A stretch of 63,908 bases of DNA, filler included, from Olpidium bornovanus S191 (taxonomy: Eukaryota > Fungi > Olpidiomycota), in the NCBI GenBank assembly GCA_017911155.1. It is 25 parts of 25 records of this genome, joined end to end, with 100 filler letters (N's around TTAATTAATTAA, not from the genome) between each part and the next. Parts side by side here need not be neighbours in the genome. Positions count along the whole stretch, not along the records: positions 16,582 to 19,722 come from JAEFCI010010951.1; 24 more parts are not named here. The stretch is one strand, 5' to 3'. The position numbers and the translations under genes were made by a program. Under the pieces are notes generated by a model. That model searched no databases. It was not told where the DNA came from and worked only from the letters and a program-made list of their open reading frames with translations. This document shows, piece by piece, positions 1 to 63,908 of the stretch (position 1 is its first letter; every line of letters starts with the position of its first letter).

Positions 1-480
1 AAGGAGCTCATCGTGAACACCTATGTTGAGAACCTGATTGAGCGTGACGGATCACCCTCGCAAATACAGAACCTCATCATCACCAACGCCTCCCTCGAAT
101 CGGTCAACCTCGACACCATGATGCGCTTCACGCAGCGACTAAAGCTCAAACGGTCTAATCGACCGGACGAAAAGAAATATGGCCCCGCCAAAGCCAACAT
201 CGCATCCAAGTCTGAGGATGCATCCACCAATAAAGGATCGACCGACAGGGGCGTACCCGGCAGTCGTGGTGGAAGACGAGGGAATTTCCAAGGTCGACGT
301 GGCGACAGCCACAGTTCCAGATCCACTGGACCTCCCCTTTGTGAATACTGCCGGGGATCCCACTGGCGCAGCAAGTGTCCCGTGCTACTCAAAATTAAAG
401 AACAAAACAAAGGACGACAGCAGGGGCAGGCATCGGCCGGGAACACACGCACCACTGACGATGATTCTCTCCACAGCGTC
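1..480 (+). mobile_element. LTR-retrotransposon gag remnant with zinc knuckle (truncated)
   Basis: ORF 13..666 contains CEYCRGSHWRSKC (CX2CX3HX4C knuckle) after a basic, Gly/Arg-rich linker (GSRGGRRGNFQGRRG), as in Gag nucleocapsid regions. No protease, RT or integrase follows; beyond about 480 the sequence is the reverse strand of another element. Confidence 0.6.
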
Positions 481-841
481 CGTGCAAGCGTTCGACCGTC
501 ACCCGCGTCTCGTCGAACTGCCGGAACGCTTCGCGCAGCCTTTCCTTCGCCCGCACCCACGTCATCCCCATCGTTAATTCGCGGACCTGTTCGTCAAAAT
601 CTTCGTGTACCGTCAGTTCGAACTGCGGCGCGATGTCTGCGTCCGCCAAGCGAAGCGGCTTCATAGCCACTTCGAACCGCCGCAGGTACTCTGTAACGTT
701 ACGTCGATCGAAGCGCCCCTCCGTAGCAACAAACGCTTGTATCGCCCCCCGAATTTCCGAGGTACGCATCTGGATAACCAGGTGACACCCCCCAACGTCG
801 CCCATCGCGTCGACCGTTTCGGCCCTCGGTCTCGCCGCCAT
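480..841 (-). mobile_element. Second retrotransposon gag (capsid-like) remnant, opposite strand, truncated
   Basis: Translation RFDRRNVTEYLRRFEVAM...TWVRAKERLREAFRQFDETRVTVERL resembles the FxGxNVTxFLxxFE...TWxxxKxxL pattern of fungal Ty3/Gypsy-type Gag capsid regions. Recognised by eye only. Confidence 0.55.
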
Positions 842-1430
842 CGATCACCGCTCTCGCAGATTGCCCTTGTTACCTCTTGGTCTTACCCGCAATCCTGCCC
901 GGGAGCGCCAATTTGTCGAGATCGAAACGCCTTGATGGAGCCCTCTCGTGGTCGGGGAGAGTAGGGCGAAGGGCGATCGATGGGACGGAGGATAGGATGG
1001 CAGGTTGCGGAACCGAACCCGCCGGGGGCTTGCGCGTAACAGAGGGGAGGGGGTTACGAAAAGGGGGCAGGACGAGGGGAGACGGGACACTTCTTCTTCG
1101 AAGGACGCAAAAGAACCAGCGCGCGGACGGACGCTTCTACTCCTGGCCCGACGGCACAGGAAAACGCTCAAAACTTAACTCCTTCGACTCCGGGCTGCCC
1201 GACGGCAGTTTTTCGACTCCGACCCCTCTCCTCCGAATGCCCGACGGCAATTTCGACTTCACTCTTTTTTCTTTTGACGTCGGGGGAATTTTTGGCGTAG
1301 CGGTAGAAGCGTGGACGAAGAAAAGGAAAAAAAACGGGGGGGAAGAAAATTCAAAACAAAAGGATCGAAAGGGAAAAGCAATCGATTTAAGCGAAAGGAA
1401 AGCGATTGATTTAAGCAAGTCGACCCCCCC

Positions 1431-1955
1431 CTACGGGAAGGGAAATCGATGGACTCTATTTTTTAGCAAGGCGTCGATCCAGCGGGCAACCATTTGGGCG
1501 CCGACAGCGTACGTCATGGTCGTCAGCACTGTTGCAACGTTTCCGCGTTCGCATTGTGCGGTGTATTCGCCTCGTTGTGCTGGGGCGACGCGTTCGGCGT
1601 TGTTCGGACCGTTGGTGCGGGAGACCAATACTTCCATGCTTGCTGTCATTTGTTGCATGAGTCGTTGCAGCTGCGCGACTTCTCCTCGGAGGGTTTCTAC
1701 CTCTTCGGGGTCTTTTCTGACGCGTTCGGCACCGGTGTTGGCGCTGTCTATGGCTGCCCCCCGTTGGAGGGAGCGGAACCTGCGCAATTCTTCCGCTTCT
1801 TCGAGTCGGAGCTGTTCTGTTGTCAGGGGCCCTTGGCGTTCTACGACGAAAGGGTCCTGTCCTGGAAAGTAACCATGGAACTCTCTCCGTTCTTGGTCGT
1901 CTTCAAAGTTGTTGTTGTTTGCGACCGTGCCAGCCGCAGCAGGCTGCGCACGCAA
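1431..1955 (-). CDS. Hypothetical intronless ORF with coiled-coil-like segment, upstream of the minus-strand gag remnant; possibly part of the same element
   Basis: 174-aa ORF with heptad-like EEVETLRGEVAQLQRLMQQMTASMEVL; same strand as the gag remnant; no family recognised. Confidence 0.3.
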   Translation of the reverse strand: MRAQPAAAGTVANNNNFEDDQERREFHGYFPGQDPFVVERQGPLTTEQLRLEEAEELRRFRSLQRGAAIDSANTGAERVRKDPEEVETLRGEVAQLQRLMQQMTASMEVLVSRTNGPNNAERVAPAQRGEYTAQCERGNVATVLTTMTYAVGAQMVARWIDALLKNRVHRFPFP

Positions 1956-2470
1956 AAGAACGGAGGCGTTCGACCTTGTCGTGTACGGGCTCCGCGGAAT
2001 TCAGAAGTGGAATTGGAAGAACGTTTCAGTGGTCGCTGGAGCGCTAACGGCGATTTGGGAGTGGGAGTCGCGGCCGATTGGGCTCATAACCTGTGAACCG
2101 CGTTCGCTCTTCTGTTTTATTTCCCGTTCAGGGGAAAAGGTTTTTCTACGTTTTTTTTTTTTGTGTGTGGAGTCCTCGTAACCGTAAACCGTAAACTGCG
2201 GTAACACAGTTTTTCCCAACTCTCAAACACCTCCACCTCACCACGGGGGAAAAAAACACAAAATAAACAACGAACAACGTATGTGTTGCGGTCGGTGGTG
2301 GCGAAGGTTTCTTGTGTTTATTAGAAGAGGGGGCACCAGGGGTTTTATGTACATGGGCCCCCCTCGATTGGGGGCCCAAACAATAAGGAGAAGCGGGCGG
2401 TACATCGAGCTCGAGCGGTGGGTATCGAAGTCGGGCGAAGAGCATCGGGATCGAGCGAAGGGCTTCGAGG

Positions 2471-2570
2471 NNNNNNNNNNNNNNNNNNNNNNNNNNNNNN
2501 NNNNNNNNNNNNNNTTAATTAATTAANNNNNNNNNNNNNNNNNNNNNNNNNNNNNNNNNNNNNNNNNNNN
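2471..2570. other. Artificial contig spacer N44-TTAATTAATTAA-N44 (first of 24)
   Basis: Identical 100-bp linkers with stops in all six frames start at 2471, 3772, 5094, 8622, 11235, 14906, 16482, 19723, 23228, 26091, 29069, 33933, 35455, 38097, 41122, 42271, 43835, 47584, 50630, 51971, 53596, 55222, 58145 and 61302. Confidence 0.99.
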
Positions 2571-3400
2571 CATGTAGATCTCCAAATACGCGACTTTCAC
2601 CGTGTACTCCATTGTACTGGGGGAATCGAGAATTGCGGCAAAGATGCTTTCCACGATACGCGGAGTAACGCCTTTTGACGCATCGTCCACCACCGAGGAG
2701 CCCATCTGCAGAGATCAAGAAACACCGCAAAGAAACCGGGGTGTGTGAGCGCTCGACCCCCTCCGCAAGAGCCGCCGTGAGAGCGGGACAGCATACCATC
2801 GTGTACGTCTTTCCAGATCCAGTCTGCAAACGACGACGCGGAAATTGACGAAGAAGGAACGGAAACTTTAGCGGCGAACAAAGCACTTTTTTCTTTTCCC
2901 TTTCTTTTTTTTTCTACCTTCCCGCCGCAAATTTCCGCACGATTCCCTTACCTGGCCGTACGCAAAGACGGTGCCATTATACCCTGCAAGGACGTCTGGG
3001 GAAAGTCTGTCGAGGTCAGCGTGGGGGGCGTTGGGGGAGATGTGGGAGGGCGGAGATCGCACGGCCGATTCGCCCGCGGGGGCGCCACAGTTCGGGACGA
3101 GCACGAACCGTTTACGATCGATTTGACCGAGTAGTCGAATATCTCCCGCTGCGTAGCGTCCGAGTCGAACACCCTGTCAAAGGCAAACGGCGCTGAGGGC
3201 GCATCCTTGGCCTTTTTTTTGGTTCCGCAAGCAAAAGCCGGCAAGGGCAGCGGGCGTGTTAGCGCGCGCTGCCGTACCCGTAGGCAGCGGTGGCCTACAC
3301 CCCCCACTTCCCCCCCTTTCCCCCCCTTCCCCTTGAGATCGGACGGACGGACGGGACGTGTGAAGGGAAAGGTTACCAGGCCTCCAGGGGGCCGCTCTCT

Positions 3401-3436
<36 letters not shown>

Positions 3437-3631
3437 GCTCACGTTCAGCACGACGGAGTCTCCGGCGGCCGCGACGTCGACGCAGACCTGGCCGCCCTCG
3501 CGGAGCTCGACGTCGTTCTGGGGCCTGAACCTGCAGACGACCTTGATGTTGTTCGAGGCGGCTCCGGGCGGGGCTGTGGTTTGTGCGGCGGACGGCGGCG
3601 GCTTCGCCGGCGGAGGAGGAGCGTCGGCCAT
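2571..3631 (-). CDS. Kinesin-1 (conventional kinesin heavy chain), 5' part of motor domain, spliced, 3'-truncated
   Basis: Exons encode NIKVVCRFRPQN, FAFDRVFD, DVLAGYNGTVFAYGQ|TGSGKTYTM (P-loop) and GVTPRIVESIF...EYTVKVAYLEIYM, separated by GT-AG introns. Confidence 0.93.
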
Positions 3632-3871
3632 TTGTTTCGCCGGTTCGGTGTGTGCCGTTTCGTGCGGGGGAAGGGGCTAGGCGGGGCGGGGGCGCTTGCC
3701 GCCTCCCGCCTCCTTTCGCCTCCGCCCGAAGCGCGGTGTGTGCCTTGCGGGGGGGGAAGGGGGCGAGCGGGNNNNNNNNNNNNNNNNNNNNNNNNNNNNN
3801 NNNNNNNNNNNNNNNTTAATTAATTAANNNNNNNNNNNNNNNNNNNNNNNNNNNNNNNNNNNNNNNNNNNN

Positions 3872-4680
3872 CCATGCATAATATGTAGTCGAACTTCAGG
3901 TGGTCTCCGACCGTGAGCTGCCGGGCGCGGTGTTTGACGGCAACTCCGTTCGCGCGGCACGTGTCCGCTGATCGCACGTCAGGGCTGTCTCCCGCCTACC
4001 AAGAGGTTGTTTCAGGGCCGTAAAAAAAAAAAAAAAAAAAGACGTTCCGCGCCGTCAGCTATTTTATCCCTTCTTATGTGGTTTTTCTTCAGTTCTCCCG
4101 CCTCTGCAGGCCGAGAACTCCAAAGCGACAACCAGGTTCGAGCGGCGGAGCCGTACATGATATCCCGCCGTCCCGCAGCTATCGATTATCGCAAAGTGCT
4201 CCTCGAGGCCGCGCTGCTTGACGATGTGCGTGAACACGGCCTCCGCCATGGGCGAACTATATTTTTTGGCGCCGGAAAGAACAGGAGGGAAAGTGGGGGG
4301 AAGGGGGGGGGGGTTGGGAAATGGGATCGAGTGAGGCAGCCGCCACCAGTCAGCGCGCGCGCAGCCGAAGAAAAAGGAAGAGCAGGCCCGGCGTTTAGCA
4401 AATAAAGGAAAGAAACCAACGGTTGCCCCGGGACGGGAGAAACGGAAAAGCCGGGCCGGCCGCGGAGGGAGGGGGAGGGGCTGGGCTCACCGGCAGATGT
4501 TGCTGTTCCGCGGGCAAAAGGCGCGGGGGTGGAATTCCGCCGCCGGTCAGCGTTTTTGCGGAGCGCGCAGACGACGGGCAGCAGCAAGCTCGGACCGCAG
4601 AGCGGGCGGCAGCGCCGACGTACTAGGCCCGCGCGCGACACATACCCGAGGCACACGAACAGGACGCTCCGCCGCTCCAT
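3872..4680 (-). CDS. LTP1: Low-molecular-weight protein tyrosine phosphatase (LTP1-like), spliced, 3'-truncated
   Basis: MERRSVLFVCLG|NICR|SPMAEAVF (CLGNICRS catalytic loop), IDSCGTAGYH|AGDSPDVRS, HRARQL and FDYILCM. Confidence 0.93.
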
Positions 4681-4993
4681 GGGGAGGCGGCGGGGTGGCG
4701 CAGCACGCGGACGCAAAAGCGGGCGGGTTGGGTGAAGAGAGAGAGAGAGAGAGAGAGCCAAGCTCTCTCTTTTCGCGGGGGGGGATGCACGAGCGATCAC
4801 GTGACGCTGGAGACCCTTCCCCCCGAGTGCGGAGGCGGGCGGGGAGAACGAGGCTCTCCCCGGCGGGGCGCGGAAGAAAACCCGGGGCGGCGAAAAGCTT
4901 GACGAGACGACCCCGCCGCCGCCGCCGCCTTTCTTCCCCGCCTTCCTTCCTTCCTTCGTTCCTTCCTTCCTTCCTTCGGAGCCTCCTCTCTCT

Positions 4994-5089
<96 letters not shown>

Positions 5090-5193
5090 CCGGNNNNNNN
5101 NNNNNNNNNNNNNNNNNNNNNNNNNNNNNNNNNNNNNTTAATTAATTAANNNNNNNNNNNNNNNNNNNNNNNNNNNNNNNNNNNNNNNNNNNN

Positions 5194-5366
5194 CCTCCGT
5201 CCCCACGGAGTGCCTGCGCTTCCTGATTTCGGAAAAGAGAGACGGATCTCTTGAAAACGGATTTTGTGGGGAGGGCGCATCGGCAATGCAAGCAATTCGG
5301 TGCCGGTGCCAAGTGCTTGAACGCAGAGGGGCGAAAACTTCTTGCGACGGCGGATCCCCCGGCCAT
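5194..5366 (-). CDS. Possible 5' end of a gene with a mitochondrial-presequence-like N-terminus (truncated by contig end)
   Basis: MAGGSAVARSFRPSAFKHLAPAPNCLHCRCALPTKSVFKRSVSLFRNQ is rich in R/S/A with no acidic residues in the first 48 aa; no mature domain visible. Confidence 0.25.
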
Positions 5367-5643
5367 TCTTACACTTTTTTTATTGGAACGCGTTGCGGCC
5401 TTCTACCCCGCCCGCCACACTCTGCTTACCCATCTCCCGCGCCCCTTCCTCTCCACTTTGACAACGATTTCCCTTTTTCCTGCTTTTAGGATGCGGGACC
5501 CGGGAGCGTTCGAACTCCATTGAACCCGCATTGCGTTTGGATCTCGCTTGGGTCACGGTGTGACCCAAGAAACTCACCCGCACACCTTTCTCGCAACTAC
5601 CCCTCCCCCCCAGCCCCCCGTTTTTTTGTTCATTTTTCGTTAG

Positions 5644-5791
5644 AAAGCCGTACGCAGGAATATCGCGCAGCGAGTTCTGCAAAGGCTGAAAGAAGAGAAG
5701 GCCGCCGTCGCTTTGCAGAGCCGCTGGAGAGCGTACCGCGAGCGCAAAGTTTACCTGCTGCAGCGGCAACGCGTGATCGAGCTGCAGGCGG
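5644..5791 (+). CDS. Single exon encoding tandem IQ (calmodulin/light-chain binding) motifs, myosin-V neck-like
   Basis: AG|KAVRRNIAQRVLQRLKEEKAAVALQSRWRAYRERKVYLLQRQRVIELQA|GT, bounded by a canonical acceptor (ttag) and donor (GTGACT). Confidence 0.55.
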
Positions 5792-7437
5792 GTGACTACG
5801 GCGTGCGGGATGCGAGTGTGCGCGTGTGACTGTAGCCCGGTTTCCCCCGCCCAGTTTTAACGTTGGAAGAGAGAGAAGCACTGGAGGACGAGGGGAAGTA
5901 AGGGTGGGAGAAAAACACAGGGAGAGGGGGAAAGAGAAAGAGAGAAAAAAAGAGAGTAAAAGAGTGGAAGAACGAAAGTAACACCTCGCCGGGCCACCTG
6001 TCACGCGCTTTTCGCGCGGGTGCGCGTACGCGAAAATCACCCGTCGTTCGCGCGCGAATTCTTATTACCGTAGCGCCAGTGTTCTTTTTTTTTCCCTAGA
6101 GCTGGGCTGGGAAAGGGGCAAGGGGAGGGGGGGGGGAATACCTTGGCGACCGGCTGCCAAAACCGTGGTCGGTTTTTGATCGGTCCGGTCAATGGGTTAT
6201 AATCTAAAACGCGCGCGCGTCCCGAAAAACAAATCCAGTAAATGGTGTGCTATTCCGATGTTCCTCTGCGTTTATGTGACATTTACGTCAGTGATCAGGC
6301 GATATGCTTCGAAACCTTCTCAATTTACCCTCTTAAAACCTTTGTCTTTTGAATCGAACATGCTGGCGGCGCAAATGATATAAAACTCCGCAGCAACTGC
6401 GGCAAGTTATATCTATTATTTTTGCGAATTTCCAGCGAAATCTGCCCCCCCCCCCCACCCACACACTCACACACCCCACCCAACGACGACTTCCAAGGAC
6501 TTCCCCGTTGGTTGCTTAAACCGTTCCGAAACTTCTCCGAGCCCCCGTACTTTCCACTGCGATCAAACTGGAAGAAGGAATTTCGGCGAGCTGGGTTACA
6601 AACGAGTTCTCCAAATAGAGGAATTCGCGGCAATTAAAGATAAACCCCTGATATTACTTTAGATCAACGATGCGGTGGGTCCCGTCGCCGCGGGCGGATT
6701 CTTTGTTGCAGAAAAGGACGGAGAGAGGTTGTCAGCAACCTTCCGGGGGCCGCAACGACGTTTCTTTCTTTTGCCGAACCGCTCGCACCTGCGCGGGTCT
6801 TCGCCAGTCTTGCACGTTGAGTTAACGCCTTTGTGTTGATTCGGGCGGGACTCGGGGCATAGTCGTATAAGAAACGGGAGCAAACTAAAACACGGAAAGC
6901 GGCGTCAGCCGGCGTCTCACCCACACCAGCGCGTTGTCCGCGGGTACCGCTTTCGTATCGTGAAGCTCCGCTGCATCCGTCCCTCCTCCTTCCTCCCCAC
7001 GCCCCGTTTCCTCTCTTGCCCGAGGACCGCCGCGACGGGCAAAAGGAAGCGGAGCTCCGTTTGCGCCGCGCACTTTTTTCTCCCCTGCGTCGCCTCCAGT
7101 CCAGCACCCGTCGCCCACACCGTCCAGCACGGGCCGCCCGCTGTCCAACACGCGCGGCCGCTGCCCACACTCGCTCCCGCGGTGCGGCGCCGTTCGCGGG
7201 CAGCCCCGTCGACACCGAACGGCAAGCGAAGCGCAGAGAACACTCTCGTCCGCAAGGCGCGTGGTGTCTGACTAGCCGGCTGCGCAGCAGTAGCGATTTC
7301 CGCTCTCCAGTGCGCCGGGGGCGCGCCCTCGTGGCGCGCCTTTTTCTGCACCAAAACCTCCCACCGCCAGGCCCAACTTCTCTCTCCCGCGGCTCAGCGC
7401 TTTCCACGTGCGAGCAGGAGACTAACGGGCGCAAAAC

Positions 7438-7500
7438 GGGAGCGGGAGCGGGAGCTGGTGCGGGAGCGGGAGCGGGAGCTGGTGCGGGAGCGGGTGCGGG
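7438..7500 (+). repeat. Hexamer tandem repeat (GCGGGA with GCTGGT/GCGGGT variants), about 10 units
   Basis: gggagcgggagcgggagctggtgcgggagcgggagcgggagctggtgcgggagcgggtgcggg. Confidence 0.9.
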
Positions 7501-8029
7501 CCGGCAGGGTAGGCCGGTTGGTGAGAGGTTTCGGGGAGGAGGGAGGATAAGGGCGAACGGGCAACGCGTGTGGGGCGGAGGGCCCCCCGGCTAAATTCAC
7601 GTGCGCGCACGTGACTTTCTGCGCAGAGAAGTAACCCCCCCTTTTTCCCCTGCCCCTTTTCCGAGCGCTTCCGGCGCACCCCGCCCTCCCAACGCCGTCC
7701 CTCTGGCCCTTGAACCAGCGAGCGGCGTTCCCGCATTTGGAAAACCTCGTCGCGCCGTGATCCGTGATACCTATCCTGCCGATCGTGATCGCCGGTTTCG
7801 ATCGTGCAAATACTGAGCTCTGATCCCAATCGCACGGATTCTCATCCCCGTTCCCGATCGATGATCGCGGATGCTGATCCCTGATGCTGGTAACCAATCC
7901 TGCACGCACCAGATCGCGATCCCCGATCACAATCTCAAAAACCTGATGCCGTTCGTTTGTGGTGCCGATTGAGCGTCGAGCTCCGAGCGCGGTAAGCCCA
8001 TTGTAGTTGTCTACGGCGCATCGTGCCTT

Positions 8030-8260
8030 TCGGCGAATCGTGTGGCGAATCTTGTGGCGAATCCGGTGCAAATCCTGCGTTTAAACCTGCGGCGAGTCCT
8101 GTGGCAAATCCAATTGCGGATCCCGTGCCAAGTACTGCGCCATATCTTGTGCTGAATCCCCTGCAAAAACCCGTGCGAAATCTTGTTCCAGATAAGGTGG
8201 CAAGCCGGCGCCAAATCCTGTGCCAAATCCTGTGCCAAATCCTGTGCTAAATTCTTTGGA
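8030..8260 (+). repeat. Degenerate 12-bp minisatellite (consensus about GCNAATCCTGTG)
   Basis: Units such as gcgaatcgtgtg, gcgaatcttgtg, gcaaatcctgcg, and ccaaatcctgtg three times. Confidence 0.85.
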
Positions 8261-8811
8261 GGATCCGGTCTAGAATCGCGCTGGAATTCTTTTTTTCCCA
8301 ACGGCGTACATTTTTCTCTTCGATGCACTTGCACCCCCTTCTACCGCCCTCTCTTTCTTATTGAAGACGGCCGGATTACATTTTCTCTTTTATTACAGTT
8401 TTTTGACGCCCACTTTTCTGAAAACCACCGGCAGAGAGCAGAAAATCTTGCGGCAAATTCTGGGGGGAAGGGGGGGAGGGGTGTGTGTGTGTGAATCCTC
8501 CATGGGGATTCACCGTAACCTGCAGAGGCTGCCCCCACCAGACGGGAGCGAGCCGGACATCCGCGAAGGAGGGCGCTGCTTGCACGCTATGGGCCGGGGT
8601 AGGACTTCCGGAGAGAAATCGNNNNNNNNNNNNNNNNNNNNNNNNNNNNNNNNNNNNNNNNNNNNTTAATTAATTAANNNNNNNNNNNNNNNNNNNNNNN
8701 NNNNNNNNNNNNNNNNNNNNNCATGACAATTCTATAATAATTCTTAATTTATTTTACTTCATTTTTCGCCGGCCATCAAAACAAAGCCTTCCGACGTCCC
8801 CCGCCGACGCC

Positions 8812-11170
8812 ATGTTTACGCCGCGGCCGTCGTCGTCCCGGCCGTCGTCGTCCCGGCCGCAACGAGGAGGAGCGCCCGCTTCCGCTCGCAGCCACGCTGT
8901 TCTCGGCGCAGACCCGTCGTCCCCAGCGGCGCCGCCGTCGCGACTCCATTTCACATGCCCCGCGCCCCCGCTCGCCGCCCAGCAGCTGCCCGCGTCCGCG
9001 GGGTCGCCCGTGCCGCACCCCTCGTTTTTCCCCCCGCCGGTCGCAGCCGGCTCGTCGGCCGCGCTCGCCGCGCCGCCTGATTCCTTTTCCGCGCCGCTCT
9101 TTGCTGCCCAGCTTTTTTCGCCCGAGGCGAGCGGTGCCGATGGACAGTTTACCGACCTCCCGACCATCAGGAGCGCGGCCCAGACCGCGGCGCGCGGACG
9201 GAATCAAGGGCAAGACGTTTGTGCGGAGGACGCGCTCCGCCGGCCGTCGCTCTACGCAAGGCCGGCGCAAGGGGCTGGCGCGCTGCAGAGCTTTGGAGCG
9301 TTTGATTGCGGCTCCGACGAATTCAGGTCCAGGCGTACCACCAGACGAAATGTGGGCCACAGGAACGCCGGCCTATTAGTCAAGGATGAGTTCCACGCCG
9401 TCTCACTGCTTGGCCAGTTGCCCCGCGAGGTTTCTAACGTTTTCAAGACGGCCGAAGGTGAGACGAAACTCCGAGGAAATTCAGCTGCGGACCGCAAGCG
9501 AAACCAACCCAGCATGAAACGATTCAAGGTCCCGCTCGGTAAACGGAGCATGGCAGGCTTGGGAACTTTGCCCTAACTCTCTGCCTTACTCTTTGTTCTC
9601 CCGTAGCGTGCTCTGAACTCTACGCAAAGATCGACGTCGCGGTCGGTTATGCGATGCTTGTCACCAGGTCCAACTGCTTTGTCTGGCCGTATCAGAAGGT
9701 TTGCAGATCCTTTGTCCCTGGCTTCGTACGTTGGGCCCTATATTCGCTTGCGCTGACATGAAACAACAGAAACTTTTGGCCCTTCCCGCAGTTTCCTATA
9801 CATTTGAGGCGCCGCCCTCAGCCGTGGATGACGCGAACGCGGACGACTCGCTCCCACTCGCCGATTTCGTGAGCTCGGACGGGCAGCGGGAGCCGGGCCT
9901 GCTGATTGTCTCGCAAACTGGGGAATGCCGGTACTGGGAGCTCGTCTCGTTGGCCGTGTCGGGCACCGAGCGGTGCCTGACAATGCAGATTCATCTGGGG
10001 ACCGAGGATCAGCGCGGTCCCCGCCTGCTCCACGCTGAGGTGCGCCTGAACCGTGAACTGCCAAAAAAGGCCCATTCCGCGCTGCACCATGAATTTATCT
10101 TGTAGTTGCAAGCCTGACCGTGCACGTCCTGTTCCCTTCCGTGCTTAATCCACATACGACAAGCCCTGCGGCTTCATCCTCTCGACGAACTCAGGTCACC
10201 TGTACCGTATCTCGCTAGTCAACGCGAACGGACAGTCCGCGCTGTCGTACACGGCCTTATCTCGCCCTCGTAACATGCTGACCCGCTTCACGTCGATCCT
10301 GGCCGGCCCCATCGTCTCATCTTCCGGTGATACGGCGGACGACAACCTGGTTGTTGCGCTTGTGGCTGGTGACAGCCCCGACGGGAAACAGTCCAGGGAG
10401 GTCTTTGCCGTCACGAGAAAGTTGGTGCAGAAATGGATCGTATGTAAATCTTCGCAGGAGAAGGTGTGGGCGACGTAATCGTGCTTTTTCGCGATGTGAT
10501 TTGGCTAGGCAAGGGAATAGTCTAATCGCTGATTTGGTTCGCCTTCTAGTTTTTGTTCTCTAAGGATTTCTCGGAAGAGGTCGAAAGTAGGATCAAAGCA
10601 GATCTCACCGAAGAAGGTGACTTGAACATAAAGGTCCATGACGCCGATTTTACCAGGTAGAAATTAAATGAGCAGTTTATCTCGCTTACAAACTTATTGT
10701 TGACGTGTGCGTTTTGGCATAGAACGTGCCACCTGGCCATCCTCGTTTCCTTTTGTAGCTCCGAGGAGGACTCGCGCCGATTGTGCATCCTATTTGGAAA
10801 CCCCACGCCAACGGAATTTTTCGTCGCTGCGGCTTTTTACCCACGGTTTGACCGGGCCGCTGACGACCTTCGAGGCCATGAGCCGCGCTTAGCGCTATGC
10901 GGCGGCGGGCCCGCGGCGTTCGTGTTTCTCCCCGACAGCGGCACCCTCCTCGCCACGGTCCTGCCGCTACACTCGCCAAGCAGCACACCGCTCTTCGATG
11001 AGGCGCAGATGTTCAAGGGCGGCCTTGCCGGGTTCGGCACGGACTGCTGGCGTGGTGGGATCCGTGCTCGCGATTTCGTGTCCGCCGGCGAGGCTGTTGT
11101 GCTAGTTCCCAGCCATGGACTCGTTGATGTGGAAGTTAACGTCGCGATGGTATTGAAGGAAGGCAAGAAG
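8812..11170 (+). CDS. NUP133: Nucleoporin Nup133, N-terminal beta-propeller region, spliced, 3'-truncated
   Basis: Disordered N-terminus, then KIDVAVGYAMLVTRSNCFVWPY, LPLADFV...EPGLLIVSQTGECRYWE, GFILSTNSGHLYRISL and later exons matching the fungal Nup133 N-terminal pattern (recognised by eye). Confidence 0.8.
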
Positions 11171-11334
11171 TAAGGCCAACTTCGCGGTACCGTTGCTCTT
11201 GGGAAACACTGGGACCGTTACGTATGATTATTGGNNNNNNNNNNNNNNNNNNNNNNNNNNNNNNNNNNNNNNNNNNNNTTAATTAATTAANNNNNNNNNN
11301 NNNNNNNNNNNNNNNNNNNNNNNNNNNNNNNNNN

Positions 11335-11930
11335 CATGTAACGCGGTAGCGGTAAAGGGGGAATTTGGCGGTAATCGCGTGGACAATAGCGTCGGAAGTG
11401 AACGAAGTGGGCACACCGAGCTCGGCGAACCACTTCGGCGCATCCTCGAGTTCCTTCCAGCAGTGATTGTAGACGGCGGACGTTTGAGAGTCGCAATCGA
11501 GCTTGGCGTGCACCATCTTATTCCACGATGGGCTGCGCGGGGTGTGTGCGCGTGTTTGCGTTATTTTCGCCTTCTTCCCCCCCCCCCCAATCACCATACA
11601 CACACACGCGCAAAGTTAACAAAGGCAAACTTCTCGTTTCGCGAAAACGTAGACAGAGCCCGTCCGAAAGGAAAAGGACGGGGGGTGGGCCGTACGGTGA
11701 TGATCGGCCCGGGCTCCAGCAGAGACACGCTGACGGCGAGCGGGGCCACCTCGCGCCGCAGTCCGTCGGCGAGGGACTCCATCGCTTGCTTGGTCATCGA
11801 ATACGGGGCGGGGTGGGTGGAGATCCCTGTGACGCTCCCGGCGATGACGACGCCCCCCCGGGCCTCCCGGATCATCGGCAAGAAGGCCTTCACGGTCCTG
11901 AGGGCCCCGAACAGCCTCCTCCCTCAGGCC
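11335..11930 (-). CDS. Short-chain dehydrogenase/reductase (classical SDR), central and C-terminal exons; 5' exons unclear (possibly up to about 12300)
   Basis: LFGALRTVKAFLPMIREARGGVVIAGSVTG...PYSMTKQAMESLADGLRREVAPLAVSVSLLEPGPIIT contains the catalytic Ser and YxxxK; next exon ...DAIVHAITAKFPLYRYRV. Confidence 0.8.
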
Positions 11931-12506
11931 CGCAGGGCGTGGGGGTGGGCTTCGCCGCGCGGCGCGGGGTGGGTACGATTCGCCTTTTTCCGTCGTCGAA
12001 CGAAAAAAAAAAAAAAAAGGAAAGGGGGGAAATTTTCTTCTTTCGTCCCGCGGGGGCGCGGGCGTGTTGTTGCATGGCTTATCACGTGACCTGACGTTCT
12101 GTGTAACGCCACACCTGATCTGCCGCACCCGGGGCGACCGGGCGCCTTCCTCCCCCACCCGGACGCCGCCGCGATAACCCCGCCACCCGCAAACAAAACA
12201 CACTCAGACGCGCACGCCCACACACACGCGCGCGCGCGCGCGCAAACGAAGGCCCCCCGGGCGACGAGCGCGCCACGCCACCCAGTCCTGATGGCGTGCC
12301 CGTCGGAGGTAAAGGAGGGCGGCTGGGGTTTGAGGTGCCCCGTTGAGTGCGGGACGCGGCGTGTGTGCCCGGCACTCGCCCGGAGAACAGCGTGAAAGGC
12401 CCTCGCCGTTACAGACCCTCAAGCGTTTTCGGCCTGCTGACCACCGCCCTCTCCACTCCCCAACCCCCGCCCCTTCTCCATTGGCGACGCTCTCTCCTGC
12501 AACGCA

Positions 12507-14468
12507 ATGCCTCACAAGATACTCGACTTTAAGCCCTCGGTCGAAGATGTTATCGCAGCCGTTGCTTCGCAGCAGGGCGCGAACACCGTGCCCGTGTACG
12601 CAGAGATGCCGGCAGACCGGCTCACCCCGGTCCAGGCATACCTGCGATTGTCGGGCGGGGCGGAGAGCGAGAGCTTCCTGCTCGAGTCGGTCGCGGGGGG
12701 GGAGAAGATCGGGCGGTACTCGTTCGTCGGGGCAGGTGCGGCGGAAATGCGGTGAATGGTTCCCACGTTTGCCCGTCGTACGTCGCGTGCTGCGGCTTAG
12801 CGCCTTCCCCCCCCCCCCCCCCCCCCCCCCCGCCGCCCCCCGCCCCCCCCCCCCCGCACGCCCGGGACGGCATCGTCTGTCGATTCTTTTGGCACTTTCC
12901 AGACCCGTACAAGTCTTTGCGGACGGGAGACGCGGAGAAGGTAAAAGGGGACCCGCTGGACGCGTTGGAGACGGAACTCGCTCGCGTCAAGTATGCCGCG
13001 GTACCGGGCCTACCCCACTTTTCGGGTATAGTTTACACGGAAAAAGCACGAGTGGCGCGGGAAGCGGTTCTGCAGATGAGCTAAACGGACACTTGCGCAC
13101 CATTTTTGTTTTTGATTTCCTTTTCTTTTTTTTGTTCTGTCTTGTTTTGGGAGCACAGGCGGTGCGGTCGGTTTCATCGCGTACGACTGCGCGAAGTACT
13201 TCGAGCCACGGACTGCACGAGAGCTGCGCGATCCCTTCGGGATGCCGGAGAGCCACTTCCTTTTATGCGACACGCTCGTGGTGTTCGACCACTTGTACCA
13301 GCTGGTGAAGATCGTTTCTCATGTGCGACTGCCAGACGATTTGCCGTCTCCCATTGCGGAGGCGGTGAATGCCGAGTACGAGAGGATTTGCCAGCACATC
13401 AAGACCGTGGCCCAGACGCTGCTGAACGCACAGGACTTCCTGCCTAAACAGCCGCCGGTGGTGCTGGGTTACGAGCCAACGTCGAACACGGGGGAGGAGG
13501 GCTACGAAAGGTTCGTGCGGGTGCTAAAGGCGCGCATTGTGGACGGAGATATCATCCAGGCGGTCCCGTCGCAGCGCCTGGCACGCCCGACGACTTTGCA
13601 CCCGTTTAACGTGTACCGCCAGCTGCGGACGGTGAACCCGTCGCCGTACATGTTCTACATCAACTACCGCGCGTACCAGCTGGTGGGCGCGTCGCCGGAG
13701 ATGATGGCCAGAGTGGAGCAAGACACCGTGTACACGCGCCCAATCGCGGGCACGCGGCGAAGGGGAGCGACGAAAGAGGAGGATGACGCGCTGGAGGCGG
13801 ACCTTTTGGCAGATGTAAAGGAGCGCGCGGAACATGTCATGCTGGTCGACTTGGGCCGCAACGACATCAACCGGGTGTGCCGGCCCGAGACCGTGCGCGT
13901 TGACTCGCTGATGAAGGTCGAGCGGTACTCCCACGTCATGCACATCGTCAGCAACGTCAAAGGCCGCCTCCGCCCCGGCAAGACGGCGTTCGACGCGTTC
14001 CGGAGCATTTTCCCCGCAGGGACGGTCTCCGGGGCGCCCAAGGTGCGCGCCATGGAGCTCATCGCCGAGCTCGAAGGGGAAAAGAGGGGCGTGTACGCCG
14101 GCGCCGTCGGTCACTTCAGCTTCAACGGTAAAGTTTCTGGCGGCGACGCCGAGGCACTCCGGAGCGCCCCTCGTGCTCGCTTTTTCTGTCCCGCGTCTCA
14201 GACGACGCCGGTCAACGGGGCATAACTGATGTCGGTTTTTGCTCCATCTCCAATAAAAAAAATTTCAACGGCAGGCGACATGGACACCTGCATCGCCATC
14301 CGTACAATGCTCTTCAAGGACGGCGTCGCGTACCTCCAGGCCGGGGCAGGCATCGTGCACGACTCAGTGCCCGAGACCGAGTACGAGGAGACGCTGTCGA
14401 AGCTCCAGTCAAACGTAACCGCCATCGCGAAGGCCGAAGAGCGATATCACAAGCTTCAAAACATGTAA
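12507..14468 (+). CDS. TRP2: Anthranilate synthase component I, complete, spliced
   Basis: [108 protein letters not shown]; TAA stop at 14466-14468; three GT-AG introns. Confidence 0.97.
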
Positions 14469-14717
14469 CGCCCGGCCAAGTTGCGCTCCCCTCCCCGCGT
14501 TCTTGTCTTTAAATCAGCTCGACCGACAACCGCACTCTTGTACCTTTTACACGTTTGCATCTGAAACGGTGAAAAATATCAAGCCCGGCGAGAGCCGGCG
14601 CTTCCACGTGCTGCATTGGCCGGCCGAGAACGCCGCCGCATTTCGGGTGAAAGTTATCACGACTCGCACCTTCCCGTCCTCCCGGACCTCCCCCATCGGA
14701 CGTTTTTGTGCGCCGCG

Positions 14718-14763
<46 letters not shown>

Positions 14764-16432
14764 GACAGCTCTTTTCGCATAAAACGAAACCACTCCCTGT
14801 CCGCTGGCCACATCGGCATGCTGTCCGACCTCTCCGCTGTTTTTTGAAAAAATCGAATCCTGTGGAATTAAAATAACGTGAATGGGGGGTGCGGCGGGAA
14901 GGGGGNNNNNNNNNNNNNNNNNNNNNNNNNNNNNNNNNNNNNNNNNNNNTTAATTAATTAANNNNNNNNNNNNNNNNNNNNNNNNNNNNNNNNNNNNNNN
15001 NNNNNGGGAGGGGGGGGGGGGGGGGGGGGGGGGGGAAAGGAGGGAAGGGCTGAACGCAGAGCCTGCGTGCGCGCGCGAGCGCGCTTTTCACTAAGCCCCA
15101 GGGGTTGACAATTTCCTGCGTGCCCCGGCTGCTGGCCGACTGAGAACCGCTTTTACGAGTCGCTCTGATTGCTCGCTCGCTCGCTCTCCTTCGTCCCCTT
15201 AGTCTCAGTGCTCCGTCCACGCCCGGGGCTGGCGGAGGGGAGGATTTGACCGCCTTCCCCCGCCGGCCGCGAAAGTTGACCGGGCGGCTTTTGCCGTCGC
15301 GGGATTCTTCTGCCTTGCTTCGCAACTCTCACGTTCCCGCCCGCCGCTGCGCTTTTCCTCCGAAAGTCGGCTGCTTGGCTCTGGGGAACCCCACGCTCTC
15401 CCGGACGATGGACAGCCCCACGCCAGGGCTTGCCTCGTTATGCTCGAACGGGGTTGCCTGCTCGCTCCCCTCGAAACAACCGGCCTCGCCCATTGCTTCG
15501 CTGGACGCCTGAGGCGTGGCAGACGGCTCTATCCGTCCTGTCCTTCTCATGCACGCGACCAACCGGTGCTCGCGTTGCTAACCGCCCCACGCCCCGTTCG
15601 CTGCTTAATCGCCGTCATTCTTGCCGCCCTCTTTCCAGTTTCCGTGGAGTCCGCTGACGGGCCGTTGCGTCGAATGAAATGTTACCGGCTATCAAGAAGG
15701 AGTCGCCACCAGTTCTGCAGAACCTAGGGCTGGCCGGAGGACATTTTTTTTTTATACCTTCGGGGCGACCGACCCGGTGTTGCGGTGGCTGAGGACCTCT
15801 GCGATGCCCGTTTCGTGCTGTGGTACCGAAACCAAAATCCTGCTCTCTCAGGTGCCAAGGCAGACGCCGCTGACGCCACGAACCGCGAGCAGTGTGCTCG
15901 CCACAGCCCTCTTCTCGGACATCTTACAAGAAATCGCCTTTCCGACCCAACCTAAAGCAAAGCCGGTTCACCGACGACGAGGTCTGCTTCGCAGCAGAGG
16001 AACACGAAACGAGCTGACGAATGGAGCAGCCGCGACTGTCCAACACGGCACACGCAGAAAGGTGGGCCGACCGCAAAAACCGGCGCATAAACGGATGCTT
16101 TGGATCTGTCTATAGGCGACAAATCCGGCTTGCCGATGGGGTAACGTTCCTAAGTCCCAACCCCCCCCCCCACCCCAAGCGGCCCGCTGTTCGCATTGGC
16201 CTGCGGGTCCGAACGTGGTCCACTACTCCGGGGAGAGCGGGGCGGTTAGCCTCGGGGGCTGTTTAGGGACGCGAGTTTCCCCCGTTTCGGGTTCGCCGTC
16301 CAGAGGCGTAATAGTGTGCGCAGTTCTCAATTTCCCCTCACCGTGCCCCCTTCCCCCCCCCCCCCCTCTTTCCTTCTCCGCCCCCCTCTCCGGCCCCGCG
16401 CAGGTGAGGGGGGAGGGGAGAAGGGGGAGCCC

Positions 16433-16481
<49 letters not shown>

Positions 16482-16581
16482 NNNNNNNNNNNNNNNNNNN
16501 NNNNNNNNNNNNNNNNNNNNNNNNNTTAATTAATTAANNNNNNNNNNNNNNNNNNNNNNNNNNNNNNNNNNNNNNNNNNNN

Positions 16582-16633
<52 letters not shown>

Positions 16634-16885
16634 CCGGAATATATAATAAAACCACAGGCAAACAAAACAAAACCCGCCTTCCCACCTTCTCCTCCCCCCC
16701 CCTCCCGAATACAATCAAAACAAAAAAAAAAAAAAGTTTCTTTTTCGCCCTCTCTTTCTTCCTTTTCGGCTCGGCTTCAACCACACACTTTTTTGGTTTC
16801 TCTCTCTCTCTCTCCCCCTCCCTCTCTCTCCCCCTCTCCTCCAATTGGCCACGCGCGCTCGCCGGCCCTCGGCGACAGTCGGCCC

Positions 16886-19126
16886 ATGAAGCCCCGCGCC
16901 GCCCGCCTGCTCCTCCGACGAGCCGCCGCCGCCGCCGCCGCCGTCTTCGCCCTCGTGGCGGCGCCCGCGGCCGCCTCCTCCTCCTCCTCCTCCGCGGAAC
17001 AAGAAGACCTTCCCGCCGTGACGACCTTCCTCTACGAGGACAGCCCGCGGCCCGTGGACTTCGACCACCCTTCGCTGCTCCGCCTGGTTTCTCCGGAGCT
17101 CAGGTCCCGCTTCGCCGACGCCGACCCCGACCCCGACCCCGACAGCCCCGCCGGCAGATACGTGCGGAGGACCGCCGAGGCCGTCGCGCGCGCCGTCCAG
17201 CTCCGCAGCCCCGACCTGCTCCGCGACGAGTTCGAGGCCTGCTTCTGCTCCGGCCTCCTCAACTCCCAGTCGCTCGCGCTGCTCCGCTGCGGCCACGTCC
17301 TGCACGAGCCGTGCTTCCTGGCCCTGAAGTGGCCCCGCGTCTGCCCCAAGTGCCGCGACCCCGGCCCCCACGAGAACCGCGACCGCCCCGCCTTCCTCCG
17401 CGCCGCCCTGGCCTTCTTCGAGTCGGCCGGCTGGCTGCCGCCCCCGAGGATGTACCTGGACAGCCCCGAGCCCGTCGACCTCGACGACGGCGACCTGGCC
17501 GACTTCCTGCGCCGCGCCGACCGCGTCCGCCGGCTCGAAGGCCTCGCCGGCACGCCCGCGGACTCGGAAACCCTGCGCGCGCTGTCGATGCGGAGCCTCC
17601 ACGGCATCTACAAGCTGCTGGCCTGCCCCGTCTGCGTCCAGCACCTCAACTCCGCGACCGCCGTCACGCCCCCGTGCGGCCACCTCGCCCACGCCGCCTG
17701 CCGCCGCCTCGCCCTGATCGGCTCCATCGGCAGCTGCCGCCTCTGCCGCCCATCGCGGCCCGGGAACCCGGCGTGGCTGGGCGACGGCGTCTTCCGCAGC
17801 GCGCTGGAGGTGTTCGAGCGCAAGGGGTGGATCGCGATGCCGAGGCTCCACATACGGAGCCCGCTCCCTCTGGACTTGGGCGACCACCGTCTGGCCGCTT
17901 TCTCCCGCCGAGCCCTCGCCGCCGAGGCCGCCGCCGAGGCCGCCGCCGCCGGCCCCGCTCCTCCGGAGACCGCCCGCCCCGGCGACGGCGGCCCCGGCGG
18001 CTTGGTCGGATCGCGCCTCGGCCCCGAGGCCGGCGACCCCGGCCCGGCGGCGGCGGCGGCGGCCGGCCCCGAATGCTCCCTCCCGGCCGAGCTCGCCGGC
18101 GGCGGCGCGAACCGCTGGTCGGCCGCGGGCCTGGCCCGGGCCGTGGAACGCGCCGATTTCGACGCATTCCAGCAGGCAATCACCTGCCGCAACTGCGACG
18201 AGCCCCTGGATTCCGCGACGGTCGTCACCCTCCGCTGCGGGCACGCGACGCACGACGCGTGCTCCCGGCGGGTGGAGCCCTGCGCGCTGTGCCCCCGCGA
18301 GGGGCCGGCCCGGCGGCGCCGCCGGCCGTCCCTCCTGCGCGACATGCTGCGGCTTTTCGAAGACCGGCAGTGGCTCCCCGCGCCGCCGGCGGAAGCGCAG
18401 CCGCGCGAGGTCGGCGGCCTGTCCGGCGTCGACTTCGACGACCCGGACCTGCTCGCCCTCGCCCGCGCGCACCGGGGGCTCCCGCTCCTGCAGGTCGGCC
18501 GGGAGATCGCGGAGGCCGTGAGCGGCGCCGATCTCCCCGCGCTTGCCGACGCCCTGGAGTGCCCCTGGTGCTTCGAGCCGGTCCTCTCCGACACTTTGGA
18601 GCAGATGGAGTGCGGGCACGTCGCCCACCGGGACTGCCTCCCTTTCGACCGCTCGTGCCCCGTCTGCGCCGGCTCCTCCGCGTGCCGCGCGGACCCGGCG
18701 CTGCTCCGCCTGGACCACGGGTTCGTCGAGCAGACGCTGCGGCTGCTGGAGCGGAAAGGGTGGATCGTCCCGCCCCCGGACGGCGCCGGCGACACGTTCG
18801 AGCTGGCCCCGGCCGGCGTCGACATGTTCGAGCTCGTCCCGGCCGGCGTCAGCTTTTTCGATCTGGGCCCCGCGTTCGCGCCGCGCCGGACGGGCGACGA
18901 CGAGCCCCGCTCCTTCTTCGACCGGGAGGCGGAAACCGGCCCCGCCGCCGCGCTCCTCGACATGGGTCGCCGGCTCGCGAACCAGCTGCGCACCGAGTTG
19001 CGGTTCTCGCGGCGCGAAGGCGGCGGCGAGTCGTTCCCGGCCTCCGCCGACTCGCCGCGGAGCAGCAGCCCCGCAGACAGCCCGCTCGCGTCCGTGACGC
19101 CGTCGTACCCCGACTACGGCTTTTGA
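16886..19126 (+). CDS. Intronless 746-aa protein: predicted signal peptide plus four tandem RING-H2 modules (candidate secreted E3 ligase)
   Basis: ATG at 16886 to TGA at 19124-19126. N-terminus MKPRAARLLLRRAAAAAAAVFALVAAPAAA-S. Four C..C-x-CGHxxHxxC-x-CxxC motifs at about 17240-17353, 17624-17746, 18185-18292 and 18560-18667. Strong G/C bias at third codon positions in this frame. Confidence 0.88.
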   Translation: MKPRAARLLLRRAAAAAAAVFALVAAPAAASSSSSSAEQEDLPAVTTFLYEDSPRPVDFDHPSLLRLVSPELRSRFADADPDPDPDSPAGRYVRRTAEAVARAVQLRSPDLLRDEFEACFCSGLLNSQSLALLRCGHVLHEPCFLALKWPRVCPKCRDPGPHENRDRPAFLRAALAFFESAGWLPPPRMYLDSPEPVDLDDGDLADFLRRADRVRRLEGLAGTPADSETLRALSMRSLHGIYKLLACPVCVQHLNSATAVTPPCGHLAHAACRRLALIGSIGSCRLCRPSRPGNPAWLGDGVFRSALEVFERKGWIAMPRLHIRSPLPLDLGDHRLAAFSRRALAAEAAAEAAAAGPAPPETARPGDGGPGGLVGSRLGPEAGDPGPAAAAAAGPECSLPAELAGGGANRWSAAGLARAVERADFDAFQQAITCRNCDEPLDSATVVTLRCGHATHDACSRRVEPCALCPREGPARRRRRPSLLRDMLRLFEDRQWLPAPPAEAQPREVGGLSGVDFDDPDLLALARAHRGLPLLQVGREIAEAVSGADLPALADALECPWCFEPVLSDTLEQMECGHVAHRDCLPFDRSCPVCAGSSACRADPALLRLDHGFVEQTLRLLERKGWIVPPPDGAGDTFELAPAGVDMFELVPAGVSFFDLGPAFAPRRTGDDEPRSFFDREAETGPAAALLDMGRRLANQLRTELRFSRREGGGESFPASADSPRSSSPADSPLASVTPSYPDYGF

Positions 19127-19141
19127 TAGATTTTTCCCACG

Positions 19142-19230
<89 letters not shown>

Positions 19231-19822
19231 CGGCCCCCCCCCCCCCCCCCCCCCTTTTTTTTTTTTTTTTTCCCCCCCCCCCCCCCCCCCCCCCCCCTTC
19301 CCCGCCCCTCCTCCCTTCTCTCCCTTTCCTCACCCCCTCCGCCCCCCGCGCGCGTCTTGTAAAGGGAGCGCGCGCGCGCCCCGGGGGGCGCGGGGAGGGG
19401 CGCCAACCGGCCTCCCCCTCTCCGCGAATATATAGAATCCTCTCCAAGGTTTACATAGACAGAAACCGATCCTTCTCCCCTCCTTCCCCCCGCGCCGCCC
19501 CCTCAACCATAACCTTAGATTTTAGATAAAATAAAAAAAAAGTAGAAATTAGAGAGAGCGGCGGACGCCGGCCGAAGAAAAAGCTGGCGGGGGAGCGGGG
19601 CGGGGGGGAAGGGGGGGGGGGGGGGGGGGGAAAAATGTGTGCTGCCCCCCCTCCTCGGTCACGTGGCGCCCACGGCCAGAGGACAGCGCGAAATTGCCGA
19701 CACCGCGTTCATACAAAGAGCGNNNNNNNNNNNNNNNNNNNNNNNNNNNNNNNNNNNNNNNNNNNNTTAATTAATTAANNNNNNNNNNNNNNNNNNNNNN
19801 NNNNNNNNNNNNNNNNNNNNNN

Positions 19823-22144
19823 CGGAAACAATGGATCTAGGTGAAGATTCACCGTCGTCTGTTCTTCAACAGACCAGCGCTTTCCCGCTTGATGAGAAAA
19901 TGGCAGAGAGTCCGATCGCATCCTGTTCATCGTTAGACCCATGCGCGCCAGTTCCAATGCCGAGCAAAGCCACGCCACCGCATGGAACGGATACCTTGCA
20001 GGTCGAAGCAGGCGACGCCGACAATAGCTGCCGAGAATCGACAAAACTTCCTCCGGATGCAAACGAAGTCGCCCAGATGTTGGGAAACGTCACTTTATTG
20101 GAAGTTACCTCAACGGCCGCGAAGACCGTCAGCACTGTGGAAGCCACGCCGGCAACCGGGTACTCCGTATGTTTTCCGAGCCTTGACGACAAGCAAATGT
20201 CGCCGCCCCGTCCGCCGCTTCAGGAAATGGAACGTTTGCCTATGGACGAGAAGGAGTTTGAGATGTCATCAGCTGCCGCCACCCCATCGCGTCACCCGCT
20301 GTCGCAGGCGGCATCCGTCGACGAGGTCGAGCGGCCCGTCACGAACCTTCCCCCGTCATCCCCGTACTGTGTGAGTGCCGCTCAACCGGCCGGCCTGCCA
20401 ACCCCGAGCGCGGTAAGCGTCAAAGGCGACGGCGAAAGACCTACATCAGCCTCGTCAATTTCCGGCGATTTGCAACCAGAACCGGCTGCCAGACCGCGCA
20501 CGGCAAACGCGCAGGGTTCTCAGCTTCCGAGGCGGACGCTGAAGGCTCCTAGCCAGTTCGCCACCGGGCCAAAACTGTCCTTCACGGGGAGCCCGCCGGC
20601 CCGAACCCGCCCATTGATACGGCGAGCATCGACTGATGCTGCCGCGGTCACAACTCGAACGCCGTTCGTGAGATCGGCTCTCTCCCGACTTCCGCCGTCG
20701 GCGCAGCCGCGACGGCTAACGGCCCGTTCCCACAACACCCCTGCGCATAAGCATCTCCGGCCTCCGGACGCTAGAAAGGCCAAGAGCACATTCCGGCCCC
20801 GCGGCCGAGACGAACCGAAGGCGACGGGCGGGGGCGGACGTATAGGCGTTTCCGCAGCGTCCGCGTCCGCCGACCGCGCGCAACGGCCGTCGAATGTCAC
20901 GGGACCTAAGGACATCGAGAAAGGAATCTCAAAAGACGGAGTTTTTGAAGCGCCGGAGCGCCAGAACCTTGGCGGCACTTCACAGTGGAGGCGTGCGCCG
21001 GCCGCCGGTCCTGAGCATCGGACCCGAGATGGCGATAAAGATGCTGTCAGAATCGGCGCGGCGGGCGACGAGAGCGGCAAACCCAGCACGCCCGAAATCG
21101 AAGTCCACGTCGTAGACGGTCTTGCGGTCAAGGAAAAGACGTCGGATGTTCCTAGCGCTTGCCCTAGCGGCGGTAACGGCGACCAGGCCGCTCCAATAAA
21201 GGCCGTGCTCACCACACGCAGCGAAACACCTACGGTTCGGCCGCCAAGCGTCGTCCACAGGAATCCAATACAGCAGTCGCACACTGTCATTGGGCTATCA
21301 TCTAAACCGCGGGACGAGAGGACATCCGGAGGCAAAGGCTCGATCGGAGTAGGCGGATCCATACCGCGCTCACAATCCGGTATTGCAGGCCAAACTGGCG
21401 AAGTGAAAGGTAAACGTCGAATTATTCCCATCTCTCCTCCCTGACCTCCCCCCACCCCCCCCTTTTACCCTCCTTGGTTTTTTGTTGCTTTAGCCATCGG
21501 CAGCAGGGAGGTGTATTAAAATTTTCCTTTCTACCTTTTGGCCAGAGTCATCGAAACGTTCAGTAACGAGCTCTCGGTCCGCCAGGAAGGTCGCGGCCAC
21601 ACCGGCAATGCAAAGGTCTACGTCGACGGCTGTCCGCAGCAGCGGCGTGCCGCAGACGTGCCCGCCGAAAGCGGCCTTTGGCAGGGCCCCGAGCGCTTAC
21701 TTGGAAATCAGCGGCGGCGGCGGCTGCCGCATGCGTGCGCACCACGGCGCGGCGGGCCGGCCTGCCCCAAAGAATCAGGTCCGGGGTGGCGAGGCCGCTC
21801 CCGCCCCCGGTAACAATCCCTCGTGCGCCCGCGCGGCGGCTCCGCCTCCGGGCAGGCCCCCGCACCCTCTGGCCGCGCCACGGGGTCTTGCCGCGCGAGA
21901 AGGCCCGTCCGCTCCCCTGGCCGGCGGCGCAAGCCGGAACCCGGCCGCGGCGGCATCGGCGGCGACCAAGGGCGCGGCGACCAAGGGCGCGGCGACGACG
22001 CCGGGAACTGCCAGGCTCGCGACGCCTAAGTGCGGACAGGGAAAGCGGGGCGGCGCGGGCGCTTTGCCGTCTGCGTTTCGGGCCGTACCCGGCGGCGGCG
22101 CGAAGAAATTTCCGGCTCCGGAAAGCGCCAATCTGTCGCTTTAG
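19823..22144 (+). CDS. Hypothetical Ser/Pro/Ala/Arg-rich low-complexity protein, 3' part (two exons)
   Basis: 537-codon open frame 19831..21444 with a donor at about 21410 (AAG|GTAAAC) and an acceptor at about 21545 that continues in frame into ORF 21608..22144; no domain recognised. Confidence 0.6.
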
Positions 22145-22287
22145 CTCGCCCCGGGGAAGTCGGCGGGGACGGGGTGTGGGGCGCGCTGGATAAAGTGTCG
22201 GGTTTCAAAGTTTTTTGTCCCCGTCCCCCGGCCGCGCGGTTGAGAATTGCCCGAGCTTTTTTTTGAGATGAAAACGACGCCGCTGAG

Positions 22288-22327
<40 letters not shown>

Positions 22328-24983
22328 GGAACGGGGTCTGCGCGCGCGCGGACTCTTGACCGTCGGCGAGCCCTTGGCCTTCTGTTTTCGAGACCAAAAA
22401 TTTGTTTCCGAAGAGACAAACACAAAATGTTTTTTTATTTTTATTTTTTACACGCGGATTCGACGTCTACGAAGGCACGCCCTGTCGCTAAGATCTTTTC
22501 TGGCCCCTTTCCCCCCTCCCCGCGGTCATCTTAAGACTCCCCCGAATTTTTTTTTGCGTTTGTTTATTCTGCTGTTCGCGGATAAATCGCCGTTTTTTTT
22601 TTTTTTTTTTTTTTTTTGCGTCTGGCCTCGCCCCGGGAAACCCCGTGGGACGTAAATCCCCACTTTTCCCCGCCCCCCAACCTCCCGGCCCCAAACCAAA
22701 CCCGGGCGAAAATCCCCGGAGCCCCGGCCGAGGAGAGGGTCTTCCGCGCGCGTCTCCACCTTCCTAGCGGGGCCGACATTTGCGAGTGTGGTGTCCGCGA
22801 CCGTAAACTGGCGCGTTCAGAACTGTATGCACGCTGTCCCCACCGCCACCCCGGCCCCACTCACTCAACCGCCAAAACACAAGCTCCGGCGCGCGACGTA
22901 AAACGGCGTTTCTCCGCAAGAGCCCACAGTCGTTCGAGGACGAGATTCGAAATGGGAAACATCAAGCGGAAAATTTCGGCGGGACGATCGTCTTTTGACC
23001 CCGCCTCTGTGTATCATACATTCAGAGGCCAAAAAAATCTAAGAAAGCTGGCACGATAGGGGTTGTAGATGACCCGGTTTCGCTTCTCCCGCCTCACGAA
23101 TCAAAGGCCGGGAGGCGGCCGGGGGGGGGGGGGGGGGGGGGAGGGGGGGGGGGTTTTGTTGACTTCGGGTTGAAAAAGGAGCCACGGGGCTCTTCTATTC
23201 CTTGATTCTACCCGGTTTTATAGAGAGNNNNNNNNNNNNNNNNNNNNNNNNNNNNNNNNNNNNNNNNNNNNTTAATTAATTAANNNNNNNNNNNNNNNNN
23301 NNNNNNNNNNNNNNNNNNNNNNNNNNNGCGCCCGCGGCCACCACCAAAAATTACTCGGTCCATTCAACCCCGAAGGGGTGATGGTCCCGGGGCCCATCAG
23401 CCGGCAGTGCGAATGGAAACGGGGCCCGTGAATCGCGCCGCCTGCATGATCACGACACGTCCCCGAAAGGTAAGTATGAGGAAACACCCTTTCGCCGGCG
23501 CGGCGCCCGCCTTTTATACCCGCGCCCGACCGCCCCCCCCCCCCACGTCCACCAACCTCCCCTCTTCCCGTCCCGCTGCCCGTCCGCCCCGGGCGGGTCT
23601 CGAGAGAGCGCCGCCGGCTGCGGGAGCAAGTTTTCCGGGGGGGTTCCGACGGGAAGGGGAAGAGGGGCCGAGGGGAGGAGGAGGGGGACGGGGAAGGGGG
23701 GTGGGAAAAGCTGCGAGAGGGAGGGGATTGGCCGAGTGTGGTCTCCCTTTCCCACCACCGCTTTCCCTCCGCCCCTCCCAACTAACCCCCCCCCCCCCCC
23801 CCCTTCCCCCCCCCCCCGCCCCCTGCTTTTCTTCGGGTGACTTACAACTTGTTGTCGGTGATGACGTCAGGTACACAACCAAGAGTGCGCATTTCCCCCC
23901 TTCCCCCCCCCCACCTTCCCTTGCGCCAAACAAAACAAAAAAAGCATTTCGATGCGCCTGCTCCGGAAGGCTGGCGGGGGGGGGGGAAGAGGAGTGAACG
24001 CCGGGGTATAAAAGGGACGCCGCCGCCGCGTTGCCCCCGCCGTTTCTCCCCAACACTCTTCCCGGCAGTGTTTCAAAACGCTTCTAGCTTTCGCCTTTTA
24101 CTAAAGCTAGCCGTGGAACACTGCCACACCAAACGGAAGTTTGCAATTTTTGGAACCTGTGATCTCCTTTTCTTATCTAGGTAGAGGCGCGCATCGCATT
24201 TCTCACGAAACGGTTGTGCTAGTCGGGCATTCGCCTATTTCCATCTGTGTCGTCGTTTTTTTTTTTTGTTCTTTCACTACTTCTCGCCGCGGTTGTTTTT
24301 CGGCTCACATCACCCTTTCCTACGCTGACAGTATAATGCGCGTTGCGTTCTCCTGATTATCCCCGGCGCATGTAGCTTATCACAATTTTGGGGCGTTCGG
24401 TTATGTAGTCGGCACATTTTGTCCCGGTCTTTCAGTTTATTTTGTTTTTGAAGCTGACAGTAAAACCTTGGGCTCATCTTCAGACAAGAAAGATTGCAAT
24501 AAAAATGTAGAGCTTTTTTTCGTGGAAGATTAAGGAAATTTTCTACCTGCTGGCTTCGCACGGCTATCACGACTTGGCGCCCACCCATGCGCACCCATGG
24601 CTACGCCCGGCTCTGGCCTCTGCCGACGTCGGTCTATCGGGTGCTGTTACCTCTCTTAGGCCGTTCAGCAAGCATGACGAGGAAATCTACGACCCTAACC
24701 GGGATGTAAATTACATGATCACGATTATCCCCATCTTTTCTTGCCCGCTCACCCGGCTGCCCACCACAGATGCCCACGACATTGGAGCCCCTCTTAGTTG
24801 GCATCCAGGGTCCACGCCGTCTTTGTCAGTCGCTTCGCTTCATTCGGCGATGCATTGCTCCAATTAGCCTCTTCCGCTTAGCCTTCATCGCTCTCGTCGC
24901 GTCCACCTTAAAAAATCACTCCGATTGTATTTTTTACCAATTTTACCATTGCCCAACCATATCGTCTCGTCAAAGACCCAAAA

Positions 24984-25867
24984 GTGTCGGATTTGTCCAG
25001 GGAGCATCCCGCCCTTGCAGAAATTGTGGAACTCTGCTTTCCCGAAAAGGAGAGGGGGGGCGACGGCGACGGTTGTATCACATACCCCGCCATCACCGAT
25101 GATGATTTCCGCAACTGCGGCCAAACGAAAGCCAATCAAGCTGGCCGGCCAGTCATCAACTGCCAGTCACTTGCGGATTTCTATATCGACTCCTCCGACC
25201 AGCCGTTTGAACCAGAGTTGGAAGACATTCTGCATCCTCAACTCCCGCGGAAATCGACAGGATCAGATTGGAGAAGCGCAGGCGAGCCCCCTTTGAGAAA
25301 GTTCAATCGAAGGACAAGCGCGAGGTATAGCTTTCAAGCTAGGAACATCCTGATTCTCCTTTAAAGACTACAGCTGTTCGCGAAGTACAGAGACTGCTTC
25401 AAGATCGCCGGCGAGCAAACGAAGTACGTAGAAGAGAAGGCGCAGATCAGGAAGGTTAACAAGAACTGGAAACTTGCATCAACCTGCTCCACAAGGCTTT
25501 GGGAAGAAAGCCACTTTCGGAAGCTTTATCTCGCCGGCTTGAGGGCTCCGATAATGCTGGTGTGGAAGGAGCGCTGGCGGCACTGTTTTCTTGCAACATG
25601 GACGCTGCGGCTGTAAGCCTGCTGTTGGACCCAGCAAAGAGGCATCTTGTACGGGCTGGCGTGTGGAGTAGCGAAGAAGACAAAGCGTTGCTCTCTGACG
25701 ATGCAGAAGCCATTCGCATCTTGTCGGTATTGGGGGGGTGCCGATACCGTGAGAAAGCGAAGTCGGCTCTTTGCCGTCTTCTCTGCCGGAGAGAACGCAA
25801 GCTCACTCCTTTGCCGTCGCGAGAGGCGACGTCATTAACCTTCTGGTCGATCCTCCAGGCTCCTTGA
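24984..25867 (+). CDS. Rap1/TERF2IP-like protein (Rap1 C-terminal domain; possible BRCT-like N-terminal part); exon structure uncertain
   Basis: ALAALFSCNMDAAAVSLLLDPAKRHLVRAGVWSSEEDKALLSDDAEAIRIL resembles the Rap1_C pattern (AL..TSgD...GxWTxEDDxxLxSxDxxxIxxL). Upstream segment ending ...FYIDSS...ELEDIL is only loosely BRCT-like. Confidence 0.5.
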
Positions 25868-26190
25868 ATGTAACAACGGCTGCCAATGCATTCTTCCGTT
25901 TCGATCGTTCCCCGCGCCTGGCTTTGGGATTTGGGCTGCCGAAAGCCCGGCAAGCGTACCGCGGACGCACATGAAACATCGTCCACTCTTGCAGTTGGAA
26001 CGAGAACTTCCGGCTCCACGTCTTTTTCCCCAGTTTGCGGCGTTCCACCGGTAAGATCGACTTTAACACATACTTGACCGATGCCCAACANNNNNNNNNN
26101 NNNNNNNNNNNNNNNNNNNNNNNNNNNNNNNNNNTTAATTAATTAANNNNNNNNNNNNNNNNNNNNNNNNNNNNNNNNNNNNNNNNNNNN

Positions 26191-26394
26191 CATGATCCAG
26201 ATGATCACGTCGGCCATACAAAACGCGTGAGTCGGGTCGCCCTTACCCCCTGGGGCCCCTTTGAAAAACCGCAAAAAAAAAGAAGAAAGAAACAAATCGG
26301 CGGGATGGTCTTTTTTTTTTTTTTCGCTTCCCGCGTCGCGTCGAACCGACTGCTTTTTGCGAAAATCTGTCCCGTTCGTCCGGCTAACGCAAAC

Positions 26395-26444
<50 letters not shown>

Positions 26445-27037
26445 CCCCCCCCCCCCCCCCCCCCCGCGCCCCCCCCCCCAACCGGCCCCCGCCCGTCGCG
26501 TTTCGCAGGCCTCCGCCCCCGGTCGTGCTCTTCGCGCTAGACAAGGTCGCGGGCAAGCACCGCGTCAACTCGAGGGCCGAGGAGGACATGATCAGCCTGT
26601 TCCGCCGGCCGGACGCCGCGCCCGCGCCTGTCGACAGGAAGGCGCGGCGGGGGTCGTTCGCCCCCATCCGCGCGCGGGCCGAGCGGCCCGAGCGGCCCAA
26701 AAGCCTGGGAGACGTCACGGCGCTGCTCCGGGAGCTCGCGAAGCCGATCGGCGCGCCGGGCACCACCAAGCTCATGGGCAAGCGCAACTGGATGGTCGTC
26801 GACCAGAGCGACGGGGACCACTCCCTCGCGTTCAAGCTGCGCGTCGAGTCGAGCTCCGGGTCCGGGACCGCCGGCGGCGTGTACGGCGTCGTCGCCCCCG
26901 CGCTGGAGGTGCTGGAGGACGACAGCGACGAAGAAGAAGAAGACGAAGATGAAGAAGACGAAGAAGAAGAAGAAGAAGAAGAAGAAGAGAGCGAAGAAGA
27001 GGAAGACGAGGTCTTCGTCATGCACCGATACACGTGA
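26191..27037 (+). CDS. Hypothetical protein, last two exons, with long acidic C-terminal tail
   Basis: Exon MIQMITSAIQNA ends at donor GTGAGT (26227) and joins in phase to the exon after acceptor ttcgcag (26508): PPPPVVLFALDKVAGKHRVNS...LEDDSDEEEEDEDEEDEEEEEEEEEESEEEEDEVFVMHRYT*; GC3-biased. Confidence 0.75.
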
Positions 27038-28931
27038 ACAGGGCGCGCGAAAGCGAAAAAGTTCCCGGCATATTTATTGAATTAACCCGACGCGCGGACG
27101 CTTGCGTGCCAACCCTTGCCCCAGAACAAATATATATATATATATATTTATAAACATAAACGCGGGCGAATTGCCGCGCACCCCCGACGCCCGAACCGGC
27201 GAGGGCAATTCGCATCCGCAGCGACTTTGCGCCGCACCCTGCCAAGCAAGGAAGCCGTCGTCGACTTCGGTCGTGCCGGCCCGACTTTCTGCCGCCACGT
27301 CGTGGTGACGGGCGCAGCCTGACTGCGTTTCCGAAGTCGACGAGGATTACCTGTTTCCAGGTATCAGCCGGCCGCGGCGACGCGTGTTTCAGGCCGCCGG
27401 CGGGGCGTGCCGCGAGCGTGGTGCGGGCCTCCGGAAAAACCTGTCGACGGCTCCACCCCCCGCCCCCCCCCCCCCCCCCCCCCCCCCCAGACAAACGCAA
27501 AAGTCGGAAACGAGTTTTTTGAGAAGGCCCCGCTTCCCCGGCACAGAAGCAGGGATGGAGGCAACGTCGGGGCACGGTTTTCACGAACAAAGGAGTTTCC
27601 TTCAGCCGGAAAAAAATATACTTTTTCCTGTTAACTCAAAATACACGCGCTGCTGACAGGAAAAAAAAGCGCTTTCTCTCGTCTCTCAGGCACGCCGGAG
27701 ACTTGGTATTTGTTGCGGGCGGCTAAACAAAGCCCCCGCCTTCCTGGCCGCTGTGTTGCAGACATGCTCGGGCGGCGCAGAGGCGGCTCGGATGAGGAGG
27801 GGACGGCAGCGTTCGTTTGCAGGCCGCTGACCATATGTCTTCGGCCACCAGCTCGCGGCGCCGAGCTGGTTTGACGGGCGCTTCTGGTTTTTTTGACGTC
27901 TCCGGACTAATAATTCCCAAGCCGGGGCACCTCCGGAAGGTGTCGGCCCCCCCAGCCTTCGCTGCCACCCGCCGACGCCCGGCCTCGCTGCTCGGCGATC
28001 GCTTCCCCGCAGGTCTGCAAATTCTCGGGCCGCAGCTGCCCACCACTTCGGTCAACGCGCAGCGCGATATCCGGCGCGAGCCCGTCCGGGATTTGAAGGC
28101 GATGCGCCGCGCGGAATCCAGGATCGGTTGCGGGGTTTCCGGCCTGGTTGGTTTCTCGCCGACGTCCGCGGACGCGTCGGAGTGTTTGGCCCCCTTCCCC
28201 CTCCCTTCCCCTCTCGCGACGCAGGCATCACAAGGGCGCACACACCCAGCCCGTTTCGACCGCACGGCTGCGGAAACACACGTTCCACACGCTACCGATT
28301 CGACCCGTACATTTTGCATAAGCTCTGGTATCGGATTTGGTGCGGCTGCGAGGAGGCGCGGAGCTCAAAGGACGAGCCCCCACGAGCGTTCCGAGACGCT
28401 TCCGGCCGCAGCGGCCGGGACGCCGGACGAACAGCGCGCCGGGCGCGCCGCGGCGGCTCGAGAGACAAGGGCCGAGCAGGGCACCGGGATGCGTCCGCGG
28501 AGGGGCCCCACCTGGGGGCGGGTGTGGGGCGCCTCTCTTTCCGCCGCGTCGCGGCTTCCCGCGTCTCTTTACGCCGGACACGTCCGCCCACCGCAAGCCG
28601 CGAGACCAGCGGATGATTATCGACCGGTTGGATCGCGCGCGGGGGGGGGGGGTCGACCAGAGTTCCGGCGCGAGGACGAAAGGGCGAAAGTAGGGGACCA
28701 GCTCGAATTACTAGGGGGTGTCTCAAACTTCAACAGTGGAATTTTGTCGAAATCGAAACCGGACCTTTGGCAACGGGTTACGAGGCCAACGGGTAGAATG
28801 GCAACGATCAGCCGAGCCCTGCGTAGCCCAGGAGCGCTCCAGGAGAGCAAGCTTCTCCCCCCGCGCTCGCCGCGTTTCCCGCTGCTACAGCTCTTTCCTT
28901 CGTCTGAGTTGTTGTACACGCTTCACCGCGT

Positions 28932-29012
28932 CCGTTCTCTCTGTCCTTTGATAAGCACCCGTTCTCTCTGTCTTTCGATGAGCCCACGCTCCCTCTGTCC
29001 TTCGATAGAACA
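28932..29012 (+). repeat. 27-bp tandem repeat, 3 copies
   Basis: ccgttctctctgtcctttgataagcac / ccgttctctctgtctttcgatgagccc / acgctccctctgtccttcgatagaaca. Confidence 0.85.
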
Positions 29013-29168
29013 GTGCGTCGGCCCAACCAAGGATCGCCGTGTGAACCATTTGGTACCGGATGACCATGNNNNNNNNNNNNNNNNNNNNNNNNNNNNNNNN
29101 NNNNNNNNNNNNTTAATTAATTAANNNNNNNNNNNNNNNNNNNNNNNNNNNNNNNNNNNNNNNNNNNN

Positions 29169-32100
29169 CATGAACCAAGCAGGTACAGAGAAACATTTCG
29201 CACGTCCCAAAGCCGAATGGAACCGCTGCTATCGACGCGTGTGCTAACAGACCGGGAATAACCAGAAATTTTTCTCTTCCGTCGACCTGCGCCACAGGCA
29301 AGCACGGGGGCGGGGAACCAGGCGGGAAACGGGATCAGACCCCGGAAGAGCAGATTAAAGCGCTGGAACGCAAAGTGAATGCCCTTATTGAAGACTCCGC
29401 GTTTGCGGCTGAGGCCGGGGAACAGCAGTCTGCCCTGGAGAAGGCGAAGGAGGCCGGGAAAAAGGAGCGACAGCTGACCAAGCAGCGCGAGCAAGCGTCT
29501 CTTGGCGACCAAATCAACCTAGATCTCACCTACTGCGTTCTGTTCAACCTTGCGAACCAGTATCACGCCAGCAGGATGTACCAGGAAGCTCTCAACACCT
29601 ACTCAGCCATTGTGAAGAATAAGCTGTTTAATCAAAGCGGCCGCTTGAGGGTGAACATGGGTAACATCTACTTTGAGCAAGGCAAATATTCGCAGGCCAT
29701 CAAGATGTATCGGATGGCGCTGGACCAAATACCAAACACCAACGGCGATGTCCGGTGGGCCTACCTTGTATAAGCATTGCGCTGCACGGCAGTAACGTGA
29801 CGAATGCTCATGCCACAATGTTATAAATTCCAGCCTACGAATCATGCGGAACATTGGCTCGGCTTTTGTGAAAATGGGCCAGTTCCAAGATGCGATCACG
29901 TCGTACGAGGCAATAATGGAGGCATCCCCAGACATCCATACAGGGTTCAACCTCGTCGTGTGCTACTTCGCGCTGGGCGATAAGGAGCGAATGAAGAAGG
30001 GGTTTTCGAAATTGGTGGCGACGAAACTCTTCCCGATTGAGACGAACGAGTGGGAGGATCCGTCAGTGTCTTCTCGCAAAAGCGGCGGAAAGTGGGGGGC
30101 GGAAGGCTCCGATTTCGGCATCAGGGGTTCAGCCCTCGGCGGATCCACTGCCCCGGGAAGCGCCAGCGGATGGGCCAGAGCGTTCTCCGTAATGGACGAT
30201 GACAATGTCGACGACCTCGAAGTTTTCCATGAGGATAGCCTCCGGGCGCTTGCACGTCATCAGTAAGCGTATTTTGCTATAAATCTACTGCTTTTTTGCT
30301 CAGCGGCTGAGTGCAACGTTTGCTCGATTTCATGTTGTAAAAATACCAAATCTCAGCCGCAAAGTTGCCGAGCGCTACATCGTCCTCGCCGCAAAACTGA
30401 TCGCGCCGGCGATAGAGTCTTCGTTTGCTCCCGGGTATGACTGGGTCGTTGACGCTATTAAAGCCTCGCCGGCTAGCGAAATTGCGAGCGAATTGGAAAT
30501 TGCGAAGGCAATTCAGTATCTCAAGACGAAGCAGTTTGCGGAAGTACGCTTATTCATCGTCGAAGAGTTGGATCGGGAGTCGCATGTCGGGAAGAAGGAG
30601 GGGGCGGCAACCACCTCGTCCTTTGGCCCACGTGTTTGTTTTTTGCAGTAATTGCAGGTCGGGCCGTGATTGATTGGTGCCGCACCAAATATTCCTTTGG
30701 ATGTTCACGAAAATACAGGCGATCGAGACTTTGAAGTCTTTCGAAAAGAAGGACCAGAAACTGATCGGCACCGCCGCGACAAACTTGTCCTTTCTTTACT
30801 TCCTTGAGGGAGAGAACAAGCAGGCGGAGAAGTACGCGGACATTGCGATACAGGTCGACCGGTACAATGCCAAGGCCCTCACTAATCGGGGAAATCTTCA
30901 CTATGTTAAGAGTGAGACCTTGATTGGATGATCACATCTCCTCAAATCGGGAAGTTTCTGCGTGATTCGGGGATTCTCAGCCGGCCCCGGCGACTTCCTA
31001 CAGACAATCTCCACAAGGCGCGGGAGCACTACCTGGAAGCTATCTCGGTTGACGCTTCCTGCACGGAAGCAATGTACAATCTTGGCCTCGTCTACAAGTC
31101 CGAAGAAGCGTACGACGATGCGCTCGCGTGTTTTGAGAAGTTGCACGCGATTCTGCGAAACCACGCCGAAGTTATATATCAGTTGGCTGACATGTGGGTT
31201 CCAACCTGGCAATTCCTTGCGCGTTCCTTCGCCGTGTGCGAAAAAGATTTTCAATTCGCTCGTAGTGATTTGCTTCAGGTCTACCTGTGTTAAAGTTTTC
31301 CGGCGTTGTTTAATTTTTAAAATGACCCGTTTTCTTGTTTTCCCTTTGCGTCCAGATGCGACAAAATGGACAACTTCCCGCAGGCGATGGAGTGGTTTAA
31401 CATCCTCATATCCGTCGTTCCGACAGACCCCGGAGTACTCGCGCGGATGGGAGAGATGTTCTTGAGAGATGGGGAAAAGAGCCAAGCGTTCCAGTACTAT
31501 TCAGAAGTACGGGCCGGACCCAGACTTAATCGTTCGTTCGCGCTGCGCGAGGCGGCTTATTCTGAATATTCTTGTCCTCCTATTTTTACTTTTGGCTTTC
31601 TCTTTTTACCGCCGTCCTCCGCATTTCGTGGAAATTCGATACGCAGTCATACCGTTACTTCCCCTCAAATATGGACGTGATTGCGTGGCTCGGAGCGTAC
31701 TACGTTGACTGCGCCGTGTACGAGCAAGCCATCCAGTTCTTCGAACGGGCAGCTATGATCCAGCCCAAGGAGGTGCGATGGCCGCTGATGGTGGCGAGCT
31801 GTCATCGGCGAAGCGGAAACTACCAGACCGCGTACGAGGTGTACAAGCGGACACACGGGAGTTTCCCAAACGATGTGGAATGTAAGATCATAAAATGGCA
31901 TTATCGCGCACGTGCTCGGGTAGCAAGGGAAGAAAAGGACGGTTCTCTGTCCTTTGAACCTCCTGTGTTTGAAACGCTTAACAGGGCGTAGCTACTTGCC
32001 GTTCTCACGTTGCTTTTTTTTCTTCTTTTTCTCACCCCCTACCCCACCCCCCACCTTTTTTTAAAAAAATTGTCCAAAAAGGTTTGCGCTTCCTGGTACG

Positions 32101-32877
32101 CATCTGCACTGACCTCGGCGTGAAAGACGTCGAGGAGTACCAGGCACGGCTGAGAAAAGCCGAGAACGCCGTTCTCGAGACCGGGGCGGCGGCGGCGCCG
32201 TCGCAGAGCGAAAGCGGTGCCGCCGGCGACGCCGTAGGAGCGTCGCTCGCCGCTGCGCCGTCCTCGTCTTCGCTGCGGTCCGCGAATCGCCTCCAAGACC
32301 AGGTTCACCAAGGCAGCGCAGGAAGCGGCGCTTCCGGGCGGGTCAGGAAGGCGGTGAAGTTCGACCTTGGTGAAGGTTGGAGAAAGAAAAAAAGCGGGGG
32401 GGAGGGGGGGGTGTGGGGGAAGGGAACGGGTCCGGGTTCGCCTCGTTTCGTTTTTAATGAATTTGGGTGTCCGCACCTCGAAAAAGCCTGGCGATTCGCA
32501 GGTTTCTTTTTTTCCTGCGGGATTTTTATGAATCCCACGTTTCGCAGCCTGCGTGTTGACCTGATCGCGAAAGCTCCCCCTCTCCCGCCCCCCCTTCACC
32601 CCCCTGGCAGCACAAGTGAAAATTGCAACAGCTCCTACGCCCGCCGCTTCCGCGAAGTCGCCGGTATGTCGTAAATGAAAAAATGCGGAGCCCCCCCACC
32701 ATCCCCCAAGCGCCGTTTTCTATACCTTAACTCGCAAAATTTGCTGACAATTAATTCTTTGATCCCGTTTTTGTTGATTTCTTCGGCCTCCCCTCCGCGC
32801 GCGCGCAAAATCATACGGCCGACCAGAGGGATGAGGAGGACTGGCAAGACGACGTTGACAACTTACTCCCCGATTAG
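29169..32877 (+). CDS. IFT88: Intraflagellar transport protein 88 (IFT-B TPR protein), 5'-truncated, multi-exon
   Basis: EKAKEAGKKERQL...INLDLTYCVLFNLANQY...RLRVNMGNIYF...AIKMYRMALDQIP; MRNIG..FVKMGQFQDAI..YE; VPTDPGVLARMGE; YRYFPSNMDVIAWLGAYY; FFERAAMIQPKEVRWPLMVASCHRRSGNYQ; C-terminus DDVDNLLPD*. Confidence 0.97.
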
Positions 32878-33289
32878 AATATATTTTATATATACATATA
32901 CATATACGTATATATCACTTTTTATATCCACAACCCCTTATTTTTTTTGTTGTGCACGAGCGAGCTTCAACCGAATTTCTCGCTGTATAATTTTGGTTCC
33001 TCTCTCTTTTTTTTTTCTTTTCAACAACTTATTGATTTGCTGGGGCCTGATGAACCATCGCGACATCTGGAGTGTTGCTGAATTGTGCATCTGAAGTGTG
33101 CGTGTGCACAAACAGGATCCAGATGTCGCGGTGGTCATCAAAGTCCTAGCCACACTCGGCTCGGGCACAGAGTATGCCTGCTTGTGATTTGGCGAACCAA
33201 GCTTCTCAGGAGGAAGCCCTCCATCAAACGTCCTAACCCGTGAACGGGAGGGGCATACCATAAATTTCTCCTGGCAAGTCGCAGTCCGC

Positions 33290-33344
33290 TGGGTTTGTTG
33301 CATGCAAGGCTCCCGTGATATGGGTTTGTTGCATGCAAGGCTCC
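33290..33344 (+). repeat. 24-bp perfect direct repeat, 2 copies, 31-bp period
   Basis: tgggtttgttgcatgcaaggctcc at 33290 and 33321, separated by cgtgata. Confidence 0.9.
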
Positions 33345-36300
33345 GGGCCGCCCGCTCTCCTGGAAGAAGACATCCCTAACAATTAATGGGAGGTTTGGCT
33401 CCGCGCTCCGCTTCCCTGAGGACCCTGGGCTTGGGACAAACACGGCCATCGAAAAACCGAGGCCTTTGCACGAGCCGAAAATGAAACCCCAATTCAACCC
33501 AGGCGCCTTCTCTTCTTTTTCCGATCCGCCTGTGTCAACGGCAGCTGCTGTGTTAAGTTCCGGTTCCCGCTAGAGGTGGCCGGGAAAACGGCTCTTCAAG
33601 TCAGTCGCCGCCGGGTAATCGGCGACTGCTGCGTTAGGATCTGGTTCGATCTTAACGGTGCCCGCGCCCATGGGCGCTCGAATCAGTTGCCGCCGGGCAA
33701 CGGCCTCCTCCCGCCTTCCTTTTCGTCGAACCTTCCTGCCGGTGCATCCGGCTGCAGGCGTGATTCTTCCACTCGAATGACCTGTCGGCCACATGCAGAA
33801 ACCAACTCCCCGCTACTGTCGCGCCGAAAGCGGACGTCGCACATGTGCTTTGTCTAGGTCCTTCGCCTGGGGACAGCCTGCTTTTTTCGACAACGGCGGT
33901 GGTAGGCCAGACAACTGGGGGGGGGGATGGGGNNNNNNNNNNNNNNNNNNNNNNNNNNNNNNNNNNNNNNNNNNNNTTAATTAATTAANNNNNNNNNNNN
34001 NNNNNNNNNNNNNNNNNNNNNNNNNNNNNNNNGTGTGTAATAGAACTACGCACCCCTGAGTTTCGGAAGAGAAACGTCGGCAGCCGACGAACACTTACCA
34101 AAAGGGAGAGGCTTGGGAAGCAAAGGCGGGGCAGGCCCGCGGCTAACTTCATGCCTTTGAGCGAAAAGAAAGAAACGCAAACTGAGGAAGACGCACCCAA
34201 TAACATTTTGTTCGCTCTCCCTGCCGCGTCAGCCGACAGGGATGTCTGCGGCGTTGTGACGATCTGGCGCGGAGGGCCGACATGACACCCCGCGGTTCCG
34301 GCAAGAGAGAGACGGCAAGGCTGGAGAGGAAGCGTGGGTGGTGTCGGCTGCCGCGAGTGGCGTGGCTACCGGACGAAAGGGGTGTGATATCAGTAATGAT
34401 CGCCATCGCGTTTGGAAGCGGGCACCTGACAACGATCGAAGCTTAACACATCGATCGCGGCACCGCAACGGGCCACCGCGAAATGGAAAACCGTCCAAGT
34501 CAAAAGAATCGACGATGGCCATGGGACACGGCTACGGGAAGCTCGTGCAAGACTTCACAGCGTTGGGTCAAGAGCTGCCGACGGCGCGGCCCACAAGCTT
34601 GTTCGCGCTCGCCACAGTGGCACTATGGCTTGCTGCAAAAGTAGCGGGATGCCGCCGACGGATCAAGGCGGAAGGGATGGACCAACGTCAATGGGCGCGC
34701 AGTCGACCAAGCCCGGAACAACAAGCTTGGCCAGCAAGCCCGTTCAGGCGGATCTCGCGAAGCATGCAGGCGGAGTCGGAATTGGAAAATGAACGACGCC
34801 GAAGACGGGAATCAGGCGCCGCAGAAGCGTCGGAGGCGGCGGCAGATCGGGTCGCGCCAGACGGGCCGGTGACCCCGAAGGACACGCAGGCAGGAAAGAA
34901 GGAAATGGCATGCAAAAAGAGACCGGGCGACCGAAACCGGAGCTGCTGCGCGCTCTCGGTGAAATCGAAGCAGAAGGGTCCGCGAAGCGGAGCGCGGCAA
35001 AATGGATCAGGCTTGGTGGCCAGGCCAAGGGCGGTGTCGCCAGGGAGTGACTTGACTATGGAGATTTTTGACTTCCTCGGCAAAACGCAAATAGGAAGCA
35101 GAACCGACCGTGCTGGGTGAGAGTGGTTTGATGGAAGCAGAGGGTGGGATCAACGAAACGGTTGAGGGAAGGATAAAGAAGGAGCTGAAGAAGCGGTGGC
35201 AGAAGAAGAGGCAATCGAAGAGAGCAACGAAGAGGCCGCGCCCGCGCTACTAGCGAACGTCGTGCGACCGCAATGGCGGCTATAGGCCGAGAAGTTTCGC
35301 ACGCGTGAAACTAAGCGGTTCCGAGCAGAAGCGGAACAAACAGCGGAGGCCAAGGCCCCGTTTACCGGCATTGAATGAGCCGTCGCAGGGTTTAAAGGCA
35401 CGGCCACGTATCGTGCGACATCAACGCACGATGGTAAAAGGGGGCCAACCATGANNNNNNNNNNNNNNNNNNNNNNNNNNNNNNNNNNNNNNNNNNNNTT
35501 AATTAATTAANNNNNNNNNNNNNNNNNNNNNNNNNNNNNNNNNNNNNNNNNNNNCATGACGTGCTGGCGCTTGAATTCCAAGTCGCGTGAAAGAAGCGGC
35601 CGGCCAGCGCGGGGCGGCAAGCGCCGTTTAGGAAGATGCGTGACGACAACGAAGACGCCGGCGCTATTGCCTCTGAAGCGTTGGCGCATCACGAAAACCG
35701 ACCAGGCAGACGGCGAACTTACGTCGGGCGTCATTTTGACTTCGCCTTCGTGAGGCCAGCCGGCCCAATTTGCAACGAATTACGTCAGATTCAAAGCACG
35801 TTCGCCTGCGTCCATGATTTCTTGTTCTTTTCTTCGCCCACTTTTCTTGTCCCATGGAGCCCTGTGCGGCTCGCTGCTTTGCGGCGCACCGCCGGACTCT
35901 CAAGGTCCTGGAGGACACCGCCCTTCCCGCGTCAACGTAGGAGGCCAACTTTCACAACACAACGGCCGGCGACCGCAGTTTCAACCCACGGAAAAGAGTC
36001 TCGCGGCGCTGGGCGCCCCAACAATGTTGCAGTGCCAGGAGAGGATTTCTGTGGGAAAGCTACTCCGCATATTGCCAGCGCCGGGATCGCGTTGTTGAAT
36101 GCGCATCAGCTACGCGGACTCTAGAAGCGGGCGAGACCCAGCAGGCGCCGATTATAACGACGGAACATTTCCCATCTGCATTTACAGGGGCTTGGGACCC
36201 TTCCCGGCCAAAAAAACCCGGCGCGGGATCTGCATTGAAACCGTGGGGGAGGTCCTGCTTGTGCGCTTCACTTCCGCACCGGTGAACGGATCGGGGGGCC

Positions 36301-37524
36301 ATCCCGATCCGTTATTTTCCCACAGAAGTCGGCGGAATATGCTTTGAATCCACCGGCATTTTGCAAAACTCTAACTCGACCGCGGAGGACGGTCCCGCGG
36401 CCTCGAGAAGATCCCGGGGCAAAAACCCCGGAAACACTCGGTGCAAAATGCTGGCTGGATTTGAGTTTAGCCAAGCGGGTGCTGGACTTCTGCTGTCGAG
36501 CAGTAGTTGCGAAACGGCATCGGCAGGACCACTTAGACAAGTCACGGAGGTTCCGCCTCCAGCTCTGCTGGCGGGGATCCATGATAAATGAAAGACAAAC
36601 AATGGAGCGCCACTTACCTTAACCGACTTACCTTAATCCAGACGGCGATGGTGCCAAACACCTCCCGACTCCACAACGAAACAACGACGTCAAACTTAGG
36701 GTTAACCCAAACGACGTTTACTCCACAAACGAAACGACGTCAAACCATTACCGCTCATTTACCTTGATCCTGACGCCTCCCGACAATTAACCGAAGAGGT
36801 GTTGGTAGATTTCCTTGGGTGGAAGGTCTTCCAGGAGAACGCTCGGCTCGGGGTCCAGCGAAGCAAGCACGTGAGACCGCTCGTCGTCCGCGACGGTCTG
36901 GACGCACGAAGGCTCCAGCGCGAGCTGGGCCCAGTCCTCCTCACTGTCGGGAACCGGCAGGGGGCTAAGCCCCGGAGGACGGGACACGCGCCCTCAGCCG
37001 AACCCTCCGGCTAAGCCTCCCGGGCGGCCAGGAACGCGGCTTGTAACAAATCTTTTGGAATCTTGACGAAATCTTGTACGGAAAGAGATCTTAAAGCCCA
37101 TATGGGGGGGAAGGGTGTCAAACGGATCCATAGAACACGTGACCTCTGTGTCGTAAAGAGCTCCGCGCACCGTCCTCCTTTTCCCTTTTTCTCCGCATTT
37201 TTTTTACAATAAAAACGAAGAATTCAACCATAAGCGTCGGGGCTGCGGCCTCTCCATCGTTGCATCCTCTCTCCTCTTCAAAAAGATGCCGCCCACGTTG
37301 CGCGGTGGTTGAGTAACGTCCCTCATTCAATCGGCATTTTATCCCATAAAAGAGGTCACCAGCGGCGCTCGCGGTCTTCAGTTGTTTTTGCAGGTTCGCA
37401 AGCTCGAAACTGTATAGCAGTTGCCCCGCCCTTCACAGCGACCGCTGGGAAGCGGCAGGAAGGGGTTAGCGGCAGAAAGGGGTTAAAAGAGCAGTTCAGA
37501 AAAAGAAAAGAAAGTAATATACAG

Positions 37525-37595
37525 TGCACATGCCGAGAATCGAACTCGGGGCTCCCGCGTGGCAGGCGAGAATTATACCACTAAACCACATGTGC
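37525..37595 (-). tRNA. tRNA-Gly(GCC), intronless, 71 nt
   Basis: Reverse complement GCACATGTGGTTTAGTGGTATAATTCTCGCCTGCCACGCGGGAGCCCCGAGTTCGATTCTCGGCATGTGCA: 7-bp acceptor stem, D-loop GG, anticodon GCC, GTTCGA T-loop; T-runs downstream suit a Pol III terminator. Confidence 0.97.
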
Positions 37596-38196
37596 TAATA
37601 TGCGCATGCACAATTTACCCTACAATAATTAGCAATTCCTGAAAATCAATTGAGTCATGCAAATCATCGCGAATACCGCAAATCCGTATTTCAACGGCCG
37701 CTAGAGTATCATGCTTTATTATTTTTATTTTTCTAAGAGCCCGCCGCAGCAGTTTTGTATTTCTAAAATACATTGATTTTTGAAGGTTACCTTTTTTTTT
37801 CTCTTATGATCAAAGTGAATGACGGTCGTACACGAAATACAGGAAAAGCCTCACGCCTTTGAAATCCCGCACCTAATGGCACCCCAGCATGCAAAGCTGC
37901 TTATCACAAAGAAAAAACCCCCCTCAATCCGCTGAAGACACCGCTTTTCCGCGGAACCAGTGGAATCTTACACCTGAGCGCCCCCCCGACCCCCTCCCTC
38001 CCCGCTTCCACTCCCGCCACGCCTTGCCTTTTCTTGCGATTCTGAACACCGCACGCGGAAAAGGGAAAGACCTTGAGACGCTTACAAAAAATCATGNNNN
38101 NNNNNNNNNNNNNNNNNNNNNNNNNNNNNNNNNNNNNNNNTTAATTAATTAANNNNNNNNNNNNNNNNNNNNNNNNNNNNNNNNNNNNNNNNNNNN

Positions 38197-40455
<2,259 letters not shown>

Positions 40456-40852
40456 CGTCCGAAGGTGGAAGGGTCGGCGTGAGCAGCTCCGCCGAGTCCT
40501 GGCGGCGGGCGAATCCGCCCACCGGGGACGGCGAGTGGCATCTGTCGGCTCACGTTTCTGACAGCGACAACCGCCCGGCCATAGTTTTCTCGGCGGCGGC
40601 CCGCCGTGCTCGCAGACCCTCCCGCTACCGGCGGGGCAAAACCGCGCAGGCTTCTGGGCCGACGGATTCGCAGTGGGGCAGGGGGCAGCCGGCTCGAGGG
40701 CCTCTCAAAGCTGGTTCGCCGCAACTGGGCACACAGCTCTGCACCCGCAGCGCGAGAGAGGGTCGTCCGCCCGCCTGACAATGCGGGGGGTCGTCGCCAA
40801 GGAGATTGAAAGCCAAAAGAAACCCCGATCGGGAGGGAAAGCGGGGAAGGGG

Positions 40853-40883
<31 letters not shown>

Positions 40884-41050
40884 GGTTGCGGGCGGGACGA
40901 ACTTGAGGGAACTTCAGGGAACGGACGGTTTTTCGTCACAGCGCAAAAGAGAACGAAAAAAAAAACGGATTTCTCTCTCTGCGCACGGGCGGGGTAAAAA
41001 GAATCAGACCAGGTCACGTGACCGTCACCTTTCCATTGCCCGGCGCTCCG

Positions 41051-41092
<42 letters not shown>

Positions 41093-41248
41093 CCCCCAAA
41101 AAAAAAAAAAAAAAAAAAAAANNNNNNNNNNNNNNNNNNNNNNNNNNNNNNNNNNNNNNNNNNNNTTAATTAATTAANNNNNNNNNNNNNNNNNNNNNNN
41201 NNNNNNNNNNNNNNNNNNNNNCCCCCCCCCCCCCCCCCGCCCCCCCCG

Positions 41249-41303
<55 letters not shown>

Positions 41304-42963
41304 CCGCCGCCGTTCCAGGGCGACTGGCCGGGTTGCCCGTCGAAAATGCCTCCTCGCCGCTGAGGAGGAAGCGGTCGCGGGAAAGCGAGGGAATTCCCGG
41401 CGGCGATGGTGCTCTCCTTCGAACCGGACGTCGAGTGAACTCCGCGTCGTCGGCGGCCCCCCTGCGCGCCCGCGGCATTCCCCGCGCCGCCGGCGTTCGC
41501 CGCGCCCTCTACCGCCGCCGCCGCTGCCTTCGCATTTCGTCACGGCGTGGCCGCCGCCGCCGAAGAAAATCCGACGGAGTCGGACTCGTAAGTCATTTCA
41601 ATCTGTCCTTATTTTGGTACATCCGCGCCGAATTGGTTCTGCGTGAATACGGCGTTTCAACCCATTCCCGAACCGCAAATTTATATCCGTGGGTGTGAAA
41701 CCCAGAATCTATTTATTATGTTTACTGTTATTTATTCATTATTGTTTATTGTTTATTTTTTTTTTTATTCTTCGCTCGGAACTACGAAACGTCTGATCCT
41801 GGGTAACTGGATACGTAAGCAGCCGACGTTCTGCCCGAAGAACAGGTCCGGGGTCCCCACGCCTTTTCCCCTTCCCCCTCCCGGGGCATCCGCTCACTCG
41901 AGCCGGACCCCGTCTGTTCTGTTCGTGTGCCTCGTCTTTTCTTCTTTTCTGGAGACCAGAAATCACTTTGTACGAAGGATCTGGTCGCCGGCGCACCAAA
42001 CAAATAAAACGGTTAACGTCGGTTTTTGTACGGCTATCACGTTAAATTGAAAAACGGAATTTCTGCCGCGGTTTTTACGTTGTCCGCGAAAGGGGGGAGG
42101 AGGGGGGGGGACGGTGATCCTCATGTACCTAGCGGAGGCGCCCGGTGCGCATGATTTTCCTGTTTCTGCAAGACGTAGTAGAGCGGCCCCTTCTTTTTTG
42201 TTGTTGTAAAATCACCCCGCTGCGGCGCAGAGCGCATAAAATCCCACGTCATTTACGTGGCGATTTTCCCNNNNNNNNNNNNNNNNNNNNNNNNNNNNNN
42301 NNNNNNNNNNNNNNTTAATTAATTAANNNNNNNNNNNNNNNNNNNNNNNNNNNNNNNNNNNNNNNNNNNNCATGACCATCAGACGCCCTTACAGACAGCG
42401 GCGCTTGGTGGACGCCGGGGAAGGGAAAGGCGACTTCGCGCGTTTTCCGGCGTCACCGTCGCCGGTAACCTACTTAGAATCCAAACCACCCTGCGTATAA
42501 GCCGGTCGGATCGCAGTTTTCAGAGGATTCCCGTCGATGTCGACGCAACGGTCGGCTGTTCGAAACTGCAAAATAAATGCCCCCTGCCTCCTTTCGACAC
42601 CAATATTCCCCACCCCCACAAAAAGAAAAAAGTGCGAAATTTACAGCCGAAGAACCTAGGAAGGCCTCGGTGTCTGTCCAAGTCACGTCCGCGGAACTCA
42701 ATCAGGCGGCGTTTCAAGCCGCCTGTGGCATTGTGTTCCAGAGCCAACCAATGGCTTTGCGGCCGACCTGCGCCGGTTCGTGCATATTACACTGGATGGC
42801 TTGCTACCATTCGCCGCACTCGAATTTCGCGATAGGAGTTTTGCGCAATTGCATAAGAGCAAATGCTCGAGGCCGATGCTCAGCGTGTCCCAACCCAAGG
42901 CGGTCGCAGCTTTGTCATCCGGGGCGTTGCTGCCTGCGCAGCCCGTCTCTGGGCCGTGGCGTG

Positions 42964-43166
42964 TACGTTGCTAAGGAGGGAAGTCATAAGATATAGATCG
43001 GACGGCCTCGACCAAGAGTGGGATGTCGCTTCCAGGGAGGCCTACTTCCGTGTGGGGCTAGGCTGGGCCGCTACGTTGCTTGGAAGAGAAGTCATTAGAT
43101 AGATATGACGACCACACCCAGGAGTGAGTACGTCGCTTCCAGGGAGGCATGCGTGGGGCTGGACGC
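42964..43166 (+). repeat. Diverged tandem duplication, 108-bp period, 2 copies
   Basis: tacgttgct..gaagtcat.agata...gtcgcttccagggaggc...gtggggct begins at 42964 and again at 43072. Confidence 0.8.
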
Positions 43167-43714
43167 TGCTGCCTCTTGTGGTGCCTCAAACGACCGGGAC
43201 AGTTGTCCGAGTCGCTAGCAATGGCCACGCGGACAGTTCTGAGCTCCAAGTGCCGCTCTGCCAGTAGGGTTCGACTTCCGCGTCCCGTGGTCAAACACGC
43301 GCCTGCAAGCTTCCGGCAAAGAGCGTGATCGGCTGGCCGCCCCGGCCAGCGGCGATTTTTGATGGACTTCCGGTTCTCGCCTGCATCAAGCGAAACATGG
43401 GGCAGCATGGACATTCGGATATTGTTTTTATGTTCGGTTCCTCCTCATCGCACCACGGGCGTTTTGGCGGTGGGCGAGAACTGCGTCACTTGGCTGCGCT
43501 TCCCTTTTAAATCCGGGGTCGGGGTGATCTTCCTGGCAACGGGTAACGTCGGGTCGCTTCATCATCGCCCAACCGGGCAACAGCCCCGCAAAACCGAGGG
43601 CCTTGCACAAACCCAAACGGACTCCCGCTCCGACGTAAAAACTGGAGACTGAGCAGTCTTCCGTCGAACGACCTTCCCGAGGCCGTCCTTTCTTCCTCCC
43701 GTCCAAGAATCACC

Positions 43715-43834
43715 ATGTCTGCCGCGCAACCCTCCAAAGCCGGCAAAGCGGTGGACCCAGTCAGCATCAATGCAATCCAGGCTGAGACCATTCGAAAGGA
43801 AATACGGTACTACCGGCTGTACGACACCTACATG
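43715..43834 (+). CDS. CFAP144/FAM183-like ciliary protein, 5' end only
   Basis: MSAAQPSKAGKAVDPVSINAIQAETIRKEIRYYRLYDTY resembles the FAM183 N-terminus (DxVxxNxIxxExxxKExRxxxLYxxY); only 40 codons before the contig end. Confidence 0.65.
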
Positions 43835-46703
43835 NNNNNNNNNNNNNNNNNNNNNNNNNNNNNNNNNNNNNNNNNNNNTTAATTAATTAANNNNNNNNNN
43901 NNNNNNNNNNNNNNNNNNNNNNNNNNNNNNNNNNCATGAACCCGAACCCCGAATTCTCCGTGGGCGTGGTTATTTCCACAGGGCCAGTCCTTTTTCTCAA
44001 CGGTCAATCCGCTTCTTGCCGAAGTTCCCCGTTACGACAAAGCCGAGGAGGGGTGACCCGCATTCCAGCTTATTCTCCTCCACAAGCTCGACGTGCACGG
44101 TTTCCGCTTCACCTCGAGGCATCGTCCCGGGATCGAATGTAGGCTCCGGCACGCAGTCGTCAAACAAGAGGGGTCAGCAGCGAAACGTCCGGGATCACAC
44201 GTGAGGAATGGTTCCCCCCCCGGACGATGACCACCCAAACCGCTGGAAAATGCGGCCTGATCTTCGCAAGGCGCCTCCAAGGCACTCCAAGGACACTTTT
44301 TGCCATCCGCCTCATGCGCAGCTCCCGTTCGTGAGTGACTGCTAAAAATCAGCTACACAACGTATAACTCGGCTCAGTCATTCAACGCGCTGCTAATGCA
44401 ATACCCGGATGTCCAATCTACGACCATCATCTCTTTGATCGATTTCAAGGAGGCCCTTTCAGATGTCTTTTCTACAAAAAATTTTCTCTCACCTTGTGCA
44501 GGAACTCGAGACAATGGCGGAGACGCAATGCCGACACCGCATACAGCAACAACGCCGCCAGCAGCATGAGAACCCCGGGCATCGCAATCCCGGGTACGGA
44601 ATCCTGGATTCTGCGAGGGGGTGGCTGAGCGCCTATTATAAATATAAATAATAATAATTTAAATATAATATGCAATAATGTGAATATTAAATAATATCTG
44701 ATAATATAATTATATTTACAAATACTAACATATTCAATTAATAGTAAAATTGTGTGGCACTATACCATTACAGAATCTCTGCCACCCCAGGGGCCCCTGA
44801 GCAGGGCGGCAAGGGGAGTCAAAGGAAAAAAGGGTAAAAGTGGGCGCGGCTTAAGTGCACCCCGGAAGAGAAGGAAAAACGCCGGCGAGCAGTTCATATA
44901 GACAGGAAAGGAGAGAGAGCTTACTGGTGTGGATAGAGCAAAGAAGTCCAAGGTTCCTCGCACCTCATCCCCTCGCACCCCATCCCCGGCAACCGATCCC
45001 TTTTCCCGGCGATCCCTAGCCAGGAAACTCTTCGCTCTCCTACTTCGGATACCGATTTTCGCCGCAGATCTTTTACCTAGCACCCGTGAGTAAAGGTCGC
45101 AGAAGTGTTTTACGCGGACGGAGCATCGCAGACGGAAGGGGGAAACGTTTGGATTGCCTGGTGGGTCTAAAAAAGTAAACTGGATCTTGGGGTCGCCCGT
45201 TAATCGGGAGTTCCCCGGCGCGTCCAGGACTGTGGTCGTCTCCTTGTGCGCATACCTGCCGTGCTGTCTGGGGTGGCAACACGGAATCCTCGATTCCTTC
45301 ACAAGATACTTTACGTTCCAAGAGGAATAACCCTGGGAGGAGAGGGGGGAAAACCTGGCCCTTTTTCTTTTCTGCGCGGGACGGCAAATCAAATAAAGGG
45401 GAACAAACGCTGGGGAGGAATACGTTTTTTCGGCGCAGCTTTACCTGCGACGGGTTGTTTTGGGGGGGGGGGGTTTTATTCGCCTTAGCGATTTGTTCTG
45501 AGGGCGTTTTTTTTTTCACCTGCGATGTATGTTCCGCGCGCGTGTCCTTTCCATTTTTTTTTTCTTCTTATTCTTGATCACGCCTGGGCCGGCAGAGCAT
45601 TTTTCCGCAGCGTCCCTCGTTCCACCTGACCCCTCCCCGCTCCCCGCCAGCCCCGCAAGTCGCGTCGGCCCCTTTTTCGGCTCCCCCCCCCCACCCCCGC
45701 TCGGGTCCAACGAGAACAAACGCAACGGGACCCAAAGCGGGTTTTTTGCTCGCAATGTCGGCGGCATGTGGCGATACGGCGCGTTTTCGGAACCCCTTTC
45801 CCCCGCGTTCTTCCAAATTTCGCGCCGGCCCCGGTCGTCGACCCGCCCCGGGGGCAAACACGCACTGCGATGACGTCAAGCCCCTACCTAGTTGAAGGCA
45901 AATCCTGTAGTGGTTTAAATCCACCTAAACTTTGGAAGTAGACACACACTAATTTGTTGCTTCGACAAATCATTTTAAGCCAAAATCCACAAATTCCCCA
46001 GAAACCTAGCGGTCCCCTGTGTGAAAGGCAGCCTGAAATGTGTCACAAAACCAGGGAAAAACGAGTGGATTCGAATATGAAAGTTTTATTGTTCTGCTAA
46101 TCCAGGCAAATTTTTGGCGCGTGGGAGGTACTTTTCTCGAAAAAAACTCTCGAAACGGGCTAAAAACGACTGGAAGACATGTAGCCAACGTGCTCCCGCA
46201 GATCCAAAAAAAATAAAGGGGGGGGGGGGAGTCCAAAACACACAGGAACCAGTTAATCGAGGGGCTGGCCAAAAATGGGGCACACAATAAAGAAAAATGG
46301 CCCCACACCCCCTCCCGTGATAGACTTGTCGTTCCCGAAAACTGAAAGGTGCGGCAAACAGCATAGTCGGTTCAGGGCAGCCATCAGCGAGCCAGTCGCC
46401 GTTACGAAAATGTCCCGCTGCCGTTATCGGCGTCTTCGGGGACCGCGCCGAGATCCGCAACGCCGACGGATTCCGCAAGAAGCTGGTTCATCTGCGGAGC
46501 GAAAGCCACTATCGTCAGACCGCGCGCGATGGAAAAAGCAAAAAAGAGGGGGAGAGAAGGGGGAATGGGGAGATATCCCGATAACCACACCGCAACACCG
46601 ATCCGTCGTTCCGAACGAAGCCAAGTACACCGCCGCCGCTGTGGGGAAAAAGGAGGCGGGCCAGAACCGGGTCGCGTTCCAGAAAGATAGGGGCAACTCC
46701 CAC

Positions 46704-47583
46704 CTTGAGGATGCATGCCACTACGGACTTCCCAGGAAGCTCCGTCTTGGCGGCCGACCAACAAAACAGGCCGTTAGGCAATATGTGAGATAGCAGCGTC
46801 TTCTCCTCGGCTTCCGTCCATTGTGTCGCAGGTGCTACCTGCTCTTTGAATTTGCTGAGCACGAGTCGACCCTTCCCGACGCCATTCTGTCGTAAAAGGT
46901 TCGCCTGGGCGTGAGGGGGGGGGGGGGAGACGGAGGCGGGCAAGCGTCAGGAGCAGCAGATAATTCTCTGGATACTATTCTGAACGCGCCCAGGGAACGG
47001 GGTCGAGGCAGGCAGCCCTTTCGTACGCGAGAAAAGCAGGCCGCGTGGCTTCGTTCCAAAGCAGTTCCAATCTCCCGCCAAGTAAGATCCGCGACCTCGC
47101 GTTCAAGCATTAGCAGCAGAACACTTTCTTCCCGTGTCCAGGTACGCTTCCTGATGGCGGTATAGAATCCAAGGGATACCGCTATCATCCGGCAGCTTGA
47201 AATGCTCGCGCCAACCTGCCGCCCGATGAACGTCCAGGTTATCTTTTTCGAATGCCGCATCTTTTCTAAGCACAAAACCTTTAGAACCTGCGGAGTGAAC
47301 ATCGGATGAGGGCGGTCAGTCATCAGGAGCCCCACTGCTCTCCGGCTCTAGCGGCGCCCATGCGCCGCCGCTACCTGTCTGCGGCGCTCCTCCGCGAGGT
47401 CGGCCCTAGGATTTCCCCAGTCGCAAACCGAATCAGAGCATTATGAAATTGGCCTGGGGGCATTACCGACAATGCATCTTCCGAAAGGTTCGGACTCCAG
47501 TCATCGCAGAACCCGAGAGACTTTGCTTTGGAAGCACACCACTGATAGCTCATCCCGACCTGCCGTGCGATTGATTTCCATGA
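46704..47583 (-). CDS. Multi-Myb/SANT-repeat protein, internal exons
   Basis: Repeats WKSIARQVGMSYQWC; FTPQVLKVL...TWTFIGRQVGASISSC; WTREESVLLL...TWREIGTALERSHAAC; WTEAEEKTLL...WSAAKTELPGKSVVAC. Confidence 0.72.
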
Positions 47584-47801
47584 NNNNNNNNNNNNNNNNN
47601 NNNNNNNNNNNNNNNNNNNNNNNNNNNTTAATTAATTAANNNNNNNNNNNNNNNNNNNNNNNNNNNNNNNNNNNNNNNNNNNNGGTACGAGAGGCAGTTG
47701 AGCTAGCTATGACCCACCCGCCTGCCCACATTGGAAGATGTGCATTGTCCTCTCGGAAGAGGGATGATTTGACTGTCTCGTTGTTGAAAGGCACGAGCAT
47801 C

Positions 47802-49731
47802 ATGGTGCGTCCGCAGCCCTCAGCCGCATCCCCGTCCTTCCCCGTCCCCATCCCATCCCGTCCCATTCCCGTCCCATCCCATCCCCGCGGCGTTGCCGCG
47901 CGCGCCCCCGGCCGCGCCCGCTGCCGTGCCCGCGGCTTTCTTGCGGGCCCTCTTTCCCCGTGAGCGACGCGCCCGCCGCGGGCCGGGGGAGACGTTTCCC
48001 AAAACCCCCTCGCTCTTACCGGGCCTGGAACACACATCCCCGGGCCCCGTTCTTTGCTCACGCCACGCGACCGCGCGCCGCTCCCCCGTACAGCCGCCCG
48101 TCAGGAAGTCCGGCAAGAAGGTTGCCGCGGCGCCGTTCCCCGCAAAGGGGGCCGCGAAGAAGGCGAAGCCCGTGAACCCGCTCATCAAGCCGAGGCCCAG
48201 GAACTTTGGAATCGGTGGGCGAGCCGTCGTTAGTGTGCGGCCGGGGGGGAGAGAAACCTCCCTGCTGCCGCGCTTTTCTGCCGGAAGCCGGGGGGGGGGG
48301 GGTAGGGACGGCGCGGAGGCTGGGGGTCGTGCGGTCGCGCTCGCGGGAAGAAAGGGGAAGGGAAAAAGAAGGGGGAGGAGGGGGTGGTACAACGGGACGA
48401 GGTTTTTCCGAAACCGCGGAAGAGGCGGGGTTCGCGAGTTCCCGCGGTTCGCCGTGGGGAGGGGCACCCCCTGTGTGCGACGGGTCCGAAGCGCGCCGGA
48501 ATCGTGCCGCAAATTCCCGTGCAGAGCTCCCCGGCGGGTGGCCCGACGTGGTCGTTTTAGCGGATATCGTGACATGTCCGTCCTGCGCCGCCCGGAAGGA
48601 GGGGGGAGTTCCTCCTTTCGTCTACGCCGCGACGACAAAGCAAAACCCCGCCGTGATTGATTGCGGGCGCGCAGGCGTTTCCTTTACACACGATCCCCCC
48701 CTCCTCCCGCACCCCGCCCTCCCGCGCCGTTTCCGCTTCACGTTCGACGACGTGGAACCGGAACCACGTGTGAATCCATGCATCCTGACTAACACGGCGC
48801 CCCGTTCCTGCGCACCCGGCTTTCCCGTCCGTCGGTTCCTGACGGGCGTGGACCAACCGACCTCCAGGCCTTGACATCCAGCCCAAGCGCGACCTCCCCC
48901 GGTTTGTCAAGTGGCCCGAGTACATCCGCCTCCAGCGGCAAGCCAAGATTTTGCGGCAGCGCCTCAAGGTACCCCCCTCCATCAACCAGTTCACCAATGT
49001 TCTCGACAAAAACATAAGTGCGTTGCTGGCAAACCCGCCGATTCCCCTCCGTTTTTTTGTGGTTTTTTTTTTCCCGTTCGCGGGAATGAGGCTGACCTCG
49101 ACCGGGTTTTGTGGTTCGGGTGGCATTAGGCGCCCAGCTTTTCAAACTCTGCAAGAAGTACCGCCCCGAGACTCCCGGCCAGAAGAAGATGCGCCTCCGC
49201 GCCGCCGCCGTGGCCACCGCTGATGGCAAGAAACCTGACCCGGGGAAAAAGCCTGTCGTCCTCAAGTTCGGCATCAACCACATCACTGCTCTTGTGGAGG
49301 CCAAGAAGCCGGCTCTTGTTATGATCGCCTACGACGTCGACCCTATCGAGGTAAAATTGTCCTGCAAGCTGCCAAGATGCGCGCGGTCTTTGGTCTGCTC
49401 TGGATAACTGACGTCTGTGCGCTTTTCCCGTCGTCAGATCGTTCTCTGGCTCCCGGCCCTGTGCCGCAAGATGGGCATCCCGTACTGCATCGTAAAGGAC
49501 AAGGCGCGCCTCGGCAGATTGGTCCACCAGAAGACCGCGACCGCCATCGCCATCGTCGACGTCCTCTCCGAGGACAAGTCGGACTTTTCCTCGATCGTCT
49601 CTGCCGTGAAGGCCAACTACAACGACAAGGCCGAGGAGATCCGCCGCACTTGGGGCGGGGGTATAATGGGCCCCAAAAGCCAGGCCGCCGCGCGCAAGAA
49701 GCTCGCGGCCGCCAGCGAGAACACCAAATAG
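47802..49731 (+). CDS. RPL8: 60S ribosomal protein eL8 (L8/L7a), complete, 5 exons; exon 1 contributes only the ATG
   Basis: ATG|intron; [14 protein letters not shown]|[24 protein letters not shown]...[10 protein letters not shown]; KYRPET; DVDPIE|[26 protein letters not shown]; [13 protein letters not shown]. Confidence 0.96.
47827..47887 (+). repeat. Pentamer repeat (CCCAT/CCCGT)n in RPL8 intron 1
   Basis: catccccgtccttccccgtccccatcccatcccgtcccattcccgtcccatcccatcccc. Confidence 0.75.
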
Positions 49732-50007
49732 TTTTTGTTCGGCGAGCGGACGGATAAGAAGCGTTTAATGGCAATCGTTTTGAAGTTTATTCCAGCACCG
49801 CTGATTGTTTGTCGCGTCTTGTGAGATATGCGGTTTTTTTCTTGTGTGTGCGGGAGGGGAAGGGGTGGGGAGGTTCAAAAAGGGGGTCGGGTTCTTTTGT
49901 CGACAGAGAGTCCGGTTTGGCAGAACCATCCGTCCGAGACGGGCACTCTGTGGATCCGCGTTCACAATTCCCGAGCGGCGGTTCCTTTGGTATGTTGGGG
50001 GGAATCT

Positions 50008-50057
50008 CAATCTCTCTCTCTCTCTCTCTGCTCTTTCTCTCTCTCTCTCTCTCTCTG

Positions 50058-50093
<36 letters not shown>

Positions 50094-50110
50094 CTTTCCC
50101 TCCCTCTCCC
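50008..50110 (+). repeat. Compound (CT)n microsatellite with repeated GCTCTTT interruptions
   Basis: (ct)n-gctcttt-(ct)n-gctcttt-(ct)n-gctcttt. Confidence 0.85.
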
Positions 50111-51198
50111 TCTCTTCTCTCTCTTCTTTATCTCTTTTCGCTCGTCTCTTTGCCTCCCTGCCCCGCTTCGCGCGCCGCCCGATTTCCCCCTTCCGCCCCG
50201 CCCAGAACAAACAGGAAAACAAAAAAAAAAAAAAAAAAATTAAAAAGTTAAGGGGAAACCACAGAAAAAAATCTCTCACAGCCGAGAGGGAAAGAGAGAG
50301 AAAGCGAGAGAGAGAAAGAGATGCAGAGACAGAGCAGAGCAGCGAGGCCGAGGGAGAGCAGCGAGGGGGCGACACCGTAAAAAAAAAAAAAAGAGAGTGA
50401 GAGGGAGGAAGAAAGGCGCCTCCTTGCCGGCTTCATCCCTCCTGGCCCCTCTCCCCCTCCCCCATCCCTTTTTCCCGCCGCGCGCCTGCCGGCCGCCCCT
50501 CCCTTCCTTCCCCCCCGGCATTTCTCCCATTTTTTTTTCTCATTTTTTTTTTTTTTTTTTTTCCTCCCTCGCGCCTCCTCCGCACACCGCACCACCACCA
50601 AAACCACACGCAAAACCATAACCCACCCANNNNNNNNNNNNNNNNNNNNNNNNNNNNNNNNNNNNNNNNNNNNTTAATTAATTAANNNNNNNNNNNNNNN
50701 NNNNNNNNNNNNNNNNNNNNNNNNNNNNNCCCCCTTTTTTTTGCCTCCTCCTCGCGAGCGTTTTCCCGTCGGGACGATCGGATCGGCCCGTATCCGGTTC
50801 TCCTTTTCGTTGTCGTTCAAGCGGCCCGCGTTGTCTCACACGCCCCCATGCCCCGTGTCTTTCCTCCCCCCCCCGCCCCCTTCCTTCTTCCTTCCACACC
50901 CCGGCCTCCTCTTGGGCACGTGTCTCCCCCCCCCCCCTTGGATGAGCGCCAAGAAAAAGCCGGAAACGAAAAAAGTTGGCGTTGAGGAAAGGGAAGAGGG
51001 GGAAGTGGTGCAGATCGGGTTGACCGGAGGAATGAGGGCCGTAAAGGGAAGGGGGCGGGAGACGCCCAGGAGGAAAGAAGGTCTGGGCCTTCTTTTCGCC
51101 CACCTTCGCCCCCGCCTCCCCCGCCCCTCAAGCCCGCGATACATTTTTTTTTTTTGTCACGGGCGAGAGATTTGCGCAAGGGAACGGCGGAAGCGGGG

Positions 51199-51232
<34 letters not shown>

Positions 51233-51644
51233 AGCGACGGTGCGTGGGAAAGCCACACGCTGACGAAACGAAAAAAAAAAAAAGAAAAATATAAAAAAAC
51301 GCATATAAAAAAGAAAAGGCAAGGGAAAAGGGGGTGAGGGGGTGAGGGGGTGACGGGCGGGGGGTTGTCTTCCCGCCGTTCGCCCCAAGGAAAATCCCCC
51401 GCCCCCACGGTTCTTTCCGCCGCTGCCGCCGCCCGCCGCAAGTTGCGGACCTGCGCCGCTTTTTTTCCCTCCCCTTCCCCCCCCCCCCCCCCTTCCTTTT
51501 CCCCCCCCCCCCCCCCCCTTTCCCTCTCCCCCTTCACCCCCGGCCGCACGCAGGAGGAGGAGGAGGAAGAGGAGGAGGAGCGGGCAGGCGGGAAAGGGGA
51601 AAATGGGGTGGTTTCAATAAAAAAATCCGGAGAGAGAGAGAGAA

Positions 51645-51678
<34 letters not shown>

Positions 51679-51774
51679 TTTCTCCTCCCCTCTCTCTCTC
51701 TTTTTTCCCCCCCTTCCCTCGTTTCCGCAGCCGGGGAAACACCGCGCCGCCCCGCCGCGCGCATTCAACCCGCC

Positions 51775-51820
51775 ATGGCGAGCGTGGGGATACCGGTGAA
51801 GCTGTTGCACGAAGCCCAGG
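51775..51820 (+). CDS. SMD3: Small nuclear ribonucleoprotein Sm D3, first exon only
   Basis: MASVGIPVKLLHEAQG followed by donor GTACGG; matches the SmD3 N-terminus (MSIGVPIKLLHEAxGH). Confidence 0.85.
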
Positions 51821-51916
51821 GTACGGCGGGGGGCGGAAAACGGAAAAGCGAGCGAGCGAGCGAGCGGACGGGGCGGAAGCGCGCGCGCGAAAACTTTACG
51901 GGGGGGGGGGGAGGAA

Positions 51917-51964
<48 letters not shown>

Positions 51965-53442
51965 CGTCTCNNNNNNNNNNNNNNNNNNNNNNNNNNNNNN
52001 NNNNNNNNNNNNNNTTAATTAATTAANNNNNNNNNNNNNNNNNNNNNNNNNNNNNNNNNNNNNNNNNNNNCATGCAGAGGACGCAGGAGGAATGGATGGA
52101 TTTGATGGTGAACAAATCTTTCCCTGATTTGTACACTAAATATTCGACGTCCCTGATTTTTTGAGTACCCAGTATTCAAAGGCGTGCGGGACATTCTGTG
52201 TCCTTTCTCGCAGTGCCTATTCCGGTCGCAATGCCTATTCCGGTTGAAAAAAAGTATTCTCACCTCCTTAAGGAGACAGTGCCGTACGCACGTCAGCTCA
52301 GGCTTCAAGCTGCGTACTCTTTTTTTTTGTCCTAGTATTACTATTGCCTTCCCGGTGCTAAATACAACGAAAGCTTTCTTTGGTGTTTGAATTGGTTTGC
52401 ATGGTCTGTTGTCATATGCTACTCTGTGACTGCAAAAACCGAAGGGAACCAAACGCCATCGTTTTCCTGCCATCCTCTGTCTCTGTTCACCGGAACGGCC
52501 TTCCAAGGAAGACACCAATGCTAATCATAGTCCCGTACTATTAAGGAAAACTTGCTCTGCTAGATGCACCCCTTCTGCTAAACCTTACTCATGTCTTTCT
52601 TCGTTGCAGCGGCTCGGGTCCGCCGCGAAGTCGGCTTACTCCTTCATTTCTTTTATAAAGGGTGGGGTAGGGTGTGTGGTGAGGAGGGCGGAATGGAGGC
52701 TGTGATGGGGGGGGATGTCGGCCTGAAGAGAAAGAAAAGGGAGAGGCGGAGGAAGAAGACCGACCATCCGGTGGCGACCAGTAAAACCCCAGCCACGCCA
52801 AGTTTTTTTTCCCCTTGTCACGTGGCACGCCCCTTTCTCTCCGACGAGGCCAGCCCACCTCATTCCCCGGCCGGAGGTGTCCTGAAGCCCGGGAGAGGAC
52901 ACGGGGACAGAAACGGAAACGAGGAAAGAGCGTTTGTGGTTCAGAGCGTGACGGGGACTCTCAAACTGCCACAACTGTGTTTTGTCTATGTTAAAATTCA
53001 TAAAACAGCACTTGCACAAAATTCACTTCGCGACAGTTTCTCTTTTTCATACCTGTCTGTCACTTTTTTTGGCACCAATGAGGGAGCCAAAAAAGGATAC
53101 AAATAACGAGGCAAAAGGCCGATCGGTGGAGATTTTGCACCGATTTCTGTTTTAAGAGTGTTAAGTAAAAAAGCAGAGGATGGATGAGGATGTCATACAT
53201 AACACCAGCGAGGCCCGCGCGGCGCCGGAAAAGAAGTCGAGGATCGCTGCTTTTTGCGGCTGCGGGTCGAAGTTGATGACGGCGGTCGGAAGAGGCGGCG
53301 GGGGACGCGCACGTGACCTCCGCCAAGTGACTCTCCCACCCCGCCCGCCCGCCCGCCCGACGCCCCCCGCCCGGCTCAACGCCAAAACACGCGCGCTGGC
53401 TCCAGAGGGAATCGGAGACGCCGCCGCCACAACCCGAACGGC

Positions 53443-53484
<42 letters not shown>

Positions 53485-54098
53485 GGGCGCCCCCCAAAAA
53501 AAAAGGGGAAGGGGGGCGCAAGAAGACCCCCGCGAACCCCGTTACCCCGGGGGGGGGGGGCCTCATTTTGCACCCCCCCCCGGGGGGGAGCCCCCNNNNN
53601 NNNNNNNNNNNNNNNNNNNNNNNNNNNNNNNNNNNNNNNTTAATTAATTAANNNNNNNNNNNNNNNNNNNNNNNNNNNNNNNNNNNNNNNNNNNNAATGA
53701 CCAGTTGTGTGGAAATTGGGCTTGACCAGTCTGCGGGGGAGGAGAGTGATGTGTCTATCTCTGGGTGTGGTGGTCACGGGTCTCCCTCCCTCTCAGCTCC
53801 CTCTCCGTGCGCATGCCCCCGTCTGGCAGGAGGAGGCGGCACCCGCTCCGCTCCCCTCCTCCTCCCCGTCGTTCGTTGCTCGCCCCGCCCCGCACCGACC
53901 TTCCCCGCACTGGGCCACACTCCTTGGGAGGACGGGAGCCAGGGAACGAGAGCGAGCGAGAGAGAAGAGGCCCGTCTCTTCCGCCCTCCCGGCCAGAGCC
54001 AGAGTCGAGAACGTCCAGAACCTGACGCCCCCGGACGGGAAAACCCGTCCCCGACGCGGCCGCCCCCTTCTTCCCCCCGGCCTCGGCGCCTCCCGAAA

Positions 54099-55130
54099 AT
54101 GTCCGGACTGACCCGGTCGTCGGGGCTCGCGCGGACGAACGCCGTCATCACAAAGCGCACCCGCCCCATGATGCCGGCGCCGCTGAACGTGACGCCCGAG
54201 GGCCTGAGGCCGCCCGCGGGCCACGCCGGCGCGCCGCCCGGCCCGGTCGCGACCTCCGCCGCCCGCCCGCCGCCGGCGCCCTTGGCCGGCGCGGTGCAGG
54301 CGGGCGGTTCGAGCGCGCCGGACTCTCACGCCTCGGTTTCCGGTGGCGTGCTCACGGCGAAATATTTCGAGACGTACATGACTTGCAGGGCCGGAGAGGA
54401 AGCGGGCGGCGGCGGTGGTGCCGACGCGCCGGAAGGCGGGGGGCAAGCCATGCACGGAAGCGTCGCCGCCCTACAGCACAACATGCCCGCCCCGATAGAC
54501 CTCCGGAAGGAGCTTTTCGAGCTGCTGGCAAGGCTGGGCGAGGGATCGAGCGGGACCGTTTTCAAAGTCAGACATATACCCACAGGCCAGCACATGGCCA
54601 AGAAGGTAGGGAAACCGAGGACGCCGGGGAAGGGGCAGGGGGTGCGGGGTGCTGTGTGTGTGTGGAGCGCGCGTGTGTTTGAATGAGTGCGTGTTTGTGT
54701 GCAGGCGTCCGCCCTGACCTGAGAGTTGCCGTGCTCCCCAACGGAGGTCGACCGTCGTTGGGTTCACCGCAGCTCCAAACGGGTGCTGTATGTCCGTTGG
54801 CCAAATCGCGCGAGGCTGACTTCCTTCGGGCGGCGTAGACGATATCCACGGCGCCGAACACGGACATCCAGAAACAAATCATCCGCGAGCTGAGCTTTTT
54901 GCGGACGTGTCACTCGCCCAACATTGTCTCTTTTTACGGGGCAACGCTGGAAGACGCGGACACCTCCATCTGCATTTACATGGAGTACCTCGACGCCGGG
55001 TCCCTGGACAGCATATACAAGAGCGTCCGGGACCATGGCGGCTGCATCGGCGAAGGCGTCCTAGGAAAGGTTGCCGAAGCGGTCCTGAAAGGGCTTACGT
55101 ACCTCCACGGTAGGCATATAATACACAGAG
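54099..55130 (+). CDS. MAP kinase kinase, MKK1/Pek1-like, 3'-truncated
   Basis: N-terminal docking-like motif KRTRPMMPAPLNV; LGEGSSGTVFKV...MAKK; KQIIRELSFLRTCHSPNIVSFYG; MEYLDAGSLDSIYK; VLGKVAEAVLKGLTYLHGRHIIHR. Confidence 0.92.
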
Positions 55131-55330
55131 GTACGGTGTTCGTCCCGCTCGGTCGGCCTGTACGTCCCGTTGTTCGTGGTCGAGGCGTGCCGGGACATTG
55201 CAGATGACGAGTTTTCGCATGNNNNNNNNNNNNNNNNNNNNNNNNNNNNNNNNNNNNNNNNNNNNTTAATTAATTAANNNNNNNNNNNNNNNNNNNNNNN
55301 NNNNNNNNNNNNNNNNNNNNNAACCGCCCC

Positions 55331-55364
<34 letters not shown>

Positions 55365-55420
55365 CCCGCCCCCCGCTGCCGACCCCATCGAAGGAAAAGG
55401 GTGCCCGCTTCGCACCCGCG

Positions 55421-57574
55421 ATGTTTCAGACCCCGAGTCACTCCGTGTTTCCGCTCGAAGTCGCCGCCAGCCCCGCCGCGGGGCGCCCGCAGCAGCAGCA
55501 GCTCCACAACTACCACCAGCAGCAGCAGCAGCTCCAGCAGCAGTACCAGCACCAGCTGCTGCTTGCGCAAGGGAACGGAAGCAGCAATGCTCCGGGGCAA
55601 CCGTTACTCGGGTTCGCGGCTGCGCCGGCGGCGGCTGTTTCCCCTGCGGCCGACAGGAGCCTGCTCGGCCCGGAGTACCTCCACCTCCACCACCCCGGCA
55701 CACCGCAGCACCCCGCTTTGCAGCAGCTCCGGCAGTTCCAGCAGTCTATCGGTGTCGCGGCCGCATCGCCGCGTCCGAACCAATTCGCGCTGACCCAGCA
55801 GTCGCCCGCCACGGCATTGCAAGTCAGCGCGCTAGAGCAGCAGCATCAGCAGCCGCTCGCGTTCACGAACGGCAGTATCGCGGTTTTCCCGTCTCCAGGC
55901 GACCCGCTGCAGCGTTTGCCGCAGAGCATGTATGCGCATCAGGCCAGGCCCTACGGCAGTCCGGATATCTTCGCAGCGTACCCGCTCCAAGACACTGCCC
56001 CGCATTCACCGCAGTCGCTCATGGGACTGCACGGGCCTCGTCACGTGCCGCACCAGTCGGTCAGCCCCACCAAGGCTGGCGCTGGCAAAGCCGTGACCGG
56101 TGCATTGCAGCCACCTGTGTACGCCGTCGGAAGCCTCCGGGCCGATTTGCAGCCCAAGGTAAGCGGGACGGGCCACTGAATGGCAGCGAACGCTTCGTCT
56201 CCACGTGCTGATTCTGCCTTCGGCGATGCTGACCGTGATGCCCTCTGTGTTCTTCGTGGCCTTTCCGACTGTCCGCACCTTTTTTCGGCTGCTCGCAAAC
56301 CAGCCGGCTCCATTTTTCACTGGCGATGCCGCGCCGCCGAAGTGAGTTCCGCGTCGACGTTCCCTTCATATTCGATTACCTCGTTACGTATCGGAGAACT
56401 GATCACGTCACTGTCTTAGTTTGGGCAAAACGTCACAGTCGGAAAGTTTTTCAGCCAATCCCTCAGCAAGCGCAGGGTTTAGTTTTTTGGAAGCAGAACG
56501 GCCGGCTCGGTATGCGTCCTAATTTCCATCACGGAAATATTTCCGCGTGCCGTACACTTCTAACGCGACTCTGTTCACCCCCAGTATGCTGGCCGAAGAT
56601 GGAACCTCTGTCCCTATCGATGACGACGCGCCGCCAATCCAACCCTTGGGCAGCGGTCCTCACATCGCAGACGACTACCAGAATATTCAAAGCAGTTCGG
56701 TGCGTAATGGCAGACGTTTGCGCTCGCCTGAAGTTTTGGGGGGGGCCGACAACTCAGGCTTCCTTCTATAGGTATGAGCTATCATGTCTTCCAGTACGCA
56801 GACGTCATTTACGGCCATTGGCGAAATGGGAACGACTTATGTTGACATTTTTGATTTCAAAGGTCGGATCTGCTGATAAAACGTCCATTCCACCTCGCTT
56901 GCGCAGCCCACGTACAAAGCTGCAGCATATGCGAACGATGGGTCGGTGGCTTCCATGTGCTTTGGCCATGGAAGGTTTACGGCAGGCTGACATAAATTCT
57001 TACAATATCTGTTAGCATATCTTCTGGCGACATCACGAACAGCGTGATAATTTTCGGCTTTCCGCTGGAGGCAACCTCGTACATACTGTCGAAATTTCGG
57101 AATTACGGCGAAATTGTTTGTCACAAGGCCAGCCCTGACGCTGAAAATTGGCTAATAGCCACGTACGCCACGCGGTTGGGAGCTCAGACGGCCCTTGCAG
57201 AAAACGGCCGTGTTTTTGGCGGGCAGCTCATGATTGGTGTACTGCCGGCGCCGGAAGGTGAGGCAACGGAAGATGGCGTCCCCGCGGCGCCGCGAATGTC
57301 TGCCAGCCCTACGAAGGGCCCGGCCGCTTCCGGATTGTTGCCGCCGCTATCGCCAACAGGACCTCCGGTCGACGGTGCGCCCTCCTCGGCCGTCGGGAGC
57401 AAGCAGACCGTCGTCCCTAAAACGGCGCAGATATTCCACACGCAGACTGGTTCGACGGAACGTAACCAGAGTCCGCGGCGGGACGGCGGCGGTGAAAGGG
57501 AGAACCAGAGCGACGCGAAGAAGGCAGAGAACCGGGTGTACCAGAAGATCACCAACGCACTTTGGGGCTGGTGA
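55421..57574 (+). CDS. NUP53: Nucleoporin Nup53/Nup35 (RRM-like domain), spliced; Gln-rich N-terminus
   Basis: IIFGFPLEATSYILSKFRNYGEIV...NWLIATYATRLGAQTALAENGRVFGGQLMIGV; C-terminal amphipathic KITNALWGW*; 5' start less certain. Confidence 0.9.
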
Positions 57575-58244
57575 CCCGGGCGACGGCGAACACGTCGCGA
57601 CCACTTTCACATTTGAATTTTTTTCCGTTTGCACGGGTCGATCCACGTGTTTTATTCTTTATTATCGCGTGTTCATCCCTCTTGACCTGTCGAAGCGTTT
57701 CATACCCCACCTGAAGAACCTTGCCGTTATTTTCCCGTTCGGGAGAGAAGTCCGAAGCTTTACTTCACGTAGCCTCTTGCATTTTCTAAGCAGATAGGAG
57801 GGAGTAGGCTTAATAGTCAGGCCGCCGTCGGGATATACATTCAGTATGCTCCCTCACAATGCGTTTGTGGTCTCCGCCCCGTGAAAACACGTGTCCGCTT
57901 CACCTGGACGCTCGACAACCGCGCGTACATCGAGAAATGTTCGCTTTTCTCAACACTGCGGTAATTACGGCGTCCAACGCGCGCCGGCCGGTGGTTGGGC
58001 GGGCAAATTTTTCCAGGGATGCGAGCCGAAGACGACGCGGCACAATTGTAACAGAGAGAGAGAGAGGAAGAGAAAGACGGTTGAACTGGCCGGCTGTCAC
58101 GCGCGCCGCGGTGGGTCGTCCCCGTGGAACCGTCAGCAAACATGNNNNNNNNNNNNNNNNNNNNNNNNNNNNNNNNNNNNNNNNNNNNTTAATTAATTAA
58201 NNNNNNNNNNNNNNNNNNNNNNNNNNNNNNNNNNNNNNNNNNNN

Positions 58245-58546
<302 letters not shown>

Positions 58547-58703
58547 TACTTTACGCAGCGCTGTTCGCAGTCTCGGGAATGTCGAACGTTAGGAAGACTG
58601 ATTCGTCTGTTTATTGCGCGATTTCCCCCTTGTTTCGCCGCCTGGCTGTTTCGTCGTCGAAGCTCGCTTGCCGTGGGCTGACGTTTTCGCTACCCCTCTC
58701 TTT

Positions 58704-58747
<44 letters not shown>

Positions 58748-59750
58748 CGTTTTCCGCGGCCCCATTCTCTGCGGTCGTGTCCCTTCCGTTTGTGCTCTCT
58801 TCTCAGTCTGCCTCTTGTTAGAAAGGTTCCCCCAGACGACGCCCCAAGAACAGAGATCCCCTTTTGTGTGAGATTCAAGTTTTCCGCCATGAAACCTGTC
58901 TTCCGTTATCGTTTGGAGCCCAATAACTGGAATCTCGTTATGTGGTCTTTTGGCGTTCTCCCCCATCAATAACCTTGCGGCCATCATAGCAGTAACCGCA
59001 CCTTGAGGCCACCTACAGCCTCCTCAATGCCGACCAACAAAACCATCACTGCGGCGGATACGTTCGGCCTTAAATTAGAGTAAAACACGCATCTCCCTTC
59101 GCGCATCAACTGGCAGTCCCGGCGCAATGCAGCGTTACATCCTGCACGCACCCGCCTTTGCGCGTCCGCGCGCATCGGGCCGTTCTCGTTCGCCTATTTT
59201 GCGCGAGCACCCCGACCGCCGACGTTTCATTTGGCGTGGCGATGGCGGCGGTTTTGCGAACGGGACCAGCAAGATTCGCAGGCGACGCAGGGTCTTGTGC
59301 GGGAAGCCTCGGGTTTCCAATTCTCCGGCAGAATTCCAAAGCCCTTCGGGCGCTCTCTCCATTTTCCAAAATTCTATCGGGCCCTCTGCCGCGAGGTTGC
59401 CTGTACAGAAAACGGCGGGGAGGCGCGAACGGGCAGCGTCCGCGCATAACCTGACAGCGGGGCGGAGGGTGCGGCCGCCGGGCGGGGGAAAACGCGCTTC
59501 CAGGGTTTTGTTTCCCAACAGGCGCCCGTCGCCATCTCTTCCCCTTCCCTCCCGCCCGCCCGCCCCGCCCACCCACACGCCTCGCGAAAAATCGCCGGCG
59601 GGGGACAACCAAAACCTTCCCTTGGGCCAGAGGGTGGCGCGCTTGGACATCGAAGGTGCTGCGCACGACTCACCCCCACCGTGGCTGGGATAGCTGCCGC
59701 GCCGGCCGAGACCCGCATACAGTTGCAGAGAGAACAGAGAGAAGGGCACC

Positions 59751-60726
59751 ATGGGTTACGGCGCGAGGAAGCTCACGGGCATATCCCGGATAGCCAACAT
59801 GGTCAGGGACATGCATCCGGTCCTCGGCCACGAGAAGCGGCTCAAGGAGTTGACGCCGGTCGTTGCAAGGGGGCGGAACGGGCTGGGCGCGTTCGTGCTG
59901 CCGCTGCGAAAGCTGCAGTTCAACTATCAGGAGTACCTGCCGCGAAGTGAGGGCCTGAAGTACGTAAACTTGGGTCGCCCGGGCAGGCCGGTCCAGTCTT
60001 GGGAACGCCCGGCGGAAAGCACCGCTGTGTGCATGCCGGGCGCGTCTTCGAAGTGAAACCGAGAAAGACTTCGCAAAAGTTCGGCCGTTTTGCCTACTGG
60101 ATGTCTTCGACCACGTCGTTACCTGCCATCAGCCAGGCCTTCTGATGCGTTGTTTATTGTGCGCCTTTTCGGGCACCTCTCGACCACTGCAAAAGCCGGC
60201 GCTGCCAATGGCATAACGAGGCTGCCACACAGTGTGTTTGCCTGACATTCTAACGTCGTTTCGTCCGACCTCCCGCATGGTTAGCGAGTATCTGGTTCAG
60301 CACGTGGCGACTTTTGCCGCGGAAAACCCCGGCGTGGAAATAATCGTTAAACCGGCGCGGACGTCGACTACAATAACGGGTTTCTACAGTACGTGTGCGA
60401 TTTTTCCGCTCGCGCCCGCGGCCGGGCACGCTCCTCTCCTTGCGGATACTCCGTTGCTTTTTTCCGGGTATCTTAGTCGGCTCTGTAATCGCCTCCTGAC
60501 AAGTCGTTACCTCTCCAACCTGCACTGTGCCGCTTTTCCAGTCAACGGCAATTCTGTCACGACTCACGTGTACATGAAGTCCGCTGAAAACATAAAGGAT
60601 ATCGTCGAGTACCTAAAAAACATATCCGGCTCTCCGCGCGAGTACCACCGCGACCCGGTCCGCTCGACCAACGAGAGTGTTCGTGGCATCTGGTCGCCTT
60701 TCAACGCCGCACCTCACGTTATCTAG
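59751..60726 (+). CDS. MRPL51: Mitochondrial ribosomal protein mL43 (MRPL51), spliced
   Basis: GRNGLGAFVLPLRKLQFNY; FAAENPGVEIIV; NG...; VRSTNESVRGIWSPF. Confidence 0.85.
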
Positions 60727-61440
60727 AAAAGTATTTGTTTTTTTTGCACCTTTAGAAGGTACGCACGTTGGATAATCAATCATCTCGCCAGCTTGTAAAA
60801 AACCAAACTGCACAGCATTGTCAGATGGAGCACAGTGTTTGTCCGTGGTTTCTTTTGCGGTTCGCCTTTGCGGGGAATTCTGAAGACATTTTTGCGCCCG
60901 CACCGTGAGGTTGGAGGCTTTGCCACCGGCTGAGCCGTATGCGACCTAATTCCAGGATTTCCCAACGGCGACGTGGCAACATACAATGCCGGGGTTTGCC
61001 CTGGTATTTTCCGGCGAAAACGTAGGTAGAAATGTTGCCCAAATGGACACTTTTTGTATTTGATATTATTGGGCCCCTGGGCGTTGTAAATACTGTAGAG
61101 GGCGGGCCAGGACCTTGCCCACGTATCTCCGCCCCATCTTTAATCTGCGCGTCTGCGCTAGCAGCGGCCTATGCAATTGTCATGTCGGGGAGTGCCTTCC
61201 TGATCTAGGCTCCCCTTTTCGCAGCATCCTCCTCGGCAGCTAAACGCTGTTCCCTCTCCAATCGCTTTTTTCCCGCGGCCTTTTCCCGCATTTTTTTTGC
61301 CNNNNNNNNNNNNNNNNNNNNNNNNNNNNNNNNNNNNNNNNNNNNTTAATTAATTAANNNNNNNNNNNNNNNNNNNNNNNNNNNNNNNNNNNNNNNNNNN
61401 NCATGCCGGAAAAGCGTTCCGACGCGCTGCGGACGCATAC

Positions 61441-62880
61441 CCAGGGGTGCGCTTATCTTCAGGGAATGGATTTTAACGTTCTGGTTGAATTGGATACAGA
61501 TCATAAGCTGCGTGAAAGCCATCGATGGTTGGAAAGGAAAGACAACGTGGATCAGTCAGGTTGTCAATTGGCGGAGCACGAGATTGCCACCCAGTCTCCT
61601 ACCAAAAGACGGAATGCCATACCTGCTCATCAACGTCAGACTCGAGATATGCCTTGTCGTTGGGGGGGAAAATTGACCGGACGTTGTGGTCGGCTTGCTC
61701 GTTTAGGCACGAGAGCTGGTTACAGGCAACCTGGTCTGTCACGTCCGTCTGGCCGGGCACCCCGCAGCTTCCAGCCGGTGCAGCATGCTGTTTAATGGTG
61801 CTTTCGAGATCGGAGGCGCTCGCGCCTTTCAGCTCGCCGACTTTCTTGTTGTTTTTGTAAAACTGGAACGTCGGCATCGCGGTCACTCCTGCCCCGGCAG
61901 CGAGTTGCTGTTGCCGCTCGACATCCGGGTGGGCGTGGGCCGTCAATCAAAATCCGGGGCCGTAGCGTCGGGAAACGCGGGATACGCGCGGAACCGTTAG
62001 GACAGCGAGTTCGGCGGCCGAAGGCGCACAGAAGGAAGCTAGCCCTCTGGGCTCCGTGACGAGCCGAAAGATCGCCGCCGTAAACCTTCTCCTGGCTAAC
62101 CTGACTTTCATCGACGTCAACCTGGGGTGCCCACAAGGCGCATCAACACAATGAGAAGGTTGAGCGGCCGAACGGACAAACCGACAAACCGCTAAGCGGC
62201 GTTCTGTGCCGACGATCTATTCAGGATCACCTTCAGGAACAGGACGTTAGGATACTTGGTCGACAGCGAATCGAACACTGGTGCGATTGTCTTGCACGGC
62301 CCACACCCTTTCCAAAGGGTGCAGAACGTGGCAGCGAAAGAAACAAAAAGGGTTGCGAGCGCAAACGACAGCATCAGTTCCTGCCTGCGCCGCACCTGCG
62401 TCGAAACGGGCGGGCGAGGCCATGCCGATTGGTCCCTACATTTCGCAGTAAAGTCAACCTGCGACGAAAGAGAACCGGAGGAGCAACGAGGCCGACGACG
62501 GAAACGCGGGCGAAAGTTACGGGGGTTGGAAACGTGTGACGCGGTTAACAAAACCGCGAGTCATCTTGGCTCGCGCCCACCCACTGAAAACAGCGGCTGC
62601 AAAAAAGGCGCGCCGGGCCGCCACTCGAGCCCCGTTCCAGATTCGGGACACGCGGAGCCGGCTTGGCGGGCTGGGGGACCGGGCAAGAGCGGCAGGGGGG
62701 TCCGGGGAAGACCGAACAGGAGCGGAGTGGGTGCGGGGAAGGGCAAGCACGAGGGCGGCCAGCGCGCGTTTCGCGCAGCACTTTCCGCTCCCCGTGACGA
62801 CGCACCACGACCAGCTTGTCCCCGGAAGTGGCCAGAATAGTCTGGTACTCGTGCGGGTCGGAAACGAGTTTCACAGCCAT
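61441..62880 (-). CDS. TXNL1: Thioredoxin-like protein 1 (thioredoxin plus PITH domain), 3'-truncated
   Basis: KLVVV|DFTAKW|CGPCKTIAP...FLKV|DVDESQ|...GVTAMPTFQFYKN; then PITH domain CLNEQADH...YLESDVDEQ|...FNQNVKIHSLKI. Confidence 0.93.
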
Positions 62881-63908
62881 GGCCACGAAGGTGCGAGCCT
62901 CGGCAGCAAGGGAAGTCGTCGAAGTTTGTTTGAGAGCGCTCCGGCGAGACGCGGCACCGGTGCGAAAGCGCCTCTCAGTTCTCTCGGACCAGAGGAGGGG
63001 AGAAAAAAGAAAAGAAAAAAAAATTAATTCATACCCGGACTAAGAAACACTCGCAATTTATCACCAAGTTGAAAAAAAAATATTCCGATATTCGCAAAAG
63101 CCGCCAGACCACGCCCTATCACACGTAAACACAGCCCACCACCAAAGAAGGGGATCACAGGACGTGTACAGTACATCTCGACCGAATGAGGAGGTACGCC
63201 ACCCCCACCCCGGCTGCACGTGCCTTCCAGGGGAAGGAAGAAGGGAATGCGCGCGGCAAAGAAGGCGGCCGCGGATTCCCGTTGCGCGACGGAAAACTGC
63301 CGGAAAAAGAAAAAAACCAAAAATTTCGTCTTCGTTTAATTGTGACGGCGTTAACCGGCACAGGAAAAGGCCGCCCCCAGCCAAACGCGCTTTTTGGAAG
63401 TTGACCGGATCTGGCTGCGTTACCCTAAGACCAAATCTGGAAGCAAAATCTGCCGAGCGCGCAGATGCCCCTTGCTTGGCGATTTTGATGAACAATTTCT
63501 GCAGAAGAATCGCTCGATTTTTGCCTGAGCGAATCCCAGCATCATCTCGCCGTCTTGTGTCTGACAAATGCGAGATTTCAGGCCCCCAACGTGTGTCAGA
63601 AAGGTAAATCGGGGTTGTGTGGGAACCCTTGTACGGCCCAGGACTACCGCATAATGCCTAGGATACCCAAGAAGAATCTGCGGTGTGGCAGAAATTACTG
63701 AAAACTACCGATCTTCTTTGGGTCCTCCATCTTACGTCCGAGGAAAGACTTTGCCTGCAGAACTGACGGGGCATTTGTTAAAACTGAGAAGGTAGGCACT
63801 ATGGGGGACTCTAAAGGAAGGTTGTAAGTAGTGTTGACTGAGAAAGGCAGAACGGCAGACGACAACGGATACGGTGGGTCGGAAAATTGAAGATGCACAA
63901 AATCATGC

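Follow-up and report, generated by a model that had tools for sequence, protein, structure and literature searches.

A single open reading frame that joins a signal-peptide-like N-terminus to four RING-H2 fingers raises the question of where the encoded protein would act, in the cell that produces it or in the cytosol of another cell, and whether its RING fingers would work there as ubiquitin ligases. We consider a secreted RING E3 ligase of the SPRING type (secretory RING proteins without a membrane anchor), acting in another cell's cytosol, to be the best explanation, with a probability of roughly 0.45.

A single intronless gene

On the plus strand of the window (the whole stretch of 63,908 nucleotides that was analysed), an ORF scan finds a single unbroken frame of 746 codons followed by a TGA stop, from the ATG at 16886 to the stop at 19124-19126, with no internal stop (Table 1). 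GC content at the three codon positions is 76% (GC1), 57.5% (GC2) and 94.4% (GC3). GC3 is at least 0.88 in each 150-nt block of the frame, and neither the Ala/Gly/Pro linker nor the C-terminal tail is an exception, which argues for one continuous coding frame without sign of an intron; over residues 329-412 GC3 is at least 0.90, indicating that the linker region is coding. The frame is a real, intronless gene, as the original prediction had claimed. No ATG occurs in any frame in the 304 nt scanned upstream of 16886, and none lies between the TATA-like element and this position. The ORF frame is formally open in the 5' direction as far as the edge of the piece, where the sequence is poly-C and A-rich and resembles non-coding DNA.

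One might instead regard the frame as no genuine gene, but as something that arose by chance in GC-rich DNA or through the artefactual joining of single-RING genes that lie in tandem. Long spurious frames are indeed common in such DNA, a 910-aa frame on the opposite strand and a 683-aa frame in another plus-strand frame being present here, and an exact-product look-up in the protein collection did not return the protein. However, the pattern GC3 > GC1 > GC2 occurs only in the 746-codon frame, and the two competing frames, which lack it, were rejected as artefacts of GC richness. Four significant Pfam RING matches, a degenerate DNA pattern for the module that matches four times in the window and never in 200 shuffles, and homologues detected at E = 5e-12 (phmmer) and 2.6e-26 (profile comparison) also speak against a chance frame, while between the modules there is neither a stop nor a change of frame, and the internal modules have no signal peptides of their own. 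A spurious or fused frame is hardly credible, and we regard it as effectively refuted.

Downstream of the gene, positions 19426-19637 probably contain the promoter and leader of a following gene together with its first codons, the rest being cut off by the edge of the piece. Rfam matches in the low-complexity 3' flank, all to miRNA models and below threshold, were rejected as chance, and a literature search on poly-C intergenic tracts and chytrid secretome RINGs gave nothing usable.

Table 1. Features of the locus, with positions counted along the window (aa, residues of the predicted protein)
Feature	Position	Strand	Basis
Poly-C tract, 51 nt, into piece edge, directly upstream of TATA-like element; possible promoter-proximal role	16582..16632	.	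Sequence; role inferred
TATA-like element, GAATATATA then AATAAA, about 250 nt 5' of start codon; putative core promoter	16637..16650	+	Repeat scan; inferred
Intact ORF: signal-peptide-like N-terminus, four RING modules, low-complexity tail	16886..19126	+	Translation, Pfam, GC3 by block
Signal-peptide-like segment, aa 1-30 (basic n-region, 14-residue apolar core, P-A-A-A before Ser run)	16886..16975	+	Heuristic features; common to homologues
Module 1, aa 56-188: VDF motif, helices with Pro/Asp-rich insertion, RING1, helix, GWLPPP	17051..17449	+	Module alignments
RING1, aa 119-157, non-canonical C-x-C; Arg at linchpin after Cys8; Pro after Cys7	17240..17356	+	Pfam, ligand table
Module 2, aa 196-319	17471..17842	+	Module alignments
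RING2, aa 247-287, canonical C3H2C3; Arg at linchpin	17624..17746	+	Pfam, ligand table
Third acidic VD(F/L) copy, then Ala/Gly/Pro low-complexity linker of about 75 residues, aa 329-412	17870..18121	+	Sequence
Module 3, RING-proximal part, aa 413-500	18122..18385	+	Module alignments
RING3, aa 434-469, canonical ligands, 6-residue Cys6-Cys7 loop, Pro at linchpin	18185..18292	+	Ligand table
Module 4, aa 515-631, modelled module	18428..18778	+	AlphaFold2, fold matches
RING4, aa 559-594, canonical ligands, 6-residue Cys6-Cys7 loop, Ala at linchpin	18560..18667	+	Ligand table
C-terminal tail, aa 632-746: three tandem units of about 10 residues echoing the VDF motif, then low complexity	18779..19123	+	Repeats, Pfam, hydropathy
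Homopolymer block C88, C21, T17, C26; begins 16 nt past stop codon	19142..19297	.	Sequence
Second copy of TATA-like 9-mer (19426-19434), two TTAGAT (19515-19527), G20 run, ATG 19635	19426..19637	+	Sequence

A repeated module and its relatives

The protein had been predicted to contain four CGH-centred RING-H2 motifs, and four are present: the Pfam model zf-RING_2 (PF13639) matches four stretches (E = 1.3e-13; 51.4 bits against a cut-off of 27.3 bits). The strict C3H2C3 spacing (C-x2-C ... C-x-H-x2-H-x2-C ... C-x2-C) applies to three of them, RING2, RING3 and RING4, whereas RING1 departs from it, its first pair being C119-x-C121 rather than C-x2-C, with Ala at the canonical position of the first Cys. 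Each RING is part of a conserved module, some 120 residues long, composed of an acidic VDF motif, three helices, the RING-H2 finger, a long helix and GW(I/L)xxP. The invariant columns other than metal ligands are the Gly of CGH, the Pro after Cys8, and the Leu and Glu of the L-x3-E...W helix. Pfam matched nothing in the N-terminal 115 residues, in the C-terminal tail or in the C-terminal halves of the homologues, and the tail (residues 632-746) has neither an ER-retention signal nor a hydrophobic anchor.

The AlphaFold2 model of one module (module 4; pLDDT 86.7, pTM 0.79) has three N-terminal helices, the RING and a C-terminal helix of 20 residues. The best matches in a fold search are helix-flanked RINGs, those of UHRF2, UHRF1, TRIM21, TRIM25 and TRIM32, with a TM-score of 0.66 (target-normalised) and a probability of 0.99 for TRIM21, the Foldseek E-values of these matches being weak (0.04-0.3). 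The module is thus modelled confidently as a helix-RING-helix domain, nearest to the RINGs of TRIM21 and UHRF. A model of two modules reaches a pTM of 0.59, a moderate global confidence at which intramolecular RING pairing is conjectural. Among the viral structures of BFVD there was no significant match.

An exhaustive phmmer search returned 12 weak matches, of which P0001, P0004 and P0008 alone share more than the RING core; they are the only three proteins among 1.8 billion cluster representatives that share the whole module, which suggests that the lineage behind the module has been poorly sampled. Each of the three has a single module and is encoded on a transcript-length contig, the assemblies being independent and the contigs unannotated (meta)transcriptome sequences. 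Profile alignment of the four modules with these outside proteins (hhalign: 99.7%, E = 2.6e-26, 116 aligned columns) extends beyond the RING core over the full 120 or so residues of the module, and we define the module family (VDF-RING-GW) as modules 1-4 together with P0001/P0013, P0004 and P0008. The other matches, which share the RING core only, were rejected as relatives: P0002, P0003, P0006, P0007 and P0009 are double-RING tail-anchored proteins, P0005 and P0010 are RING arrays of other kinds, and P0011 and P0012 are single RING-H2 proteins.

A word-indexed search with the full-length protein found nothing, and a profile search and a search with the post-RING region returned the input proteins alone. 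Protein queries found no relative in viral contigs or in the JGI metagenomes, and prokaryotic genomes gave no match. Matches to the module DNA pattern, four in viral contigs and one in the JGI metagenomes, were rejected, the former being ordinary RING-H2 genes without the GW flank and the latter a Pirh2-like gene from an AT-rich fungus.

RING ligands and ligase competence

All eight metal ligands are present in RING2, RING3 and RING4, and RING1 has seven plus the shifted Cys. The residue before Cys2 is hydrophobic in modules 1 and 2, while RING3 has Asn at this E2-contact position; the residue after Cys7 in module 2 is Arg. In a profile search of the PDB, the RING core matches bona fide E3 RINGs, those of RNF4, TRIM32, RCHY1, AMFR and the E3 protein RING2. 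The C-x-C pair of RING1 and the lack of a basic linchpin in RING3 and RING4 are points against a working ligase.

These irregularities favour another explanation, in which the protein is secreted and delivered to another cell and yet is no working ligase, its RING modules serving as decoys that sequester E2 or as scaffolds for protein binding. The acidic VDF motifs, present in several copies, would then be short linear motifs by which host ligands are mimicked. The irregular zinc pair of RING1, the Asn in RING3, the missing linchpins, the acidic VD(F/L)-type motif, which occurs seven times and three times of these in the RING-less tail, and the fast evolution of the family, with 27-37% identity from module to module, are all consistent with such a role. 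The retention of the metal ligands described above argues the other way, as does the presence of a linchpin Arg or Lys in all three single-module homologues, of which P0001 and P0004 also have Ile or Val before Cys2 and Pro after Cys7, and P0008 has Ala after Cys7. Moreover, in the AlphaFold2 model the VDF segment lies inside the folded module (pLDDT 85-88) and not in a free linear motif. We consider a delivered protein without ligase activity to be distinctly improbable.

The N-terminus and the destination of the protein

The basic n-region, hydrophobic core and A-x-A site that had been predicted are all visible in the translation, the signal peptide itself being a call from heuristic features. 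Residues 1-12 include five basic and no acidic residues, residues 13-26 form an uncharged core of 14 residues, and P-A-A-A and a run of Ser follow. The claim that no transmembrane segment occurs later is borne out by hydropathy: past residue 40 the maximum 19-residue Kyte-Doolittle mean is 1.27, below the transmembrane threshold of 1.6 for this window size, and by this test there is no second hydrophobic segment. A scan of the protein for short motifs found no N-glycosylation sequon and no K/HDEL ER-retention signal. RING ligands account for 24 of the 26 Cys of the protein, which suits work in a reducing cytosol and not a disulfide-bonded extracellular protein.

The three homologues have complete N-termini, each with an in-frame upstream stop, that are signal-peptide-like and are followed by no later hydrophobic segment. 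As all three whole-module homologues begin in this way, it looks as though the family in general enters the secretory pathway. A scan with regular expressions found no RxLR, PEXEL/TEXEL or Crinkler-type translocation motif near the N-terminus of the protein or of its homologues. The lack of a known host-translocation motif after the putative signal peptide is a point against a secreted effector. The N-terminus, with its five basic and no acidic residues and its richness in Ala and Ser, also resembles a mitochondrial or plastid presequence, which is a point against secretion.

This resemblance is at the core of another explanation, in which the N-terminus is an organelle presequence or an N-terminal membrane anchor and the four RINGs act inside the producer cell, for example at the mitochondrial or plastid envelope, or, by way of a bipartite signal, in the periplastidial compartment of a complex plastid with its ERAD-derived ubiquitin system. 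Residues 1-37, with five Arg/Lys, no acidic residue and many Ala and Ser, are like the presequences of GC-rich protists and algae, the coding GC3 of 94% is at a level also found in several free-living GC-rich algae and flagellates, and the absence of a host-translocation motif is likewise in favour of this explanation. On the other hand, the N-termini of the three homologues are short, weakly charged and strongly hydrophobic (mean hydropathy 2.1-2.4 in two of the three), which is the type of an ER signal peptide and not of a presequence, and the strongly acidic stretch that follows the predicted cleavage site (residues 31-60, with 7 acidic residues against 1 basic) is unlike regions of the transit-peptide type. 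With basic residues on the N-terminal side of the hydrophobic core, moreover, the RINGs would by the positive-inside rule still come to lie on the lumenal side. An action inside the producer cell appears rather doubtful to us.

Comparison with known RING proteins

The architecture had not been recognised as that of a named fungal family, but its class has already been described, under the name of SPRINGs, in Trypanosoma cruzi, grape phylloxera, Plasmodiophora brassicae and Trichinella spiralis. In P. brassicae, the signal peptides of PbE3-2 and PbRING1 are functional and both proteins are active as E3 ligases (PMC8595600), phylloxera has 138 SPRINGs (PMC6892190), and other secreted RING ligases are known from T. 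cruzi (SPRING) and T. spiralis (Ts-RNF). Members of this class (T. cruzi SPRING, P. brassicae PbRING1 and PbE3-2/3/4, the phylloxera SPRINGs and T. spiralis Ts-RNF) combine a signal peptide with a RING, mostly RING-H2, and have no transmembrane segment; the protein studied here has a RING domain and, by hydropathy, no transmembrane segment after its putative signal peptide. Insofar as entry into the secretory pathway is supported, it falls into the SPRING class. SPRINGs are lineage-specific and evolve fast, and the host cytosol has been proposed, or demonstrated, as their site of action. They are a functional class and not a homologous family, and none of them is among the relatives that the exhaustive search returned. 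As far as described, SPRINGs have a single RING, whereas this protein has four, each in a conserved module of 120 residues, and secretion and E3 activity, putative in this protein, have been assayed for some SPRINGs.

In TRIM21, TRIM25, TRIM32, UHRF1 and UHRF2, as in the modelled module, helices flank the RING core on its N- and C-terminal sides, and the cores of TRIM32 and TRIM21 were also matched by sequence profile. The RING-flanking helices of TRIM proteins mediate RING dimerisation, which activates E2~Ub. The B-box, coiled coil, SPRY, UBL, TTD, PHD and SRA domains of TRIM and UHRF proteins are absent here, however, their finger is C3HC4 instead of RING-H2, and they lack the VDF and GW(I/L)xxP flanks. 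Membership in the TRIM/RBCC family was rejected, with B-box and coiled coil missing and only RING-clan matches in Pfam; the likeness is one of the helix-RING-helix fold.

PA-TM-RING/Goliath proteins (RNF13, RMR) and ATL-type ligases also combine an N-terminal signal or hydrophobic segment with RING-H2, but in these a transmembrane helix, accompanied in PA-TM-RING proteins by a lumenal PA domain, keeps the RING cytosolic, and this is lacking here. Assignment to the PA-TM-RING family was rejected on the absence of a PA-domain match at E up to 1 and of a second hydrophobic segment. Assignment to the RBR ligases was rejected because there is no IBR match, the segments between the RINGs being conserved helices, the GW motif and low-complexity linkers, and assignment to the oomycete RxLR/Crinkler or apicomplexan PEXEL/TEXEL effectors because no translocation motif, which in these effectors lies within about 100 residues after the signal peptide, occurs near the N-terminus.

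More than one RING-type domain per chain is also found in the engineered linear RNF4 RING-RING fusion (PDB 4ap4/5ait) and in Legionella LubX, which has two U-boxes. The structure 4ap4 is the top PDB sequence match, with two matched stretches, and LubX was weakly matched in the fold search. Tandem RNF4 RINGs and LubX U-boxes either form an active dimer or divide E2 and substrate binding between the domains. These proteins have two domains, not four, carry no eukaryotic-type signal peptide, and have non-homologous flanks. Tandem RING-H2 fingers also occur in P0005 (eight stretches), P0010 (nine) and the double-RING tail-anchored proteins of the P0002/P0003 type, but the likeness is confined to the RING core; these proteins, some of them anchored C-terminally, have no signal-peptide-like N-terminus and no VDF...GW(I/L)xxP.

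Proposed function

Returning to the secreted ligase, we propose that the product probably enters the ER by way of a cleavable N-terminal signal peptide and, having neither a membrane anchor nor a retention signal, would be released as a soluble protein. The mature protein would consist of four homologous helix-RING-H2-helix modules, each some 120 residues long, with disordered linkers between them and a tail that bears repeats. Because the ER lumen and the outside of cells do not offer the partners of a RING, E2 and ubiquitin, a SPRING-type effector is the most coherent mechanism: the secreted RING E3 ligase would recruit the E2~ubiquitin of another cell, host or prey, in its cytosol. Modules 1 and 2, in which the last Cys is followed by a basic linchpin and Cys2 is preceded by a hydrophobic residue, look like E2-activating units, and modules 3 and 4, which lack the linchpin, may be non-catalytic partners or substrate-binding units. 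Such a division would have parallels in the way natural RING heterodimers pair and in engineered tandem RINGs, which are active. We infer that the N-terminus is cleaved, that the protein is secreted, delivered to another cell and active as a ligase, and that its modules differ in their tasks. The analysis itself establishes the gene, its four RINGs, the conserved module with its predicted fold, the lack of any later hydrophobic segment and an N-terminal feature that the homologues share.

A bolder proposal, which we consider unlikely, is that the protein is the founding multi-domain member of an undescribed effector family, a self-sufficient secreted poly-RING ligase whose modules pair within the chain as pseudo-dimers of an active and a partner RING. 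Such a protein would act constitutively on foreign E2~ubiquitin in host or prey, independently of oligomerisation, and its acidic VDF segments would be docking elements that hold the array together.

Conclusions

A secreted RING architecture without a membrane anchor is not unprecedented; the tandem array of four modules and the module itself are new. If the N-terminus is not a secretion signal, then the gene encodes no more than a multi-RING ligase of unusual design in a very GC-rich protist. Eukaryotic parasites of different lineages have converged on secreting RING ligases to rewire host ubiquitination; this mode of action is only now emerging, and few families are known. As a SPRING-type effector, the array of four modules, built from a conserved and foldable unit of 120 residues, would show effector diversification by internal duplication, and it would serve as a natural test case for RING pairing and for partnerships of active and inactive RINGs within one chain.

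The reading frame

The piece of the window that holds the RING gene carries one long plus-strand ORF. The GC content of its codon positions 1, 2 and 3 is 76, 57.5 and 94.4%, and GC3 lies between 0.88 and 1.00 in all 150-nt blocks, including those of the Ala/Gly/Pro linker and the C-terminal tail. Nothing in this uniform profile points to an intron or to gene models having been fused, and the intronless 746-aa ORF of the original prediction is upheld. No ATG occurs in any frame in the 304 nt upstream, and the frame is formally open up to the piece edge, across a poly-C run and A-rich and CT-rich sequence of non-coding character. We conclude that the ORF is real and intact and encodes a RING-H2 protein with four modules. 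Two other ORFs that overlap it, one on the minus strand and one in another plus frame, have neither coding periodicity nor a domain match and are artefacts of the 75% GC DNA.

Coordinates of the features in the window, in the window protein (aa) and in the homologue contigs (L001, L002, L005, L008)
Feature	Position	Strand	Remarks
Piece with RING gene	16582-19722		
RING ORF	16886-19126	+	746 codons; stop codon TGA 19124-19126
RING1 (module 1)	aa 119-157		Ligand map; Phe before Cys2, Pro after Cys7, linchpin Arg
RING2 (module 2)	aa 247-287		Ligand map; Val before Cys2, Arg after Cys7, linchpin Arg
RING3 (module 3)	aa 434-469		Ligand map; Asn before Cys2, Ala after Cys7, linchpin Pro
RING4 (module 4)	aa 559-594		Ligand map; Trp before Cys2, Pro after Cys7, linchpin Ala
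Tail repeats	18784-18843 (aa 634-653), on to ~18870		Tandem, 30 nt/10 residues
Rejected ORF	16715-19447	-	910 aa
Rejected ORF	17311-19362	+	683 aa, other frame
Long homopolymers	16582-16632, 19142-19297, 19611-19630		C51 (cut by piece edge), C88, C21, T17, C26, G20; lengths as assembled, may be artefacts
TATA-like element	16637-16645, 19426-19434		9 nt
T(T/A)TAGA(T/C), window	19515-19527		Twice
Frame from ATG 19635	19635-19722		Runs to piece edge
T(T/A)TAGA(T/C), homologue leaders	L002:34-47, L005:3-9, L008:18-41		
C-run and TA element, P0008 contig	L008:1225-1350	-	3' end
Added start, P0001/P0013	L001:116-193, L002:100-177		26 codons
P0004	L005:68-1912		

The RING fingers and the repeated module

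Four RING-H2 motifs had been predicted, and both Pfam (zf-RING_2, E 1.3e-13, 51.4 bits against a cut-off of 27.3 bits, in four stretches) and the ligand map confirm them, with the caveat that in RING1 the canonical position of the first Cys is taken by Ala and the Cys stands one residue further on, which makes the pair C-x-C. The other three fingers have strict C3H2C3 spacing. Pfam found no domain family other than RING-H2 in the protein. Written as a degenerate DNA pattern, the RING core with a downstream E-x3-W matches the window four times, and 200 shuffles not once.

Alignment of the four copies shows that the repeat unit is more than a RING. Each module, of ~120 residues, starts with an acidic VD(F/L)-D-x-x-L segment, followed by helical sequence with a conserved A-V...D and by the RING-H2; a Gly-Pro stands a few residues past the last Cys, before a helix that closes with L-F-E-x-(K/R)-G-W-(I/L)-x-x-P. 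In module 3, a low-complexity linker of ~75 residues separates the acidic segment from the remainder. The C-terminal tail holds three more 10-residue echoes of the acidic motif; its tandem repeats resemble the VDF motif, here without a RING.

The AlphaFold2 model of module 4, built from a seven-row alignment (pLDDT 86.7, pTM 0.79), has the RING core between three helices on its N-terminal side and one helix of 20 residues on its C-terminal side. Its top Foldseek matches in the PDB are helix-flanked RINGs (UHRF2, UHRF1, TRIM21, TRIM25, TRIM32, MSL2, RING1B/BMI1), with weak whole-module statistics (E at least 0.04, TM ~0.4). A model of modules 3 and 4 together (pLDDT 77.5, pTM 0.59) matches the TRIM21 RING with a target-normalised TM of 0.66, an rmsd of ~3 Å and a probability of 0.99, and a fixed arrangement between the two modules is possible on this model. 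In a sequence-profile search of the PDB the RING core alone was matched, to genuine E3s, among them RNF4, TRIM32, RCHY1, AMFR and RING2; the VDF and GW flanks have no match among solved structures.

Relatives of the module

We found no homologue of similar length to the window protein, and no gene with an identical product is on record. Searched exhaustively with phmmer, 1.84 billion cluster representatives yielded only 12 matches at E ≤0.001, nine of which have the RING core alone in common with the window protein. The whole module is present in three proteins, P0001/P0013 (384/393 aa), P0004 (614 aa) and P0008 (379 aa), each with one module and each encoded on transcript-length contigs of ENA and Logan assemblies. 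When the profile of the four window modules is compared with that of the homologues, the alignment extends from the VDF to the GW motif (probability 99.7%, E 2.6e-26, 116 columns). Searches with profiles and single regions, and scans of viral contigs, JGI metagenomes and prokaryotic genomes, added no further members. On these comparisons the module family is real, but extremely few of its members have been sampled.

In each of the three homologues a C-terminal region of ~200 residues is helical and has no Pfam match; in P0004, moreover, ~45 residues are duplicated within the N-terminal region, and the module is followed by a long acidic tract of Ser, Glu and Asp. P0005 and P0010, unrelated to the window protein, contain 8-9 tandem RING-H2 fingers and no signal peptide, so an array of several RINGs does not by itself set the RING ORF apart.

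The non-coding flanks are distinctive, with long C, T and G homopolymers around the gene. The same TATA-like element follows a C-rich tract both ~250 nt upstream of the RING ORF and ~210 nt upstream of ATG 19635, and the P0008 contig has a similar long C-run and then an alternating TA element. This likeness hints that the source organisms of the contig and the window are related, and the C-tract with its TATA-like element may be a promoter architecture shared by related organisms. All three homologue transcripts carry the T(T/A)TAGA(T/C) motif in their 5' leaders, often twice; it is absent upstream of the RING ORF itself, and its two copies downstream of the RING gene probably lie in the leader of the next gene. 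The Arg/Pro-rich frame opening at ATG 19635, only 29 codons long, is possibly the start of a neighbouring gene. Together, the C-run on the left and the G-run on the right make up a low-complexity "inverted repeat" of ~48 nt, which we read as composition, not as mobile-element terminal repeats.

The N-terminus and topology

The basic n-region, hydrophobic core and A-x-A site described in the original prediction proved accurate on re-reading: five Lys/Arg precede an apolar core of 14 residues (mean hydropathy ~2.4 by our own arithmetic), with Pro at -4, Ala at -3 and -1, and then a Ser run. By heuristic standards this is probably a good signal peptide. The 30 residues after the predicted cleavage site are strongly acidic, and no known host-translocation motif was found after the signal-peptide-like segment. 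All other 19-residue windows stay below a hydropathy of 1.3, in keeping with the original prediction, in which no transmembrane segment was apparent farther on. The richness of the N-terminus in Arg, Ala and Ser is compatible with an organelle presequence as well; the main rival to secretion, an intracellular ligase targeted to an organelle or membrane, is in our estimate unlikely.

The homologues lend independent weight to the secretory reading. The first residues of P0004 and P0008 form a short, strongly hydrophobic segment of low charge, and so do those of P0001 if translation is taken from the transcript's first ATG; in all three transcripts, in-frame stops lie upstream of that ATG. The P0001/P0013 gene call begins 26 codons too late, and the earlier in-frame ATG adds a typical signal-peptide-like segment. 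Because this type of start recurs with no later hydrophobic segment in P0001, P0004 or P0008, a signal-peptide-like start without an anchor is, judged from sequence, a conserved trait of the module family. The window protein has neither a K/HDEL-type ending nor an N-glycosylation sequon, and all but two of its Cys are RING ligands; these features would fit the reducing cytosol rather than extracellular or lumenal life.

Comparison with known RING proteins

Secretory RING proteins without a membrane anchor are an established but small class. P. brassicae encodes several; two of these, PbRING1 and PbE3-2, self-ubiquitinate and carry signal peptides that were validated in yeast (PMC8595600); PbE3-2 targets a host protease. 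Further cases are T. cruzi SPRING and T. spiralis Ts-RNF, and 138 SPRINGs, small, lineage-specific and fast-evolving, are predicted in grape phylloxera (PMC6892190). The class is defined by architecture, and phmmer finds no sequence relative of the window protein among the SPRINGs of these four organisms. The window protein has the RING, lacks a transmembrane segment by hydropathy and carries a putative signal peptide, judged by heuristic features. Although the original prediction did not recognise the architecture as a named fungal family, its class had already been described as SPRING; the novelty lies in a conserved VDF-RING-GW module, in its occurrence four times in tandem on one putatively secreted chain, and in how rare the family is. 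Domains defining PA-TM-RING, TRIM and RBR proteins were tested and are absent, so the window protein belongs to none of these groups.

Positions before Cys2, after Cys7 and at the linchpin, the basic residue position after the last RING Cys, matter for E2 engagement in RING-E2 complexes such as those of c-Cbl and RNF4. The linchpin is Arg/Lys in all three single-module homologues; P0001 and P0004 also have Ile/Val before Cys2 and Pro after Cys7, and P0008 has Ala after Cys7. Because these residues are uneven among the window modules, we propose that modules 1 and 2 would be E2-activating units and modules 3 and 4 would serve as partner or substrate-binding units. Such a division of labour would be analogous to active/inactive RING heterodimers and to tandem RING-type domains on one chain, as in the RNF4 linear fusion (top PDB match of the profile search, two matched stretches) and LubX (a weak match in the fold search).

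Zinc RINGs require E2~ubiquitin, a cytosolic or nuclear partner, and therefore a soluble secretory RING protein is sensible mainly if it reaches the cytoplasm of another cell. The original prediction drew this inference, and the SPRING class is generally understood in this way. With every step of this chain counted, we put at roughly 45% the probability that the window protein is a SPRING-type secreted E3 ligase, the candidate role that fits it best.
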